Shown piece by piece: positions 1 through 64,000 of a DNA stretch of 64,000 bases. The translations under genes were made by a program, and so were the position numbers. This DNA comes from an uncultured Gemmatimonadales bacterium (lineage in GTDB: Bacteria > Gemmatimonadota > Gemmatimonadetes > Gemmatimonadales > GWC2-71-9): positions 224,264-288,263 of the forward strand of contig CAWGVP010000003.1 in assembly GCA_963826065.1 (NCBI GenBank). Direction: 5' to 3'. How positions within the stretch are numbered: position 1 is the first letter of the stretch; each line of letters opens with the position of its first letter. Under the pieces are notes generated by a model. That model made no database searches. It saw only the letters and a list, made by a program, of their open reading frames with translations, and was not told the DNA's origin.

Positions 1-1
1 A

Positions 2-1228
2 TCCGACCTGGCGAGCCGCGTCTTCGCGACCCCGCCGAGCGCGACGCTCACGCCGCGCCGGGTCGGCGCGGAGGTCGAGTTGATTCCGGTCGAGGCGGCC
101 ACGGGTCGCCGGTGTCCGTTGGAGGCCGAAGGTGTGCCGGGAACCCTTCCGTTCCTGCGGCGGTTCGGCGGCCGCCAGGGCTGGACCGAAACGCGCACCG
201 CCAAGGGCACCCCCTGCTTCGACCTCCCGGCCGGCGGCAGGTTCACGTTCGAGCCGGGCGGCCAGCTGGAATACAGCTCTCCGCCCTGCCGATCGCCCAG
301 TGCGCTGCTGGTGCTGCTGCGATCGGTCATCCTTCCGCTCCGGGCCGCGGCGGCCAATGACGGGATCGATCTCATGGCCGTGGGCATCGACCCGTTCAAC
401 GCCGTGGAGGCGGCGCCGCTGCTGTTGCATACCCGGCGCTACGCGCGGATGGCGGAGTACCTCGGCCGGATCGGGCCGGCCGGGGCGAAGATGATGCGGC
501 AGACCGCGGCCTTTCAAGTGAGCCTCGACCTGGACGACGAGCCGTGGCTGCGCTGGAGGGTGCTGAATGCGGCGGCGCCGTACGCGACGGCGATCTTCGC
601 CAACTCCCCGGTGTACGACCGTGCGCCGACCGGGCTCCGGAGCACCCGCGCCCAGGTGTGGCGCGAGCTGGACCCACTGCGAACCGGGCTTCCCTGGGAC
701 GACCGGGCACCGGTAGGCGCGTATCTCGACTTCGCGCTTCGCGCCCCGGCGATCCTGCTGCCGCAGCTCCGGGGCGAGCATCGCCCCTTCGGTGAGTGGC
801 TGCGCGAGGCGCGGCCCAGTATGGATGAGTGGCGCGATCACCTGAGCACGCTGTTTCCCGAGGTACGGCCGCGCGGCCATCTGGAGCTGAGGTCGTGCGA
901 CTCGGTCTCGCCGCGATGGTACGCGGCCCCGCTCGCGCTCGCGGTGGGGATCGCCTACGACCCGCGAGCCCTCCGCTCGGCGGCCGACCTGCTCGGCCGG
1001 CCCGACCTGGGACTGCTCGACCGGGCGGGCCGGCACGGACTCGGCGACGGCGCGGTCCGACGGACCGCCACGGACCTGATCGAGATCGCGGTCGCCGGGT
1101 GTCGGGCGCTCGGTCCTGCCTATTTCCACGCGTCCGACCTGGAGCAGGCCATCGCGTTCTTCGACCAATACACCCGCAGAGGAAGGTCCCCCGCGGACGA
1201 CCTCGCGGGTGCCGAGATCGCCGCGTAG
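2..1228 (+). CDS. Glutamate-cysteine ligase family protein (GCS2/EgtA-like), 5' partial
   Basis: Frame is open back to base 2 (…RRVGAEVEL…); motifs [40 protein letters not shown]. Confidence 0.85.
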
Positions 1229-1283
1229 CGCGCGTGAACCTGGGCTCGAGTGGCGCGGGGCGCCTCGGGGAGTCGGGCCGCCG

Positions 1284-2252
1284 ATGAAGGCGATCCGGAT
1301 GCACGCGACCGGCGGCACCGATGTGCTGCGCGTGGAAGACGTGCCGGTTCCGACCCCGGGCCCCGGCCAGGTCGTCATCCGCGTGGGGGCGGCCGGGGTG
1401 AACTTCGCGGATGTGTATCAGCGAAAGGGACTCTACCCGGCCCCGCTGCCGTTCACGCTGGGCCGCGAGGGCGCGGGCGTCGTCGAGCGAGTCGGTGAGG
1501 GAGTCACCACCTGCCGGGTTGGAGACCGCGTCGTTTCCGAGAACGTAGCCGGAGGCTATGCGGAGTATGCGGTGGCGGCGGCCGAGCGCGTCGTCCCGAT
1601 CCCTGACGGCATCAGCTCGAAGGTGGCCGCGGCGGTGATACTGCAGGGCATCACGGCGCATTACCTCGCCACCAGTACCTACCCGCTCGGTTCGGGCGAC
1701 ACCTGCCTGGTCCACGCAGCGGCGGGAGGCGTGGGACTGCTGCTCTGCCAGATCGCCCGCCGCCTCGGCGCACGAGTGATCGGCACGGTGAGCACGGAGG
1801 AGAAGGCCCGGCTGGCACGGGAGGCGGGCGCCCACGAGGTCATTCTCTACGATGTCGAGGATTTTCAGGAGGCCACGAAGCGCATCACCGGCGGGACCGG
1901 GGTGCAGGTGGTCTACGATTCGGTGGGACGGACGACGTTCCTCAAGGGCCTGGACTGCCTGGTGCCCCGGGGGATGATGGTGCTGTACGGCCAGTCGAGC
2001 GGACCGGTGGCGCCGCTCGACCCGCAGATATTGAATCAGAAGGGCTCGCTCTTCCTGACGCGCCCCACGATCACTCACTACCTGCTCACTCGCGCCGAGC
2101 TGCTGCGCCGGTCCGAGGATCTCTTCGGCTGGGTCGGCGATGGCTCACTGTCCGTGCGGATCGGCCGCGAGTTCGCCCTGGACCGGGCCGCGGACGCGCA
2201 CGTCGAGCTGGAGGGTAGGCGGACGACCGGAAAGGTGCTCCTGATCCCCTAG
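1284..2252 (+). CDS. qor: NADPH:quinone oxidoreductase (zeta-crystallin/MDR family)
   Basis: MKAIR start, [37 protein letters not shown]-terminus. Confidence 0.9.
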
Positions 2253-2274
2253 AGGCGCCCCACGGAGAGGCGCT

Positions 2275-2979
2275 TCACGCCACGGCCGAACGATCGAGGT
2301 GCGGGTCGCCCGCGGCGAGACCGCCCCCAGCTTCGCGACGGCGTGCATCGAAGGGCGGAGCCTGGGAGGCCAGACCCACGCGCACGGCATAGCGAACCAG
2401 TCCGGCCACATCGCGGATGCCGAGCCGCTGCGCGACGGCGCTGCGGTGCGTCTCGATCGTCTTCTCGCTGAGGACCAGATGCTGCGCGATCTGCTTGGTG
2501 GTGAGTCCCTGCGCGATCAGCCGAAGCACCTCGATCTGACGGGGACTGAGTTTGCTGAGCGGGCGGCGGACCTCGAGCGCGTTCTGGAAGACTTCCGCGA
2601 CCCGCTCCAGCCGATCCTTCCATACCACGTTCTCGATACCCGCGCGCACGCAGGCCACGGTGACCTGCTGGTCCGAGACGTCGCTGAGCAGAATGACCGG
2701 CACAGTGGGTCGAACGCTCTGCACCGTTCTCAGCACCGTCCCCGTGGCGCATTGGGTGACGGCAGGCGTGGTGAAGACTACGTCCGGTGCCGTGGTGCGG
2801 AGGAGCGAAGCGAGTGCGTCCTCGGTGTCCACCCGGTTGAGTACCACCTCGCGGCCGGTCCGCGCCAGCTCCGCAGCCAGCGGATCGGCACTGCCCTCGG
2901 CTCGATCGACCAGGATCGCTCGAAGGGGGCGGTCGGCCACCGTGAGTCCTTGTCTCTGATTCTCCACGTTCTCACCCAC
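2275..2979 (-). CDS. NarL/LuxR-family response regulator with degenerate receiver domain
   Basis: LuxR HTH LSPRQIEVLRLIAQGLTTKQIA…SEKTIETHR; receiver-like N-terminus without the canonical Asp. Confidence 0.85.
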   Translation of the reverse strand: MGENVENQRQGLTVADRPLRAILVDRAEGSADPLAAELARTGREVVLNRVDTEDALASLLRTTAPDVVFTTPAVTQCATGTVLRTVQSVRPTVPVILLSDVSDQQVTVACVRAGIENVVWKDRLERVAEVFQNALEVRRPLSKLSPRQIEVLRLIAQGLTTKQIAQHLVLSEKTIETHRSAVAQRLGIRDVAGLVRYAVRVGLASQAPPFDARRREAGGGLAAGDPHLDRSAVA

Positions 2980-2995
2980 ATTTTTGTATTGCAGT

Positions 2996-3024
2996 TATAT
3001 ACCCTGCTGTCCTTTAATATTCAA
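2996..3024 (-). promoter_or_regulatory. Putative sigma70 promoter of the LuxR regulator
   Basis: Minus strand TTGAAT-17nt-TATATA in a locally AT-rich intergenic stretch. Confidence 0.4.
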
Positions 3025-3059
3025 TGCTGGCCAGCCGTTTTGGCAGGGATCGGTCAACC

Positions 3060-3908
3060 ATGATCGGAAGGGCCCTGGTCACCACCGAATGGCTCGCCGA
3101 CCATCTCGACGAAGCGGGGATTCGGGTGGTAGACGGGTCCATGTACCTCCCCGGCAGCGGACGCGACGCCGCGGCCGAATATGCCCGTGGTCACGTGCCG
3201 GGCGCCGTGTTCTTCGACGTCGAAGCGTCCAGTGATCCCCGGTCTCCGCTGCCCCACATGCTTCCGACGCCGGCCAGGTTCGCCGAACGGATGACCGCAG
3301 TGGGTCTCCGCGACACGGACGACATCGTGGTCTACGACGGGTCGGGGGCCAACCTCAGCGCCGCCCGGGTCTGGTGGATGTTCCGCGTGTTCGGGCACGA
3401 CCGGGTCGCGGTGCTGGACGGGGGCTTCGGCAAGTGGAGCAGGGAAGGGCGACCGGTGGAGAGCGGGATGCCGACCTTGCGGCGCGGCAGCTTCACGGCG
3501 CGGGTCCCCGCAGAGGAGGCCGTGCGGGATTTGGAGCAGGTTCGCACACTGATCCCCACGGGCGGGGTCCAGATCGTGGACATGCGTTCCGCGGGGCGGT
3601 TTGCGGCGACCGAGCCGGAGCCCAGGCCCGGCCTCCGCGGGGGCCACATTCCGGGAAGCCGGAACCTCCCCTACAACGAGTTGGTCGCCGGCGATGGCAC
3701 CCTGCTTCCGCCCGAATCACTTCGCCGGAGGATCGAGGCCGCGGGAATCGACCCCGCTCGTCCCGTCGTGGCGACCTGCGGCTCGGGCGTGAGTGCCTGC
3801 ACCCTCATCCATGCGCTGCACCTGCTGGGACACCATCGGGTGGCGCTCTACGACGGGGCCTGGAGCGAGTGGGGCGGCCGTGCCGACACCCCGGTCGAGA
3901 CGGGATGA
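3060..3908 (+). CDS. sseA: 3-mercaptopyruvate sulfurtransferase (tandem rhodanese)
   Basis: LVTTEWL, GHVPGA, AARVWWMF, active-site CGSGVSA, LYDGAWSEWG. Confidence 0.92.
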   Translation: MIGRALVTTEWLADHLDEAGIRVVDGSMYLPGSGRDAAAEYARGHVPGAVFFDVEASSDPRSPLPHMLPTPARFAERMTAVGLRDTDDIVVYDGSGANLSAARVWWMFRVFGHDRVAVLDGGFGKWSREGRPVESGMPTLRRGSFTARVPAEEAVRDLEQVRTLIPTGGVQIVDMRSAGRFAATEPEPRPGLRGGHIPGSRNLPYNELVAGDGTLLPPESLRRRIEAAGIDPARPVVATCGSGVSACTLIHALHLLGHHRVALYDGAWSEWGGRADTPVETG

Positions 3909-3914
3909 GCCCCG

Positions 3915-4388
3915 CTAACGGCTCGGTGGCGCCAGATTCCCGCAGGCCACGATGGTTCCCATGTTGTTGACCGACGCGTGGATGTTGACGAAGTACTCGC
4001 CGGAAGTGGGAACCGGCACCGGCAGCTCGGCGCTCTCCTCCGCGCGGCCGTTGCCTCCGACCCGCAGCGGGCGGTACGCCTCGGCCGGGCCGAAGATGCC
4101 GCGGTCGGTGCCGCAGCGGCCCAGGTGCACGTGCCACGGGTGCTCACCGCCGGGCACTGCGTTCTCGATCGCGGCAAAGGCCCGGGTCTTGGTGGCATCT
4201 CCGTCGTCTCCCGCCATCCATCCCGTGCCCTTCACTTGAAGGGCACCCGCCAGCTGCTTCGACGTCGCCAGCGTCGCGTTCCAGCGGGTGCCTATCACCT
4301 CTCGGTTGGGATCGATCTCCACCCGGCTCCCACCGCCGCAAGCCGCCGCCCCCAGCGCCAGCACTCCCATCGCCCATGACCGTGTCAT
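3915..4388 (-). CDS. Lipoprotein with Cu/Zn-SOD-like or CHRD-like His motifs
   Basis: Lipobox-like AAAC, PWHVHLGRC, YFVNIH, IVACGNL. Confidence 0.6.
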   Translation of the reverse strand: MTRSWAMGVLALGAAACGGGSRVEIDPNREVIGTRWNATLATSKQLAGALQVKGTGWMAGDDGDATKTRAFAAIENAVPGGEHPWHVHLGRCGTDRGIFGPAEAYRPLRVGGNGRAEESAELPVPVPTSGEYFVNIHASVNNMGTIVACGNLAPPSR

Positions 4389-4479
4389 GCCGACCTCCGC
4401 GTTCGAGTCGTGCCCAGGCCTCAGTCGTATATGAGCGCGGAGATGTACGGTGGCCGTGACCAGCACCACACTCGGTCGG

Positions 4480-6063
4480 CTAGCGGTTCCCCTTGCAGGC
4501 GCGGAGCACCACGTGCGGCGCCGGGTGGTTCGGAAAAAGCTCGCGTGCCCGCTCGGCGTGGGGACGTGCGCGATCGCAGCGGCGCTCGTCCCGCCACGCG
4601 GTCGCGAGCAGCATGTGAATTCGGTAGCTGCCGGGATCCACCTTTGCGGCCAGCTCCAGTCCCTCGCGGCTCCTGCCGCCGGCCAGCGCCAGCGCCGCCA
4701 CCTGCGAGACGCTGTGCAGCAGCAGCGCGCCTCCGACGAGGCTCACGGCGACCGTCAGTCTCCGGCGGCCGCTCGGCGTCAGGATCGCTTCGTGAATCGG
4801 CCGGGCCGATGTGGCCAGCGCGCCGATCGTGGTCCAGGCGAAGAAGGCCGGGGCGGGCAGGAGCAGGACCGCATCGAACGCGCCCACGACGAACAGGGCG
4901 ATCAGGGTGGCGACGGTGGTGAGATCGCCCAGCGCCGGGGAGCGGCGGCTGCCGTCCCGCACCCGGGCCCAGGCGCCCAGCGCGATGCTGCCGCCGACCG
5001 CGAGGAGGAGCAAGGCTGCCGGCAGCCCTCGCTCCGAGAGCATCGCCATCCAGTCGCTGCTCGGCCAAGGGTTGGTCGGAATGTCGTCGTCGGCATCGAA
5101 GGACGGGTCACCCGGAGCCATGTAGTTCGGGTAGTGGAGCGGCCAGTTGCCCGGCCCCACGCCGAGCAGCGGATGATCCAGGGCCATCTCGAGCGTGTTG
5201 CCGTACTGGATCAGCCGGCCGCGCCCGCTCCCTTCCCGATAGTTGGCGACGCCGGTCAGGGAGTCGAGATAGGGAGACTCCGAGCGCCAGTTGAGACGGT
5301 TGGGCAGCACCAGCGCGAGCACTAATCCGGCCAGCGCCATTCCGCCGAGGATCGAGACCCGGCGCCGGAGCGGCCGCTCGTCCCAGAGTCGTCCGACCCA
5401 GAGTCCTTCCACCGCGAGAAACACCGCCCACGCCGCCGCCCCGACCCACGCCGCCCGGGACCGCGAGAGTACCAGCGCCGCGGCCACGACGGCCACGCCG
5501 GCGGCGCCGAGTGCGAAGCCGGCCGGGCGCCGCGCCTGGAGCGTCACCAGCAGCAGGCCGGGCAGGCCGATCGTGACCAGGTGAGCCATGAAGTTGCGAT
5601 TGCCGAAGGTGCCGCCCGGCGCTCGCACCGCGCTCGCGAGCTCGCTGTCGACCAATCCGTACGCCTGAGCCAGGCCGGTCAGCGCGCCGAGGACTACCGC
5701 CGCGGCCAGGGTGGCGAGAAGTCGCGGGCCGTGGCCCGCGCGGGCCAGCGTCCTCGCGGTCCAGAGGAGCCCGGCTCCCGCGAGCGACAAGCCGAACCCG
5801 CGCAGGGCCAGCCAGCCGTTGGCCGCGAGCAGTGCCGACGACAGCGAAAGTGCCAGGAAGCCGATGACCAGGCCGTCCACCATGAACACCGTGATCCTGC
5901 GCGCGGAGCCGAGACAGAGGAGCGCGGCCCCTATCGCCGACGCCAGCATCACCAGCTCTTTCGCGAAGGTGTAGCGATCCAGCTGAAAGAGCGGATAGGG
6001 CAGCGCGGCGAGCACCACCAGAAGGGCGCCGGCCTGCAGTGCGAGGAGCGCGAGGTTCTGCAC
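4480..6063 (-). CDS. O-antigen ligase / O-oligosaccharyltransferase family membrane protein with C-terminal TPR-like region
   Basis: Many TM helices, GTFGNRNF, LSRSRAAW, HPLLGVGPGNW. Confidence 0.8.
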   Translation of the reverse strand: MQNLALLALQAGALLVVLAALPYPLFQLDRYTFAKELVMLASAIGAALLCLGSARRITVFMVDGLVIGFLALSLSSALLAANGWLALRGFGLSLAGAGLLWTARTLARAGHGPRLLATLAAAVVLGALTGLAQAYGLVDSELASAVRAPGGTFGNRNFMAHLVTIGLPGLLLVTLQARRPAGFALGAAGVAVVAAALVLSRSRAAWVGAAAWAVFLAVEGLWVGRLWDERPLRRRVSILGGMALAGLVLALVLPNRLNWRSESPYLDSLTGVANYREGSGRGRLIQYGNTLEMALDHPLLGVGPGNWPLHYPNYMAPGDPSFDADDDIPTNPWPSSDWMAMLSERGLPAALLLLAVGGSIALGAWARVRDGSRRSPALGDLTTVATLIALFVVGAFDAVLLLPAPAFFAWTTIGALATSARPIHEAILTPSGRRRLTVAVSLVGGALLLHSVSQVAALALAGGRSREGLELAAKVDPGSYRIHMLLATAWRDERRCDRARPHAERARELFPNHPAPHVVLRACKGNR

Positions 6064-6072
6064 CTGGTCTCC

Positions 6073-7323
6073 TCAGCGGTCGGGCGGTGACGGCTCCATC
6101 GGCCGGATGTATTCCCCGTAGCGAAGCGGCTCCCCATGCACCCAGGGGCGATACCGATTGGAGAACTCGATCCGGTCGGCCGGATCGGGATGGCTGCCCC
6201 GCCACAGGCGGAAAAGGAGGCCCGTGCGCGGGACGCCGAGGTTCTCGTCGTGCAGCCGCACGAAGGCCCTGGCGGCCGCCTGGTTGTCGCGCGTCAGCTC
6301 GAGGCCGAACCGGTCGGCTTCCCGCTCCTGCCACCGGGAGAAGGCCAGTGCCGCCGGTGTTGCCGCGAGGCCGACCACGCTGCCGACCAGCAGCAGCAGC
6401 GGAAGTGACGCCACGTCGTCCAGGCGATCGAATCCGAATCGTGTCCGGAACCGCGCGATGGCCCAGCCGGCGACCCGGTGTACCACGTACAGCGCGAGCG
6501 TGACCAGCAGGGTGGCCCCAAGTATAGCCGTGAGCGTGTGGCGCAGGACGAAGTGCCCGACCTCGTGGCCCATCACGAAGAGCACTTCCTCCGGCTTCAG
6601 CCGGTCCACCAGCGTATCCCAGAGAACGATGCGCTTGGTGTCGCCGAACCCGGTCACGAACGCGTTGACCCGGCGGGTCTCGTCGCTCTTCCGCACCTCG
6701 TAGATCCGGCTCTCGGGAATGCCGGCCCGGGCGGCGAGCTGATGAATCCGCGCCTGAAGCCCGCGATCGCGCATCGGGCCATACTCGTCGAACAGCGGGG
6801 CGATCCACACCGGCGCCACGATCATCAGGAGCGCGGTGAGCGGTGCGGTGAGGAGGCCGGTCCAGAGCCACCATCGTCGTGGGCTCGCGCGCAGCAGCCG
6901 GTAGGGGATCCAGACGACCAGCGCGGCCATCAGGGCGGAGAGGGCGGTTCCCTTGGTCCAGTCGCCCAACCAGGCGCTCGCGGTCTCGGTCGAAAGACCG
7001 TAGGCATGCTGCCGCACGAAGCCGGCATACCACGACAGCGGCAGGAACAGGAGCGACTGTATGACGGCGTACGCCGCGCCGTAGATCGCGACGGTGGCGA
7101 GCCACCGCCCCCTCGCGAGGCGTCGGGCGCGCTCGCGCAGGCGAGCCGAGATTCCGCTGAAGAGGATCGCGGCGGGGACCAGCAGCTCCAGCGCGGTCGC
7201 CCCGGCCCAGAGCAGGTGGCTGCTCCGGTGGTAGCGCAACGCGAGCTCGGTCGGGACCGGCACGGCGACGGCGGCCGTCGCGCTGGCGGAGACCTGGGCT
7301 GGGGAAGAGTCGGCTTGCGGCAT
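6073..7323 (-). CDS. M48 (Ste24-like) membrane zinc metalloprotease
   Basis: NAFVTG, RIVLWDTL, HEVGH, EREAD, SHP motifs. Confidence 0.9.
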   Translation of the reverse strand: MPQADSSPAQVSASATAAVAVPVPTELALRYHRSSHLLWAGATALELLVPAAILFSGISARLRERARRLARGRWLATVAIYGAAYAVIQSLLFLPLSWYAGFVRQHAYGLSTETASAWLGDWTKGTALSALMAALVVWIPYRLLRASPRRWWLWTGLLTAPLTALLMIVAPVWIAPLFDEYGPMRDRGLQARIHQLAARAGIPESRIYEVRKSDETRRVNAFVTGFGDTKRIVLWDTLVDRLKPEEVLFVMGHEVGHFVLRHTLTAILGATLLVTLALYVVHRVAGWAIARFRTRFGFDRLDDVASLPLLLLVGSVVGLAATPAALAFSRWQEREADRFGLELTRDNQAAARAFVRLHDENLGVPRTGLLFRLWRGSHPDPADRIEFSNRYRPWVHGEPLRYGEYIRPMEPSPPDR

Positions 7324-7383
7324 GAAGGTGCTCCAAAGCTATCCCGGTTCCGTTCGCGCGAAGGGGGGTGATAGCTTACCGGG

Positions 7384-7863
7384 GTGTTGGACGCGATCCG
7401 CGGCTTCGTCAATCGCCGTATTCTGTCACCCGCCGAGCCGGCGGCCGCCCCGAATCGCTCGGGGCCGCCGGGCGTGCAGCTCGCCGCCTGTGCCCTCCTC
7501 CTCGAGCTCGCCTACGCCGACGGTGTCATGAGTTCCGAGGAGCAGGCCCACATCGAAGGCGCCGTCCAGCGACACTTCGGGCTGGACGAGGCCACCGGCA
7601 AGGAGCTCATCGCGCTGGCCGAGACCGAGCGCCGGCAGTCCATCGACCATTTCCAGTTCACCCGCATGATCGCCGGCGAGTACGATCTGGGCCAGAAGAT
7701 GGTCCTCGCGGAGGTGATGTGGGGCGTGATACTGGCCGACGGCCAGCTCGCCACGCACGAGACCTGGCTGGTCCGGAAGCTGGCTCACCTGCTCGAGCTG
7801 GAGCCGGGCTATCTGTCCGAGGCCCGCAAGACTGCCGCGGCCCGCACGACCAGCGGGGCGTAA
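7384..7863 (+). CDS. TerB-family protein
   Basis: ALLLELAYADG…E and ILADG…HE repeated metal-binding motifs. Confidence 0.8.
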   Translation: MLDAIRGFVNRRILSPAEPAAAPNRSGPPGVQLAACALLLELAYADGVMSSEEQAHIEGAVQRHFGLDEATGKELIALAETERRQSIDHFQFTRMIAGEYDLGQKMVLAEVMWGVILADGQLATHETWLVRKLAHLLELEPGYLSEARKTAAARTTSGA

Positions 7864-7870
7864 TACCACC

Positions 7871-8344
7871 ATGAGCAACGAAGCATTGAGCGCCTATCTC
7901 AACGACCATCTGGCCGGCTCGGTCGGGGCGATCGAGATGATCGAGCGTGCGATCACGGAAAACGCGGGGAACTTGCTGGCCCGCCGACTGGAAAAAGAGC
8001 TGGAGGTGATCCGGAAGGACCAGGACATCGTGCGGGATCTCATCACCCGGCTCGGATCCACGGAGAGTCGGCTGAAGAAGGCGGGGGCGTGGCTGGTGGA
8101 GAAGGCGGGGCGGGTGAAGCTGGGCGGAACCGAGGAGCCGACCGAGTTGGCGCGGATGGAGACGCTGGAAGCGCTGGTGGTAGGGATCCATGGGAGGCGG
8201 GCGCTCTGGCGCGCGCTTCGGGCCGTGGCGGACAAGCATCCCGTCCTTGGCGACCTCGATCTGGATCTGCTCGAGCGCCAGACTGCGCAGCAGCACGACC
8301 GAGTCGAGGAGTGGCGCCTGGAAGCGGCGAAGGATGTGTTGTGA
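7871..8344 (+). CDS. Conserved hypothetical helical (ferritin-like) protein
   Basis: YLNDHLAGS, EKAGRVK, LEALVVGIHGRRALW; good codon pattern. Confidence 0.65.
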   Translation: MSNEALSAYLNDHLAGSVGAIEMIERAITENAGNLLARRLEKELEVIRKDQDIVRDLITRLGSTESRLKKAGAWLVEKAGRVKLGGTEEPTELARMETLEALVVGIHGRRALWRALRAVADKHPVLGDLDLDLLERQTAQQHDRVEEWRLEAAKDVL

Positions 8345-8350
8345 TCACCG

Positions 8351-9244
8351 TCACTCGTGAAGGATCGCCGCGAGGCGCTCGAGACTGTCCACCAGACTGG
8401 GCCCCGGCCGGCTGAAGAACCGCACGCCGTCCATCACGTAGATCTTCTGATCGCGGGCACACGGGAGGGTGGAGAACCCCGGGCGCGCGCGAAGCAGCTC
8501 GAGCTCCTCCCGCGCCCGCGCCTGGTCGAACCCGCAGCAGGCCAGCACCATCACCTCCGGCTGCCACGCCAGCACGTCCGCCCAGGCGATCACCCGTCCC
8601 GGCTCGCCGGCCCGCCCGATGCCGTCGCACCCTCCCGCGAGCTCGACGAGCTCGGGATTCCAGTGCCCGCCGCAGATCAGCGGGTCGGCCCACTCCAGGA
8701 ATGCCACTCGCGGCCGGCGGGGGAGCGTGGCGCCGCGCCGGCGAACCGCCTCGACTCGCTCTCGGAGCCGGTCCACCAGTGCCTCGGCCTGCCGCGGGCG
8801 CCCCGCCGCGGTGCCCACGGTCTCGATGGCGTCGAACACTTCCTCCAGCGTGTGCGGCTCCATGGTGACGACCAGCGGATCCGAGCTCAGGGCCGGGACC
8901 ACCCGGCCGACTTCGGCTGGGCCGACCGCGCAGACCTCGCAGAGCGCCTGCGTCACGATCATGTCGGGGCGCAGGGCCTCGAGCAGGTCCTCGTCAAGCT
9001 GGTAGAGCGACTCGCCGCGCTGAAGATGCTCGCGCACGACCGCATCGATCTCGCGGCTCGCGGCGCCCTCGGGCACCCGGGTCCGGGTGATGCGCGGGAG
9101 CGACTCGATCCGTCCCGGGAAATCGCACGAATGACTCACGGCGACCAGCGACTCCTCGAGCCCGAGCGCACAGAGGATCTCCGTCGCGCTGGGCAGCAGC
9201 GACGCGATGCGCACCGCGGCACCCGGCACCGGATCAGTCGACAT
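8351..9244 (-). CDS. Cobalamin-binding (BtuF-like) protein without signal peptide
   Basis: RIASLLPSATEIL, VTQALCEVCAV, EWADP…GHW, FSRPGP. Confidence 0.8.
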   Translation of the reverse strand: MSTDPVPGAAVRIASLLPSATEILCALGLEESLVAVSHSCDFPGRIESLPRITRTRVPEGAASREIDAVVREHLQRGESLYQLDEDLLEALRPDMIVTQALCEVCAVGPAEVGRVVPALSSDPLVVTMEPHTLEEVFDAIETVGTAAGRPRQAEALVDRLRERVEAVRRRGATLPRRPRVAFLEWADPLICGGHWNPELVELAGGCDGIGRAGEPGRVIAWADVLAWQPEVMVLACCGFDQARAREELELLRARPGFSTLPCARDQKIYVMDGVRFFSRPGPSLVDSLERLAAILHE

Positions 9245-11186
9245 GGGTGGACAGGCCCACGAAGATCCCTCGGCCCCGTGCCGGGAAGCCCACACCCTGC
9301 TCGTAGCTCTCGTCGAAGAGATTCTCGACCCGCGCGGTGAGATCGAGTCCCGGCGTGCCCGGGCGCCGACGCAGAACGGTGAGGGTCCCGTCGAGGTCGA
9401 GCGTGGTGTAGGACGGCAGCGCCACCCGCTGGTTGGGTTCGGGGAACTGGCCGAAGCGCACGTCGTCGCGTGATCCGACCCAGGAAAATGTCGCGCCCAG
9501 CCGTACCCGGCCGGTGAACCCGGACTCCAGTCGGACCGCGAGGGCGTCGTCCGGCCGGCGCAGCAGCCGCTGGTCCTGGACGAACGTCGCGGCGTCACCC
9601 GAATCGAATCCCGCGTCCGTGACCTCGGAGGCCAGCCAGGTGTACGAGACCGACCCTCGCACCGGGCCGGTGGGCCGGAGGTGCAGCACCGCCTCCACGC
9701 CATTGGCGTTGGCGGCCGCGACGTTGAAGTAGTTGGGCCCGCCGGGCCGTGGCGGCACGAAGGTGAACTGGATGAGATCGCGGTACCGCTGGGCGAACAC
9801 CGTCACGCCCACGCCGACCGCCCCGTGAGCCAGGTCCTGCTCCACTCCGCCCTCGACGCTGAAGCTTCGCTCCGGCTGGAGGTCGGGATTCCCCACCGAG
9901 AACGGGCTGTCGAAGTTCTCGAAGAAGCTCGGCTCCTTGAACCCGGTGCCGACCGAGGCGCGGATCCTGGTCCCGGGAGACGCGAAGGCCAGCGCCGCTG
10001 CCCGGTAGGTCCAGAAGCTGCCGAACTTCTCGTTCCGGTCGAGCCGGCCGCCGCCGGTGAGCTGGAGCCGCGACACCGGCAGCACCGTCGCCTGCGCGTA
10101 GAGGCCCCAGTTGTCGCGCGATTCGCGGAAGGCATTGCGCACGTCCTGGCGCTGGGCCTCGAAGCTCGCCCCGGCGAGGCCGCGGACACCTTTCGGCAGG
10201 CTGAGCTGCACCCGGGCGTCGGCGGAGGTGCGATCGGTGCTGGCGTGATCGCTGCTCGCGAACGAGGGACCCGGCGGGGGGTCGGCGGGATTCTCGAAGC
10301 CGGTCTCGATGTCGCTCCGTCCCAGCAGCAGCTGGCCTTCCACCACATCGGAAAACCGGTGCGCGGCTTCCAGCGCGAACGCCGCGGTCTCGTCGGTCGT
10401 GAACTGGTTCCGGTCCACCGGCACGCCGGTGAAGTCGGTAGGAAAGTTGTACTTGGCGTCGTGATAGCGGCCGGTGAGGCTCAGCGTCGTTCGACGGCCC
10501 GCGCGGGCGCGCAGTCTGCCGCTCGCAACGGTGTTCCGGTAGTCGTTGTTGAACTCGTAGATGCCGTCGCTGGTGAGCCGTGACAGCGAGGCCGACCAGC
10601 CCACCGCGTCGCCGCCGCCCAGCGCGGAGGCCTCCCAGCGCGCGCTGCCGAAGCTGCCCCCCTCCGCGGCGGCCCCAAACCGAAGGCCGTCGCCGCCGTG
10701 GCGCGTGACCACATGAATGACCCCAGCGATCGCGTCCGAGCCGTAGAGCACACTGCCCGGACCACGCAGGATCTCGATTCGCTCGACGTTGTCGGTCGTC
10801 AGCGAAGCAAAATCGTAGAAGCCGCCGGGCTGGTTCACCGGCACCCCGTCCACCAGCACCTTCACGTAGTCGCTTTCTCCGCCGCGAACGAACAGCGAGG
10901 CGGCCGCGCCGAAGGGCCCGCCCTGGACCACGTGCGCTCCCGGGACCTGCCGGAGCGCGTCACCCACGAAATGGACGCCCTGGGCCCGCAGGTCATCACC
11001 CCGCAGCACGGTGACCGTGGACGCGACCGAGTCGGTCGCCACCGGATAGCGGGTGGCGGTGACCACGATCTCGGGGAGGGACGCGGTATCTCCCCGCTCC
11101 TGTGCGGCGAGCGCCAGGGGTGTCGCGAAGAGAACGGCCGCGAGCACGAGCGAAGCGGACGCCGGGCGTCGGCGGGAGCGGGTCAT
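9234..11186 (-). CDS. btuB: TonB-dependent receptor, BtuB-like
   Basis: Signal peptide, TonB box EIVVTATR, plug RGG…VLVDGV, RIEILRGPGSVLYGSDA, VENLFD; downstream of cobalamin riboswitch. Confidence 0.85.
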   Translation of the reverse strand: MTRSRRRPASASLVLAAVLFATPLALAAQERGDTASLPEIVVTATRYPVATDSVASTVTVLRGDDLRAQGVHFVGDALRQVPGAHVVQGGPFGAAASLFVRGGESDYVKVLVDGVPVNQPGGFYDFASLTTDNVERIEILRGPGSVLYGSDAIAGVIHVVTRHGGDGLRFGAAAEGGSFGSARWEASALGGGDAVGWSASLSRLTSDGIYEFNNDYRNTVASGRLRARAGRRTTLSLTGRYHDAKYNFPTDFTGVPVDRNQFTTDETAAFALEAAHRFSDVVEGQLLLGRSDIETGFENPADPPPGPSFASSDHASTDRTSADARVQLSLPKGVRGLAGASFEAQRQDVRNAFRESRDNWGLYAQATVLPVSRLQLTGGGRLDRNEKFGSFWTYRAAALAFASPGTRIRASVGTGFKEPSFFENFDSPFSVGNPDLQPERSFSVEGGVEQDLAHGAVGVGVTVFAQRYRDLIQFTFVPPRPGGPNYFNVAAANANGVEAVLHLRPTGPVRGSVSYTWLASEVTDAGFDSGDAATFVQDQRLLRRPDDALAVRLESGFTGRVRLGATFSWVGSRDDVRFGQFPEPNQRVALPSYTTLDLDGTLTVLRRRPGTPGLDLTARVENLFDESYEQGVGFPARGRGIFVGLSTHVD

Positions 11187-12046
11187 CGGTGGTCTCCTGA
11201 GATTGGACCGGCGGCGAGCGCGGCGAGGCGTGCGCGAAGGTCGCGCACCGCCGCGGGTGCCCGGGGACTGGGACGGTTGGACGATGATTCGGTCAGGCGA
11301 AGCAGTCGGCCGGCGCGCACCGCGGGCAGGGTGCGCCATTCCGGGCGGCGCTCGAGCCCGGGCATCTCGCTCCCGGCCAGGAGCACCACCTCGGGCCGCC
11401 GCTCGGCGATCGCCTCCAGCGCCACCGGGGCGGACGAGGCGGAGATGTCGGCGAAGACGTTGCGCCCTCCCGCCAGCTCCAGCAGCTCGCTGGCGAAGCT
11501 GCCCGCGCCGAGCACGATGACCGGCTGATCCCAGGCCAGGAGCAGAGCCCGGGTGCGCGCGGAGGCGCCGGATCCGGCCGCGCGCTCCGCGGCCAACTCG
11601 GTCTCGAGCAGGTCCGCAACCGAGTCGCCTGCGGCCGCTAGTCCGACGGCGTGCCCCAGTACCCGCGCCGCGTGCGCCACGTCGGCCAGACGGTCGGTGC
11701 GGAGGGCGAGCACGCGGATGCCGAGATCCTGGAGCCGGGAGACCGCGGCCGCGTTGCCGGACGAACCGTAGACGAGGACGAGGTCGGGCCGCGCGCCCAC
11801 GACGGCCTCGACCGACGGCGGAAACCCGCCGCCGAGACTCGGTACTTCCGCGGCGCGCGCAGGGTAGTCGCAGGCATCGCTCCGGCCCACCAGGCGGGGC
11901 CCGGCACCCAGGGCGAACAACAGTTCCGTGGTGGTCGGATTGAGCGACACGATGCGCGCGGGCACGGCCGCCTCGCCCCCTGCCGGGCGGCAGGTGGCGA
12001 GGCTACCGAGGACGAGCCCGAGCGCGAGAAGGCGAAGGCCCTTCAA
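11183..12046 (-). CDS. btuF: Periplasmic cobalamin-binding lipoprotein (helical backbone receptor)
   Basis: RIVSLNPTTTELLFALG, CDYP, RPSPR; first gene after the riboswitch. Confidence 0.8.
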   Translation of the reverse strand: MKGLRLLALGLVLGSLATCRPAGGEAAVPARIVSLNPTTTELLFALGAGPRLVGRSDACDYPARAAEVPSLGGGFPPSVEAVVGARPDLVLVYGSSGNAAAVSRLQDLGIRVLALRTDRLADVAHAARVLGHAVGLAAAGDSVADLLETELAAERAAGSGASARTRALLLAWDQPVIVLGAGSFASELLELAGGRNVFADISASSAPVALEAIAERRPEVVLLAGSEMPGLERRPEWRTLPAVRAGRLLRLTESSSNRPSPRAPAAVRDLRARLAALAAGPISGDHR

Positions 12047-12149
12047 GCACGCCGCCCATCCTCGGGGCTTCGAAGATGGGCGAATGCAGGCCGCGCCAGC
12101 GGGGCCGGAATCGCCACCGTTCCCTCCCCCGAGGGTTCACGTGGTGGCA

Positions 12150-12290
12150 CGAGCGAGAGGTCTCCTGGCTTCGGGCCCTCGCTCGCCTTCCCGGTTACCC
12201 AGTGGCGGTGCTGAGCGAGGTGGTCTGCCCGTTACAGTGGCGGGGCCGCGCCGGATTCACACCGGCTTCCGTTGGATCTCGACTCGCGTG
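12150..12290 (-). ncRNA. Cobalamin (B12) riboswitch
   Basis: Minus strand GGAAgccGGTGtgAAtCCggcgCgGcCCCGCcACTGTAA…GCCACTGG…GGGAAGG…AGCCAGGAGACCT (B12 box), upstream of btuF/btuB; ends approximate. Confidence 0.93.
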
Positions 12291-12495
12291 GATCGGTTAT
12301 ACGACGGTGCCATCTTAGGGCGCCGGCAACCCGGACGCAAGTGCGACAGTGATACCGGCATGTGAGTGCTCGTGACGGGGCGCACCGCCACTGCGGGTGC
12401 TCCGCCCGCATAGTGCTGTCCCCTGTCCCCGTCTACATCTCGCAGGCGCGTCGTCGAGGCGCCTCATGGGGACCCCGCAGTCGGAGGAGGCGATC

Positions 12496-13089
12496 ATGAC
12501 CATGCCAGACACACGGAGCGGAGGCCGCCAGGGCGCGGCCCTCGGTGACGAGCAGGCATTGCCGGGAACGGAGAATGTCGAAGGGACCGGAACGGGCTCG
12601 GGCGCCAAAGAACAGGTGCGCCAGGCCCGCGACAAGGTGGTTGATCAGGCGAAGAGCACGTTTCGTGACGCGCGCGAGCGCGCCGGATTGAAATTCAGTG
12701 AGGGCCGGCTCCAGGCGGCCGAGCAGGTCCGCGGCCTCGGCGGCGCGTTCCACCGCACCGGCGAGCAGCTGCGCAGCGAGGATCAGGCCCGCTTCGGCGA
12801 GATCGCCGACAACCTCGGGCGCCAGGTGGATCGGGTGGCGGACTATCTCCGGGAGACCGACGGCCGCACCATGGCCCGCGACGTCGAACGCCTGGCCCGG
12901 CGGCAACCGGCGCTGGTGTTCGCCGGCGCGTTCGCCATCGGCCTGGCCGCGGCCAGGTTCCTCAAGAGCTCCGATCCGGGCCTCGATTCGGAGGACGCGA
13001 ACTACGAGCGGATCCGGGCCGGCGGCGAGCCGGCGGGCCTGGGATCCGGGTTCGAGCGGGGCGCGGGAGGGTTCGATGCACCAGCTTAG
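12496..13089 (+). CDS. DUF883/ElaB-YqjD-like tail-anchored stress protein
   Basis: GGAGGAGG RBS; helical body; C-terminal RRQPALVFAGAFAIGLAAARFLK. Confidence 0.65.
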   Translation: MTMPDTRSGGRQGAALGDEQALPGTENVEGTGTGSGAKEQVRQARDKVVDQAKSTFRDARERAGLKFSEGRLQAAEQVRGLGGAFHRTGEQLRSEDQARFGEIADNLGRQVDRVADYLRETDGRTMARDVERLARRQPALVFAGAFAIGLAAARFLKSSDPGLDSEDANYERIRAGGEPAGLGSGFERGAGGFDAPA

Positions 13090-13474
13090 CCAGGAGCGCT
13101 CGATCGGCGAGCTGTTCGGGCAGCTGACCCAGGATCTCTCCCTGCTGGTGCGTCAGGAAACCCAACTAGCCAAGGGCGAAATTCAGGAGAAGATTTCCCG
13201 GGCAAGCCGGGACCTGGTTTCCTTGGCGGCGGGAGGTGTGGTTGCGCTGGTGGGCGGATTCGCTCTGGTGACGGCCATCATCCTGTTGCTGGTGGACCCG
13301 ATCGGGCTCGAGCCCTGGCTCGCGGCCCTGCTGGTCGGGGCGTTGCTCGCGGGGGGCGGATACGCGCTGCTCCGCGGCGGGCTGCGCGACCTCAAGACAT
13401 TGGACCCGGCTCCCCGCCGCACGGTGGAGAGCATCAAGGAAGACATCCAGACGGTGAAGGAGCGGCGGCCATGA
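13076..13474 (+). CDS. Phage-holin-like (YqjE-type) membrane protein
   Basis: SIGELF…LVRQETQLAKGE, two TM helices, PRRTVESIKED. Confidence 0.8.
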   Translation: MHQLSQERSIGELFGQLTQDLSLLVRQETQLAKGEIQEKISRASRDLVSLAAGGVVALVGGFALVTAIILLLVDPIGLEPWLAALLVGALLAGGGYALLRGGLRDLKTLDPAPRRTVESIKEDIQTVKERRP

Positions 13475-14373
13475 ACGAATACGAGCGACAGCCTCCCGAG
13501 GAGATCGAGCGGGAGATCGAGGCGACCCGCGAGCGGGTCAGCCAGAATATCGACGAGCTGGGCGAGCGCCTGAGTCCCGACAATCTCAAGCGTCAGGCCA
13601 AGGATGCCATCACCGGGAAGGCGCGGGATATCGCCTACAACGCCGGGGAGCGCACCAGGGAGACCGGCTTCCGCATGATGGACTTCATCCAGGAGAACAC
13701 CTCGCTGGTGGCCGCCATGGGGCTCGGCGCGGTCTGGCTGATCAAGCAGCGTAACCGCAGCGAGGTCTCCGGCGACCGGATGGCCCGGTTCGCCTACACC
13801 GGGCCCGAGCGCCGCCGCGAAGGTGTGATGGGCCGGCTGGCCGATCGTGCCTCCAGCGTCCGCGATAGCGTCCGCGAGGGGATGAGCACGACGGCCGACA
13901 ACGTCAGCCAGCGCGCCGGCGAGATCGGCGGCGAGGTGCGCGAGCGCGCGCGCGACATCGGAGTGCGGGCCAAGGACCAGAGCCGACGGGCTCGCGGGGG
14001 GCTGGAGCGCCTGGTCGAGGACAGCCCTCTGGCCGTCGCGGCCGGGGTGGCGGCCCTGGGCCTCGCGTGCGGGTTGCTCGTACCCGAAACCGAGCGGGAG
14101 CAGCGGCTCATGGGGCCGGCGCGAGACGATCTGGTTCAGCGGGCGCAAGGCACGGCGCGCCGGGTCAAGGACGCCGCGGTCGAGGCGGGCCAGGAGTTGC
14201 GTGAGTCACTTCGGGAGGAAGTCAGCGAGCGCGCGCCGGAGGTGAAGGCCGTGGTGCAGGACGCCGTCCAGTCGGTCGGCGAGCAGGTGAAGCAGCAGGC
14301 CAGCAGGGTGAAGGAGGAGGCGAAGCTGGCGGCCCGCGAGGCGCGGCCCGGCCGCGGCTCGACACCGGCCTGA
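13471..14373 (+). CDS. DUF3618 domain protein with DUF883-like anchor
   Basis: PEEIEREIEATRERVSQNIDELGERLSP; SPLAVAAG…LLVPETERE. Confidence 0.8.
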   Translation: MNEYERQPPEEIEREIEATRERVSQNIDELGERLSPDNLKRQAKDAITGKARDIAYNAGERTRETGFRMMDFIQENTSLVAAMGLGAVWLIKQRNRSEVSGDRMARFAYTGPERRREGVMGRLADRASSVRDSVREGMSTTADNVSQRAGEIGGEVRERARDIGVRAKDQSRRARGGLERLVEDSPLAVAAGVAALGLACGLLVPETEREQRLMGPARDDLVQRAQGTARRVKDAAVEAGQELRESLREEVSERAPEVKAVVQDAVQSVGEQVKQQASRVKEEAKLAAREARPGRGSTPA

Positions 14374-14380
14374 TCTCCGC

Positions 14381-16141
14381 GTGATCGGGAGGCTGCTCCG
14401 GCGGCGCTCATTCCTTTCGGACCGCGAGCAGGATCTGCGGGCCCGCGAACAGGAGCTGCTGGAGCGCCTCGCGCGCGCACTCGAAGCATTTGGACCCGAC
14501 GTCGAAGCCGCCGATCTCCAGCGGTTTCGGGAGGCCACCGAACAGCTCGCCGGGCTCTTCCTCCTGGTGATCGCCGGGGAGTTCAACTCCGGCAAATCGA
14601 GCTTCATCAACGCCCTCCTGGGAGAGCGCGTGCTCCCGGAAGGCGTGACTCCCACCACCGATCGTATCAATCTGCTCCGCCACGGCCCCGAGATCACCGA
14701 GCGGTCGCTCGAGGCCTACCTGCTCGAGCGTACCCATCCCGCGGAGCTGCTGCGGGAGCTCAGCGTGGTGGACACGCCGGGCACCAACGCCGTCATCCGG
14801 CGGCACGAAGAGCTGACCAGCGACTTCATTCCCCGGGCCGACCTGGTGCTCTTCGTCACCAGCGCCGACCGACCGTTCAGCGAGAGCGAGCGCGAGTTCC
14901 TGGAGCAGATCCGCCAGTGGGGCAAGAAGATCGTGTTCATCGTGAACAAGATCGACATCCTCGCCGGACCCGCGGAGCAGGCGGAGGTCATCACCTACGT
15001 GCGCGACAACGCCGCCGCGCTTCTCGGCGAGGCGCCGCAAGTGTTCCCGGTGTCCGCCCGCCGGGCGGTGCAGGCCAGGACCGAGGGGGCGGCCGACAAA
15101 TGGGAGCAGAGCGGGTTCGACGCGATGGAGGAGTATCTGCTCCGCACCCTCGATCAGGAGGAGCGCATCCGGCTCAAGCTGCTCAATCCGCTGAACGTCG
15201 GCCTCCGGCTGTCGGCCCGGTACAAGGAGGCCGCCTTCGAGCGGCTCAAGCTGCTGTCCCAGGATCTCGAGGCGCTCCAGAGCATCGACGCCCAGCTGGC
15301 GCTCTTCCACCAGGACATGCTGCGTGACTACGAGCCGCGATTGTCCAAGCTCGAGCTGCTGCTGAGCGAGATGGAGGGCCGGGGCCAGCGCTTCTTCGAG
15401 GAGACCATCCGGCTGAGCCGGATCCGCTCGCTGCTGGACGGCGAGGGCATCAAGCGGTCGTTCGAGCGCGAGGTGGTGGGCGACACCCCGCAGCAGCTCG
15501 AGGCGGAAGTGGGGCGGCTCATCGACTGGATCGTGGAGCGCAACCTCAAGGTATGGCAGGACGTGAGCCAGTTCGTCGACCGGCGGCGCCTGTCGCTCCA
15601 CCAGGAGGGCATGCTGGGCGAGGTGCCCACCACTTTCAGCTACAACCGGCAGGCGCTGCTGGAGTCGGTGGGGCGGGTCTCCCGCGAAGTGATCGGAGGG
15701 TACGACCGGGAGCGCGAGGCTCGTGCGATCGCCGACGAGGTGCAGGGCGCCTTCGCGACCACCGCCCTCGCCGAGGCGGGTGCGATCGGATTGGGGACCC
15801 TGGTGGTGACCGTGGTGACCGGAGCCGCCGCCGACGTCACCGGAATTCTGCTCGCGACCGCGCTCGCGGTGGGCGGGTTCTACGTGATTCCCCGGAAGCG
15901 CCGGCAGGCCCAGGCGGACTTCAGGCGGCGGATGGAGCAGCTCCGGTCCCGGCTCCGCGACGGGCTTACGCGACAGGTCCACCACGAGGTGACGCAGTCC
16001 ACTGACCGGGTCAACGAGGCCATCGCACCTTACCGGAGGTTCGTGCACAGCCAGCAGCAACGACTCAACGAAGCGCGCGGCGAGCTGGTCGCCACCGAGG
16101 ACGCGCTGCTTCGGCTCCGCGGCGAGATCGAGCGCCGCTGA
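14381..16141 (+). CDS. Bacterial dynamin-like GTPase
   Basis: GEFNSGKSS, PTT, DTPG, NKID; coiled coil plus C-terminal hydrophobic hairpin. Confidence 0.88.
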   Translation: MIGRLLRRRSFLSDREQDLRAREQELLERLARALEAFGPDVEAADLQRFREATEQLAGLFLLVIAGEFNSGKSSFINALLGERVLPEGVTPTTDRINLLRHGPEITERSLEAYLLERTHPAELLRELSVVDTPGTNAVIRRHEELTSDFIPRADLVLFVTSADRPFSESEREFLEQIRQWGKKIVFIVNKIDILAGPAEQAEVITYVRDNAAALLGEAPQVFPVSARRAVQARTEGAADKWEQSGFDAMEEYLLRTLDQEERIRLKLLNPLNVGLRLSARYKEAAFERLKLLSQDLEALQSIDAQLALFHQDMLRDYEPRLSKLELLLSEMEGRGQRFFEETIRLSRIRSLLDGEGIKRSFEREVVGDTPQQLEAEVGRLIDWIVERNLKVWQDVSQFVDRRRLSLHQEGMLGEVPTTFSYNRQALLESVGRVSREVIGGYDREREARAIADEVQGAFATTALAEAGAIGLGTLVVTVVTGAAADVTGILLATALAVGGFYVIPRKRRQAQADFRRRMEQLRSRLRDGLTRQVHHEVTQSTDRVNEAIAPYRRFVHSQQQRLNEARGELVATEDALLRLRGEIERR

Positions 16142-16163
16142 GCGCAACCGGCGGGAGAGAGCA

Positions 16164-17087
16164 ATGGCAACGGAATCAGGCGGGACCCTGCAGCTCCTCA
16201 AGGACACGTTCAAGGGCTTCAGCGAGGACGATTGCCCCACGATGGCGGCCGCCCTCTCCTACTACACGGTCTTCTCCCTTCCACCCCTCCTCGTCCTCCT
16301 CCTCACCCTGCTCGGGGCCGTGGTGGACCCCCAGGACATTCAAGGAAACATCGAGGCGCAGATGCGAGACGCGATGGGGCCGGCGGGGGCCGCGCAGGTC
16401 CGTACCATCCTGGCGAATGCCGACCGTCCGGGCGCCGGCGGACTGCTACCGACGGTGCTCAGCGTGGTGGCCCTGCTGCTGGGCGCCACGGGGGTGTTCG
16501 GCCAGCTCCAGGCGGCGTTGAACAAGGCCTGGGGCGTGGCCCCGGACCCCGCTAAGGGGGGCATCAGGACCATGCTGCTCAAGCGGGTGTTCGGTATCGG
16601 CATGGTGGTCGGCCTGGCGTTCATCCTCATGGTGTCGCTGGTGGTGAGCGCCTTGCTCTCCGCCTTCGGCGAGCAGCTCGGCCGCTACCTGCCATCGGGC
16701 CTCTCGGCGCCGGTGCTCGAGGCGATCAACTTCGCGGGCTCGCTCGCGGTGATCGGCCTTCTGTTCGGCGCCATCTTCAAGGTCCTGCCTGACGCACGGA
16801 TCGCCTGGAGCGACGTGGGCGTCGGCGCGTTGGTCACCGCGCTGCTCTTCGTCGCGGGCAAGTTCGCGCTCGGCCTGTACCTGGGCCGGAGCAATCCGGG
16901 CGAGGCGTTCGGCGCCGCGGGAGCGCTGGCGCTGATGCTCGTGTGGATCTACTACTCTTCGATGATCGTGCTGCTCGGCGCGGAGTTCACTCAGGCCTGG
17001 GCCGAGCATCGGGGCCGCGGGATCACGCCCGAGAAGGGCGCGGTCCGGGTGGTGCGGGAGACGAGACGGTTGGCGGAGAGTCACTAG
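16164..17087 (+). CDS. YihY/BrkB family membrane protein
   Basis: AAALSYYTVFSLPPLL, FKVLPD, WIYYSSMIVLLGAEF. Confidence 0.9.
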   Translation: MATESGGTLQLLKDTFKGFSEDDCPTMAAALSYYTVFSLPPLLVLLLTLLGAVVDPQDIQGNIEAQMRDAMGPAGAAQVRTILANADRPGAGGLLPTVLSVVALLLGATGVFGQLQAALNKAWGVAPDPAKGGIRTMLLKRVFGIGMVVGLAFILMVSLVVSALLSAFGEQLGRYLPSGLSAPVLEAINFAGSLAVIGLLFGAIFKVLPDARIAWSDVGVGALVTALLFVAGKFALGLYLGRSNPGEAFGAAGALALMLVWIYYSSMIVLLGAEFTQAWAEHRGRGITPEKGAVRVVRETRRLAESH

Positions 17088-17091
17088 GGGC

Positions 17092-17820
17092 GTGTCATCC
17101 CGGCTGTTCGGCCCTCCTACCGGCGCCTTTCGCTCCCGCGCTCGAATCGCCATTCGCCGTCTCAAGTCGCTCGTCGGACTCGACGTCTACCGGCGCCCCG
17201 AGATCGCGGCCGACACCGTGACTCTGGGCGCCGCCGACGGCCGCTGGTCCGTGGCCCTCGAGGGACTCGGGCCGGGCAGCGTGGTCTACGCCCTCGGGGT
17301 GGGCACCGACATCAGCTTCGAGCGCGACCTGATCGCCCGCTGCGGCGTGGTGGTGCACGCCTTCGATCCCACGCCGATCGCGCTCGACTGGGCGGCGAAG
17401 CAGGTGCTTCCCGACGGGTTCATCTTGCACGCCTACGGCGTCGCCGACTTCGACGGCACCGCGCGCTTCGCGGCGCCGAGAAAGCGGAAGTTCCCCTCCT
17501 TCAGCCTGGTTCGGGGCGACGGCGCCGGGCCGGCCGTGGAGGCCCCGGTGCGCCGGCTCGTCACCCTCACGAGCATGCTGCGGCTGCCGCCGCCGGACCT
17601 GGTCAAGATGGACATCGAAGGCGCCGAGTACTCCGTGCTCGACGATATGCTGGGCAGCGGGATCCGTCCCCGCCAGATCCTGGTGGAGTTCCACCACCGC
17701 TGGCGTGAGGTGGGCGCCCGGCGCACCCGCGACGCGCTCGCGCTGTTGGGCCGCCACGGCTATCGCATCGCGGAGGTCGCGCCGAGCGGACTGGAGTACA
17801 CGCTGCTGCGACTGCCCTGA
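17092..17820 (+). CDS. FkbM-family methyltransferase
   Basis: VYALGVGTDISFE, AFDPTP, KMDIEGAE, QILVEFH. Confidence 0.85.
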   Translation: MSSRLFGPPTGAFRSRARIAIRRLKSLVGLDVYRRPEIAADTVTLGAADGRWSVALEGLGPGSVVYALGVGTDISFERDLIARCGVVVHAFDPTPIALDWAAKQVLPDGFILHAYGVADFDGTARFAAPRKRKFPSFSLVRGDGAGPAVEAPVRRLVTLTSMLRLPPPDLVKMDIEGAEYSVLDDMLGSGIRPRQILVEFHHRWREVGARRTRDALALLGRHGYRIAEVAPSGLEYTLLRLP

Positions 17821-17840
17821 CACCCGCATCGACGGCCGTT

Positions 17841-18212
17841 ATGTTCCCGCCCATGCCCGGGACCGGAGCCGGTAACTACGCCAGGATCTACGCGGTCGTC
17901 CGCCGCATACCCCGCGGCCGGGTCGCCACCTACGGTCAGATCGCGGAGCTGGCCGGCCTGCCCGGCCATGCGCGCCAGGTCGGTTACGCGCTCCACGCGT
18001 TGCCGGAGGGCAGCACCGTGCCGTGGCACCGGGTGCTGAACGCGCGGGGGACGCTGAGCCTGCGCCGCGATTCCGGGGCCGAGATCTCCCAGCGCATTCG
18101 CCTGGAGCAGGAGGGCATCCGCTTCGACGCCGGCAGCCGGGTGGCGCTCGGCCGGCTGCAATGGCGGCCCGCCCGCCGGAAGGTTCCCCGCAGACCAAGG
18201 GCGGTCGCGTGA
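17841..18212 (+). CDS. Alkyltransferase-like protein (Atl/YbaZ, MGMT family)
   Basis: IPRGRVATYGQIA, ARQVG, PWHRV (Trp in place of the catalytic Cys). Confidence 0.88.
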   Translation: MFPPMPGTGAGNYARIYAVVRRIPRGRVATYGQIAELAGLPGHARQVGYALHALPEGSTVPWHRVLNARGTLSLRRDSGAEISQRIRLEQEGIRFDAGSRVALGRLQWRPARRKVPRRPRAVA

Positions 18213-19114
18213 TCATCCACATCCTCGGTGTCCCCATGGATCTGGGCTCCGGCCGCCGGGGCGTGGACATGGGCCCGTCGGCGATCCGGATCGCCGGGCT
18301 CGCCGACCGGCTGACGGAGCTGGGTCACAAGGTGGTGGACGAGGGCGACGTCGGCATCAGGAACATGGAGGCTCTGAAGGTGGGCGACATCAGGGCGCGG
18401 TATCTGGCGGAGATCGCCCGCGCGTCGCGCCTGGTCGCGGGGAAGGTCGAGCGGATCGTCGGCAAGGGTCATTTCCCGCTGGTGCTCGGCGGCGATCACT
18501 CGATCTCGGTGGGAACCGTGTCGGCCATCGCGGGGGCGGCGCGGCGGGAAGGGAAGAAGGTGGGTCTTCTCTGGGTGGACGCCCACGGCGACATCAACAC
18601 GCCGGAGACATCGCCCTCGGGGAACATCCACGGCATGCCCGTCGCCGCGCTGTTGGGCGAAGGGCCGCCCGAGCTGACCTCGATCGGAGGGGAGGGTCCC
18701 AAGGTAGACGCACGCAACGTCGCCATGGTGGCGATCCGGAGCCTGGACGAGGGCGAGAAGGTCCGGCTGAAGCGGTACGGGGTGGAAGTGCACACCATGT
18801 CGGAGGTGGATCGGGCCGGGATCGACCAGGTGATGAAGCAGGCACTGGCCCGGGTGTCGGACGGCACCGACCGGGTGCACGTGAGCTTCGACCTCGACGC
18901 CGTGGATCCCACCGTCGCGCCGGGGGTCGGAACGCCGGTCAAGGGAGGGCTCGACTACCGCGAGGCCCACCTGCTGATGGAGATGCTCTCGGATTCCGGA
19001 GTGATGACGTCGCTGGAAGTGGTGGAGGCCAACCCCATCCTCGACGACCGGAACGCCTCCGCGACGTTCGCGGTCGAGCTGGTGCAGTCGGCGTTCGGGA
19101 AGCGGATTCTCTGA
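18209..19114 (+). CDS. rocF: Arginase
   Basis: GVDMGP, GGDHS, DAHGD, SGNIHGMP, SFDLD, EANPILD. Confidence 0.92.
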   Translation: MIIHILGVPMDLGSGRRGVDMGPSAIRIAGLADRLTELGHKVVDEGDVGIRNMEALKVGDIRARYLAEIARASRLVAGKVERIVGKGHFPLVLGGDHSISVGTVSAIAGAARREGKKVGLLWVDAHGDINTPETSPSGNIHGMPVAALLGEGPPELTSIGGEGPKVDARNVAMVAIRSLDEGEKVRLKRYGVEVHTMSEVDRAGIDQVMKQALARVSDGTDRVHVSFDLDAVDPTVAPGVGTPVKGGLDYREAHLLMEMLSDSGVMTSLEVVEANPILDDRNASATFAVELVQSAFGKRIL

Positions 19115-19129
19115 GGCGCTGGCCCTCGA

Positions 19130-19534
19130 TCAGTGCCCTTCCTCGAGGAGGGCACCGCGCACCTTGGCGAGCAGCTGTTCCGCACTGAAGGGCTTGAGCA
19201 GGAGAGGGAGCGGCGACTCGCGCACGCCGAGCTGGGCCGTCAACTCCAGCGCGTGCCCGGTCATCAGCAGGATGCGGAGCCTGGGCGTCGCCGCGAGCGC
19301 CCGGTCCACCAGCTCCAGGCCGTGCATCTCCGGCATGACGATGTCGGTCAGCACCAGATCGATGCCCGGCTCCTTCTGAAGCGTGCTCAATGCCTCCGGG
19401 CCGGACCTCGCCTCGAGCACCTTGTAGCCCGCCATCCGCAGCATCCGCGACGTGAGACGGAGGACGCCACGGTCGTCGTCCACCACCAGTACGGTCCCCC
19501 CGCCCTCTCCGGCCCCGACCCCGGTCCTGTCCAT
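19130..19534 (-). CDS. Single-domain response regulator receiver
   Basis: VLVVDDD, LVLTDIVMP, MTG, KPF; start uncertain (ORF open to 19606). Confidence 0.85.
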   Translation of the reverse strand: MDRTGVGAGEGGGTVLVVDDDRGVLRLTSRMLRMAGYKVLEARSGPEALSTLQKEPGIDLVLTDIVMPEMHGLELVDRALAATPRLRILLMTGHALELTAQLGVRESPLPLLLKPFSAEQLLAKVRGALLEEGH

Positions 19535-19650
19535 CTGGGGGGAGAGCCACCCGCGAGGCTGGCGCGTGACCCAGCTCTGCAGGGCGACGGCTGACGATTT
19601 CAGCACTGGATCCTCAAGGCGAAGGGGTGGTGAACATGGCAGGGAAATGA

Positions 19651-19947
19651 CTACTCAGCAACCCTGGGGCGAGGCGAGGCGGGACCCGGCAATTCTTGCC
19701 GTCTTCGAAGATACCGGATCATATCGGCCGTGCGCTCGAATACCCTGACATCGGGCGAGGCGAGGGCCCGCGCCCGCGGCTCGAGCTTGAGATCGAGGTG
19801 GGGCCAGCGCCGGGTCCCGAGGTGGAGGGCCTGGCGGGGTGCGCCGACCAGCTCCCGGAATGCCTCCAGCTCCGCGATGTCGTTGCTGGTAGAGAGGACG
19901 TGCGACCAGCCGGGGGCGTACAGGTTTTCCCGGTCCATCACGATCAC
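19651..19947 (-). CDS. DUF4031-like small protein
   Basis: WSHVLS…ELEAF…PHLDL…RARAL pattern. Confidence 0.55.
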   Translation of the reverse strand: MIVMDRENLYAPGWSHVLSTSNDIAELEAFRELVGAPRQALHLGTRRWPHLDLKLEPRARALASPDVRVFERTADMIRYLRRRQELPGPASPRPRVAE

Positions 19948-20783
19948 GCGTGATGCCCTTCCCGGAGAAATGCCACCGCGCGGCCGATCACGGCGGGGTC
20001 GCGCAGCAGGGCGCGGTGCCCCAGCCCGCTGGTGCTCTCCAGGATCGAGCCCGCCCAGGCGCCCACGATCTCTTCGCCGTGTGCGAAGGGCACGTCGGTG
20101 TCATCCCGGTCGTGGATGACCAGCGCCGCCGCGGGCAGCTCCCGGACCACGGAGGGGATGTGGAGGTCGTCCCAGACGATCCGGAGCCGGCGCTCCAGAT
20201 TCCGGTGCATCGTCTGCTGCACCGCCGGAGGGATCGCGAGCGAACGGGCGAACAGATCGGAAAAGATCCGCACGTCGGCCGGCGGTGCGATGAGCACCAC
20301 CCGCCGTGCGGCCACCCCGTGGCGCATGGCCATCGCCACCGCTGCGCCACCGAGCGAATGGCCCACCAGCCCGTGGATCGGGCCGACCGCCTCCGCCACA
20401 TCTCCCAGGGCCCGGGCGAACTCCGGCAGCGAGGCGAACCGTCCGGTGGACGCCCCGTGCGCGGGTGCGTCGTAGGCCACGACCCGGAATCCCGACTCCA
20501 CCAGCGCGGCCGCCAGCAGTCCCAGCCGACCGGCGCGGCTTCCCCAGCCGTGCACCAGGACTACGGTCGGACCGCTTCCCCATTGCCACCCTGCGAGGTG
20601 CTGGCCCTGGCTCGCGAGGCTGAAGCGCTCGCCGGTGGCGAGGAAGGCTTCGTCCCCGTCGCGCGGGGGTGGCGGGGTGCAGAAGAGGGTCTCCGCCCAC
20701 CGGGCCGCGAGCGTGGGAGCCACCGCCCCCACGGTGCGGAAGGCGGTGCGGATCGCCCAGAGACGGGGTGAAGGTCGAGCCAT
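19944..20783 (-). CDS. Alpha/beta hydrolase
   Basis: LVHGW, GHSLGG, HDRDD, GLGH catalytic triad motifs. Confidence 0.88.
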   Translation of the reverse strand: MARPSPRLWAIRTAFRTVGAVAPTLAARWAETLFCTPPPPRDGDEAFLATGERFSLASQGQHLAGWQWGSGPTVVLVHGWGSRAGRLGLLAAALVESGFRVVAYDAPAHGASTGRFASLPEFARALGDVAEAVGPIHGLVGHSLGGAAVAMAMRHGVAARRVVLIAPPADVRIFSDLFARSLAIPPAVQQTMHRNLERRLRIVWDDLHIPSVVRELPAAALVIHDRDDTDVPFAHGEEIVGAWAGSILESTSGLGHRALLRDPAVIGRAVAFLREGHHA

Positions 20784-20794
20784 CGCGAGTGTGC

Positions 20795-22072
20795 CTATCG
20801 GCTGGCGGTGCGTGGCTGGGGTGATCGGGTTTTGACCACCTTCCCATTCTTCATGACGAAATGCACCTGCTTCAGCGTGCGGGCGTCGGCCAGGGGGTTG
20901 CCCGGCGCGGCGATGATATCGGCCGCCATGCCGGGCGCGATGGTGCCGCGCTCCTTCTCCACACCGAGCAGGCGCGCGGCGTTGACCGTCATGGCCTGAA
21001 GAATGGCGGCGGGCGTCAGGCCGGCGTCCACGTAGCTGTCGATCCAGGTGATCGCGAGCGAGCCGCGGGTGGTACCCGGCAGGTCGTGGATCGCGTCGGT
21101 GCCGAACGCGATGGTGACGCCGGCCTTGTGGCCGGCCCGGAGCCGGTCGATCTCCTGCTCGTATTCCTTCTGGCCGGCCGTATCACCCCGGAAGCGCTTG
21201 AGGACGGCCGCCGGGAATGGCGTGAACACGGCGACGACGCCGTTCCGCTTGGCGAGGGCGAGGTCCTCGTCGGAGATCCCGTTCAGGTGCTCCATCGAGG
21301 CGACGCCGGCCAGGGCCGCGTTATGGGCGCCGGCCGCGGTCCATACGTGGGCCGCCACCTTGACCCCGGACTTCGCGGCCTCGTCCACCACGAACCGGAT
21401 GTCCTCTGGCGTGTAGATGTACGGCTGGTCGTCCACCACCAGCTTGATCACCTTGGCGCCGTAGTGGAGGTTCTCCCGTACCGCCTTCAGCAGCTCGTCG
21501 CGGGTGTCGGCGAAGAAGTACTCCGGCGTCGCCAGCACCTCACCCTTGTCGGGCTGGAGCTGGAACTGCCCTCCGTACGGCGCGATGATCCGGCCGGCAT
21601 TGATGATCGTCGGCCCATCCACCAGCCCCTGGGACACCGCCCGCCGCAGACTGGTGCAGGCGAACTCGCCCTCGTTCCCGATGTCCCTCACGGTGGTGAA
21701 CCCCGTCTCCAGCATGCTGCGCGCGTTGGCGACGCCCTGGATGGCGCGGTAGGAGTCGGGATCGTTCAGGGTGGTGTAGTAGTAGCTCCCCGCGTCGCGC
21801 CGCATGTTCACCGTCATGCAGAGATGGGTGTGCGCGTCGAACAGGCCGGGCATCACGGCCGAGTTGGAGAGGTCGATGACCGCCGCGCCCCGCGGGATCG
21901 CGAGCTTCTTCCCCACCGCCTTCACCGTCTTTCCCTCGACCAGGATGACCTGATCCTTCGCCGCGGTGCCGGCGGCCGGATCGATCAGCGTGCCCGCGCG
22001 GATGGCGGTAACCTGGGCCTGAAGCGATGCAGCCAACAGGAGCAGCAGCGGGAGGATCTGAAGGGCACGCAT
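20795..22072 (-). CDS. Secreted amidohydrolase (Xaa-Pro dipeptidase-like)
   Basis: Signal peptide, PGLFDAHTH, GFTTVRD, FGTD, ADIIA. Confidence 0.88.
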   Translation of the reverse strand: MRALQILPLLLLLAASLQAQVTAIRAGTLIDPAAGTAAKDQVILVEGKTVKAVGKKLAIPRGAAVIDLSNSAVMPGLFDAHTHLCMTVNMRRDAGSYYYTTLNDPDSYRAIQGVANARSMLETGFTTVRDIGNEGEFACTSLRRAVSQGLVDGPTIINAGRIIAPYGGQFQLQPDKGEVLATPEYFFADTRDELLKAVRENLHYGAKVIKLVVDDQPYIYTPEDIRFVVDEAAKSGVKVAAHVWTAAGAHNAALAGVASMEHLNGISDEDLALAKRNGVVAVFTPFPAAVLKRFRGDTAGQKEYEQEIDRLRAGHKAGVTIAFGTDAIHDLPGTTRGSLAITWIDSYVDAGLTPAAILQAMTVNAARLLGVEKERGTIAPGMAADIIAAPGNPLADARTLKQVHFVMKNGKVVKTRSPQPRTASR

Positions 22073-22148
22073 GCGGGCGACTCCGACGGGTATGGGTGAT
22101 CGGCACCGGAGTATCGCCGGGCGGCGCAGCGACTGCCAGAGGTGCCTG

Positions 22149-22301
22149 CATCCGGGGGGAGGGGCCGGTGGGGGAAACTCCGCAGGGGCGCGTTAGGACG
22201 CGCAGGCGAGGAGACCGGGCGCAGTTTGCCCGGGCTCCGACCCGGAGTGTCCGGAAGCGCCCCGGAGGAGTTTCCCCCCACCGGCCCCTCCCCCCGGGAT
22301 G
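22149..22301. repeat. Long imperfect inverted repeat / rod-like hairpin (MITE-like or ncRNA)
   Basis: 22152-22181 pairs with 22267-22297 with one indel; nested inner stems. Confidence 0.7.
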
Positions 22302-23240
22302 AAGACTCAGCCCCCGCACCAGCCCGCCGTGACGACCACCCTCGCGCACGGCCCCCGCGCGAGCCATCATCCCCCTGTGCCTACGAGAACGCAGGCCCAG
22401 TCGCGGTCCACCGGCGAGTCGCTCCGGGAGTACGGCCGGGGGGTGGCCGGCGGGCTGCTCTTCAGCCTGCCGCTCCTCTATACCATGGAGGTCTGGCAGG
22501 CCGGCTTCACGATACCGGCCCATCGCCAGCTGGTCTATGTGCTGCTGGCGCTGGTGCTGCTGCTGGGCTACAACCGATACGCGGGGCTGCACCCGGACTC
22601 CTCCTGGGCGGAGGTCGCGATCGACTCGGTCGAGGAGATGGGCATCGCACTGCTGCTCTCCGCGGTCGTGCTCCTGCTGATCGGGCGGATCACGCCGTCG
22701 CAGGACGTCGGCGAGATCGTGGGGCGGATCGTGGTGGAGGCGGTGACGGTGGCGATCGGCGTGTCGGTCGGGACCGCGCAGCTCGGCGGCGAGGGGGGCG
22801 ACGCCGAGACCGGACTGCCGCACAAGGACGAAGGATCCTTCAGCGGGCAGCTCACGCTGGCGCTGTGCGGGGCCGTCCTCTTCGCGGCGAACGTCGCGCC
22901 GACCGAGGAGATCGTGCGGATCGGCATCGAGTTGCCGGGAGGCCAGCTCGCCGCACTGGCCGCCGCAACGCTGGTCCTTGGTGCCCTCGTCCTCTACTAC
23001 TCCGATTTCCGCGGCGCGCAGCGCTGGGCCAAAGTGACGGGCTTCCCCTCGGTGCTTCGCGGCACCGTGATCACCTACGCCGTCGGACTGGCGGCGTCGG
23101 CCGGCATGCTCTGGCTCTTCGGCCGCTTCGACGGCACCGGACCGCGGGCGATCGTGGGCCAGACCGTCGCCCTCGGCGTGGCATCCACCCTCGGCGCGTC
23201 CGCCGGGAGACTCCTGCTCCAGGGGAATCGCAATGACTAA
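22299..23240 (+). CDS. TIGR02587 (DUF2391) membrane protein
   Basis: RGVAGGLLFSLPLLYTMEVW, NVAPTEE, LGASAGRLLL; start uncertain. Confidence 0.85.
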   Translation: MKTQPPHQPAVTTTLAHGPRASHHPPVPTRTQAQSRSTGESLREYGRGVAGGLLFSLPLLYTMEVWQAGFTIPAHRQLVYVLLALVLLLGYNRYAGLHPDSSWAEVAIDSVEEMGIALLLSAVVLLLIGRITPSQDVGEIVGRIVVEAVTVAIGVSVGTAQLGGEGGDAETGLPHKDEGSFSGQLTLALCGAVLFAANVAPTEEIVRIGIELPGGQLAALAAATLVLGALVLYYSDFRGAQRWAKVTGFPSVLRGTVITYAVGLAASAGMLWLFGRFDGTGPRAIVGQTVALGVASTLGASAGRLLLQGNRND

Positions 23241-23616
23241 GCCCGAGAAGAACGCGCTGGAGTGGACCGTATTCGCCGTGGGGCTGGTGCTGGTTCTCGC
23301 GACGCTGGGCTATCTGGTGCGCGAATCCATCGTGAGCGGCGATGGCCCTCCCGACGTCGCGGTGCGGCTGGGTGCCGCGCGTCCGTCCCAGCACGGATGG
23401 CTCCTGCCGGTCGAGGTCACCAACGTCGGCAGCACCACTGCGGAGGACGTGCGGGTGGCCATCGAGCTGGATCTGCCCGACGGCACCAGGCAGGAAGCCG
23501 AGCTGGACATCGCGTTCCTCCCCCCCGCGTCCAAGCGGCAGGGATGGGTGAGTTTCCCGAGCGATCCGCGGCGGGGAACGCTGAGCCTGGGGACCATTGC
23601 CTTCGAGGTTCCTTGA
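23233..23616 (+). CDS. TIGR02588-like protein
   Basis: KNALEW, one TM helix, VEVTNVG.TAEDV, FLP, F..DP; coupled to the TIGR02587 gene. Confidence 0.75.
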   Translation: MTKPEKNALEWTVFAVGLVLVLATLGYLVRESIVSGDGPPDVAVRLGAARPSQHGWLLPVEVTNVGSTTAEDVRVAIELDLPDGTRQEAELDIAFLPPASKRQGWVSFPSDPRRGTLSLGTIAFEVP

Positions 23617-23688
23617 GGCCGGGTGATCCCGGTCACGCGCGGCGGCGGTGGAAGGGAGTAATCTTCGGGGACTAGGTACAACCACTCA

Positions 23689-23757
23689 GTGTCATCCTGA
23701 GCGGAGCGAAGGAGCCATGGTTCCGCTTCGGCTCCTTCGCTCCGCCCAGGATGACAC
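23689..23757. repeat. GTC-tagged palindromic (REP-like) repeat, copy 1
   Basis: GTGTCATCCTGAGCGGAGCGAAGGAGCC…GGCTCCTTCGCTCCGCCCAGGATGACAC. Confidence 0.85.
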
Positions 23758-23775
23758 CAACCACAGGACCCGACC

Positions 23776-24141
23776 ATGACCCAACCATCCGACGACTGGC
23801 TTGCCTCGTGGGAAACCGAGGACAACTACTGGCACGAGAACTTCAGCAGCCGCCCCTACGCCATCGGGGCCGACTACTACGATCGGTTCCGGCCGGCCTA
23901 CCGCTACGGGTTCGAGTCCGCCCGTCACGGCCTCGGCCGGACCTGGGAGGACGCCGAGCCCGATCTCCGCACCGGTTGGGATCGCTACGAACATCGCGGC
24001 GGGGAGCCCTCCGCCTGGGACGAGATCAAGGCCGCCGTGCGCGATGCATGGGATAGAGTGGCGGGGCAGCGCAGCGAGGCAGCGGGACAGCGGGGCGGCG
24101 GGGCAGTCGAGAAACAGCCGGACACGAGAATCCGCGAGTGA
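23776..24141 (+). CDS. Conserved hypothetical Trp/Tyr-rich protein
   Basis: FRPAYRYG…WEDAEPDL…WDEIKAAVRDAWDR pattern. Confidence 0.7.
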   Translation: MTQPSDDWLASWETEDNYWHENFSSRPYAIGADYYDRFRPAYRYGFESARHGLGRTWEDAEPDLRTGWDRYEHRGGEPSAWDEIKAAVRDAWDRVAGQRSEAAGQRGGGAVEKQPDTRIRE

Positions 24142-24175
24142 GACGACCTCGGTTCATGGCGGGGAGCGTCTGACC

Positions 24176-25279
24176 ATGGCCGACTCCATCCGTGACCTGT
24201 TCTTCGGCACGCCGGCCAACGAGCTGGTCGAGGCCATCGAGCCGCGGCGGACGTTCGACGACGTGGTGTTGCCGGAGACTACCCTGCGGTCGCTGAACCA
24301 CGCGCTCGCGTTGGTGCGGAAGCACGATCTCATCTTCCGCCAGTGGGGGCTGGCGGAGCGGCACTCGAGCGGGCTGGGGCTGGCGTTCCATTTCGCTGGA
24401 CCGCCGGGAACCGGGAAGACCATCTGCGCGGAGGCGCTGGCTTATGCGCTGGACCAGCGGCTGCTCGTGGTGCGCTACTCGGAGCTGGAGTCGCGCTGGG
24501 TGGGGCAGACGGCGAAGCACGTCGCCACCGTGTTCCGCGCCGCGGAGCGGCAGAACGCGGTGCTGTTCTTCGACGAGGCCGACGCGATCGCCGGCCGCCG
24601 CTTCACCTCGCTGAGCGCGGCCTACGAGCGCGAGGCCAACGCGATCGTCAACGTCCTGCTGCACGAGCTGGAGAGCTTCGACGGGGTGGTCATCTTCGCC
24701 ACCAACCTCGCCGCCAACATCGACCCCGCGTTCGAGCGGCGGATCCGCACCCACATCCTGTTCGACATGCCCAACGCGGAGGAGCGGGAGCGGATCTGGC
24801 GGGTCCAGCTCCACGCCCGGAAGACACCGCTGGCGGACGACGTCGACTTCAAGACGCTGGCGGAGCGCTATCCCCGGAGCGGCGGCGACATCAAGAACGC
24901 CGTGCTGAAGGCCGCCCAGATCGCGACTACGGAGCCGGGACCGGACGTGGAAAAGCGAATTCACCAGCGGCACTTCGTGCAGGGCATGGAGGAGGTGCTG
25001 GCGGCGGAGGGCGTGATGTCACAGTCGCTCTTCGACCCGCCGGCGGCGGTGTCGCAGGCCGGCGGTGTGCTGGAGCAGATGATGGAGGGACAGGACCAGC
25101 TCCGCGGGGAGCTGGGGCTGGTGGCGGAGAAGCTCGAGCGGCTGGAGAGCGGCCAGGCCAAGGCGAGAGAGGCGCTGCTGCAGCTGGAGCGGCGGGAGCC
25201 GTCGCGCGTGCCGGTGTACGTCGCCATCGGCGTGGCGGTCGCGGCGCTGCTGCTCGCGGGGGCGGCTCACATCCTATAG
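24176..25279 (+). CDS. AAA+ ATPase with C-terminal coiled coil and TM tail
   Basis: Walker A GPPGTGKT, Walker B LFFDEAD, ATN…DPAFERR; hydrophobic C-terminus. Confidence 0.88.
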   Translation: MADSIRDLFFGTPANELVEAIEPRRTFDDVVLPETTLRSLNHALALVRKHDLIFRQWGLAERHSSGLGLAFHFAGPPGTGKTICAEALAYALDQRLLVVRYSELESRWVGQTAKHVATVFRAAERQNAVLFFDEADAIAGRRFTSLSAAYEREANAIVNVLLHELESFDGVVIFATNLAANIDPAFERRIRTHILFDMPNAEERERIWRVQLHARKTPLADDVDFKTLAERYPRSGGDIKNAVLKAAQIATTEPGPDVEKRIHQRHFVQGMEEVLAAEGVMSQSLFDPPAAVSQAGGVLEQMMEGQDQLRGELGLVAEKLERLESGQAKAREALLQLERREPSRVPVYVAIGVAVAALLLAGAAHIL

Positions 25280-26164
25280 CCCCGGCCACCTCGACCGCCG
25301 CTCCAGATGCACGTCTTCGCTCCGCACGTTCCGCCCCACCATCACCACCAGCAGCCGTGACTGATACCCCTTCGCGCTGACCCGAACGTACTGCGTCCGG
25401 CAATTGTCCATCAGCGAAAGGTCGAAGCGGAATCGGTACTCCCCCTGGTTGTCGGTGAAGGTGACGTACGGCGTGCCGAGCATCTGGAGATGCGCGCCGG
25501 CCAGCGGCCTGCCACCCTCCTGCTGGAAGATCCTGCCGACCACCGTCGCGTACTGCACCGGCGCGGCCGAGTCGGGCGGCGGCGTGGGCTTGGGCACGCA
25601 CTTGTCCGGCTGCTCGGGGATGTACGACTCCATCGGCCGGACCGCCCGCGGGCCGGCACCCGGCTGGGTCGCCACGCGCCGCCGCCCGAAGATTCTGAGC
25701 GCCTCCGACTCCATCGTCGGTGCCGCGGCGCGCGGTGCCTCCCGCGGCGCCTCCGCCGGGGCGTCCTCCGCCGACGCCCCCTCGGGCTCTTCGGCCTCCT
25801 CCCCTTCGCGCCGTAGGGCCTCGGGTGGCGCGTTGGCACGGTCCTCGGGCTCGGGCTGGTTCTCCGGCGGCGGGGGCGCACGCCGCTCCGGAGGTGGGGG
25901 CGGTGGCTCGGGTTGGGGCGGCGGCGCCGGAGGCGGCTCCGGTGGCGGTGGCGGTGACTGGGGAGGCGGCGGTGGCAGATAGATCATTTCCACCTGCCTT
26001 GTCGGCTCCCGCCGCCGCTCCGGCTCGCCTTCGTCCGGGGCCGGCTCCCGAGTAGACAGCACCACCGCGAGCACGATCACCGCCGTGTGAACCGCGGCGC
26101 TGGTCGCGAGCGAGCTCCAGGACGGACGCTGTTTGGGGAGCAGAACCGGGGGCGGCTGTGACAA
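25274..26164 (-). CDS. TonB-like Pro-rich membrane-anchored protein with carboxypeptidase-regulatory-like C-terminal domain
   Basis: TM helix with SAAVH, poly-Pro linker, VVGRI…PLAGA…TDNQGEYRF. Confidence 0.7.
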   Translation of the reverse strand: MSQPPPVLLPKQRPSWSSLATSAAVHTAVIVLAVVLSTREPAPDEGEPERRREPTRQVEMIYLPPPPPQSPPPPPEPPPAPPPQPEPPPPPPERRAPPPPENQPEPEDRANAPPEALRREGEEAEEPEGASAEDAPAEAPREAPRAAAPTMESEALRIFGRRRVATQPGAGPRAVRPMESYIPEQPDKCVPKPTPPPDSAAPVQYATVVGRIFQQEGGRPLAGAHLQMLGTPYVTFTDNQGEYRFRFDLSLMDNCRTQYVRVSAKGYQSRLLVVMVGRNVRSEDVHLERRSRWPGL

Positions 26165-26223
26165 ACGCGGGGAATCCTCGCTGCGGGACGGGTACCCCGG
26201 GAAGCTAACCGCCTGCCAGTGCA

Positions 26224-26247
26224 GTCATCCTCCCGCCTCAGGATGAC
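26224..26247. repeat. Internally deleted GTC-tagged repeat, copy 2
   Basis: GTCATCCT-cccgcctc-AGGATGAC; overlaps the stop codon of the CphA-like gene. Confidence 0.55.
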
Positions 26248-27971
26248 GCCCGGCCGGGCGGCAGCGCCTCCCCAGCCTTCCACCCCCCGTCCCGCAGCCC
26301 CTCCAGCATCTCCAGCACCCCCCGGCGATCCTGGTGCAGCGTCAGCACCAGCAGGTCCCCCGGCCGAGCCCAGCCGAGCGCCTCGCGCACTGCCGGGATC
26401 TCGGTGCCGGGCGTGGAGATCGCGGTCTCCGGCAGTCCCGCCCGGCGGAGCTCGTCCGCCATCAGGCTGGGCACTTCGCCCGGCGCGCGCCCCCGCAGGT
26501 AGGCATCCATCTCCTTCACCACGACCCGGTCCGGACGCAACGCGAGCGCGGCTCGTGCCAGCTCGCGGATCGCCTGGTCGTCGCGGTCGCCGGCCTGGCC
26601 GATCATGACCAGCCGCCGCTCGGACGGCAGGCGGTCGAGGGTCGCGGCGAGTGCCGCCATCCCGTGCGGGTTGTGGGCGTAGTCCACCACGACCCGGAGG
26701 CCGCCGATCTCGTAGACATTCGCCCGGCCGGGATTGTCCGCCGGGTCGCGGCCGAACCGGCGCAGTGTAGTCCGCACCGCGTCGAGCGGGATGCCCAGGC
26801 CCGTCGCCGCCGCGATCGCCGCGAGGGCGTTGGCCACGTTGTGCCGCGCCGCGCCACCGGCCGCCAAGGGCATCTCCTCCACCCGGGCGACGGCCTCGCG
26901 TCCCTCCCCGGTGAGGACCACGAGCTCGTTCCCGTCGGCGACCACCGCCGTCCCGCCCGATGTGGTGTGCCGGCGAACCACCGCGTTGCCGGCGTCGAGC
27001 GAGAACCAGACGATCGGCGACGCGATCGCGGTCGACGACTCCACCAGCACGGCGTCGTCCGCGTTGAGCACCAGCCGGCCGTCGGGTCCGATGGCCCGGG
27101 CCACCAGCAGCTTCGTCTCCGCCAGCTGCCGAAGGTTCTGCACGCCGAACTCACCCAGATGGTCCGCCGCGATGTTGGTGACGACGGCGACATCGGCCCG
27201 CTCGACCGTGAGCCCCCGCCGCAACAGGCCTCCGCGGGCAGTCTCGAGGATCGCGGTGTCGACCTCGCCCCGGCGCAGTGCCAGCCTGGCACCCTCGGGC
27301 CCCGAGTAGTCGCCCTCCGCGACCCGCTCGCCCCGGACGAAGACGCCCTCGGTCGAGGTGACGCCGGTGACCCGTCCCGCCTCCGTCGCCATGGCCGCCA
27401 TCAGTCGAACGACCGTCGTCTTCCCGTTCGACCCGGTGACCAGCGCGACCGGGATCTCGTGGGCCCGCGACCACGGGACCCGCCCCGGTTCGGGGAGGTC
27501 GCGCGCCGGCCAGCAGAGCACGCCGGTGCCCGCACCCGCCGAGACCAGGTCCTCGCCGCTCAGAAAGGTGAGTCCGCGCGAGCGGGCGGCGATCCGGATG
27601 GCCAGCAGGCGGGGGTCCCGCTCCTCGGCGATCGCCTGCCGCAGCCGCTCCGCCGCGGCCTCGAACTCCGGCGCCGGCCGGCGGCTCAGCGCCGCCTCGG
27701 CGGCGGTCCAGGCCCACTCGTTGAGGTCGGTGGCCGAGTAGAGGGAATCCGGCGGGGCGGTGATGGCGAGACTCGCGCCGCCCTCGAAGCGGCGGGCGAC
27801 GAGGCGCTCGTCGCTCCAACCCACGGCGCCGAGCATCCGGGTGGCGGCGTCCCACCACGCGGCGATGGCCTCGTCTCGCCGGTCGTCCGCGACCTCGACG
27901 TCGGCCACGGCGCCGGGACGGTCGAGGACCAGGCCCGGGCCGGTGAGGCGCCTGGAGTCGAGTAGCCTCAT
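26238..27971 (-). CDS. Cyanophycin synthetase-like Mur-ligase protein (N plus M domains, no ATP-grasp)
   Basis: N-terminus MRLLDSRRLTGP resembles CphA; VTGSNGKTT, ETARGG, DHLG, NADD, PGR, DYAHN, GDR. Confidence 0.85.
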   Translation of the reverse strand: MRLLDSRRLTGPGLVLDRPGAVADVEVADDRRDEAIAAWWDAATRMLGAVGWSDERLVARRFEGGASLAITAPPDSLYSATDLNEWAWTAAEAALSRRPAPEFEAAAERLRQAIAEERDPRLLAIRIAARSRGLTFLSGEDLVSAGAGTGVLCWPARDLPEPGRVPWSRAHEIPVALVTGSNGKTTVVRLMAAMATEAGRVTGVTSTEGVFVRGERVAEGDYSGPEGARLALRRGEVDTAILETARGGLLRRGLTVERADVAVVTNIAADHLGEFGVQNLRQLAETKLLVARAIGPDGRLVLNADDAVLVESSTAIASPIVWFSLDAGNAVVRRHTTSGGTAVVADGNELVVLTGEGREAVARVEEMPLAAGGAARHNVANALAAIAAATGLGIPLDAVRTTLRRFGRDPADNPGRANVYEIGGLRVVVDYAHNPHGMAALAATLDRLPSERRLVMIGQAGDRDDQAIRELARAALALRPDRVVVKEMDAYLRGRAPGEVPSLMADELRRAGLPETAISTPGTEIPAVREALGWARPGDLLVLTLHQDRRGVLEMLEGLRDGGWKAGEALPPGRASS

Positions 27972-27979
27972 GTCAAGGA

Positions 27980-30778
27980 CTAATCGTCCGCCTCTCTCGC
28001 CCGGGGGAGTCGCACCCCCCGCACGTCGCGAACGAACTCCTTCCGACGCTCCGCCGGCACCAGCTCCTGCGCGACCGCCAGCGCCGGCTCCGGCCGCGAC
28101 ACCCGGGGCGCCCACTCCACCGGCCGCGCGGCGTCGGGGCGGAACTGGATGACCTGCTTCCAGCTCCGGGTGATCGCGTCGCCGAAGATCAGCACCAGGT
28201 CGCCCGCCTGCGCTTCCCGGAGCGCGGCATCCACCGCGGCCTGCTCGTCGGGAATCACGGCGATCTGCTCCCGCGGCGTGCCGTGCTCCAGCAGCGCGTC
28301 GCGCAGGAGAATGGGAACCTCGTCCGGCTCGCGTCCCCGGAGCTGGTCGTCGCGGCGGCAGATGTAGTACTCGAACCGGTTGGCCGCGATGCGCCCGATG
28401 TCCTTGATGTCCTCGTCACGGCGGTCACCCGGAGCGGCGAGCACGCAGATCCGCCGCCCGGCGACCTCGAGCCGCTCGACGAGATCGCACATCGCCTCCA
28501 CCGCCGCCGGATTGTGGCCGTAGTCGAGGATCACCTTGAACGGGTGCTCGTCGTAGATGTTCATCCGGCCCGGCGCCTGGAAGAACGTGGTGTCGAAGGT
28601 CCGGAGCCCGTGGCGGATGTCTTCCAGCTTGAGCCCCATGCTGAACGCCATCGCCGCGGCGAACATAGCGTTCTGCACGTTGTGCATCGCCCGGCCCTCG
28701 AGCGTCGCCGGGATCAGGTGGGTCCAGAGCAGCGGGATATGGGCGCCCTTGTCGTAGATGGTGATCATCTGGCCCTTGATCCCCGACTCCAGCACCAGGC
28801 CCCGCCCGCCCGCCTTGATGTGCTCGCCCACCAGCTCGTGGGTCGGGTCCATGGTCACGTAGCACAGGTGCTCGGCCTGGGTGTAGTCGGCCATCTTGAG
28901 GCAGAGCGGGTCGTCGGCGTTGAGCACCGCCGTGTCGCGGGCGATCTCCACCACGATCCGCTTCACCTGCGCCAGCTGCTCCAGCGTACCGATCCCGCGG
29001 AGCCCGAGGTGATCCGACTTCACGTTGAGCACCGCGCCCACGTCGCAGTGCCGGACGCCCATGCCGGCCCGGAGCAGGCCGCCGCGCGCCACCTCCAGCA
29101 CCGCGACGTCCACCGACGGATCGCCCAGTACCATCCGAGTCGCCACCGGGCCGGTCATGTCGCCGGCGACGGTGCGCTGGCCGTCGATGTACACGCCGTC
29201 GGTCGACGTGAGTCCCACGTGGTGGCCGGCCAGCTTCTCGATGTGGGCCAGCATCCGCGCCGTGGTGGTCTTGCCGTTGGTTCCCGTGACGGCGGCGATC
29301 GGAATCCGGCTCGGCGTACCGGGCGGAAAGAGCATGTCGATGACCGGACCGGCGACGTCGCGCGGACGGCCCTCGCTCGGCGCCATGTGCATCCGGAATC
29401 CGGGGGCGGCGTTGATCTCGCAGATCGCGCCCCCCACTTCCTTGTAGGACTCGGTGATGTCGGTGGAGAGGAAGTCCACCCCACCCACGTCGAGCCCGAT
29501 GGCCTTCACCGCGCGGGTGGCCATCTCGGCGTTGTCGGGGTGGACCACGTCGGTGAGGTCGGTGGCGGTCCCGCCGGTGGAGAGGTTGCCGGTGGAGCGG
29601 AGGAAGACTTGCTCGCCCGCGGCGGGCACCGACTGCCGGGTGTAGCCCTTCCGCTCCAGCATCGTCTCGGCCTGGTGATCGAAGTCGAGTCGGGTGAGCA
29701 CCTTCTCGTGGCCGATGCCGCGCCGCGGGTCCTGGTTCACCGCCTCGACCAGCTCCTCGATGGTGTGCACCCCGTCGCCCACCACGTGGCCGGGCACCCG
29801 CTTCGAGACCGCCACCAGCCGGCCGTCGATCACCAGCATCCGGTGGTCGTCGCCGCTGATGAAGGTCTCCACGATGACGCTGCGGCTGTGCTCCCGGGCC
29901 ACGTGGAACGCGGCCCGCACCTCCTCCGGCGTGGTGATGTGGATGGTGATCCCCCGGCCGTGGTTCGCGTTGAAGGGCTTCACCACCACCGGGTATCCGA
30001 TCGCCTCGGCCGCCTCCACGGCGTCCTCCGCGCCCTGGACCAGTCGCTGCCTTGGCACCGGGAGGCCGAGGTTGGCGAGGATGCGGTTGGTCTCCTCCTT
30101 GTCGGAGGCGAGCTCCACCGCGATGTGGGAGGTGCGGCCGGTGACCGTCGCCTGGATCCGCTGCTGGTAGCGCCCGTGCCCGAACTGGATCAGGCTCTGC
30201 TCGCTGACCCGGATCCAGGGGATCTTCCGCTCTTCCGCGGCACGCACCAGCGACATCGTGCTGGGACCCAGATGCCGACGCTGGGCGTAGCGGATGAACT
30301 CGTCCCGCTCCGCGGCGAAGTCGAAGTCCCGCGGCACCGCGCCCTCGGGCCTGAGCTCGGCGGGGAGCAGCGAGTGGAGCAGCATCAGCCCCAGTCGGCC
30401 CGCCTCGAGCCCCACGTCTTCCTGTTCGTACTGATAGATGACGTGGTACTGGCCGGTGGCGCCGTGGGAGCGCGTCTTCCCGAAGGTGACCGGCTCACCC
30501 GCCACGTTCTGGAGCTCGATGGCCACGTGCTCCAGGATGTGCCCCATCCAGGTGCCGTCGTCCTCCGTCAGCCGCCGGATGAAACCGCCCGGCTTGCCGT
30601 AGGAGCAGGTATGCTCCTGCAGGCCAGGCAGCGCCGCCACCAGCCCGTCGGTGAACCCGCGGCCCAGCTTGACCGACGGCCAGCTCTCCAGCTCGCCCAG
30701 GTCCACGTCGAGACGGATGACCGGAAAGTGCGCATAGAGGCTGGGGCCGACGTAGACGGCCTTGTCGAGAATACGCAT
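27980..30778 (-). CDS. cphA: Cyanophycin synthetase
   Basis: Own AAGGAG RBS; HILEH N domain, LGPST, ATP-grasp VVKP…NHGRG, NLSTGG, EINAAPG; M domain TGTNGKTT. Confidence 0.96.
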   Translation of the reverse strand: MRILDKAVYVGPSLYAHFPVIRLDVDLGELESWPSVKLGRGFTDGLVAALPGLQEHTCSYGKPGGFIRRLTEDDGTWMGHILEHVAIELQNVAGEPVTFGKTRSHGATGQYHVIYQYEQEDVGLEAGRLGLMLLHSLLPAELRPEGAVPRDFDFAAERDEFIRYAQRRHLGPSTMSLVRAAEERKIPWIRVSEQSLIQFGHGRYQQRIQATVTGRTSHIAVELASDKEETNRILANLGLPVPRQRLVQGAEDAVEAAEAIGYPVVVKPFNANHGRGITIHITTPEEVRAAFHVAREHSRSVIVETFISGDDHRMLVIDGRLVAVSKRVPGHVVGDGVHTIEELVEAVNQDPRRGIGHEKVLTRLDFDHQAETMLERKGYTRQSVPAAGEQVFLRSTGNLSTGGTATDLTDVVHPDNAEMATRAVKAIGLDVGGVDFLSTDITESYKEVGGAICEINAAPGFRMHMAPSEGRPRDVAGPVIDMLFPPGTPSRIPIAAVTGTNGKTTTARMLAHIEKLAGHHVGLTSTDGVYIDGQRTVAGDMTGPVATRMVLGDPSVDVAVLEVARGGLLRAGMGVRHCDVGAVLNVKSDHLGLRGIGTLEQLAQVKRIVVEIARDTAVLNADDPLCLKMADYTQAEHLCYVTMDPTHELVGEHIKAGGRGLVLESGIKGQMITIYDKGAHIPLLWTHLIPATLEGRAMHNVQNAMFAAAMAFSMGLKLEDIRHGLRTFDTTFFQAPGRMNIYDEHPFKVILDYGHNPAAVEAMCDLVERLEVAGRRICVLAAPGDRRDEDIKDIGRIAANRFEYYICRRDDQLRGREPDEVPILLRDALLEHGTPREQIAVIPDEQAAVDAALREAQAGDLVLIFGDAITRSWKQVIQFRPDAARPVEWAPRVSRPEPALAVAQELVPAERRKEFVRDVRGVRLPRAREADD

Positions 30779-30801
30779 TGGTGGTGGTGCTCCTTGATGA
30801 C

Positions 30802-31620
30802 CTACCGCTTCGCAATCACCGGCGGCGCCGTCGCCACTCTGCTGTGCAGGTTGAACGTGGACCCTTCGTTCAGGATGTGCAGCCGCAGGCCGATCAGACA
30901 GACCGGATCGTTCTTGCGCACTTTCGCCATGGAGGAGAACTCGAGCTCCGAGGGGTCCACGATGGTGAGCGCCCCGCTGCCCACCACCTCCAGCGTCTCG
31001 TCCGGCCCGATGAACCCGGCCGTGTTCTCGTCCAGCCCGATCCCGACGGCGAACGGATTGTACGCCAGGGCCGTGAGCAGCCTGCCCAGGCGATCGCGCT
31101 GTCGGAAATGTTGGTCGATGATGACGCGGTTGGTAAGACCCAGTCCCGGGGCGAGGGTCACGATCTTGGTCCGGGGGGAGGCGCCCTCGCGGCCGAAGGC
31201 GATCATGTGCTCGCAGAGGAAGGCGGCGCCGGCGGAGGTGCCGGCCACGTGCACCCCCTCGCTGTTCCGGCGGCGCAGCGCCTTGGCGACCTGGGTGCCG
31301 CCGATCATGGTGCTGAGCCGGAGCTGATTGCCGCCGGTGAGGAAGACACCCTCCACCTCGTCCAGCACGTCGAGCCACTCCCGGCGCTCGCAGTCGGCCC
31401 GGCTCGCGATCGGAAGCGAGCGCGCGACCTTCACGCCCAGGGAGTGGAACAGCTCCTCGTATCGCCCGCCGGTCTCGGCCAGCTCGGATGCGGTCGGGAT
31501 GATGGCGATCCGGCTGTCCTTGCCGCCGCAGAGCTGAGCGAACCGCCGCAGGATCGCGACGTCGCCGATCTTCTCCTCGGCGCCGCCCACCGGCACGATG
31601 TACCCTCGGGTTCCTGCCAC
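30802..31620 (-). CDS. cphB: Cyanophycinase
   Basis: GGAEEK, IPTAS, TGGNQLRL, GTSAG nucleophile, DQHF, GLDENT. Confidence 0.95.
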   Translation of the reverse strand: MAGTRGYIVPVGGAEEKIGDVAILRRFAQLCGGKDSRIAIIPTASELAETGGRYEELFHSLGVKVARSLPIASRADCERREWLDVLDEVEGVFLTGGNQLRLSTMIGGTQVAKALRRRNSEGVHVAGTSAGAAFLCEHMIAFGREGASPRTKIVTLAPGLGLTNRVIIDQHFRQRDRLGRLLTALAYNPFAVGIGLDENTAGFIGPDETLEVVGSGALTIVDPSELEFSSMAKVRKNDPVCLIGLRLHILNEGSTFNLHSRVATAPPVIAKR

Positions 31621-31678
31621 CCGCTCCCTCCGCTGGAAGTTGAGCGCCGGGGAAAATACACGATTCGGGGGACCCGGC

Positions 31679-31784
31679 GTCATCCCGAGCGCAGCGAGGG
31701 ATCGGCCGGCTCATGAGCGTGAGCATCGGAGGTATCCCTACTCACTCGCTTGCCGGGCCGATCCCTCGCTGCGCTCGGGATGAC
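31679..31784. repeat. GTC-tagged palindromic repeat, copy 3 (long form)
   Basis: GTCATCCCGAGCGCAGCGAGGGATCGGCC…GGCCGATCCCTCGCTGCGCTCGGGATGAC. Confidence 0.85.
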
Positions 31785-31794
31785 CAGCGCCTGC

Positions 31795-32952
31795 CTACTC
31801 GAACGTCCCCCGTACCACTGCCTGCCCCCCCTGTACGTGCCAGCGTCCCCGGGCCATCACGTCCGACACGGCGCCCGTCTCGTCGAGCACCACCACGTCC
31901 GCGTCCGCGCCCACCGCCAGACGTCCCTTGCGCGGGAGCATCAGCACCCGCGCCGGATTCGCGGTGAACGCCGGCAGTACCCGCTCGAGCGGCTGGCCGG
32001 CGGCGAGCAGCTCGCGGAGTGCCCCGCCCACGGCCGCCGGCTCCCCGACGCCCATGTCCACCACTCGTCCCTCCCCGTCGAACACCGGGAAGCAGCCGCC
32101 GCCGTCGGAGCTTAGGGTGACCCGCTCCGCCGGCAGGCCGGCGTCGAGGTAGCGGACCAGGGCATCGGGCGCGCTCCACGCGTCCTCACCGGGCTCGACC
32201 GGAAATGCGGTGAGATCGATGGTGCACCCCCGCTGCGCGAGGGCGATGGCCTCGTCGAAGAGCCCGCGGCGGCGGTTGACGTGGGTAGGATGGAAGACCG
32301 CGGCGGGGATCTCGCTGTGGTCGAGCGCGTCGCGGATCGGCGCCAGGCCGCGGGCGCCGTCGCCCACGTGCAGATGGAGGAGCCCCGCTTTGCCGCTCAT
32401 CAGCCCGCCCACGTGCACGTCGCCCGCGACTCGCAGCAGCTCGTTCCGCGTGGGCTGGCTGGACCGGTGATCGCTGATCGCCAGCTCGCCGACGCCGAGC
32501 ACCAGGTCGATCAGCACCAGGTCCCGCCGCACGTCGCCGGTGACGGTCGCGGGCGGGACGTGGTATCCGCCGGTGAGGCAGTAGGCGGTGAGGCCCTCCA
32601 TCGTGAGGCCGCGCGCCACCGTGACCAGCTCCGCCGGCGTCCGGATGGCGTCGTCGGTGCCCAGCACCCCGACCGCCGTCGTCACGCCGCCCCGGGTCAG
32701 CCGGCTCAGCGCCACCGGCGGCACCCGGGTGTGCGGGCCGGCCTCGCCCCCGCCGCCGGTGAGGTGCACGTGGCAGTCGATGAGTCCGGGGACGACCCGC
32801 CGGCCCTCGAGATCGCGCTCGTGGGCAAGGCCGCGTGGGAGCGAGGGCTTCTCGGCGCCGATCCAGACGACGGTTTCCCCCGCCACGAGCAGATGGGCCC
32901 GGCCGCGGGGCGAGGGGTCGTAGAGGTCGGCGTTCAGAAGGAGGGAGAGCAT
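31795..32952 (-). CDS. iadA: Isoaspartyl dipeptidase (beta-aspartyl peptidase)
   Basis: HVHLTGGGGEAG, GVLGTD, GELAISDHRSS, HLHVGDG, PTHVNR, SSDG. Confidence 0.93.
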   Translation of the reverse strand: MLSLLLNADLYDPSPRGRAHLLVAGETVVWIGAEKPSLPRGLAHERDLEGRRVVPGLIDCHVHLTGGGGEAGPHTRVPPVALSRLTRGGVTTAVGVLGTDDAIRTPAELVTVARGLTMEGLTAYCLTGGYHVPPATVTGDVRRDLVLIDLVLGVGELAISDHRSSQPTRNELLRVAGDVHVGGLMSGKAGLLHLHVGDGARGLAPIRDALDHSEIPAAVFHPTHVNRRRGLFDEAIALAQRGCTIDLTAFPVEPGEDAWSAPDALVRYLDAGLPAERVTLSSDGGGCFPVFDGEGRVVDMGVGEPAAVGGALRELLAAGQPLERVLPAFTANPARVLMLPRKGRLAVGADADVVVLDETGAVSDVMARGRWHVQGGQAVVRGTFE

Positions 32953-32967
32953 GGGGCGAATGATATG

Positions 32968-33033
32968 GTCACCCTGAGCGAAGCGAAGGGGACATGCGAC
33001 GGTTCATGGCTCCTTCGCTTCGCTCAGGATGAC
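32968..33033. repeat. GTC-tagged palindromic repeat, copy 4
   Basis: GTCACCCTGAGCGAAGCGAAGGGG…TCCTTCGCTTCGCTCAGGATGAC. Confidence 0.85.
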
Positions 33034-33053
33034 ACGTGGGAGGGCGAAAAGCC

Positions 33054-34325
33054 TCACTCCAGCCGGAACCCCCCCACCGCCCCCGTGAGCCGCGCCGCCG
33101 CGTCCGCCAGGTGCCCCGCCGACGACGAGATCTCCTCGGTGGACGCATTGAGCTCTTCCGCCGCCGCCGCGATCTCCTGGGCCGCCGCCGCGTAGTCCTC
33201 GGTGCCGGCCGACACCTCGCGCATGCGCCCGGCGATCCCCTCGATCAATCCCTGGACCTCGCCCGCCGAGGCCGAGATGCCCCGGGTCCACTCGTCGTTC
33301 GCCTCGGCGTCCGCCGCCACGTTCATCAGGCCCTCCGCCGCGGCGTGCGCCGCGTCGCGCGCGGCCATGCCGCTCTTGCCGAGTCGGAGCAGCCGCTCCC
33401 GCGCCGTGCTCACCCGCGAGAGCACCGCCTGCACCGTGTCGCTGGTGGAGGTCGCGGCCTGGGCGGCCTGCGCGGCCAGCTTCCGGACCTCCTCCGCGAC
33501 GACGCTGAAGCCCTTGCCCTCCTCGCCCGCGCGCGCGGCCTCGATCGAAGCGTTCAGCGCGAGCATGTGCGTCTGCTTGGCGATCGCCTTGGTCTGGGTG
33601 ATGAACTTCTCGATCTCCGCCGACGCGGCCGCGAGCGCCTCGGCCTCCGTTGCCGCGGCCTTCACCTCTTCCGCGAGTCGCCCCAGCTCCGTGGTACTGA
33701 GATCGAGCCGCTCCCGGTGGCCCCGGGCCAGCCTGGCCAGCGCGGCGTTGCGCTGGGCCGACTGCTCCGCGCCCGACGCCAGCCCCTGGGTGATGGTGAG
33801 GATCTTGCCCGCGTCCTCCGCCGCGCGCCGGACCACCAGCGCTTGCTGGCTGGCCCGCTCGGTGAGGTCGCCCGTGGTCCCGGCGACCTCCTGGGTGGAG
33901 GCGGTCATCTGCTGGGTGGAGGCCGCGATCTCTTCCGCCATCGCCGCCGCGTCGTGGGCGTGCTGCCGGATGGTGCCCACCAGATCCCGAAGCTTGCCGA
34001 GCATCGCGAACATCGTCTTGGTGAGCGAATCCTTCGGCGCGTGTCCCGGCCTGGTGCTCCACGAGGGGATGCCGAGGTCGCCGTCGGCGATCCGCAGCGC
34101 GAGGTTGGCCGCCACCCCGGTGGGCGACAGGATGTGTCGCACCATCACCCAGATGACGATCTGCTCCAGCACCACCGCGATCGCGGTGAACAGCACGAGC
34201 CCGCGCAGCATGGCCGGCCAGCCGAGGGGCGCGAGGAGCCATGCCACCACCGCCACCAGCACGGCCACCACCGAGAGCGCCGTGAAGTGCAGCTTGTAGA
34301 GGTACCTGGTGCGGGCGGGCGCCAT
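33054..34325 (-). CDS. Methyl-accepting chemotaxis protein (2 TM, HAMP, signalling domain)
   Basis: [37 protein letters not shown]. Confidence 0.92.
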
Positions 34326-34328
34326 GGC

Positions 34329-37121
34329 CTACGAGGCGTCGCGCGGCACGGCCGCCTTCGGCGCCGCCGCACCGTGATGGTGGCCATGGTGGGGGATCAG
34401 GGACCGGCGGCCGGCCAGCATCCGCTCCACCGCCTCCGCCGGCAGCGCCCGCGCGAAGTAGTGCCCCTGGCCGAGCGGGCAGCCCAGCTCGATCAGCGCG
34501 GCACGCTGCTCGGCCATCTCGATGCCTTCCGCCACCGTCTGCAGCCGCAGCGTGTCGCTCAATCCGATGATGGCCCGGGCCAGGGCGGCGCGCTCGGCGC
34601 CGAGCGCCACTTCTTCGACGAACGGCTTCGCGATCTTCAGAATGTCGATCGGGAAGCGCTGGAGGTAACTGAGCGAGGAGTAGCCGGTGCCGAAATCGTC
34701 GATCGCCAGACGGACGCCCAGCTTCTTCAGGGTCTGGAGCCGCTCGAGCACCGAGTCGGTCTGCTGCATCAGCACACTCTCGGTGATCTCCAGCACGATG
34801 GCCGACGGATCCACGCCCGAGGTGGCGAGCGCATCGCTCAGCGCGTCGGCGATGCCGGGCCCCTGGAGCTGGCGGCTGGAGATGTTGACCGAGACCGAGA
34901 GCGGCGAGGCGGGGAACGCGAGGCGCCAGGCCTGGACCTGCCGGCACGCCTCGTCCAGCACCCAGCTCCCCAGCTTGACGATGAGCCCGGTCTCCTCCGC
35001 CAGCGGAATGAAGTGTTGCGGGAGGAGGTGGCCGTACGTCTGGTGCTCCCAGCGCACCAGCGCCTCGACGCCGTAGATCGCGCCGGTGGCGAGCTGGACG
35101 ATCGGCTGGTAGTGCAGGCTCAGCTCGCCGGTGTCGATCGCGGCCCGGAGCGCGGCCTCCATCTCCAGCCGGTGGCGCACGTCGGCGTACATCCGCGACT
35201 CGTAGGTCTCCGACCGGCCCTTGCCCCGGCGCTTGGCGGCGTACATCGCGACGTCGGCGTTGCGCAGCAGGTCGTCGGCGGTGTCGCCCACCGAGGCGGT
35301 GGCGACGCCGATGCTGGCGGTGACCTGCACCTGGTTGCCGCTGAGGGTGAACGGGTGGCCCATCGCCGTCGCGAGACGCTCGAGCAGCTCGCCCCGGCCG
35401 TCCGGTCCCGCCGCGTGCTCGATGAGGATCGCGAACTCGTCGCCGCCGAGCCGGGCGACGGTGTCGGCGGCGCGGGCGCAGGAGAGGAACCGCTCCGCCG
35501 CCGAGATGAGCAGGCGGTCGCCCTCGGCGTGGCCCAGGCTGTCGTTCACCCGCTTGAAGTCGTCCAGGTCGAGGAAGAGGACGGTGATCGGGTGCGACTG
35601 CCGTTGCGCCAGCGCCAGCGCGTGGCTCACCCGGTCCCGGAAGAGCGCGCGGTTGGCGAGGCCGGTGAGCGGGTCGTGGAACGCCTGGTGGGTGAGCTGC
35701 TCCTCCAGCCGCTTCCGCTCGCTCACGTCGCGGGTGTTGAGCACGATGCCGCGCACCGTCGGGTCGCCGGTGAGGTTCGTCGCCAGGATCTCGGCGCTGA
35801 GCCAGGAGCCGTCGGGCTGGCGGAAGCGCCATTCCACGGGGCCGGTCACGCCGGGCGTACGGGAGGCATGCTCGAACAGCGTGGCGGCGCGGGGGCTGTC
35901 GTCGGGGTGGAGCAGGCTGGTGATCTGCCGGCCCACCATCTCCGAAGGGTCGTAGCCGAACACCCGGTTGGCGGAGGGGCTCACGAATCGCATCGTGCCG
36001 TTGGCCCGGGTCACGATGATGACGTCGGACGAGTGCTGCACCAGCGAGCGGAACCGCGCCTCGTTCTGCCGCACCGCCTGATCGGCGAGCAGCCGGACGT
36101 TCTCCCGCACCGCGAGGAGCTGCCGGACCACCACCAGCAGCGTCACCAGCAGGGCGCCGACCGCGAGCCCGCTGACCGGGTCGGTCCACGGCTCGATCAC
36201 GGCGTTGATCAGCAGGGCGTAGGTGCTCCCCACCGCCAGGTAGGGCAGGGGGCTGATCGGCTGAGTTCGGGGCCGTGGGGTCGCGCCGGTCGCGGTGCGC
36301 GGCACCGGGCGCCGGTAGTACAGCTCCGCGCCCGCGATCAGCATCACGTAGCAGAGCAGGTACGCGCCGTCGACGATGCTCGCGCTCCGCCCGCCGGTCT
36401 CCAGCGACACCAGGTTGAAGGTGAGGTCGGCCACCACGCTGATGGTGACCGCGCCGACCAGCAGGCCGAAGGCGACCCGGTTCCCGTCGGTCGGCCGGCG
36501 CAGGATCACGGTGGTGATGCCGAGCAGGACCAGCATGCTCACCAGCGGGTAGGCGAAGGCCAGCAGCGTGATGATCGTGTCGGTGTTGCCCAGCTCGGTC
36601 GTGGGCCGGATCGAGAAGTACCAGATCACCACCGCGCCGCCGACCAGCACCATCGCGGCGTCGAGCCCGAACTTCCAGCGCTCCAACCGGGTGCGCCGGG
36701 CGAGCGGGAACGAGAGCAGGGCGGCGAGGATGAGGAGCGAGTCGGAGAGGTAGAAGACGTCGGCCCAGGAGATCGGCGGGTTCTCCTGGAGCACCATCAG
36801 ATACCAGGTCGAGATCGCGTTGCCGATGAAGACCATCGCCGAGCCCAGCGCCAGGAGGCGGAGGGCGCGGCGGACACCGGGATCGAGCACGGGCAGCCGG
36901 GAGGCCAGCCCGGTCAGCGTCACCACCGCGATGTTGAGCGGCATGAAGGCGACGTTGCTCACCAGGTTCCGGATGGTGGGCGTGCCCCAATCGTTCCGCT
37001 CCCACACCAGGTACCCCACGGCGTAGAGCAGGGTCACGAAGGTGGCGGTCAGCGCCGGGATGCGACGGCGGGCGGGCGCGTCAGCTGAAATGGCGATCTC
37101 TCCGGGACGGTTCGGCAGCAT
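34329..37121 (-). CDS. Membrane-bound PAS-GGDEF-EAL diguanylate cyclase/phosphodiesterase
   Basis: Multi-TM N-terminus, PAS, RxxD I-site (RAAD) plus GGDEF, EAL, DDFGTGYSS. Confidence 0.93.
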   Translation of the reverse strand: MLPNRPGEIAISADAPARRRIPALTATFVTLLYAVGYLVWERNDWGTPTIRNLVSNVAFMPLNIAVVTLTGLASRLPVLDPGVRRALRLLALGSAMVFIGNAISTWYLMVLQENPPISWADVFYLSDSLLILAALLSFPLARRTRLERWKFGLDAAMVLVGGAVVIWYFSIRPTTELGNTDTIITLLAFAYPLVSMLVLLGITTVILRRPTDGNRVAFGLLVGAVTISVVADLTFNLVSLETGGRSASIVDGAYLLCYVMLIAGAELYYRRPVPRTATGATPRPRTQPISPLPYLAVGSTYALLINAVIEPWTDPVSGLAVGALLVTLLVVVRQLLAVRENVRLLADQAVRQNEARFRSLVQHSSDVIIVTRANGTMRFVSPSANRVFGYDPSEMVGRQITSLLHPDDSPRAATLFEHASRTPGVTGPVEWRFRQPDGSWLSAEILATNLTGDPTVRGIVLNTRDVSERKRLEEQLTHQAFHDPLTGLANRALFRDRVSHALALAQRQSHPITVLFLDLDDFKRVNDSLGHAEGDRLLISAAERFLSCARAADTVARLGGDEFAILIEHAAGPDGRGELLERLATAMGHPFTLSGNQVQVTASIGVATASVGDTADDLLRNADVAMYAAKRRGKGRSETYESRMYADVRHRLEMEAALRAAIDTGELSLHYQPIVQLATGAIYGVEALVRWEHQTYGHLLPQHFIPLAEETGLIVKLGSWVLDEACRQVQAWRLAFPASPLSVSVNISSRQLQGPGIADALSDALATSGVDPSAIVLEITESVLMQQTDSVLERLQTLKKLGVRLAIDDFGTGYSSLSYLQRFPIDILKIAKPFVEEVALGAERAALARAIIGLSDTLRLQTVAEGIEMAEQRAALIELGCPLGQGHYFARALPAEAVERMLAGRRSLIPHHGHHHGAAAPKAAVPRDAS

Positions 37122-37239
37122 GCGCTAGGAGCGTGGCATTCTGCAATTTCTGGCAGTGCCGAAGCCTGGTCGCAAGTACAATGTGATCAAGACTGTAGCT
37201 GCCGGCCGGCCGAGCCGGGAGCCCCGGGGGGTGGGGTTG

Positions 37240-37254
37240 GCAATGATAGTGCCG
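37240..37254 (-). promoter_or_regulatory. Sigma54 (-24/-12) promoter for the GGDEF/EAL-MCP operon
   Basis: Minus strand CGGCAC-TATCA-TTGC with exact GG-N10-GC spacing. Confidence 0.6.
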
Positions 37255-37299
37255 CGGACGGGGTTAGGGGAGGGGAGGGGAAGGAGTGTCACCGGAACG

Positions 37300-37367
37300 T
37301 GTCAGCCTGAGCGAAGTGAAGGCGGCCGTGACCGGGCATGGCCTCCTTCGCTTCGCTCAGGATGACA
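37300..37367. repeat. GTC-tagged palindromic repeat, copy 5
   Basis: TGTCAGCCTGAGCGAAGTGAAGG…CCTTCGCTTCGCTCAGGATGACA. Confidence 0.85.
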
Positions 37368-37383
37368 GTGCCATCGTGACGTC

Positions 37384-37875
37384 CTACTTCATCGTCGCGA
37401 GCAGCCGGTCCAGCGCCGCGTAGCTCTCGTTGAGCCCGCCCTCCATCCCCGACTGGAGCATCCCGTCCCGCTCCTCGGTGGTGTGGAACAGGCTCACATT
37501 GACGACCTTGGTGCGACCCGGACCCGCGTCCTCCAGCGTCACCGTCTCGATGATGACGTACGCCGGCATCCCGTCCCACTCGAAGGTGTGGACCAGGCGG
37601 GTCATCGGCGTGACCTCGCGGTACCGCCCCTCGAACCCGTGCACGCCCTCGGGCCCGTGCTCGACGAAGCGCCAGTGGCCGCCCTTCTCGACTTCCATTC
37701 GCTCGATGACCAGCTTGTTGCCGCGGCCCCACCACTGCGCGACCAGCTTCGGGTCGGTGAATGCCTGCCACACGCGGTCGCGGGGCGCGTCGAACACGCG
37801 CTCGACCCGGATCTCGCGATCGCTGGGGGTGGTTACCGTCGCCTTGCGGGTGGCGTCCTTCACGGCTGCGCTCAT
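37384..37875 (-). CDS. SRPBCC/AHSA1 family protein
   Basis: RVFDAPRDRVWQAFTDP…WWG, GGHWRF, SGMEGG..ESY..LD. Confidence 0.9.
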   Translation of the reverse strand: MSAAVKDATRKATVTTPSDREIRVERVFDAPRDRVWQAFTDPKLVAQWWGRGNKLVIERMEVEKGGHWRFVEHGPEGVHGFEGRYREVTPMTRLVHTFEWDGMPAYVIIETVTLEDAGPGRTKVVNVSLFHTTEERDGMLQSGMEGGLNESYAALDRLLATMK

Positions 37876-38216
37876 GGGTCGGTCCTTTCGTGTTGGGTAC
37901 GGCGAAGGAATTCGTCGAGGCGGTCGTACCGGGCCTCGAGCATCTGCTGGTACTTCCGGATCCACGCCTGCTCGTCCTCCAGCCGGCGCGGGCCCAGGCC
38001 GCAGGTCCGCACCCGGCCCACCTTCTCCGTCGTCACCAGCTTCGCCTCCTCCAGGATCCGGACGTGCTTCTTGATTCCGGTGAGGGTCATCCCGAAGTCG
38101 GCGGCGAGGTCGCTGATCGAGGCGCGCTCGCGCCCCAGCCGCTCCAGGATGCCCCGGCGGGTGCCGTCCGAGAGGGCGGCGAAGGTGGTGTCGAGTCGAG
38201 CAGGATACTGAACCAT
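37872..38216 (-). CDS. ArsR/SmtB family transcriptional regulator
   Basis: FAALSDGTRRGIL, KHVRILEEAKLV, GRVR; overlaps the SRPBCC start. Confidence 0.9.
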   Translation of the reverse strand: MVQYPARLDTTFAALSDGTRRGILERLGRERASISDLAADFGMTLTGIKKHVRILEEAKLVTTEKVGRVRTCGLGPRRLEDEQAWIRKYQQMLEARYDRLDEFLRRTQHERTDP

Positions 38217-38228
38217 ATGGTTCAGTAT
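38205..38228. promoter_or_regulatory. Perfect 24-bp palindrome, likely ArsR autoregulatory operator
   Basis: ATACTGAACCATATGGTTCAGTAT is its own reverse complement and spans the ArsR start codon. Confidence 0.75.
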
Positions 38229-38266
38229 ACGGTCGATCCGAGCCAGGCGCAAGAGGGGTGGCGGCT

Positions 38267-40912
38267 CTACGGCGTCGTCGCCGTCAGCGCCTGGAACCGC
38301 GGCAGCTTCCTCAGGGGAGTAAACGTGGGATCCACCCGGAGCCAGCCGGGCGAGAGGTAGTAGGGAATCTCGAGCAGCGGCTCGAGCAGGTTCATCGCCT
38401 TCTGCGGCTCGCCGGTCAGGATGTAGATCCGCACCAGCTGATGCTGGAGGTAAGGACCGGTGTAGGCGTCCTTGGAGATCGGCAGCAGGGACACACCCCG
38501 CTCGCCCTCGCGGATCGCATCGCTCTTCCTTCCCGCATACGCCAGCGCGAGCCCCAGCAGCACCCTCCGCTGGGCGTCGTCGGGCGAGTCGTCCAGGACC
38601 CGGCCCGAGGCGCGCACGGCGGTGTCCGCGTACGCCCGCGCGCGGCGGAGGTCGCCGCGGTAGGCGTAGGTCTGGGCCCTCACGATGGACCAGGCGAAGC
38701 GGTCATCGGCGAAGGCGGCCTGCGTCAGTCGGAGCAGCAACGCTTGGTCGGCGTCCTCCAGCAGCCAGGCCAGATCCCAGTAATTGGCGAACTGGGCCAC
38801 TATCTGGGTCCGGTCCACCTCGGCCGGGACCGATCGAAGGACGGCCCGGGCGGCGGCCAGGTCTCCTTTGCCGACGAGCGCCATCGCCTTGTGCTGGGTC
38901 ATGCCGACCTCGGTGGGCTCGAGCCGGAGGCCGCGGTCGGCGGTGGCGACCGCGTCATCGTACCGGCGGAGCCAGAGCTGAGTCCGGGCCAGCCGGGTAA
39001 TCACCTGCGGCGACCGTGGATCGAGCACCTCCGCCCGGGTGAGGTACTCCAGCGAGTTCTCCCACCTCCCCAGGCTCTGCTCCGAGAGGGCGGCGCCTGA
39101 GATCAGCTCGGGGTTGTTGGGACTCCCCTGGCGCCCCGCCGCGAACTGCTCCAGCGCCTTGGCGTACTCTCCCGTGACGTAGTCGTAGTAGGTCCCGAGC
39201 GCCAGGTGGGACTCCGCGGCGTCGGGCGCCAGGGCCAGGGCGCGCTCGGCGGCGAAGCGGGCCCGTGCCGCCCCATCGGGCGTGGGAACAACGTTGGCAT
39301 AAATGGCCGAGTGTGCCTGAGACAGCCGGGCCCAGGCCTGCATGAAGCTCGAGTCCAGAGCGACGGCGCGTTCGTAGGCGGCGGCAGCCGCCTCCAGCGC
39401 CGTCTGGTCCACGGTAGCCATGCGCCTGGAAGCCTCCTCGCCCCGCAGGAAGGCATCGTAGGCCGCGAGATTCCGGGTGGGCCGCACCTCCAGGCGCTCG
39501 CGTTCCGGCGCCGCCAGCGCGACGTCGAGCGCCTGCGCCACCTTGCCCGCGATCTCACCCTGCACCTGGAACACGTCCGACAGCACCGCGTCGAACGGCT
39601 GCTGCCACCGGGTGGTCGAGCCGGCGACCTCGATCAGCTCGGGACTGACCCGCACCCGGCTCTGGGCGTTGTCGGACTTCTCCCACCGCACCTTTCCGAT
39701 CAGCAGATAGTCCACCCCCAGCTCCCGGCCGATCTCCTTGAAGCTCTTGGTGGTGCCCTTGTACTCCGCCGCGCTCCGGTGGGCGATGACCTGGAGTCCG
39801 CTGAGCGCGGCGAGCTTGCCCCGGACCTCGTCGGTCATCCCGTCGGCGAAATAGCCGTCGGCCGAGTCGCCGAGGTTCTCGAAGGGAAGGACGGCGAGGC
39901 GCCTTGTGCCGGCGCCGTCCGGCCCCGTCGCGCGGCCGGCAGGCTGATCGCTCCGGCTCCGGATCCAGCCGAACAGCACGCCGAGGCCGAGAATGAAACC
40001 CAGTCCGAGGAGGACCACGGCGCGGTAGCGACGAGAGGGCGCCGTTGCGGGGCGGACCGCCGTCACCTGTGGCGGTGGCGCGAGCGCCCGGCTGAACTTG
40101 ATCGCCGACGAGAAGCGGTCCGCCGGCGCCTTGGCCAGCGCGGTCGCCACCGCCGCCGCGACGTGCTCGGGCACCGTCTCGCGGATCGAGCGGACCGGCC
40201 GCGGCGTCTCGGTGAATCGCGCCGAGATCGCGGCCTGGGGCGTGGCGCCGGCGAACGGCGGCTCGCCGGCCAGCATCTCGTAGAGCACGCAACCGAGCGA
40301 ATAGATGTCGCTTCGGGCGTCGAGTGACCGGGCACCGGCGGCCTGCTCCGGGCTCATATAGGCCGGCGTGCCGATGATGGTGCCCGTCGCCGTGAGCTGC
40401 TCCGCGCTCTCCCCGTCTCCCGCGAGCGCGCGGGCGATCCCGAAGTCGGCGACCAGCGCGTGATCGTCGTTGCTGAGGAGGATGTTCTCCGGCTTCACGT
40501 CGCGGTGGATGACGTTCTGCCGGTGGGCGTAGTCGAGCGCCTCCGCGGCCTCGCGCGCGATCCGCACCGCGTCCTCGACCGGGAGCTGCTTCTCCCGTTC
40601 CAGCCGCTCGCGGAGCGATTCACCCTCGACGAACGGCATGGTGAACCAGAGGTTGCCGGCCGCATCGCCGGAGTCCAGCACCGTCAGGACGTGCGGGTGC
40701 TGGAGCCGGGCGGCGAGCTTGATCTCCCTGAGGAAGCGCTCGGTGCCGAGCGTCCGGGCGAGCTCGGGATGGAGAACCTTGAGCGCGACGGGGCGGTCGT
40801 AGCGGAGGTCCTGCGCCAGGTGCACGGTCGCCATGCCGCCGCGGCCGAGCTCGCGAACGAGTCGGTAGCGATCGGCCAGGGCGTCGCGCAGGGCGTCCGC
40901 CTGCTCACCCAA
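38267..40912 (-). CDS. Ser/Thr protein kinase with TM, TolB-N-like and TPR domains
   Basis: GRGGMATV, VALK, HRDVKPEN, DFG, GTPAYMSPEQ, LAVLPFENL, TPR-like helices. Confidence 0.93.
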   Translation of the reverse strand: MGEQADALRDALADRYRLVRELGRGGMATVHLAQDLRYDRPVALKVLHPELARTLGTERFLREIKLAARLQHPHVLTVLDSGDAAGNLWFTMPFVEGESLRERLEREKQLPVEDAVRIAREAAEALDYAHRQNVIHRDVKPENILLSNDDHALVADFGIARALAGDGESAEQLTATGTIIGTPAYMSPEQAAGARSLDARSDIYSLGCVLYEMLAGEPPFAGATPQAAISARFTETPRPVRSIRETVPEHVAAAVATALAKAPADRFSSAIKFSRALAPPPQVTAVRPATAPSRRYRAVVLLGLGFILGLGVLFGWIRSRSDQPAGRATGPDGAGTRRLAVLPFENLGDSADGYFADGMTDEVRGKLAALSGLQVIAHRSAAEYKGTTKSFKEIGRELGVDYLLIGKVRWEKSDNAQSRVRVSPELIEVAGSTTRWQQPFDAVLSDVFQVQGEIAGKVAQALDVALAAPERERLEVRPTRNLAAYDAFLRGEEASRRMATVDQTALEAAAAAYERAVALDSSFMQAWARLSQAHSAIYANVVPTPDGAARARFAAERALALAPDAAESHLALGTYYDYVTGEYAKALEQFAAGRQGSPNNPELISGAALSEQSLGRWENSLEYLTRAEVLDPRSPQVITRLARTQLWLRRYDDAVATADRGLRLEPTEVGMTQHKAMALVGKGDLAAARAVLRSVPAEVDRTQIVAQFANYWDLAWLLEDADQALLLRLTQAAFADDRFAWSIVRAQTYAYRGDLRRARAYADTAVRASGRVLDDSPDDAQRRVLLGLALAYAGRKSDAIREGERGVSLLPISKDAYTGPYLQHQLVRIYILTGEPQKAMNLLEPLLEIPYYLSPGWLRVDPTFTPLRKLPRFQALTATTP

Positions 40913-41112
40913 GCGGGGCTCCAGGGCTCAGGGTGTGGGATGTGGGGTTGATACGGTAAGTAAGCGCGGAGGACGGGGGTTCGCCAGCACAGGCAGGCGG
41001 CTCGGGCGGTCCCCCGGCCGCACCCTGGAAGTGGCCTCCGTGCATGCACTTGAGATCGGCTTGACGACTCTCCGTCATCCATCCGGCGTTACCTGGATGA
41101 GGAGTAGACCCC

Positions 41113-41226
41113 ATGCGCAGTCCCCGCAGCCTCTCGTCCCCATCGTACTCGCGACTGGCATCCAGCTTCACCCAGCACATCGCCGTCGCCATCGCCGCGC
41201 TTCTGTTGGCGCTGGTCCTGCGCTGA
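41113..41226 (+). CDS. Putative 37-aa membrane peptide (below ORF-track cutoff)
   Basis: GAGGAG 8 nt before ATG; MRSPRSLSSPSYSRLASSFTQHIAVAIAALLLALVLR. Confidence 0.4.
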   Translation: MRSPRSLSSPSYSRLASSFTQHIAVAIAALLLALVLR

Positions 41227-41358
41227 TGGCGTTCCGTCCCGAGGCGACGACATCAGCGCTTCTTCACTGATTGGTTTTCGAGAGGACGAGCCGGATCGTC
41301 ACGTCGTCGACGTCGCTGGCTGCACTTGGCGCTCGCGCCGGCGGTAAGCCGGAACACA

Positions 41359-41772
41359 CTACTCCCCGTTCAGCGTGATCGCGACCGTCAGCGTGTCGGG
41401 CTCGCCGTCAAGCCGGAACTCGGCGATGCCCGCCACCCTCGCGGTATCGCTCCGGGCCGCCGCCCTCACGATCACGCAGCGCTCGCCGGGCCCAGAACTG
41501 GAAATCACGTCGGCCAGAAAGGCGCCGGCCGCATCGGTCGTGGCCTCCCCGATGATGAAGAATTCTTCGCCGGGTTGATCGCTCGGCGGACAGGACGTGC
41601 CCTGCTCGCCGACGGCGATGGCGGCGTCGGCGAGGGGCGTCTCATCCGGCCCGCTGACGGTCCCCACGACGATGAGCCGGGTCACAGCGGGCGTGCACCC
41701 GCACGGCTCGGTTACGCAGGAGAAGAGCGCGAACCCGCTGACGGCCAGACCGGAGATCAGGTACCGATTCAT
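41359..41772 (-). CDS. Hypothetical lipoprotein (beta-sandwich, carboxypeptidase-regulatory-like)
   Basis: GGAGG RBS, signal peptide ending LFSC, GTV…PLADA…TDAAGAF. Confidence 0.6.
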   Translation of the reverse strand: MNRYLISGLAVSGFALFSCVTEPCGCTPAVTRLIVVGTVSGPDETPLADAAIAVGEQGTSCPPSDQPGEEFFIIGEATTDAAGAFLADVISSSGPGERCVIVRAAARSDTARVAGIAEFRLDGEPDTLTVAITLNGE

Positions 41773-41917
41773 CAGGCCCTCCCTCATGGAGGCAGGCACG
41801 GCTTCAGCGCCCAGCCCGCCGCCACAGAGGAGATACCATGGCCAGGACTGCGGCGCCAGCAGTGCTTCCGGCAGACTGGCCAGGGGCGGTTGAGGGCGGC
41901 CTCGGAGGAGGAACGGC

Positions 41918-42529
41918 ATGCACGTCGGGATTCTGGGCTCGGGGTTGATGGGCGGCAAGCTCGGGACGCTGTTCGCCCGCGCCGGGCACGAGGTCGTGTT
42001 CAGCTATGCGCGCAGCACGAAGAAGCTGGAGGGATTGGCGCGGAACACGGGCGCTCAGGCTCGGGCGGGCACGCCCGCGGAGGCGGCGCGGGATGCCGAC
42101 GCCGTCCTGCTCGCCGTGCACTGGTCACGAGTTGACGATGTGTTGAAGCAGGCGGGCGACCTGTCGGGCAAGGTCCTCGTCACCTGCTCGCTTCCGATGA
42201 ATGACGACGATACCGAGCTGGTGGTCGCCCACACCTCCTCGGGCGCGGAGGAGCTGGCCAAGAAGGCCGGTAAGGCCAAAGTCGTCGCCGCGTTCGGCAC
42301 CGTGCCCAGCGAGGCGCTGTTCGGCGTGTTCGAGGCCAGGGAGAGCGAGGTCCGCCCCGGTTTGATGTACTGTGGGGACGACGAGGGCGCCAGGAAGGTC
42401 GCGGTGAGACTGATCCGCGACGTGGGTTTCATGGAGCCGTTCTCCCTGCTCGTCGCCCAGCTGGCGTACGAAGGAGAAGGCGGGCCGGAGCTGGCCTATC
42501 GCTTCGAGCGGTTCAGGTCGCCCGACTAG
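41918..42529 (+). CDS. NADP oxidoreductase (F420-dependent family), apparently with an internal deletion
   Basis: GILGSGLMG Rossmann motif, LLAVHW, SGAEEL, YCGDD; shortened near VGF|MEP. Confidence 0.8.
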   Translation: MHVGILGSGLMGGKLGTLFARAGHEVVFSYARSTKKLEGLARNTGAQARAGTPAEAARDADAVLLAVHWSRVDDVLKQAGDLSGKVLVTCSLPMNDDDTELVVAHTSSGAEELAKKAGKAKVVAAFGTVPSEALFGVFEARESEVRPGLMYCGDDEGARKVAVRLIRDVGFMEPFSLLVAQLAYEGEGGPELAYRFERFRSPD

Positions 42530-43107
42530 CCGGCCGAGCCCTCTTCCGCCCGGACGAACTGCACCTCTGCCGAAAGGCGCACCTTGTTGGCGACCAGGAC
42601 GCCGCCGGTCTCGATCGCCTGGTTCCACTTGAGGCCCCACTCCCGGCGGTCGATTTCCGAGGTGCAGCTGAACCCCGCTCGCTCTTTGCCCCAGGGATCC
42701 TTCCCCCGGCCCTCGTAGACGCAATCGAGCACCACATCCATTGCCGTGTCCCGGATCGTCAGCTTCCCCGGCACGCGGAACTGGTCGCCCTCCTTCGAGA
42801 AACTCCCTTCCGCCCGAGTGCTGCGGAACGTGATCGTCGGATAGCGCTCCGCGTCGAAGAAGTCCCCCGACCGCAGATGGGTGTCTCGGTCGGCCACGCC
42901 GGTATCGATGCTGGCGGTGTCGATCTCCACCTCCACACAGCAGCCCTCCGGCTGCTCCTCGTCCGCGGCGATCGTCGCCTGGAACTTCGTGAAGCGACCC
43001 CGGACGGTCGTCATCATCATGTGCTTCACCGAGAACTCGATGCTCGAGTGTGTGGGGTCGAGCTGCCATACCGCGGTGCCGGCCCGCGTAGCGGTCGCCT
43101 GTGCCAT
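42526..43107 (-). CDS. YceI family protein
   Basis: WQLDPTHSSIEFSVKHM, RDTHLRSGDFFD, DPWG. Confidence 0.92.
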   Translation of the reverse strand: MAQATATRAGTAVWQLDPTHSSIEFSVKHMMMTTVRGRFTKFQATIAADEEQPEGCCVEVEIDTASIDTGVADRDTHLRSGDFFDAERYPTITFRSTRAEGSFSKEGDQFRVPGKLTIRDTAMDVVLDCVYEGRGKDPWGKERAGFSCTSEIDRREWGLKWNQAIETGGVLVANKVRLSAEVQFVRAEEGSAG

Positions 43108-43250
43108 GGATCGTCCTCCTGCTTTCCGTGAAAGGGTCCGTCGTCCTTGACCGGGAACATGCTCGTCGGTACGAGCCGCCGATGTGATCCATGTCGCAGG
43201 CGGAGGCGGGGCCTCTGGCGCGGACACATCGCCGGGGTCATAGTGGGGCC

Positions 43251-44339
43251 ATGACGAGCTCCCCCGTGGACCAGGAGGCGTTCGAGGGCAGGATCTTCCT
43301 GTTCCTCGTGCTCGGCGTGTCCCTGGCCTTCTTCTGGATCCTCCGGCCCTATGCCGGCGCGATCCTCTGGGGGACGGTGCTCGCCATCGTGTTCGCCCCG
43401 CTCAACCGCCACCTGCGGGACCGGCTGCGGCAGCGGCGCACCGTGGCGGCGGCGGTGACCCTGGTCATCATCGTGGTGCTGGTCCTCTTCCCGGTGGCCC
43501 TGATCGTGGCGTCCCTGATCGACGAGGGAACCGCCGTGTACCAGCGCATCCAGTCGGGCGAGCTGAGCGCGGCGACCTGGTTTCAGCAGGTCTTCGCCGC
43601 CCTGCCCGACTGGGCGGTGGAGCTGCTGAACCGCTTGGGCCTCACCAACCTCGAGACCGTACAGACGCGACTCTCCGGCTTCCTCACCCGCAGCATGCAG
43701 TTCATCGCGACCCAGGCGCTCAGCATCGGCCAAAACACCTTCGCGTTCGTGGTCAGCCTGTTCGTCATGCTGTACCTGCTGTTCTTCCTGCTGCGCGACG
43801 GCGACATGCTCTCGCGCCGCATCCGCAACGCCATCCCGATGGCCCCCGACCGCCAGCGCAATCTCGCCGCCCGGTTCACGACCGTGATCCGCGCCACGAT
43901 CAAGGGCAACCTCGTCGTGGCGCTGGTGCAGGGGGTGCTGGGCTGGCTGATCTTCTGGATCCTGGGCGTGGGGGCGCCGGTGCTGCTCGGCGTGCTGATC
44001 GCGGTGCTGTCGCTGCTGCCGGCGGTCGGGGCGCCGGTGGTCTGGGTGCCGGTCGCGGTCTATCTCTTCGCGGCGGGCCACACCTGGCAGGGCGTCGTGC
44101 TGGCGGTGTTCGGCGCGCTCGTGATCGGCTCGGCCGACAACATCCTGCGGCCGATCCTGGTGGGGAAGGACACCAAGCTGCCGGACTACGTGGTGCTGAT
44201 CTCCACCCTGGGCGGGCTTGCGGTGTTCGGGGCCAACGGGTTCGTGATCGGCCCGGTGATCGCGGCGCTGTTCGTCGCGGTGTGGGAGATCTTCAGCGGC
44301 ACCCAAACGCCGGCCGCCGGTACCGTCGTCGCTGAATGA
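43251..44339 (+). CDS. AI-2E family transporter
   Basis: FFLLRDG, VALVQG, DNILRPILVG, GFVIGPVI. Confidence 0.9.
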   Translation: MTSSPVDQEAFEGRIFLFLVLGVSLAFFWILRPYAGAILWGTVLAIVFAPLNRHLRDRLRQRRTVAAAVTLVIIVVLVLFPVALIVASLIDEGTAVYQRIQSGELSAATWFQQVFAALPDWAVELLNRLGLTNLETVQTRLSGFLTRSMQFIATQALSIGQNTFAFVVSLFVMLYLLFFLLRDGDMLSRRIRNAIPMAPDRQRNLAARFTTVIRATIKGNLVVALVQGVLGWLIFWILGVGAPVLLGVLIAVLSLLPAVGAPVVWVPVAVYLFAAGHTWQGVVLAVFGALVIGSADNILRPILVGKDTKLPDYVVLISTLGGLAVFGANGFVIGPVIAALFVAVWEIFSGTQTPAAGTVVAE

Positions 44340-44360
44340 CTGTCCGCAGGGAGGAAGATC

Positions 44361-45233
44361 GTGGCAAGGCGCGCGAACATCACCTCGCTCCTCAGGGACT
44401 TCCGGGAACAGAAGGACATCCTGGCGCTGTTCAAGGCCATCGCCATGATCGTGCGCCAGCGGCGCACGCTGGAAACGATGTACGGCGCCTACTGCAACCT
44501 GGCATACCGGCCCTCGCGGATCTCCGCCTGCAGCGACCCCGAGCAGCTCGCTTTCATTCTCGGCCGCCGAGCCGAGTTCACCCGCCCTTCCAGGCTGACC
44601 CGCGACCGCCTGATCGAGCTGTACGGCCGGGAGTTCGACGTCGCCTCCTTGCCGGCGGACTTCCTGTGTGCCAGGATGGAGGCGATCTGCCGGGACGGCG
44701 ACCGTTTGATCATCGGTGAGTATGGAGAGGGCGCGAGAATCGCCTGCGTGACGGATCGCTCCTGCCTGCTGAACGGCTATTACAGGAACGTCACCGGCGT
44801 CCGGCACATACATTCGATACTGCGGTACGATGGCGACGGAGAGTATCTGGTGGCGACGGGAGACGGCGCCAAGCTGCTCGACCTCTGGGGCACCATGGGC
44901 GGCGAGCCGCGCTTCTCGAGAAGGCTCAGACGGTACCTGGCGGGATTCACCGCTGCCGTGAAAGTGAACGGCGACTACTACTTCGGCTCGGATTTCAGCG
45001 GTCGGCCGAACTTCATCGCCACGATGGAGGGAGCCAAGTACTTCTTCCCCCCCAAGGCATACCGGCGGTTCGTGAGTGCTTTTTTCGTCTTCTCCGACCG
45101 CTATCTCGTCTCGGTCAACAGGGATCTCGATAGTGTGGGAGGAGTAAAGACCCTGTCCGTCTTCGATACCGTGGAGAAACAGTTCGTGTTCTGTGACTAT
45201 CTGAGTAGCCTCGGTATTCACGACCCTTCATGA
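44361..45233 (+). CDS. Hypothetical beta-propeller-like protein
   Basis: GGAGG RBS; IIGEY, RHIHSI, ATGD, YFGSD blade-like motifs. Confidence 0.55.
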   Translation: MARRANITSLLRDFREQKDILALFKAIAMIVRQRRTLETMYGAYCNLAYRPSRISACSDPEQLAFILGRRAEFTRPSRLTRDRLIELYGREFDVASLPADFLCARMEAICRDGDRLIIGEYGEGARIACVTDRSCLLNGYYRNVTGVRHIHSILRYDGDGEYLVATGDGAKLLDLWGTMGGEPRFSRRLRRYLAGFTAAVKVNGDYYFGSDFSGRPNFIATMEGAKYFFPPKAYRRFVSAFFVFSDRYLVSVNRDLDSVGGVKTLSVFDTVEKQFVFCDYLSSLGIHDPS

Positions 45234-45468
45234 CGACCGTCCGGGAGCCTTTGCGCTTCGGCACGGCGTCGTGGAGTGCCGGGTCGATGCGGCGGGCCAG
45301 TGCGGCTCTGATCCGGCTTGGCAACGCCTCGTCGTGCACCGCACCGTCTAGGCCAGACAAATCCCGTCCCCGAAGTCCGGAGCCGCGCCCGCTCGGAGGG
45401 TGTCGTGATCCGTTGCGCCTCCTCCGCCCGCAAAGGTCTTTGTGGCGGTCACACGCGCGGAACCGGTC

Positions 45469-46065
45469 CTACGGCTTCACCAACCGGGGAGCCTTCTCCT
45501 GGAGTGAATAGGCCCGGTCCGGGCACTGGAGCGACGGATTCGTGGGGCTGAACATGCCCGCCGGGTTCGGCTTCCAGAGCCACACATGCAGGTCCCAGTG
45601 ATGCAGCAGCGCGGGCATCAGCGGATGATGACCCTCCATCGGACCATCGAACGGCCGGCCGAACAGCGTCGGCCGCGTGCGCGAGACCTCCGTGGGCACG
45701 AACCATTCGGCAGCGACCAATCGCAGGGAATCGCCATGCGGCTCGTAGAGGAGAACCTGCGGGCGCAGCGAGTCCAGGCCGGGACCCACCAGGCCCATAT
45801 TGAGGAAGTGGATTCCCATCCCGCCCGCGGGATAGGGTATCTCACCCTTGGCACCGGCGGCAGGGTAGTCGAGGCAGCCGACGGTGGAGAAGTAGCCGTC
45901 GTGAACGGCCACGATCGGGTCGCGATACTTGTCCAGCGCGGCCCTGACGACCGACAGGCCGGCCGCTTCGGGCCTGGCCTGCCCCACGAGCGGGCGTGGG
46001 GAGAGGGGGGATGCCAGCAGCACGATCCAGCCGGCTGCCATCCAGGCGAAATGCCGAGTGGTCAT
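45469..46065 (-). CDS. Secreted hypothetical His-containing protein
   Basis: Signal peptide; GGMGIHF, PQVLLYEP, LVAAEW, LHVWLW, NPAGMF. Confidence 0.7.
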   Translation of the reverse strand: MTTRHFAWMAAGWIVLLASPLSPRPLVGQARPEAAGLSVVRAALDKYRDPIVAVHDGYFSTVGCLDYPAAGAKGEIPYPAGGMGIHFLNMGLVGPGLDSLRPQVLLYEPHGDSLRLVAAEWFVPTEVSRTRPTLFGRPFDGPMEGHHPLMPALLHHWDLHVWLWKPNPAGMFSPTNPSLQCPDRAYSLQEKAPRLVKP

Positions 46066-46149
46066 AGAGCCTCTGCGGAGTGGGGATTGCCGATGGTATC
46101 GCCCAGTTCGTCGTTTGTCGAGCAGGCTCCGAGGACGACTTGCATAATC

Positions 46150-47178
46150 ATGCGTCCGCCCATGCGTTGGTCGATCCGTGGGCTATGCGTGTTGCTGCTC
46201 GTGATGGCCGCGGGACCGGCGGCGGCGCGTGCCCAGACGGGCTTCCAGGTCGCGGAGCAGGACCGCGTGCGCATCGCGGAGGCGCGGCGGCTCGCCGGCC
46301 GGCTGGGCGAGCAGCTCTGGCCCGGCTGGGGGCAGACGCCGTTCCCCGTGCTGCTCGTCGGCGATTCGGCCGAGGTTCTCGTGGGCCACAGCCGCCCGAC
46401 TGAGGACTTCGTCCGGATCGGGGACGACCCGGCGCTGGGAGGCGAAGTCCGGGCCCGTCCCCGACGGTTCTCGCCCTCGCTCCTGGCGACCTTCCCGGCC
46501 GTCGGTGGGATCCCCACGGTCGTCGTCGGCTCCGCCGGGGCCACCGGCAAGTCCTCGACCGCATGGGTGCTGACGCTGCTTCACGAGCACTTCCACCAGT
46601 GGCAGTATTCCCAGCCGGACTATTACCCCGGAGTGTCGCGGCTCGATCTGGCGCGGGGCGACACCACCGGGCAGTGGATGCTGGACTACCCCTTTCCATA
46701 TGACTCGGCGCCCGTCCAGCGGGCGATGCGAAGTCTGGCGTCCGCGCTCGGCCGCGCGCTGGAGGCTCGGCCGAAAGACCAGGCCGACGCACTGACGAAC
46801 GCCGTCGCCGCCCGGGACACCCTTCGCAGCCGCCTCACGGACGCGGACTACCGCTACCTCGAGTTCCAGCTCTGGCAGGAGGGTGCGGCCCGCTTCATCG
46901 AGTACGCCGCCGCACGAGCGGCGGGCGGTGCGGGGGAGCCCTCGGCGGAGTTTCGGAGCCTGCCGGACTACGAGCCCTACGGCAGGGCTGCCGAGAGGGC
47001 GCGTGAGATGCTGCGGCGAGAGCTGGAGCAGCTCGACCTCGCGCGGCAGCGGCGTGTCGCGTTCTATCCGGTCGGCGCCGCCGTGGCGATGGTGTTGGAC
47101 CGAAGCCGGCCCGATTGGAAGCAAACCTACGCCCGACGCCCGTTCGCGCTGGCGGCCCTGCTCTCGACCGGTCGGTAG
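46150..47178 (+). CDS. Secreted putative zinc metallopeptidase (gluzincin-like)
   Basis: Signal peptide, HEHFH, downstream QEGAARFIE. Confidence 0.65.
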   Translation: MRPPMRWSIRGLCVLLLVMAAGPAAARAQTGFQVAEQDRVRIAEARRLAGRLGEQLWPGWGQTPFPVLLVGDSAEVLVGHSRPTEDFVRIGDDPALGGEVRARPRRFSPSLLATFPAVGGIPTVVVGSAGATGKSSTAWVLTLLHEHFHQWQYSQPDYYPGVSRLDLARGDTTGQWMLDYPFPYDSAPVQRAMRSLASALGRALEARPKDQADALTNAVAARDTLRSRLTDADYRYLEFQLWQEGAARFIEYAAARAAGGAGEPSAEFRSLPDYEPYGRAAERAREMLRRELEQLDLARQRRVAFYPVGAAVAMVLDRSRPDWKQTYARRPFALAALLSTGR

Positions 47179-47206
47179 TAAATGCGCATGGTTGCCATCC
47201 GCGAGA

Positions 47207-49036
47207 TCACGGTCCCAGCCACGCGGCGAGTCGCTGCCGCTGCTCGGGGGTCGCGTCCGGCCGGACGGACAGCGACCATCGATCGGTCGGGGCAGTCCCC
47301 AGCCTCAGTCCGACACGTCGCAGCTCGCCGCGGCGGGACACGAGCAGGGTGACCCTGGTGCCGGGCCGGTACTGTTCGAGGCGGGCGTCGAGTCCGTCTC
47401 CGTCGAGACGGAAGTCGTCGATCGCGATCAGTTCATCTTCGGTCGCCAGCCCCGAGCCGTAGGCAGGTGTGCCGCGGGGCAGGCCCGAGACCAGCAGGCG
47501 ACCGTCGTCCACCCGCGTGAGGACCCCGAGCCAGGCTGAGGAAGTGTCCGGCGCGGATGGACTGAATCGCAGGCCGTACCAGTCGAGCATCTCGGTGTAG
47601 TCGAGCTCCTCGGTCGTCTCCAGCGCGCGATGGAAGTAATCGCCGAGGTCCGCACCGCCGACCTCGTTCGCCACTGCACGGAAATCCGCCGGGGTGTACC
47701 CCCGCGCGCCGCTGAAGCGGTCGTAGGCGACCCGCATCACGTCGTCGAGACTGCGGGCCCCGTTCGTGAGGCGCCGGAGTCTGGCGTCGAGGAGCAGGCC
47801 GACGATCGCGCCCTTCGTGTAGTAGCTCACCGAGGAGTTCGCCGAATTCTCGTCGGGGCGGTACTGCTTGATCCAGGCGTCGTACGACGCCTGTTCGAGC
47901 GGCTGTACCAGCCGTCCGGCCGTGGCCTGCAGCGAGCCGATGGCGACCGAGATGTCCGCCAGGGTCTGCTCGCGTGACGCCACGGTCGCCCGACGGGCGA
48001 GCAGCCAGCTGTAGTAGTCACTGAGCCCTTCGGCGATCCAGAGGCTCCGGGTGTAAACCTCGTTCTCGTAGTCGAACGGCCCCAGCTCGACCGGGCGAAG
48101 GCGCTTGACGTTCCAGGCGTGAAAGAACTCGTGGGCGGCCAGCGTGAGCCAGTCGTGGTACGCACGCTCGGTGCGGGTACTCCAACGACTGGTGAAGAGG
48201 ACGGTGGACTCCTTGTGCTCGATGCCGTCATACTCTTCGGTGAGCAGGTTGAAGAACAGGTAGCGCTTGTACGGCAGGAACCCCCAGAGGGCGCGTGCCG
48301 CCCGCACGATGCGTTCGACGTCTCGCGCCGATCGCGCCCCGTCCCAGACCCCGGCCTCGCCCACGTTCACCAGGGCATGCTGCGCGCCATCGACGATGAA
48401 CTCGTAGACGGCAGGATTCCCGGCGAGGATCGGAGAGTCGACCAGCGTGTCGAAGTCGGGGGCGCAGTAGTGGTGCGGTCGGCCGTCGGCGGCCACGGGC
48501 AACGACGTCAGCGACTTGGACCACGCGGCGGGGAGCTCGAGTGTGACCTCGTGGGGGCGTCGCACGCGCTCGACCAGGGTGAGGTAGGTAGGAGCGCCGT
48601 TGATCAGGGCGAAGGAGTCCTCGACCCAGTTCGTTCTCGCCTGTCGCTCGTCTGCGTAGACCCGGTATGTCAGCATTACGGCGCCGGCGCCATTGGTCTC
48701 CACCCGCCATCGGTTCTTCCTCGACTTGGCGACCTTCAACGCACGCCCGGCCGGATCCCGGGCGCGGACTTCCTCGACGTGACGCGCGAACTCGCGCACC
48801 AGGTACGAACCCGGCGTCCATACCGGCATCATCAGCTCGATGGCCGGCCTTCTCGAGGTCGGATAGGTCGCCTGGACTTCGAGGTAGTGCGTCTCCGGCG
48901 CCGGGATGCGGAGCACATACTGGATGGGTTCCAACTGCTGGGCGCCCGCCCGGCTCACGGCAAGCGCGGTCGAGGCCAGGACCGCAGCCAGGCTGTACGC
49001 GGCCGATCGCCGGGCTATGGATCTCATCAGCTTCAA
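47207..49036 (-). CDS. M61 glycyl aminopeptidase with PDZ domain
   Basis: PVWTPGSY, HEFFHAWNVKR, EG..Y, SYYTKG, C-terminal PDZ. Confidence 0.92.
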   Translation of the reverse strand: MKLMRSIARRSAAYSLAAVLASTALAVSRAGAQQLEPIQYVLRIPAPETHYLEVQATYPTSRRPAIELMMPVWTPGSYLVREFARHVEEVRARDPAGRALKVAKSRKNRWRVETNGAGAVMLTYRVYADERQARTNWVEDSFALINGAPTYLTLVERVRRPHEVTLELPAAWSKSLTSLPVAADGRPHHYCAPDFDTLVDSPILAGNPAVYEFIVDGAQHALVNVGEAGVWDGARSARDVERIVRAARALWGFLPYKRYLFFNLLTEEYDGIEHKESTVLFTSRWSTRTERAYHDWLTLAAHEFFHAWNVKRLRPVELGPFDYENEVYTRSLWIAEGLSDYYSWLLARRATVASREQTLADISVAIGSLQATAGRLVQPLEQASYDAWIKQYRPDENSANSSVSYYTKGAIVGLLLDARLRRLTNGARSLDDVMRVAYDRFSGARGYTPADFRAVANEVGGADLGDYFHRALETTEELDYTEMLDWYGLRFSPSAPDTSSAWLGVLTRVDDGRLLVSGLPRGTPAYGSGLATEDELIAIDDFRLDGDGLDARLEQYRPGTRVTLLVSRRGELRRVGLRLGTAPTDRWSLSVRPDATPEQRQRLAAWLGP

Positions 49037-49458
49037 GGGTCCTTGGAGGGGCGCACGAGGTTGGGCTTCCCCCGCACCCCGGTAAAGACCACCAGCAGCT
49101 TGACCGGTGTCGAGCCCCGATTCTTGCCGTTGTGCCAGGCATCAACGGCCTCGACGAAGGAGTCTCCGGCCTTATAGCTGTGACCGCCACCTCCCTCGAT
49201 CTCGACGTTGATCGCGCCTTCCAGCACGTAGACGAACGCCGGATACAGATGCATATGCCGACCGGTTTCGCCGCCCGGGCCGATGTCCACCCGCAATGCG
49301 GTGACCTCGGCACTGTCGGTCGCGGGATAGGTGATGCGTCCGCCATCGTTCGTTACGCCGCTCTGGAGAACGGGCCTTGACGAGAAGTTCACTTGGGCGG
49401 CGAGAGGTGCGGCCAGAAGCGCGGCGACGACGAGGGCAGGAAGTTCTCTCTTGATCAT
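49033..49458 (-). CDS. Secreted cupin domain protein
   Basis: HMH…YVLEG…GDSFVE…WH cupin motifs. Confidence 0.85.
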   Translation of the reverse strand: MIKRELPALVVAALLAAPLAAQVNFSSRPVLQSGVTNDGGRITYPATDSAEVTALRVDIGPGGETGRHMHLYPAFVYVLEGAINVEIEGGGGHSYKAGDSFVEAVDAWHNGKNRGSTPVKLLVVFTGVRGKPNLVRPSKDP

Positions 49459-49500
49459 GGGAGGTCTCCGAGTTCCAAAGGCGCTGCCTGACTTACTCCG

Positions 49501-50358
49501 CTAGGCCCCCGCGGGCGCCAGCATCGCTTCGACCGCCGCGAACGCGGCGCGGCAGATTGCCTGATCGCGATCGTACTCCGGCGCATAGGAGGCGATGGTG
49601 GCGGCCCCGAGGGGCATCCTGGCCCGGACGGCGGTGATCGAGGCGGTCAGCTGAGCGACCGAGAGCCCGCCCGGAGCCGGAAGTGAGTTGGCGCGTCCGA
49701 CCGAATCGGGATCCAGGACGTCGAGGTCCAGATGCAGGTAGCCGAGGCCCTCGGCGAGCGGCGCGGCGGCCAGGCGGTTGGACAACCCGGCCGACACGTC
49801 GGACACGGGAACGAGCGTCACCCTGGATTCCGACAGCAGGGCGGCCTCCAGCGGATCGAGGTCTCTGGCGCCGACGAGAAAGGTGGCCTCCGGCGCGACG
49901 GGCTGAAACCCTGGCACCGACGCCGCGACGACGCGCCAACACCAACCTAGGGCAATCGAAAGTCCCATTCCATCCAGGAAACCGCTCCCGGTGGTCTCCG
50001 GGGTATTGGACTCCCCGTGGGCATCGAACCAGAAGATCGAACGCGGCTCGGGCGTGAGGCCACTCAAGGCGCCCACCGCTCCCGCGTTGCAATTGCCGCT
50101 CAGAACGATGGGGAACCGACCCGCGGCGCGGGCGTCGCGCACCGCGGTGGCGACCCGGCGCATGAGCTCGAACGCGGTGCGGATCTCGGCGGGTGATTCC
50201 GCCGGGTCGTCCTCGATCACCTGAATCCCGGCGACGCGATGTCCGCAGGACTCGAGGTGGGCGGGGAGGCCGGCCTGCACCAGGTGCTCGGGACCGGCGC
50301 CGGAGCGCCAGCCGCGGCGGGCGGTGTCGTAGGGGACGAGGAGGAGCTGCGTGTCCAT
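49501..50358 (-). CDS. Arginase/ureohydrolase family protein
   Basis: SGNC, WFDAHGE, LDGM, HLDLDVLD. Confidence 0.85.
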   Translation of the reverse strand: MDTQLLLVPYDTARRGWRSGAGPEHLVQAGLPAHLESCGHRVAGIQVIEDDPAESPAEIRTAFELMRRVATAVRDARAAGRFPIVLSGNCNAGAVGALSGLTPEPRSIFWFDAHGESNTPETTGSGFLDGMGLSIALGWCWRVVAASVPGFQPVAPEATFLVGARDLDPLEAALLSESRVTLVPVSDVSAGLSNRLAAAPLAEGLGYLHLDLDVLDPDSVGRANSLPAPGGLSVAQLTASITAVRARMPLGAATIASYAPEYDRDQAICRAAFAAVEAMLAPAGA

Positions 50359-50543
50359 GGCAGGAAGGTAGCCGGCCTGGGCGGCCGGGTGCCGGACGCC
50401 GGGTTACCGGCAAAAACTTCCGCTGTTCTGTTTCTCGACAGGGGTATGGCCTGTAACGCAGTTTGCCAGAGGTTATCCGGAGGAAGGCTCAGCCCTCCCG
50501 CTGACGACGTTGACCGGCCACGAGTTACGCCATGGGCCCCGGG

Positions 50544-50558
50544 CGGCATGGTTGCTGC
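50544..50558 (+). promoter_or_regulatory. Possible sigma54 promoter of the pilin cluster
   Basis: CGGCATG-GTTG-CTGC, GG-N10-GC, just upstream of ATG 50574. Confidence 0.35.
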
Positions 50559-50573
50559 CGCTGAAGTGAACCC

Positions 50574-51030
50574 ATGACCTCCTTTAGATGTGCTCGGCGG
50601 GGCCTCACGCTGGTCGAAATGGCCCTGACGCTCGTCGTCATGGGGCATCCTGACCGCGATCAGCATGCCGCGGATCGGCACCCTCCTGAGCCATTCCCGG
50701 GTCAACCACACCACCGCCGTGGTCGCGTCCGATCTCCAGAACGCATTCGCCATCGCGGGCCGGCAACGCAGGCCGGTCCGGCTGAGCTGCGTCTGCGACA
50801 GCGTGCTCTATCGCGTGGTGGACCGCGCCGGCGGGACGGTACGGATCAACCGCATGCTGCTCGGCGACGACGAGTCCGGGGTCACCGGGCTGGCCTTCTC
50901 CGCCTCGCCGGTGGAGATCTTCCCCTCCGGTGTGGCGTCGGCCCCGCTCACCGTGACCATCAGTGCCGGAGCCTACGCCCGCCAGGTCACCATGACCACG
51001 GGGGGCCAGGTGAGGATCCTCCCCCAATGA
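50574..51030 (+). pseudogene. FimT/GspH-like minor pilin with +1 frameshift (real or sequencing error)
   Basis: RRGLTLVE prepilin motif; removing one G at 50642-50645 gives …VVMGILTAISMPRIG… joined to ORF 50665-51030. Confidence 0.8.
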
Positions 51031-51425
51031 GACTGACGCCTCAGCGCGGCTTCACTCTGATCGAGTCGGTGGTGGCCATCGTGCTGCTGTCGGTCTGCGC
51101 CCTGGCGCTGGGCGGGCTCCTGGCCCGCTCTTCGCGCATGGCGGTCGCCTCCGCCCAGACGATCCACGGTACCGCCGCGCTCTCGACCGAGGTCGCCCGG
51201 CTCAACGCCCTGCCGTTCGACCAGCTTCCGGCGGCCGGTGAGACGTGCACCACGACCGTCGCGGCACCCTATCCTCATACCCTCTGCACCCGTCTGACCG
51301 ACGTCTCGGCCACGGTCAGGGAGGTGCGGGTGCGGATCACACCGGCCGCCGCCGGTGTCCGCCCGGATACGGTCGACTTTCGACGGACCCTGCCCGGCGG
51401 CAGTCCCGCCCTGACCACGCCATGA
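51027..51425 (+). CDS. PilV-like type IV minor pilin
   Basis: QRGFTLIES prepilin motif; ATGA coupling. Confidence 0.85.
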   Translation: MRLTPQRGFTLIESVVAIVLLSVCALALGGLLARSSRMAVASAQTIHGTAALSTEVARLNALPFDQLPAAGETCTTTVAAPYPHTLCTRLTDVSATVREVRVRITPAAAGVRPDTVDFRRTLPGGSPALTTP

Positions 51426-52297
51426 CCCGGCTGCCCCGCGCGTCACGCGGCTTCAGCATGATCGAGCTGATGATCGGCATGATCATTCTGTCGGTCGTCG
51501 GCGCGAGCCTCATCCGGCTCCTGGTCGACCAGACCCGCTTCATGGACCACCAGGAGGCCGGACGCGCCGCGCGGTCGGTCTCCCGGAGCAGCCTCAACCG
51601 GGTCCTGTCCGACCTTCGCATGGTCGAGGCGGTGGGCGGGATGGAATCCGCGGTGGCGGGCGGCAAGGACTTCACCGTCCGGGTTCCCTACGCCTTCGGG
51701 ATCGTCTGCTCGGCGACCGCCACCGCGGCGACCGCCAGCCTGATGCCGGTGGACTCGGCGATGTTCGCCGCCCCCGGGTTCTCCGGGTTCGCCTGGAGGA
51801 ACAGCGCCGGGGTGTACACCTATGTGACCGCCGGGGCGACCCTGAATACCGCGGGCACGGTGGCCAACTGCACCGGCCCGGCCATCAACACGCTGGCGGC
51901 CTTCAACGGCTCCCCGGCGGGACGCGTCGTCGACCTGGGGGCGACCTCCCTGGCGCCGGTTCCGCCGGTCGGGTCCATCGTGTTCCTGTTCCGCCGGGTG
52001 CGCTACGAGTTCAAGGCGTCCGTGGCGCTGCCCGGGAGCACCGGGCTCTGGCGCACCATGGCCACCGCCCCCGTCAATACCGAAGAGATTGCGAGCCCAT
52101 TCGATGCCACCGCCGGCGTGCGGTTCTACGTCCTCAACGGCGCCGTGGCCCAGGCTGCGGTGCCGGCGCCGCTGTCGGATGTGCGCGGCCTCGAGTTCAG
52201 GCTCGATGGTCTCAGCGAATCCACCCCGCGCGGCAAGGCCGCGCCGATCAGATCCGAGCTGACCACGTCGATCTTCTTCGAGAACAGGCCCGACTGA
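51422..52297 (+). CDS. PilW-like type IV minor pilin
   Basis: RGFSMIELM prepilin motif; ATGA coupling. Confidence 0.85.
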   Translation: MTRLPRASRGFSMIELMIGMIILSVVGASLIRLLVDQTRFMDHQEAGRAARSVSRSSLNRVLSDLRMVEAVGGMESAVAGGKDFTVRVPYAFGIVCSATATAATASLMPVDSAMFAAPGFSGFAWRNSAGVYTYVTAGATLNTAGTVANCTGPAINTLAAFNGSPAGRVVDLGATSLAPVPPVGSIVFLFRRVRYEFKASVALPGSTGLWRTMATAPVNTEEIASPFDATAGVRFYVLNGAVAQAAVPAPLSDVRGLEFRLDGLSESTPRGKAAPIRSELTTSIFFENRPD

Positions 52298-53403
52298 TGC
52301 CGTCCTCCCCCGACGAGGTGCGTATGCCGGCCCGATTCAGCTCCCGAGGGGCGACGCTGCCGCTCACCCTGGCGGTGCTGGCGCTCATGAGCCTCACCGT
52401 CGCCGTCACGTTCAACCGGGTGTCGGCGGAGCGCCGGATCAACGGCGACCAGCAGGCTCAGGTGGACGCGCTGGCGGTCGCGCAGTCCGGTCTCGAGGTA
52501 TACCGGACCACGGTGACAGACATGCCGGGCCTGACCCACGACGTCACGCTCGGCGCGCTGCCCGGCGGCAGCGCGCAGATCTCGCTGCGTCAGGTTCGGG
52601 ACTCGGTGGGCCTGCAGCCGGCCATCTACGTGGTGAGCTCGCGGGGCACCAGCTCCTCGGCTATCCGCTATGGCGCCAATGCCGCGCCGGCACAGCGCAC
52701 GGTGGCGCAGTACATGACCTGGGAGCCGGTGAACATCGATGTGAATGCCGCCTTCACCAGCCTGTCCGGCCTGGACAAGAACGGCACCTCCGGCGCGCTC
52801 GACGGAAACGACGGCTGCGCCGGCAGCACGTTACCCCCGATCCCCGGTGTGGCTGTGCCGGACGCGCTCTATACCGGCCAGACGAGCCCGATCAACGGAA
52901 ACCCGGACAACGCGCCGGACTACCTGGGCACCGCAGGGACGGGCGGCACCGCCAGGGACGAGGTCCACGTAGACTGGGATGGCATCGTCAACAACAACGC
53001 GATCCCCGCGGACGTGGTCCTGGGCGCCTGGCCCTCCCCCGCTGCCATGAACCAGTGGCCGGTCATCCGGGCCAACGGCAACCTGAGTCTGGACGCCACC
53101 CTGCACAACGATGGCAAGGGCGTCCTGATCGTCACCGGCAACCTCAGCCTCAGCGGCAGCTTCCGGCACGAGGGACTGGTCCTGGTGGGCGGCACGCTCA
53201 TCTCGAACGGCAACAACGAGATCCACGGGGCCATCATCACCGGGCTCAACATCAAGCTCGGCATCGCCGTGCCTCAGACCGCGATCGGCAACGGCAACAA
53301 GACCTTCCAGTACAACTCCTGCAACATCCTCCGCGCCCTGAGGCCGATCGGCTCCCTGGAAGCGGTGAGCAACGCCTGGACGGACGGGTACCCGAGCTAC
53401 TAG
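52297..53403 (+). CDS. PilX-like minor pilin
   Basis: RGATL without Glu5, A…AQSG, C-terminal GVLIVTGNL/GLVLVGG beta-helix-like repeats. Confidence 0.75.
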   Translation: MPSSPDEVRMPARFSSRGATLPLTLAVLALMSLTVAVTFNRVSAERRINGDQQAQVDALAVAQSGLEVYRTTVTDMPGLTHDVTLGALPGGSAQISLRQVRDSVGLQPAIYVVSSRGTSSSAIRYGANAAPAQRTVAQYMTWEPVNIDVNAAFTSLSGLDKNGTSGALDGNDGCAGSTLPPIPGVAVPDALYTGQTSPINGNPDNAPDYLGTAGTGGTARDEVHVDWDGIVNNNAIPADVVLGAWPSPAAMNQWPVIRANGNLSLDATLHNDGKGVLIVTGNLSLSGSFRHEGLVLVGGTLISNGNNEIHGAIITGLNIKLGIAVPQTAIGNGNKTFQYNSCNILRALRPIGSLEAVSNAWTDGYPSY

Positions 53404-53436
53404 CATCCCGGCCCCCGCAGACAGTCCGGCGCTCGC

Positions 53437-54096
53437 TCAGTAGTGCGGAGGCAGCTGGACTGTGCCTTCCATTCCCTGGAGCACCGCCGCTCCATGCATG
53501 ATCACATGTGCGAGGATGGCGGCGAGCGGACTGCCGGTGACCAGATACCCTGCCGTGACCGCTGCGTTTCCGATCAACGGCTGGACCAGCGTGGGGCCGC
53601 GGAACTCGGCGAAGCCGAGATGGTAGGCCGCGGTGACGGCCAGGCTGGCCAGCAGCGCCACCCCACCCCACCGCGCCCGTGCGGTCCAGCGGCGCAACTC
53701 CTCGGGTGGGCGGCTGCCGTAGACGCTGAGGACGGGGACGACGCTGAGCAGAAGCGCGTCCAGGGCACCGTATACGACTCCCAACCAGGCCAAGGCACCC
53801 ACGAGCGCCATCCCCTGTGGGCGGGGTGAGGCCGGCTGGGTCGTAACGCCAGACGCCAGGACTATCCCTACCAGGACGCCCCCGACGAGTCCCGCGCGCC
53901 AGTGCCGCTGCAGCTGCACCGTCGGACGGACTTCCCCGATCATCACGTAGGCGGTGAGAAACGAGCCCGCCAGCATGGCGTAGCCCAGGACGAATGCGCT
54001 GCGGCCCCAGTGCAGCCAGGAGGAAAAGATGCCGGAGCTCGCGAACCCCGCGAGGGCCGCGAGTGATACCCAGAGTCCGGGGGGTATCCGCTTCAT
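53437..54096 (-). CDS. Hypothetical multi-TM membrane protein (CPBP/Abi-like)
   Basis: Several TM helices; YHLG, AHVIMH motifs. Confidence 0.65.
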   Translation of the reverse strand: MKRIPPGLWVSLAALAGFASSGIFSSWLHWGRSAFVLGYAMLAGSFLTAYVMIGEVRPTVQLQRHWRAGLVGGVLVGIVLASGVTTQPASPRPQGMALVGALAWLGVVYGALDALLLSVVPVLSVYGSRPPEELRRWTARARWGGVALLASLAVTAAYHLGFAEFRGPTLVQPLIGNAAVTAGYLVTGSPLAAILAHVIMHGAAVLQGMEGTVQLPPHY

Positions 54097-54253
54097 CGGC
54101 CGCTCGCTCGGCGCCTGTTTGGTCTTCTCGTCTGCGAACAGTCGGGTGTGGCCGAGGTCAACCGAATGCTTCTCGGGATCCCCGACCGCGGCAGCGCTGC
54201 CGCTGCGGGATGAGGCTCCTGAGACGCTGCCATCGCCGTCTATTCCGCCCGCG

Positions 54254-55129
54254 TTACATGTCACTCAGCTGCCGGCGCACGGTCTCGTTGATCCAGTCCT
54301 GGATGCTGCGCGTGTCCAGACGAGTGTTGTTGTTATGTCGGCGGCAGTCCCGGCCGCCATCGCTCACATTCGCGACGAGGACCGGGTCATCGCGCCGGTC
54401 GGGACCGGGATTCAAGAAGATGCCGCCACCGGAGTCGCCGGAACAGACATAGCTGGGTATGGACCAGAGTCCCCAGGTCTCGTCGACGACTCTTCGTAGT
54501 CTCGATGTCCTGACGCGCCGCTTCCCATCCCACATCGCGGTATCCGCTGGAGTCATCCGCTGTTGCGGCGTCGTGGTACCGTATCCGACGATGGTTGTCG
54601 GGGCTCGTTCGGATCTGGCGAGCGTGCCGTGGTCCCCGAGCCGCGCGGGCGTGACCCCGGGCGGCGGGTGCGCGAGGAAGACCAGTCCCACGTCGGCGAT
54701 CCCGGGCTCGAGTGGGGCAACCAGAATCTCGTCGGTCGGGTCGCATCGCGGCGGCGGCGGGCAGTGGGGCATGGAGGGATGCGTCGCTTGCCCGACCACG
54801 GGAATCCAGGTTCCCGGGTCCCTGGCATCCGTTGGACTGAAGCTCGCAAACATTCGGATCGACGGCGGCAGCGAGCCGAGTGCCGTCGCCGGCGCGGTGA
54901 AGTGGCCGGCCGTCAGCATCACCCGGTCACGAATCAGCGTGCCGCTGGCGAATCCACGAAGCTGCGAGGGCCTCCCGTCGGCATCGACACGCCAGACCAT
55001 GATCACCCCGACGTTCGCGTACCTGTTCTCGAGATCGGGAGTTGCCTGAGCCGGGAGTGTCGTCGATCCAGGCAGCAGCGCGATGCTGACGGCGATCAGT
55101 GCAGGGCGGAGCATGAGGAGGGTCATCAT
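54254..55129 (-). CDS. Secreted trypsin-like serine protease
   Basis: GGAGGAGG RBS, signal peptide, LTAGH, ADVGLV, GDSGG. Confidence 0.85.
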   Translation of the reverse strand: MMTLLMLRPALIAVSIALLPGSTTLPAQATPDLENRYANVGVIMVWRVDADGRPSQLRGFASGTLIRDRVMLTAGHFTAPATALGSLPPSIRMFASFSPTDARDPGTWIPVVGQATHPSMPHCPPPPRCDPTDEILVAPLEPGIADVGLVFLAHPPPGVTPARLGDHGTLARSERAPTTIVGYGTTTPQQRMTPADTAMWDGKRRVRTSRLRRVVDETWGLWSIPSYVCSGDSGGGIFLNPGPDRRDDPVLVANVSDGGRDCRRHNNNTRLDTRSIQDWINETVRRQLSDM

Positions 55130-55187
55130 CCTCCTCCCTACCGGGAGGCCTTCCCATTTACCATGGCTCATCCTCGACCGCTAACGG

Positions 55188-55496
55188 CTAGAGCCGTTCC
55201 ATCTCCTGCGCTCGAACGACCAACTCTTCCTGAGCGAAGTCTGCCTCGAGTCGGGTCCGCAGGTTGGCCCACCAGGTGCGATCCACCTCTTCAACCATGA
55301 CCTCATACACCACCACCTGGTCGCGAACCCTTTCGCCCGTGTCGCTCTCCCACAGTCCGGTAGCAGGAGCTCTCGTGTAGGCCGTCACGCCCCCGAACCG
55401 TTCAGTGAGCTGACCCGCCAGCTGGTCGTAAAGCGTGCGAGGATGCTCACGCCCTTGATTACTGCGGGTTGGGAGTAACAGCTGCACCAGGTACAC
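55188..55496 (-). CDS. Conserved hypothetical small protein
   Basis: YLVQLLLP, FGGVTAYTRAPA.GLW, FAQEELVVRA. Confidence 0.7.
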   Translation of the reverse strand: MYLVQLLLPTRSNQGREHPRTLYDQLAGQLTERFGGVTAYTRAPATGLWESDTGERVRDQVVVYEVMVEEVDRTWWANLRTRLEADFAQEELVVRAQEMERL

Positions 55497-55552
55497 GCTA
55501 CACTCGCTGGGACTGGATGCTGGTACCGACCAGGCTCGGATCTCCCGGGAAC

Positions 55553-56134
55553 TCAGGTCGGGAAATTGGTCGTGACGCCGCCCGCCTGAACGGTCCGCGC
55601 GACCCGCTCGGCGAAGATGCGTGCTCCCGCTCGTACCATCGCCTCCGGCTCACCTTTCAGCTCGGTGGTGTCGTCGAGTACGATGGTGCCGGACGGCACG
55701 TGAACCAGCTGGGCGGTGAGCAGCCAGATCAAGTTGCTGGTCTTGCTGACCTTGGCCAGCACGACCCAGGGGGCATCGACCGCCGCTGCGGCGAATCGTG
55801 CACAGGCCACGATGACGTTGCACTCTTGGCCCCTGGCGATGGTGATCGCGGAATCGGACCGAGCGGCTCCTTCAACCGTTTGCGGATCGGCAAGTTGGCC
55901 AGGCAGGAGCCGGTCGAGTGTGGCGTGGAGAACCCTGGTCGCCAACACCGCCTTGTCGGCGTCCGTTGGCTCCTGCACGTTGGCCTGTGCGTTGTACAAC
56001 GCCACCTCGAGAGCGGCGACCATGGACCCGGGCGGTTCACGGGGGCCTTCGGCACTTTGGGACCAAGCCGGCCGCTGCCCGGCACACACGAGAATTACGC
56101 ACCACAGCAGGTAATGCATCCGCATACGGCACAT
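55553..56134 (-). CDS. DUF2380/DUF3280-like secreted protein
   Basis: Signal peptide; C…CA, VSKTSNLI motif. Confidence 0.65.
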   Translation of the reverse strand: MCRMRMHYLLWCVILVCAGQRPAWSQSAEGPREPPGSMVAALEVALYNAQANVQEPTDADKAVLATRVLHATLDRLLPGQLADPQTVEGAARSDSAITIARGQECNVIVACARFAAAAVDAPWVVLAKVSKTSNLIWLLTAQLVHVPSGTIVLDDTTELKGEPEAMVRAGARIFAERVARTVQAGGVTTNFPT

Positions 56135-56411
56135 CCAGGAGAAGTTGTAGAGGCGCTCTCCCGAATCATAACGGTGGTGGCCTGCGACCTGGTGAAAACT
56201 GCGAACGAGCCGGTGCGAGCCGGTAGTGTTAGGTTGCTCCTATGCCTAATACCAGACCCGACCCGCGCCCGCTGTTCACGCCCAGCACGCTACCCCAACC
56301 CGATGCGCCCGATTCCCTGGCCGCATTCATCGAAGACGCGCTGCTCACCATCGCGAACCGCCAAGATCAGGCGCAGATCCCTGGGCCGTCGGTCGAGCCG
56401 TCGGCCACTCC

Positions 56412-56606
56412 TTAGTCCTTCCGTTTCCACAACCTCAAATGTGGCTTCCGCCGCTCGCCCGATTCTTCGGGTCGAGCGGTCAGTCCTTTGGCCAGAAGTT
56501 CCTTCGCCCTCTGATAGTCACGTAAGGGATCGTCCTTGAGCGACTGCCAGAAGCGTCGGAGCAGCGCTTTCAATCGGCCACCTTCAGCATTGTCCTTGAT
56601 CGTCAT
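56412..56606 (-). CDS. Possible small hypothetical protein
   Basis: 64-aa ORF with upstream GGAG, co-oriented with neighbours; no family recognised. Confidence 0.3.
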   Translation of the reverse strand: MTIKDNAEGGRLKALLRRFWQSLKDDPLRDYQRAKELLAKGLTARPEESGERRKPHLRLWKRKD

Positions 56607-56681
56607 CCATTTCGCGCTCCAATGCCGCTGAAGAATCTGCGGAACATTGATGTCTCGCTTGCTGAGATGTCTGCTGCGGCC

Positions 56682-57077
56682 TCACAAAGCCTTCGAAGGA
56701 GCAGCGCCGTAGATAGTGATGACAATGCGGCCGCTCACTCTCCCGACCATCTGCACCGTTGCAGGGCCTATTGGAAACTCGCTGTTACGCGGTTCCTCGG
56801 CTGCCTGAATGCCGATATTGAAGTCCCGAGAGGTTGCCCGCTTCCAGCATGCCCGCTGCCGAGGAGGCAAGCCGTCGATAGCACGAACGAGCCGCCGAAT
56901 GGCGGCATCCAGGCTCTGTGGTTGCGCGCGAAGCTCGAGCCGAGCCAAATACCTCTTGCGGAGCCGGCCGACGTGCAGCACGAACAGTTTCGGTCCGAGT
57001 GCTGCTGCCAAGGGGGCCAGATCCTCTCGAGACGAAATGTCGAGGTCCACGTTCAGGAACGCAGTCTTCTCGTACAT
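56682..57077 (-). CDS. Hypothetical protein
   Basis: FLNVDLDI…W…RDFNIG…ITIY; normal protein-like composition. Confidence 0.6.
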   Translation of the reverse strand: MYEKTAFLNVDLDISSREDLAPLAAALGPKLFVLHVGRLRKRYLARLELRAQPQSLDAAIRRLVRAIDGLPPRQRACWKRATSRDFNIGIQAAEEPRNSEFPIGPATVQMVGRVSGRIVITIYGAAPSKAL

Positions 57078-57128
57078 TCTTGATCCTGCCCTGATGTTCG
57101 AGTGTCAGTCTGTTGACATGCACATCTG

Positions 57129-57566
57129 CTACCGCCCGATGTCCTCGTTCCAGAGTTCCGGATGCTCGCGCACGAAGCCCGCCAGCAGGGCCGTGCAGCT
57201 GGGGTCATCGAGGACTTCCACCCGCACCCCGCGTGAGCGCAGCAGCTCCTCCTCGCCCCGAAAGGTGCTGTTTTCCCCAATGACGACCCGCCGAATACCG
57301 TAGAGAAGGATCGCCCCACTACACATTGCACAGGGGGAAAGCGTCGTGTACAGAGTGCTCGCCCGATACACAGGGGCCCCCAGCCGGCCGGCGCGCTCCA
57401 GCGCATCCATTTCGGCATGCAGAACGACGCTGCCATGCTGGACACGCCGATTGTGGCCCCGTCCGAGGACCCGACCAGAATGGATGAGGACCGAGCCGAT
57501 CGGGATGCCGCCCTCCGCGAGACCCTGCCTGGCTTCCTCCAATGCCACCTGGAGAAACTCATCCAT
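57129..57566 (-). CDS. Cytosine/nucleoside deaminase (Fcy1-like)
   Basis: HAE…LSPCAMC, VVIGEN, WNEDIG. Confidence 0.9.
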   Translation of the reverse strand: MDEFLQVALEEARQGLAEGGIPIGSVLIHSGRVLGRGHNRRVQHGSVVLHAEMDALERAGRLGAPVYRASTLYTTLSPCAMCSGAILLYGIRRVVIGENSTFRGEEELLRSRGVRVEVLDDPSCTALLAGFVREHPELWNEDIGR

Positions 57567-57600
57567 GAAGAAGTCCTGTTTGGGTCAGCCTGACTCTTCA

Positions 57601-57626
57601 GTAGGCTGCACTGCTGTGCAGCCTAC
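57601..57626. repeat. Perfect GTAG-tagged hairpin (REP-like)
   Basis: GTAGGCTGCAC-TGCT-GTGCAGCCTAC, 11-bp stem, no U-tract. Confidence 0.5.
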
Positions 57627-57752
57627 GTCCGGCGCGGGCAGAACTCTGAGAGTCGAGCAGGCGTCCCAATGCCTGGCAATAACCGCTGGGTCGACAGGCG
57701 AATTCGCGACTGCCGCGAACCCGCCGCCACCCGCCGATCTGCGACACGCTCG

Positions 57753-58778
57753 TCACACCCCACCCCCCACCCGCCGGCACTCCTCCGCCCCCCGCTCCCT
57801 CGCCACCCCCAACAACACCTCCCACGCCTCTCGGATCTCCGCCCGCGCCCACGTCGCCTCGTCGTATCGCCAGTTGATGAATGCGCAGCTCGCCGGATGG
57901 CGCACCGCCATCGTTCCCAGCCGCACCAGGTCCGCGGCGGTGCAGGGACTCGTGCCCACCCCGTAGCAGTCATTCACGTTGACGCCCATCGCCACCCGCA
58001 GCCCGAGCCGCTGCGCGATCGCCGCCGCCCGGTCGAAATACGCCTTCGGGTCGCCCTTCCGGGTGTGGTACTGCGCCCAGGTGTAGTCGATGAGCGGCGC
58101 GAGCGGAGGGTACGCCTCCACCCAGTCGGGCGTTACCCGCACGCCGAGCGGGACGCCCGGCAGCCTGGTGCGCGTGTACGCCGCCCACTGGGCGATCCGG
58201 ACCTGGGTGATCGCCTTCCCACCCCAGCACTCCTCGCAGCCGTAATCATCGCCGAGGTTGAGGCCGAGGATGGTCGCGCGGTACTTCCGGAGCGTGTCGG
58301 CCGGCAGGACGGCGGCGTAGCGGTCGGTCAGACGCAGGGCGCTGTCCACCGAGAACACGCCGCGCGGCGTGCCGTCCTCGGTGAGCAGGCGGCGGGGCGG
58401 AACCAGCACCAGCTGGATGCCGCACCGGGCGGCGAGCTGAATCCTGCCCAGCAGCGCCCGCGGGTCCACCTGCTGGATCGTGGCCGACACGGGTCCCGCA
58501 CAATAGGACCCGGTGGGCCAGGCGCTGAGGCCGACGGCGAAGCCCGGCGGCTTCTTCGCCGCGGCGCGCACGCTGTCTACCACACGGGCGCTGTCGAGCC
58601 CGCGGGCGGTGTCGTACACCACGCGCGGGACCAGGATGACCGTCGGGTTGTAGGTGGTGTGGCCGAAGATGGTGTAGTCGCCGAGGGCGAGGGTCCAGGG
58701 CGCCGGGTTGGGCGCCTGGGCGGCGCCGCCGCTCGCGAGACCGAGCAGCAGGAGCAGCACGGAGCTGGTGCGGGACAT
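57753..58778 (-). CDS. Secreted hypothetical protein, possible glycoside-hydrolase-like TIM barrel
   Basis: GGAGG RBS, signal peptide, ILGLNLGDD, YTWAQY, MGVNV, FINWRYD. Confidence 0.6.
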   Translation of the reverse strand: MSRTSSVLLLLLGLASGGAAQAPNPAPWTLALGDYTIFGHTTYNPTVILVPRVVYDTARGLDSARVVDSVRAAAKKPPGFAVGLSAWPTGSYCAGPVSATIQQVDPRALLGRIQLAARCGIQLVLVPPRRLLTEDGTPRGVFSVDSALRLTDRYAAVLPADTLRKYRATILGLNLGDDYGCEECWGGKAITQVRIAQWAAYTRTRLPGVPLGVRVTPDWVEAYPPLAPLIDYTWAQYHTRKGDPKAYFDRAAAIAQRLGLRVAMGVNVNDCYGVGTSPCTAADLVRLGTMAVRHPASCAFINWRYDEATWARAEIREAWEVLLGVARERGAEECRRVGGGV

Positions 58779-58849
58779 GGCTGTGCCTCCGGGTGGAGCG
58801 CGTGTGTCGTCCGCAAAGATCGGTTGTGCTCGCGAGCGACGCGCTCACT

Positions 58850-58865
58850 TGCATCGGCCGTGCCA
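58850..58865 (-). promoter_or_regulatory. Sigma54 promoter
   Basis: Minus strand TGGCACG-GCCG-ATGCA about 70 nt upstream of the ATG at 58778. Confidence 0.65.
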
Positions 58866-59041
58866 GGTCGTGCCGCCTCGTGGCGCCTTGCGCACAGTCT
58901 CCCTCACATGGTTCATGCGTCCACTTCCGTGAACGCTCACCTGTGTTCAATGTCTCCCGCGAGCGTCAGCCGGAAATTTCTTCCGCGTCGCGCATCGATG
59001 GGCAATCGGTTGCACGTCTGACGCCGCGGGCCGTCGTCCGG

Positions 59042-59341
59042 TCAGACCTCCCAGCCTCGAAGCACGGTCCAGACGTCGCGGGACAACGTGATCCCCTGAG
59101 GAAAGCGAGCGGCGAAGTCCTCCCTGAGCGCGGGTGCATGGCTCGCGAGGTACCGCTCGAGATCCTGGCTGCTCGAGGCTTCGTAGCGCATGCGGTACCG
59201 GCCCCCGTCAGCTAGCATGAATGCCGCCCGCTGAAAACAGCCGGTGGCCAGGACGGCCGGGATGTGGTCTTCGCGCATGAAGTGCTCGTAGTCCTGGACG
59301 AGATCCGGGGCGACGAGCGCCGTCACTTCATAGGTGACCAT
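59042..59341 (-). CDS. DUF4286 family protein
   Basis: YEVT…HIPAVLATGCF…LERYL..HAPALR. Confidence 0.8.
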   Translation of the reverse strand: MVTYEVTALVAPDLVQDYEHFMREDHIPAVLATGCFQRAAFMLADGGRYRMRYEASSSQDLERYLASHAPALREDFAARFPQGITLSRDVWTVLRGWEV

Positions 59342-59354
59342 ATGGGGCTCGAGG

Positions 59355-61055
59355 TTATGTCGGCGTCGCGAAATACTTCCGTCGCTTCGACTTGTAGCTG
59401 GCGGGATTGAAGTGTGAAGGGAGCCAGTCAGCGGTCTTCTCTTTCAGGTAGCCGGCCTCCGGGTCGGAGCGACCCTCGTCGGTGAGTATCCGAACGATGT
59501 AACGGGCGTAGTGGTGGTCGAAAACCCGCATGAACTCGCCGAAGTAGATGTCCGCTACGCGCTTATCTCCCCGGACGACGAGCATGTTCTCGTCGTTTAT
59601 GCGCTGGGATGGCTTGCTGAAGTTGGCTGAGCCGGTGACAACGAGTGGATCGTCACCCAGCGGATCCACGAGCATGAACTTGTTGTGGATATACCGGTTG
59701 CGATTCAGCGGGTTAGAGCGCTCCCGTAAAAAATTGGCCAGGGCCCCCTCGCCCAGATAGGACCCTGCGGCGAAGATTACATCGCGATCATGGCCAACCG
59801 ACTCCTCCACGCCCAGCGGATCGTCCTTCACCACGTACCGTAGCACGTTGTTATCCCGGCCCAGTACCTCCTGGAACACCTCGTCGATGTTGAAGGCAAA
59901 GGTCATACAGGAAATCTCCCTGGCCTCGCCCAGACGGTCGGCGTACCACTGGAGTGTCTCATTGCTTTCTTTGCCGTCGCGGGCCGAGAAGATCGGGCTG
60001 GCGGAGTTCTTGGGCGGCTTGCCGGCGGGGGTCGGCGTGGCAGTCTTGTTGGGAGCGCGCAGCTTGGTGGGCGTGAGATTGTCCGCCAGTCGCTGCCAGT
60101 AATCGAGGTACTTCGCGGCGACGTCCTTGTCCCACACAGTGTGGCCGACGTTGGAATGGCCAAAGATGCCGCCGCCGGAGATATTCGTGGATCCCGTCCA
60201 GACTGCAAGAGGCTTACCTGCCTTCAGCAGGACAATGAATTTGTTGTGGCGAATGCCTTCGCTGACGGTCCGCGGGATGACCGCATCGTATTCGTCGAGC
60301 CTCGCGGTTCTGATGGTCGCCTCGTTGCTCGCCTTATAGGTACTCTCCGCGTCGTACACGATCTTCACGTCCGCTCCGGCCTCGATCGCCTTAACGAAGG
60401 CGTTCGCTACAGGCTGGTACTCAAACTCGTAGAGGGCAGCGCGGAGCCCCATTCCGTCCTTCGCCAGCGCGATGAAACTCACGAGCGCTTCGAATAGCCC
60501 GCGAGAGAGCCACTTCATCTCCTTCGACCGGGGGTTGTCGGCGTCCGGCGCACGATTGCCGAACTCCCGGGCGTAGGCCTGCGAGCCGATGACGCCGCGA
60601 TTGAAGAACACGTCGTGCCGGATCGTGTCGCTGTTCTCGTCGGGCGGCTGACCGGCCTCGATCTCCGCGGTGATGTCGAGAGTGACTGCCGCGGCGTCGT
60701 CGAGTGTCGGGTGCTTCACCGTCCCGTAGAGGGGAACTATCCGAAACAAATACCGGGTGCCGGCCTTGGCGGTGTAATCGGCCCACAGGAAGCTTTGGAT
60801 CGGATGCTCGGCGGTCGAGACCAGGGTGCCGGGTGGGAGTCCCTTGTCCTTGTCCTTGAAACGTTTGATCGCACGCATCCAGTACCGCTCTACCGGCTTC
60901 CCCGCCCGGTCAAGCTCCGTTCGCTCGATGGCGTAACCCAGGAGGTCCGCCCGTGCAGGCTTCTTGCCGTTCAACGTATCCCATGCCAGAACCACCACAT
61001 ACGTTCCCGCGTAGCCCGCGGCTCTCAACTCTGTACCCTTCGCCGTCGCTCGCAT
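59355..61055 (-). CDS. Phospholipase D-like domain protein (two HxK motifs)
   Basis: HNKFIV…WTGSTN and HNKFMLVD…TGSANFS…NDEN. Confidence 0.88.
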   Translation of the reverse strand: MRATAKGTELRAAGYAGTYVVVLAWDTLNGKKPARADLLGYAIERTELDRAGKPVERYWMRAIKRFKDKDKGLPPGTLVSTAEHPIQSFLWADYTAKAGTRYLFRIVPLYGTVKHPTLDDAAAVTLDITAEIEAGQPPDENSDTIRHDVFFNRGVIGSQAYAREFGNRAPDADNPRSKEMKWLSRGLFEALVSFIALAKDGMGLRAALYEFEYQPVANAFVKAIEAGADVKIVYDAESTYKASNEATIRTARLDEYDAVIPRTVSEGIRHNKFIVLLKAGKPLAVWTGSTNISGGGIFGHSNVGHTVWDKDVAAKYLDYWQRLADNLTPTKLRAPNKTATPTPAGKPPKNSASPIFSARDGKESNETLQWYADRLGEAREISCMTFAFNIDEVFQEVLGRDNNVLRYVVKDDPLGVEESVGHDRDVIFAAGSYLGEGALANFLRERSNPLNRNRYIHNKFMLVDPLGDDPLVVTGSANFSKPSQRINDENMLVVRGDKRVADIYFGEFMRVFDHHYARYIVRILTDEGRSDPEAGYLKEKTADWLPSHFNPASYKSKRRKYFATPT

Positions 61056-61286
61056 GAGACCTCCGCCTATCGCCGATGCAGCATCAGATGGGTGTGAAGC
61101 AATCGCTCAATGTCCATCCGGCGCATCAAACCTGAAAGGCTCTGTTTGCGACAATGAGGGGCGGTTTTGCGACAGCGCCAACGCAAGGCGAGAAGCCGCG
61201 TGCCTGACTACAGGCCCGGCACGGTGTCCGACTGCACGATGCTCCATGTGCCCAGCGGGTCAGGGTGGTACCGAAACGTTGGCAGG

Positions 61287-61887
61287 TCAGTCACGGCGCG
61301 CGCCTGACTCCGACTGGGTCAGCGCCCGCTCGATGCGACGGTCGGGAATCAGCCACATGAGAGCGCCCGCCAGGTAGAGGAGAATCGAGATCACGGGGTG
61401 GAGAAAGGCGGCGACGATCGCGAGGGTATAGAACAACGGCGAGATCTTGCCCTTGAAGTCGGACCCCAGCGCAACAGCCAGCAGGGACCCTGGCCCTTCG
61501 GTGCGGAGGATCAGCCGCTGCAATATCAGGTACGCGATGGCGGCCATCAGAAGCACCACTCCGTAAAGCGCGGTGGGAGCCGCGTCGAGATGATTCTCGC
61601 CCATCCACGCGGTCACGAACGGAACCAGGGACAGCCAGAACAGCAGGTAGAGGTTGGCCCACAGCATCGCCCCCGTCACCCGGCTGGTGCAGTGCAGCAG
61701 ATGGTGATGGTTGTTCCAGTAGATCCCCAGGTAGACGAAGCTGAGGGCGTAGCTGAGAAAGACGGGCAGCAGCGGGCGCAAGGGCGGCCAGGTCGGTCTG
61801 GTGAGGCGGTCGCAGCTCGAGCACCATGATGGTGATGATGATCGCGAACACCGCGTCGCTGAACGCCTCCACTCGAGTCTTGCCCAT
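61287..61887 (-). pseudogene. TMEM175 (DUF1211) K+ channel family gene with +1 frameshift (real or sequencing error)
   Basis: RVEAFSDAVFAIIITIMVLEL in one frame and RPLLPVFLSY…YWNNHHH in another; one extra base at about 61780-61784. Confidence 0.85.
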
Positions 61888-61969
61888 CGGTCCTCCCCCT
61901 CGTCAGCCGATTGCGCCATAATATGAGTCCGGTCGGGCGCTCGAAGCAAAGACACGCAGAGGGGAACGC

Positions 61970-62899
61970 ATGGACAAGCCTCGCATCTTCATCGGCTCGT
62001 CGGGGAAACAGGCTAAGCTGCTCCAGGCGCTGACCCGCGGCCTCCAGGACGTCGCGCATGTGGAGCCGTGGACTACCTCCCTGACTCCCGGCACCAGTAC
62101 GCTGGAGCGGCTGGTCGAGCTCGCCCACAAGGTGGACTTCGCCGCCTTCGTCTTCGCCCGTGACGACTGGACGACGGCCAGCCCGGCGGCCTCGACGCCC
62201 TCGGATACCGGACAGGATTCCCCTCGAGACAATGTCGTCTTCGAGGCGGGCCTGTTCGGCGGGGTGCTCGGCATGCGCCGCACCTTCATCCTCCACGCCC
62301 ACGGCTCCAAGCTGCCGACCGATCTCCTCGGGCTCATCTGCATCCGCTATGGCGACGCGTCGACACCCGCCGAGATGAAGGTGCTCAATCAGAAGCTCCG
62401 GCAGGCGATCGAGAGCGAGGGACGCCTCGTGCGCATCGAAGGCCACTGGTGGCAGTTCTCCCTGACGGCCTTGGGCCCGCGGGAGCCTTCGGCCGTGAGC
62501 CTCCTGCGCGTCTCGCGAGACCGCGACGGCGCGCTGGAGGTGAGCGGCCGGGCCTGGCAGGAGGACGGCGGCATCTCGGCGAGGTACTGGAGTGAGGCGA
62601 CGAAGGAGCGGCGGGAGCCTGCGGGCGTCTTCTATTGCTGGAAGGGAGAACGGCCCCGGGACCCGAACGCGCCGCAGCTGGAGGGCACCGGAGAGATCCG
62701 GACGGAGTCCGCCGATCGCGCGTCCGGCTACTGGATCACTCGGGCGAGCAACGATCCGGAGCTGAACGTGCGGACGGCCGGGGTGTACTGGCGGGCCGAG
62801 CCGGAGGACGTGGCGGTGATGGACGGACCCGACGATCGGAAGCGGGCCGAGATGCTCTCGGCGCGGCTGGAGCGCTGGAAGGCGATCGCCAGCGGGTAA
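61970..62899 (+). CDS. TIR-like (Cap12/Pycsar-type) domain fused to a beta-rich C-terminal domain
   Basis: PRIFIGSS, W, DFAAFVF..DD, PRDNVVFEAGLF, LPTDLLG; C-terminus of alternating beta strands. Confidence 0.85.
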   Translation: MDKPRIFIGSSGKQAKLLQALTRGLQDVAHVEPWTTSLTPGTSTLERLVELAHKVDFAAFVFARDDWTTASPAASTPSDTGQDSPRDNVVFEAGLFGGVLGMRRTFILHAHGSKLPTDLLGLICIRYGDASTPAEMKVLNQKLRQAIESEGRLVRIEGHWWQFSLTALGPREPSAVSLLRVSRDRDGALEVSGRAWQEDGGISARYWSEATKERREPAGVFYCWKGERPRDPNAPQLEGTGEIRTESADRASGYWITRASNDPELNVRTAGVYWRAEPEDVAVMDGPDDRKRAEMLSARLERWKAIASG

Positions 62900-62916
62900 C
62901 CTCCGCTACTTGGCTC

Positions 62917-63861
62917 CTACTGTGCTCTGGCGACGATCGGGCTCGGGAGAACGCTGCCGTCCAGGAAGCTGAACGTGGGGAACAGCGTCAGCGTTGCCCC
63001 TATCAGCGAGCCCCTGGCCTCGAACCGAAGCACCGAGCTCGGCGGCTCGTCGTCGGTGATGTGGACGAAGCCGTTCGCCTGCGTCAGCATCAGGTTGGTG
63101 GCCTCGAGCGACCTGCCGCCGACCGTGTCCCCCTCCACAATCACGACGTCATCGTAGAGCGCCGCCCACGCGCCGCCGGCGGACGACAGCGTGAACGACC
63201 GGTGAAAGCACCGGCTCGGCACTTCCGTATCGCAATGGTCGGGTTCCAGCCCGGCGAACGCCGTCCCGACGTAGCGGCCCGCGGGCGCCGGACTCACCGG
63301 CGGGCGGCCGCTGATGGTGAGGATGAACACCGAGGGCTCCAGCCGCAGGTATTCGGTCCGATCGGGCAGACCGCTGCTGCCAAAGGTGGGCATGCGCAGG
63401 GTGAGCGCGCCATCGACCAGCGTGCCCGCGAGCGGCAGAATGAACAGCTCTTCGGCGGTGAAGGGCTCGGTCACCGTGCTGAAATCGTACTCGATGGTGC
63501 TGTTGCGGATGCGCGCTGGAACGCGCACCTGCCAGGTGTCGGTAACCCCGTCTTCCAATGTGACGTCGGCGGCAAGCACCAGCTCGGGGATCGATCCCGC
63601 GCTGTCGAGCTGTGCCGTAAGGCTCCTGAGCCCGACGTCGCACTCCCTCTGCTCCACCGGGACGCCATCCTCGTACCGCGACGTCGAGGCGAAGCATGCG
63701 ATCCGGCTCGTGCTGCCGTCGTCGGCCGCGACGAGCTGGTATTGCCTGGGCTCATCGTCGGACGGCTCGGTGCCGCAGCCGGCGGCGTGCAGAAGCACGA
63801 TGAGGCTCGCGACGGGCCACCGGAGTCGGGTTGCCGGCTTGGGCTCGGCGGCTGTAGTCAT
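62917..63861 (-). CDS. Hypothetical lipoprotein
   Basis: Signal peptide ending AAGC; beta-rich body. Confidence 0.6.
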   Translation of the reverse strand: MTTAAEPKPATRLRWPVASLIVLLHAAGCGTEPSDDEPRQYQLVAADDGSTSRIACFASTSRYEDGVPVEQRECDVGLRSLTAQLDSAGSIPELVLAADVTLEDGVTDTWQVRVPARIRNSTIEYDFSTVTEPFTAEELFILPLAGTLVDGALTLRMPTFGSSGLPDRTEYLRLEPSVFILTISGRPPVSPAPAGRYVGTAFAGLEPDHCDTEVPSRCFHRSFTLSSAGGAWAALYDDVVIVEGDTVGGRSLEATNLMLTQANGFVHITDDEPPSSVLRFEARGSLIGATLTLFPTFSFLDGSVLPSPIVARAQ

Positions 63862-63998
63862 CTGGTCGCTTCCATCCGCGCCCGCAGCACCGCTTCCCAG
63901 TTCGACGCCACGATCAGGGCGCCGGTGGATTCCCCCTTGAGAAAGACGAAGTGCTTGCCGTCGGGCATGACGTCGTAGTTCGCATGCGGGTTGCCGGC
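63858..63998 (-). CDS. C-terminus of a PD40/TolB-like propeller protein (probably a Ser/Thr kinase), partial
   Basis: …NYDVMPDGKHFVF…LIVASNW… ending in TGA that overlaps the next ATG. Confidence 0.6.
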   Translation of the reverse strand, partial: AGNPHANYDVMPDGKHFVFLKGESTGALIVASNWEAVLRARMEATR

Positions 63999-64000
63999 GA

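Follow-up and report, generated by a model that had tools for sequence, protein, structure and literature searches.

The locus described here raises the question of what a cyanophycin synthetase paralogue does when it lacks the ATP-grasp core and is encoded directly behind a complete synthetase. In the window, i.e., the whole stretch of 64,000 nucleotides that was analysed, the gene order on the minus strand is iadA-cphB-cphA-X, where X denotes the paralogue. The isoaspartyl dipeptidase gene iadA (31795..32952, minus strand, 385 aa) reaches 399.6 bits with TIGR01975 (cut-off 331.25) and the cyanophycinase gene cphB (30802..31683, minus, 293 aa) 258.5 bits with TIGR02069 (cut-off 126.6). The cphA gene (27980..30778, minus, 932 aa, starting with MRILDKAVYVGP) encodes a complete cyanophycin synthetase 1 (TIGR02068, 1146.6 bits, cut-off 850) with an N domain carrying the Cys/HxxEH motif, an ATP-grasp (G) domain and a Mur-ligase-like (M) domain. 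X (26238..27971, minus, 577 aa, starting with MRLLDSRRLTGP) begins 8 nt behind the cphA stop, exactly as given in the original prediction. A tblastn search of the genome (G000, 93% complete) returned one cphA and one X, and a scan for promoters and terminators found none. A contig of run X6, which may be the source sample, covers 27034-28201 without gaps.

The nearest named relatives of X are found in Gemmatimonadales, and the relatives carry the database label 'Mur ligase family protein'. Other frequent labels on family members are 'cyanophycin synthetase' and 'UDP-N-acetylmuramyl tripeptide synthase', and such mislabelled members could inflate cphA counts. In the cyanophycin literature consulted, two types of synthetase are known, CphA1, which carries out both reactions, and CphA2, which makes the backbone only. 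The architecture of X was not described in the cyanophycin literature searched, where an earlier mention in supplements, the 2007 genome survey, the 2021 structure paper or the 2023 review is possible. The family is widespread and, within this scope, apparently uncharacterised, in line with what had been assumed.

Pfam assigns only Mur_ligase_M (residues 178-389; 89 bits, gathering threshold 24) and Mur_ligase_C (415-543; 56.2 bits, threshold 28.4) to X. None of the ATP-grasp families of Pfam matched X, whereas cphA matches seven ATP-grasp-type models, and PF18921 also gave no match in X. With TIGR02068 it reaches 386 bits and thus stays below the cut-off of 850. In BLASTP, X 173-543 and CphA 492-864 are 37% identical (E 9e-68). 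The extent of the deletion was measured between the shared Gly of SAGAG/QFGHG (X G148, CphA G202) and the IP.A..TG strand (X I173, CphA I492). Between these anchors X has 25 residues and CphA 290, so that a net 265 aa are missing, close to the roughly 270 aa estimated before. X contains the P-loop as well as ETARGG, DHLG and DYAHN, and no HxxEH occurs in the first 170 residues, both of which agree with the original prediction; only one of 88 family ORFs has an HxxEH there. The primer-making site Cx19HxxEH is found in about 80% of CphA1. This zinc site, described for the CphA1 N domain (PMC9262961), is absent from the X sequence.

Four parts of X can be distinguished. The N domain (27621..27971, minus; approximately residues 1-117) has the CphA N-domain fold without Cx19HxxEH, is about 52 aa shorter than that of CphA and contains the conserved residues R7, R8, G11, W39, D75, L77 and E85. 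It is followed by a stub of the G-core (27507..27620, minus; approximately residues 118-155), a helix and a beta-hairpin matching CphA residues ~170-206, in which G146 and G148 are 98-99% conserved. The earlier claim that the entire ATP-grasp domain is missing therefore holds for the ATP-grasp core and not for this remnant. The M core (26748..27455, minus; approximately residues 173-408) contains the P-loop GSNGKTT (180-186), T207, E243, R246, D270-H271 and K287 as well as the family-specific R252. The M lid (26289..26747, minus; approximately residues 409-561) keeps R416, D430, H433, G461-D462-R463 and R493-G494-R495, and N413, Y491 and H546 are specific to the family. This layout, N domain, G-core helix and hairpin, linker and then M, fits an internal excision.

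At the sequence level the N-terminal part is hard to relate to CphA. With hhalign the stub gave a weak E of 0.014, and the N-domain comparison was not significant, so that a comparison of structures was needed. The X model, built on a 96-row alignment, has a mean pLDDT of 94.6, and CphA1 structures rank first in Foldseek (TM-score of 0.82 on the query to 7WAE). VIA-align placed 406 residues of model 1-414 on TeCphA1 1-724 (2.9 A, Z 39) and 550-553 of all 577 model residues on SuCphA1. From these superpositions, which extend over N domain, G-core stub and M domain, X is predicted to keep the arrangement of N domain and M core of CphA1. In CphA1 the polymer is held between N domain and M core. 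When residues 1-171 were folded alone, the top nine Foldseek rows were all CphA1 or CphA2, with 182-211 alignment columns. A wide search with the N-terminal model gave CphA2 as best match (Z 10.2, rmsd 5.0, 164 aligned), followed by AbCphA1 (Z 7.5, rmsd 5.1, 164 aligned, chain range 2-484), a row only just above unrelated folds; in an atlas search with residues 1-170 every score was <0.9, so that its rows are no more than a lead. The parallel between the starts of X and CphA, which had been noticed by eye, is weak by sequence and clear by predicted structure. A complex prediction of CphA 1-590 with X 1-408 gave a score of 0.00 and a mark of 0.32, which speaks neither for nor against a contact between the two.

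In comparison to known systems, X shares with CphA1 (TIGR02068; 7LG5, 7WAE, 7LGM, 7LGN) the N-domain fold, the arrangement of N and M core, the full M core and lid, and the published ATP, Mg and catalytic residues of the M domain. Unlike CphA1 it has neither the ATP-grasp core (lid, omega loop, catalytic His) nor the Cx19HxxEH site, its lid loops are changed, it forms a separate branch of M domains and it scores below the TIGR02068 cut-off. CphA2 (7TA5, 8FXI) derives from CphA1 and has a single active site and an N domain without catalytic function (PMC10273328). X would share these traits and CphA2 is the wide-search match mentioned above, but in CphA2 the G domain is retained and the P-loop and lid of M are lost, whereas X keeps M and has lost G. 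X belongs neither to CphA1 nor to CphA2, and is predicted to work like the M half of CphA1. In Betaproteobacteria (Cupriavidus, Acidovorax) two adjacent CphA paralogues of unresolved function, CphA/CphA', are described (10.1101/072470; PMC8560796). Both members of the sampled pairs (L088, L090, L092) have G-domain matches, in contrast to X, and genomes with CphA/CphA' often lack cphB (10.1101/072470), whereas X sits together with cphB. Finally, MurE, MurC, MurD, MurF and FolC have the central ATP-binding and C-terminal domains in common with X. The Mur ligases start with a UDP-MurNAc N-terminal domain, which in X is replaced by one of CphA type, and where MurE has the lid motifs DNPR and GKGHE, X reads KEMDAYLRGR and TLHQDR. 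The murE profile gives 103 bits on X (cut-off 257), and the genome encodes its own MurE separate from X.

For an analysis of conservation, a profile-free search with an E limit of 1e-30 gave 1,394 representatives, CphAs included. X was aligned with 132 of the best 150 of these representatives of 50%-identity clusters, all of them full-length (500-650 aa); the remaining 18 were excluded because of their length or incomplete cover. The CphA G region had no match in any of the best 150 of the 1,394. X and CphA1 numbering differ by a constant 315, so that N182, K184, T185, T207, E243, R416 and H433 correspond to TeCphA1 N497, K499, T500, T522, E558, R731 and H748 (PMC9427784). D270/H271 correspond to D585/H586 of SuCphA1, and mutation of these two makes the M domain inactive (PMC9262961). 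X has all eight ATP/catalytic residues published for the M domain, and six of them are 98-100% conserved across the 133 diverse homologues. In these 133 rows K184, E243 and R246 are invariant (100%), N182, R416 and H433 reach 99%, D270 and H271 98%, and positions 185 and 207 are T or S in 100%; a decay of the P-loop is not seen. The dN/dS of X is 0.20-0.26 in three pairwise comparisons with close relatives versus 0.11-0.14 for cphA. The X gene is intact and subject to purifying selection, and its rate of evolution is about twice that of cphA. A pseudogene or an assembly artefact was ruled out by the full-length family, a dN/dS well below 1 and a GC3 of 0.93, and a split gene complementing a defective cphA was ruled out as well, as the partner CphA is complete and X is thus not its missing half.

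The distribution of X was surveyed in four group samples with together 1,053 genomes. Expressed as genomes with X, genomes with any match and genomes scored, the counts are 35/41/151 for the phylum of the window, 5/18/400 for the class of a Woeseiaceae genome, 3/6/301 for the class of a Kordiimonas genome and 12/27/201 for Acidobacteriota. X loci also occur in Planctomycetota and Chloroflexota, and the family is present in at least five phyla. In the synteny survey a CphA-type match lies within ~3 kb of X in all 55 genomes carrying X in the four samples, a number that includes four seed genomes and kin which are not independent. A few of the 55 copies are split or partial (G010, G013, G063, G1006). 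At 68 of 80 X loci a CphA G-domain match was found; of the remaining 12, eight are cut off by a contig edge and four belong to genomes with cphA elsewhere. The only neighbours common across phyla are cphA, cphB and iadA, and in plasmid records of cultured Ruegeria and Shinella the order is cphB-cphA-'Mur ligase family protein'. One genome seemed to have X without cphA (G1028), a case that was rejected as its CphA is split over two overlapping frames.

Every X-bearing genome examined also has a CphA, and high-scoring matches of the X N domain are confined to cyanophycin synthetases. Both speak against an enzyme that acts on an unrelated substrate, or in reverse strips side chains, and merely travels with the cyanophycin genes. 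Such a role would be in agreement with a part of the Chloroflexota data. In a separate sample of 201 Chloroflexota genomes, 26 of 27 matching genomes have two M domains, and the 12 second copies inspected all lack G and score higher with the X profile than with the CphA profile. Eight of these 12 face cphA and four are not linked to it, as could be expected for an unrelated substrate; altogether we regard this role as highly improbable. The Chloroflexota proteins (L115-L124, L127, L128) are divergent, and eight of them carry the motif GGxxLRG or similar with R252 kept and R251 replaced.

Same-strand pairs of cphA and X are tightly spaced, with -5 to +36 nt in 46 of 62 pairs (starts estimated by alignment). 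This would suit a mainly structural or regulatory subunit, which would tune synthesis by joining CphA oligomers via the G-core stub or by coating granules. The G-core, the start of which is kept in X, forms the large dimer interface of CphA1 (PMC9427784), and in one protein (P0176) a CphA M domain is naturally fused to X. However, most of the G-core is absent, the near-invariant catalytic residues point to chemistry, and the G-less relatives in Chloroflexota are convergent with cphA or unlinked, which makes a mainly structural or regulatory role unlikely.

The CphAs at X loci were further inspected for the primer-generating Cys/HxxEH motif, which is present in 67 of 70 ORFs, the other three being without N terminus. 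X could also produce beta-Asp-X dipeptides or a first primer from free aspartate and thereby ease slow first steps, as the first ligations were proposed to be very slow (PMC9262961) and the extra basic residues R7, R8, R229 and R252 could hold a small diacid. We give this little credit, because the CphAs concerned already generate primers, an N domain would be needless for a small substrate, and the minimal CphA1 primer is (beta-Asp-Arg)-Asp and not the dipeptide.

A quick tree was built from 116 M domains, and one of its branches (SH-aLRT 100) splits 56 X rows from 60 CphA rows. The CphAs directly beside X form one clade of 43 rows (support 96), which includes two CphAs from genomes without X match. 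G217 and G440, genomes with partner-clade CphAs, gave no match for X, so X is dispensable for at least some CphAs of this clade. In a second quick tree of 74 rows, with one distant outgroup, all but one of 20 core X rows form a group (99). The base of this tree, where the Chloroflexota forms lie, is not resolved, and at least three changes are required for G-less forms. Three other G-less or G-damaged proteins are nested among CphAs, indicating that G was lost with M retained more than once.

Mur ligases such as MurE use their C-terminal domain to bind the amino acid that is added (10.1101/2022.01.05.475093), and by analogy to MurE the lid pocket of X was mapped. The lids were compared by aligning 133 X rows together with 60 CphA rows, and this alignment has its gaps exactly at the lid loops. 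R416, D430, H433, G461, R463 and RGR are common to X and CphA. Three residues of CphA are missing in X, R787 (100% of 43 partner-clade and 88% of 17 other CphAs), D810 (100% and 65%) and D867 (93% and 71%). X has its own residues instead at H546 (75%), Y491 (69%), N413 (92%) and Q459, and R252 in the core, located like G227 near the acceptor loop, is conserved in 99% of X versus 15% of CphA. The mean acid counts of three lid windows are 2.95 vs 3.72, 1.55 vs 2.18 and 1.55 vs 1.57 for X and CphA, respectively. E/D487 of X (89%) is aligned with the Asp of DNPR in the MurE of the same genome, and therefore a basic amino acid could still bind. We read the lid changes as modestly favouring a substrate other than arginine. 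The original prediction of a ligase for another residue may thus stand on the position-specific changes, but the net lid charge, which differs little, does not speak for it.

Also weighed was an extra arginine (or lysine) ligase, which would fill undecorated Asp or relieve a rate-limiting M step without changing the polymer chemistry. All shared catalytic positions of the M domain are kept, the lid still has D462, D465 and E/D487 with a net charge near that of CphA, and the repeated origin of G-less or G-damaged copies is expected if extra M activity is useful. On the other hand, the core X branch stands apart from all 60 CphA M domains (SH-aLRT 100, first tree), and the fixed R252, N413 and H546 are more divergence than a dosage booster needs. 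Moreover, the related TmCphA1 alone gives high yields in E. coli with 93.9% Arg in the insoluble fraction (10.1101/2023.01.09.523336). We consider the extra arginine ligase as rather unlikely, albeit a serious alternative.

Mur ligases extend peptides at free carboxylates. In agreement with this chemistry X might use a different carboxylate and cap the C terminus of the chain for length control, or lengthen the arginine side chain into a branch. Its acceptor loop is unlike that of the partner clade, with an aromatic residue or Cys at 222 versus Met, G227 and R252. Yet R246 of the acceptor site (Su R561), D221, G224 and P225 are common to X and CphA, and the parts of PMC8560796 that were available do not mention capped or branched polymers; we think that such a reaction is improbable.

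Our preferred reading, for which we see a chance somewhat short of even, is that X is an ATP-dependent ligase working in trans on the free Asp side chain of cyanophycin with an amino acid other than arginine. The non-Arg identity of the incoming amino acid is its least certain part. That X is a ligase acting on the polymer, which comprises this reading, the extra arginine ligase and the use of a different carboxylate, is quite probable. The side-chain-only ligase of the original prediction is kept as a predicted activity, given the domain architecture, the conserved catalytic residues, the purifying selection on X and its occurrence together with cphA. X would bind the polymer made by the neighbouring CphA, phosphorylate the beta-carboxylate of an undecorated Asp with ATP and couple the activated Asp to the incoming amino acid held by the lid. 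As the ATP-grasp core and the zinc motif are absent, neither backbone extension nor primer cutting is expected. The M site of SuCphA1 requires an undecorated C-terminal Asp (PMC9427784), and CphA's own M domain would compete with X for it. The product would be a polymer with mixed side chains and different solubility or N:C content, which a promiscuous IadA could still degrade. CphA1 itself also takes Lys, Orn and citrulline (PMC8560796), so that a second enzyme is less needed.

Tentatively, and with more doubt than the preferred reading itself, X may represent a third class of cyanophycin synthetases and the mirror of CphA2, i.e., a dedicated side-chain ligase giving a chemically different storage polymer in many heterotrophic bacteria. 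This polymer would be a poly-aspartate with a non-arginine side chain or branch, the composition of which is set by a separate enzyme. If true, a conserved side-chain-only type completes the enzyme set and implies a pathway step so far unaccounted for. Should X use another amino acid, the variety of natural cyanophycin would exceed what is assumed, and engineers would have a separate enzyme for tuning the side chains, which govern cyanophycin solubility (PMC8560796).

Several further G-less or otherwise altered copies were observed. L130:2436-4103, L131:4266-6245 and L133:2910-5399 are G-less or G-degenerate CphA copies, which cluster with CphAs and not with X. Variants of CphA in Thermoanaerobaculia (L081:6067-8214, plus; L082:4614-6926, minus; L083; L044) keep N and M and skip approximately residues 244-401 (G lid and omega), so that here a part of the G domain was lost independently; some adjoin X and some also stop early in the M domain. 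In P0176 (972 aa) a CphA M domain is fused in frame to a complete X, and its cluster has two members on contigs of 48 and 84 kb. Among 7,989 candidates, a search with X residues 1-175 found no long fused forms, a result of little weight. In genome G019 a second, distantly related cphA (L084:5740-8508, minus) lies between cphA and X in opposite orientation. At least two full CphA genes are present in some Acidobacteriota (L012, L049, L057, L063, G894, G904, G910), and some of the extra genes are convergent with X or located near iadA.

In the window, an arginase gene (18209-19114, plus) lies ~7 kb from X. Arginase is present at 13 of 80 related loci, all from Gemmatimonadales, and therefore probably reflects lineage synteny. 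Directly downstream of X (25274-26164, minus) a proline-rich, TonB/TolA-like protein with a weak carboxypeptidase-regulatory-like domain is encoded, and this neighbour is retained in 32 of the 80 loci.

Follow-up and report, generated by a model that had tools for sequence, protein, structure and literature searches.

Known TIR effectors with fused sensors accompany their signal-making enzyme: PycTIR, for example, has an N-terminal cNMP-binding domain and PycC as its partner. TIR domains are also able to make signals themselves. In the TIR-STING protein of Epilithonimonas lactis, activity is lost in the E86A mutant (PMC12421889). The small barrels reported in the literature searched are fused to membrane helices or to PNP, and 2TM-beta genes adjoin TIR genes; in S-2TM-beta proteins, fusion to a pair of membrane helices is described as obligate (PMC12657218). 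2TM-beta barrels are reported to be assembled by tRNA-derived 2',3'-cyclic-phosphate uridine nucleotides (PMC13692257), and a TIR-SAVED protein is reported to read host c-di-AMP (10.1101/2025.06.19.660554).

Here we describe a protein family that joins a TIR domain to a predicted beta-barrel and, unlike the known TIR effectors with fused sensors, does not accompany a signal-making enzyme. The parts are familiar, but their pairing is undescribed in the literature searched: we found no description of a TIR–barrel fusion there (subscription papers, Duncan-Lowey 2021 on Cap15, Burroughs 2015 and supplements lay outside the scope of the search).

An intact gene for a TIR–barrel protein

The gene lies in a 64,000-nt stretch of DNA from an uncultured Gemmatimonadales bacterium (the window, meaning the whole stretch analysed). 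Its features are:

61959..61964, + strand: GAGGGG, Shine-Dalgarno-like, 5 nt ahead of the ATG (read from the sequence)
61970..62899, + strand: intact gene, 309 aa; Cap12-type TIR, linker helix, predicted eight-stranded beta-barrel and two C-terminal helices
61982..62350, + strand: TIR domain, residues 5–127 (PF10137, CAP12-PCTIR_TIR)
62243..62245, + strand: codon of Glu92, equivalent of the catalytic E86 of E. lactis TIR-STING (residue numbering counted from the alignment)
62366..62425, + strand: predicted long helix joining TIR to barrel, residues 133–152 (AlphaFold2 model)
62441..62794, + strand: predicted antiparallel eight-stranded beta-barrel, residues 158–275 (structure prediction; no Pfam family)
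62801..62893, + strand: two predicted C-terminal helices, residues 278–308 (structure prediction; kept in distant relatives)

This ORF is a genuine gene and not a chance ORF, because its best 120 homologues, out of at least 8000 candidates at E<=0.001 (a count that includes TIR-only matches), are 76–94% identical over 95–100% of its length, with dN/dS of 0.18–0.29 in all 10 pairs compared; the gene is under purifying selection. Its GC content is 69.5%, against 68.8% for the genome. A sigma-70 promoter was looked for at the gene and not found, and contigs from RNA libraries of relatives span the gene together with its adjoining gene, with DNA carry-over possible. Hydropathy gave no membrane segment or hydrophobic stretch in the 309-aa protein. 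All motifs quoted in the first-pass annotation (FIGSS, the Glu in RDNVVFEAG and the C-terminal strand motifs) were found in the ORF. Its description of the C-terminal part as about eight strands was borne out by the AlphaFold2 model, which has exactly eight over residues 158–275; the helices at 278–308 had gone unmentioned.

TIR domain

The Pfam match of the TIR is to PF10137 (residues 5–127, E 1.6e-21). With NCBIfam Cap12 the score is 78.5 bits, far below the cut-off of 450, and the match is confined to the TIR part (residues 3–148); the PADLOC effector and PycTIR models likewise match just the TIR part. The nearest solved structures by sequence, TIR-STING 9lmq and 7un8 and PycTIR 8jsj, match in the TIR region only; structural alignment with 9lmq and 7un8 is limited to residues 2–156. 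In E. lactis TIR-STING the residues aligned with Glu92 and Trp34 are E86 and W34; Glu92 and Trp34 are invariant in all 67 aligned members. NADase activity is likely for the protein, judging from the alignment of these two invariant residues, catalytic Glu92 and Trp34, to TIR-STING. The BB-loop Phe is kept in 57 of the 67 members and is Leu in the other 10, the window protein among them.

Barrel domain

The barrel domain is modelled as all-beta over residues 158–275 (AlphaFold2, pLDDT 90.9) and may be regarded as the putative sensor of a ligand; the aromatics W160, W161, Y222, W224, W/F255 and Y273 are conserved in it. The predicted structure contains a compact eight-stranded barrel, as in the Cap15/S-2TM-beta fold, so that a Cap15-like shape is supported by the model and a likeness of this small barrel to known nucleotide sensors is predicted. 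The Cap15 structural match stops at domain residue 125, and the C-terminal helices are absent from it. In the fold comparison suggested earlier, Foldseek with the barrel alone gave nothing at E<=0.001. STING, SAVED and cNMP-binding folds were not among the barrel-search matches listed, a listing that by itself does not rule them out. Full-length Foldseek gave TIR-STING and spurious two-domain matches (e.g. EF-Tu), and in the ESM Atlas all leads for the barrel were below 0.9.

Kinship with Cap15 by sequence was sought seven ways with nothing significant. A Cap15 profile, built from just 8 Cap15-like proteins, did not exceed shuffled controls against the barrel with hhalign or hmmsearch, and a deep alignment of clean rows gave the identical outcome; neither PF18153 nor any other Pfam family matches the barrel in the 67 members, and a strand-matrix comparison with Cap15 was ambiguous. 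In an alignment made by eye, several barrel and Cap15 motifs correspond strand by strand, with Y222, W224, W/F255 and Y273 on strands matching those of the Cap15 pocket tyrosines.

A profile of the barrel found at least 500 matches at E<=0.001 among 1.84 billion representatives. The 150 matches listed are mainly fragments or frameshifted family members; five of the 27 that were scanned are divergent PF10137–barrel proteins. The distant barrels are 30–39% identical, and 11 clean ones share 13 invariant positions, including W160, W161, Y222 and W224. Their contexts differ: in P0353 and P0330 the barrel follows TIR_2 and a single predicted membrane helix; P0316 (a Maribacter bin) has two predicted membrane helices followed by the barrel, a layout as in the Cap15 controls; and in P0311 the barrel stands behind an N-terminal piece without a family match, which we take to resemble the end of an alpha/beta hydrolase. 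All such distant forms are rare, in clusters of one or two members, and a metagenome scan with the two-membrane-helix protein gave one match, an ordinary family member. The type with TIR_2, membrane helix and barrel may also be represented by an Atlas cluster (51 members) of TIR_2 proteins 328 aa long.

Since the rare distant barrels follow either two membrane helices or TIR_2 plus one helix, the barrel is, on sequence comparison, a swappable, mobile and unnamed module. The form with two membrane helices favours kinship of the barrel with Cap15-type sensors. If the barrel is a Cap15 relative, such a barrel would be able to drive a soluble TIR enzyme, beyond membrane helices or a PNP domain. 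The single-helix forms would put the barrel outside the cytoplasm, which would imply a ligand on both sides of the membrane or else argue against a cytoplasmic second messenger; 2',3'-cyclic nucleotides occur in the periplasm too.

Family size and spread

In GTDB, 115 of 160 candidate stretches encode relatives, and 80 were retained (65–82% identical), from Gemmatimonadota, Acidobacteriota, Actinomycetota, Pseudomonadota, Myxococcota, Planctomycetota and Latescibacterota. The window gene is nearest to the Gemmatimonadales copies. Mean identity among 40 locus-derived members is 80% for the TIR, 73% for the barrel and 58% for the final helices. The gene is patchy: within the phylum, 10 of 301 genomes surveyed matched (eight strongly), as did 6 of the 18 other genomes of the same genus. 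In a quick tree of 73 rows, shallow and with a backbone that lacks resolution, the phyla are intermingled (13 changes of label against a minimum of 6), and horizontal spread seems likely. Searches for the barrel in 72,556 plasmids, 50,697 phages and IMG/VR gave no match.

Other apparent forms of the family were set aside. The best 120 of 1328 short matches, candidates for stand-alone barrels, look like late-start or truncated gene calls (recurring lengths of 174 and 208 aa; one was read). Among 523 candidates for long fusions there were two, both read-through or frameshift artefacts, and a 712-aa frame in one locus (L059) is an off-frame extension upstream.

Gene neighborhood

Genes were called with a home-made codon model, and 150 of the 151 immediate neighbors at 79 loci were compared with Pfam (E<=1e-8). 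None of the 150 belongs to CD-NTase, nucleotide cyclase, Thoeris or SAVED families, and no mCpol, minimal DAC or ThsA-type family was found among them. The commonest neighbor is an alpha/beta hydrolase (13 of 79 loci); CBS, Usp, glyoxalase, DinB and DoxX genes also occur, and 43 of the 150 have no Pfam family. Same-strand neighbors within 60 bp were seen at just 19 positions in 81 loci, mainly with differing proteins. Of 138 further nearby genes (a set outside the immediate neighbors and without a background control), four match PADLOC at E<=1e-25, two of these being generic kinases. Defence-island, plasmid and phage contexts of the gene were searched for and not found. The gene is a true orphan without a partner gene. 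In the window itself it is flanked by a TMEM175 gene with a frameshift, by a PLD gene and by a 314-aa ORF without a family match, in line with the earlier claim that no CD-NTase, PycC or Thoeris gene is adjacent.

Several of the surrounding genes deserve mention in their own right. The TMEM175-type potassium channel gene (61291–61887, − strand) is frameshifted, with residues 1–32 and 36–195 of an intact relative matching in different frames, either as a pseudogene or through an assembly error; relatives of it lie near the TIR–barrel gene in four other loci (L006, L007, L012 and L015). The PLD gene (59355–61055, − strand) encodes a 566-aa phospholipase D family protein with two stretches of PLDc_2 and weak NucT and DrmC matches, in a stretch of lower GC (58–64%); it was considered as a partner and rejected, its nucleotide match being absent from the other loci. 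The 314-aa ORF (62917–63861, − strand) may encode a lipoprotein signal and matches nothing in Pfam, NCBIfam or PADLOC; L002 and L011 have homologues of it, a few kb downstream of their TIR gene. A 145-aa protein of the cytidine/deoxycytidylate deaminase family is encoded at 57129–57566 (− strand).

Some neighbors recur at several loci. NAMPT lies directly downstream and convergent in three Gammaproteobacteria of one clade (L066, 9017–10441; L070, 8923–10347; L077, 1026–2450, − strand). A fusion of TCAD9 with a phosphatase-like part (∼780 aa), also convergent, is found in Actinomycetota (L068, 8950–11310; L072, 9056–11380; L063, 1871–3325, − strand); its N-terminus resembles an isochorismatase. 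Three Myxococcaceae from a single clade have a gene for a WD40 propeller (∼673 aa) upstream of the TIR–barrel gene, on the same strand (L038, 5851–7872; L056, 5806–7824; L078, 550–2574, + strand).

Signal-making enzymes elsewhere in the carrier genomes

The first-pass annotation had proposed a hunt for orphan cyclases. The window genome (93% complete) has no SMODS, DAC, mCpol, TIR_2 or ThsB match. Its other contigs hold three domains of class III cyclases; it also has nine GGDEF matches and a single PF10137 gene. A Cap15 search of this genome gave no match and was equally silent in control genomes. We further scanned 50 of the 80 carrier genomes, mostly picked for long contigs (carriers only): SMODS is found in four, mCpol in one and DAC in 31, although PF18144 may miss divergent CD-NTases. 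Adding the window genome, a ThsB-like TIR is found weakly in 15 of 51 genomes and GGDEF in all 51. No dedicated immune cyclase tracks the TIR–barrel gene; only near-universal chemistry does, and a dedicated signal supplied in trans is unlikely. As the carriers have no dedicated immune cyclase in common, the signal likely comes from general host or phage chemistry. Spread across seven phyla of soil bacteria without a signal maker, with 65–82% identity kept, implies that the ligand should be a product that all these cells or their phages make. The earlier proposal of a stand-alone TIR with a barrel receptor is supported in part.

Proposed mechanism and alternatives

The reading that we prefer, tentatively and at somewhat below an even chance, is a one-gene, ligand-gated NADase that serves abortive defence and senses a generic by-product of infection, as opposed to the product of a dedicated cyclase. 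It builds on the observed architecture, invariant catalytic residues, strong conservation and lack of a partner gene, and on the predicted barrel fold and Cap15 likeness; NADase activity, activation by assembly, the class of ligand and the defence role are carried over from related systems. The predicted barrel would bind a small by-product that arises in phage infection and is probably nucleotide-like, and ligand-bound barrels would assemble into oligomers; the TIR domains would then meet head to tail and switch on, and active TIRs would drain NAD+, so that the infected cell is arrested. RNA-derived 2',3'-cyclic-phosphate nucleotides would be our first choice of ligand (compare the Cas13-linked 2TM-beta barrel), with c-di-GMP second. 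A ligand that needs no cyclase is plausible because of the 2TM-beta and TIR-SAVED precedents. A broader version seems to us doubtful: the barrel would be a mobile, as yet unnamed domain for immune sensing and would respond, without a cyclase, to a damage signal common to all cells (e.g. 2',3'-cyclic-phosphate nucleotides from RNA breakdown), in the cytoplasm in the TIR–barrel and two-membrane-helix forms and outside it in the form with TIR_2, membrane helix and barrel. TIR–barrel proteins would then be receptors of damage and not second-messenger effectors, and would rank among the most common solitary alarms that deplete NAD in soil bacteria.

The same ligand-gated NADase might instead lower NAD+ in general stress, or on entry into dormancy of slow-growing soil bacteria, with no anti-phage role. 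The stress and accessory genes next to it (alpha/beta hydrolases above all, then CBS, Usp, glyoxalase, DinB and DoxX), a context free of defence islands and mobile elements in our search, host-like GC and dN/dS of about 0.2 are consistent with this, as are NAD-salvage-type genes just downstream at seven loci (NAMPT in L066, L070 and L077; isochorismatase-type in L063, L068, L071 and L072). However, the NAMPT loci all fall in one clade, as three of the four isochorismatase loci do in a second, which leaves two or three events; these genes are convergent with the TIR gene and not co-transcribed; the gene is patchy within one genus, unlike a core stress regulator; and the PF10137 TIR proteins characterised among the PDB matches are all immune effectors. 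We consider a stress role improbable. Nor do we give much weight to a barrel that is no nucleotide sensor at all, whether its pocket, like that of avidin or lipocalins, takes a hydrophobic small molecule or its surface docks a phage protein, with the barrel in either case activating the TIR as a direct pattern receptor: the layout of P0316 mirrors Cap15, and a barrel near-invariant across wide taxa better fits an unchanging small ligand than a phage protein.

An orphan effector that answers the cyclic nucleotide of a dedicated immune cyclase (CD-NTase, mCpol, PycC or mini-DAC) elsewhere in the genome would resemble the closest TIR relatives, Cap12 and PycTIR, which work in this way, and the three class III cyclase domains elsewhere in this 93%-complete genome might supply such a partner. 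But SMODS and mCpol are rare in carriers, DAC is common there yet absent from the window genome, and the ThsB-like TIR, weak where it occurs, is not found here; we rate this reading very unlikely. Still harder to accept is a TIR that is a signal maker or scaffold (a ThsB-like protein or adaptor) with the barrel as a structural or inhibitory cap. The Leu in place of the BB-loop Phe in the window protein would fit it, and TIR domains can make signals (PMC13692257); against it, no conserved receptor gene was found nearby, and the TIR fits the Cap12/PycTIR effector class and not ThsB or TIR_2.

On the preferred reading of a ligand-gated NADase, a small soluble protein whose predicted read-out is NADase activity would serve directly as a biosensor with which to search lysates for the ligand. 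If the ligand were found, a sensor domain would be added to those known, and perhaps also a new class of danger signal in bacteria.

Comparison with known systems

Cap12/TIR-STING of CBASS (9lmq, 7un8) is similar in its N-terminal PF10137 TIR with W34 and the catalytic Glu, in its length (∼310 aa) and in having the sensor domain at the C-terminus; it differs in that the sensor here is a predicted beta-barrel and not STING, with no CD-NTase beside the gene and no SMODS in the 93%-complete genome. PycTIR of Pycsar (8jsj) has the same TIR class, but the domain order is reversed here, and neither a cNMP-binding domain nor an adjacent PycC was found.

The Cap15/S-2TM-beta proteins (CBASS Cap15, Panoptes OptE, PanDA PanE and the Cas13-linked 2TM-beta) have two N-terminal membrane helices and damage membranes, whereas the TIR–barrel protein lacks these helices and has a soluble TIR output; it also lacks a PF18153 match and a cyclase or Cas13 partner and adds two C-terminal helices. 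Panoptes and PanDA differ further, in that mCpol and minimal DAC are neither adjacent nor present in the window genome. As a separate observation, the Shewanella baltica plasmid pSBAL11701 (L084, 921–1324) has a Cap15-like gene and, after it, a gene of 148 codons with the annotation diadenylate cyclase, a PanDA-like layout. From Thoeris the protein differs in its TIR (PF10137, not PF08937), in having no ThsA-type neighbor and in the lack of a ThsB match in the genome.

The E. coli single-protein TIR systems TIR-II, V, VI and IX (PMC11350192) are also one-gene TIR defences; the word 'barrel' is absent from the main text of that paper. Haloferax TIR-SAVED is, by its report (10.1101/2025.06.19.660554), a TIR NADase with a fused sensor that functions without its cyclase through a host nucleotide, but it was taken out of a CBASS operon experimentally and its sensor is SAVED; the TIR–barrel family is naturally solitary, and the window host has no DAC. 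Falling outside CBASS, Pycsar, Panoptes and Thoeris, the TIR–barrel protein would, by analogy, work like TIR-STING or TIR-SAVED.
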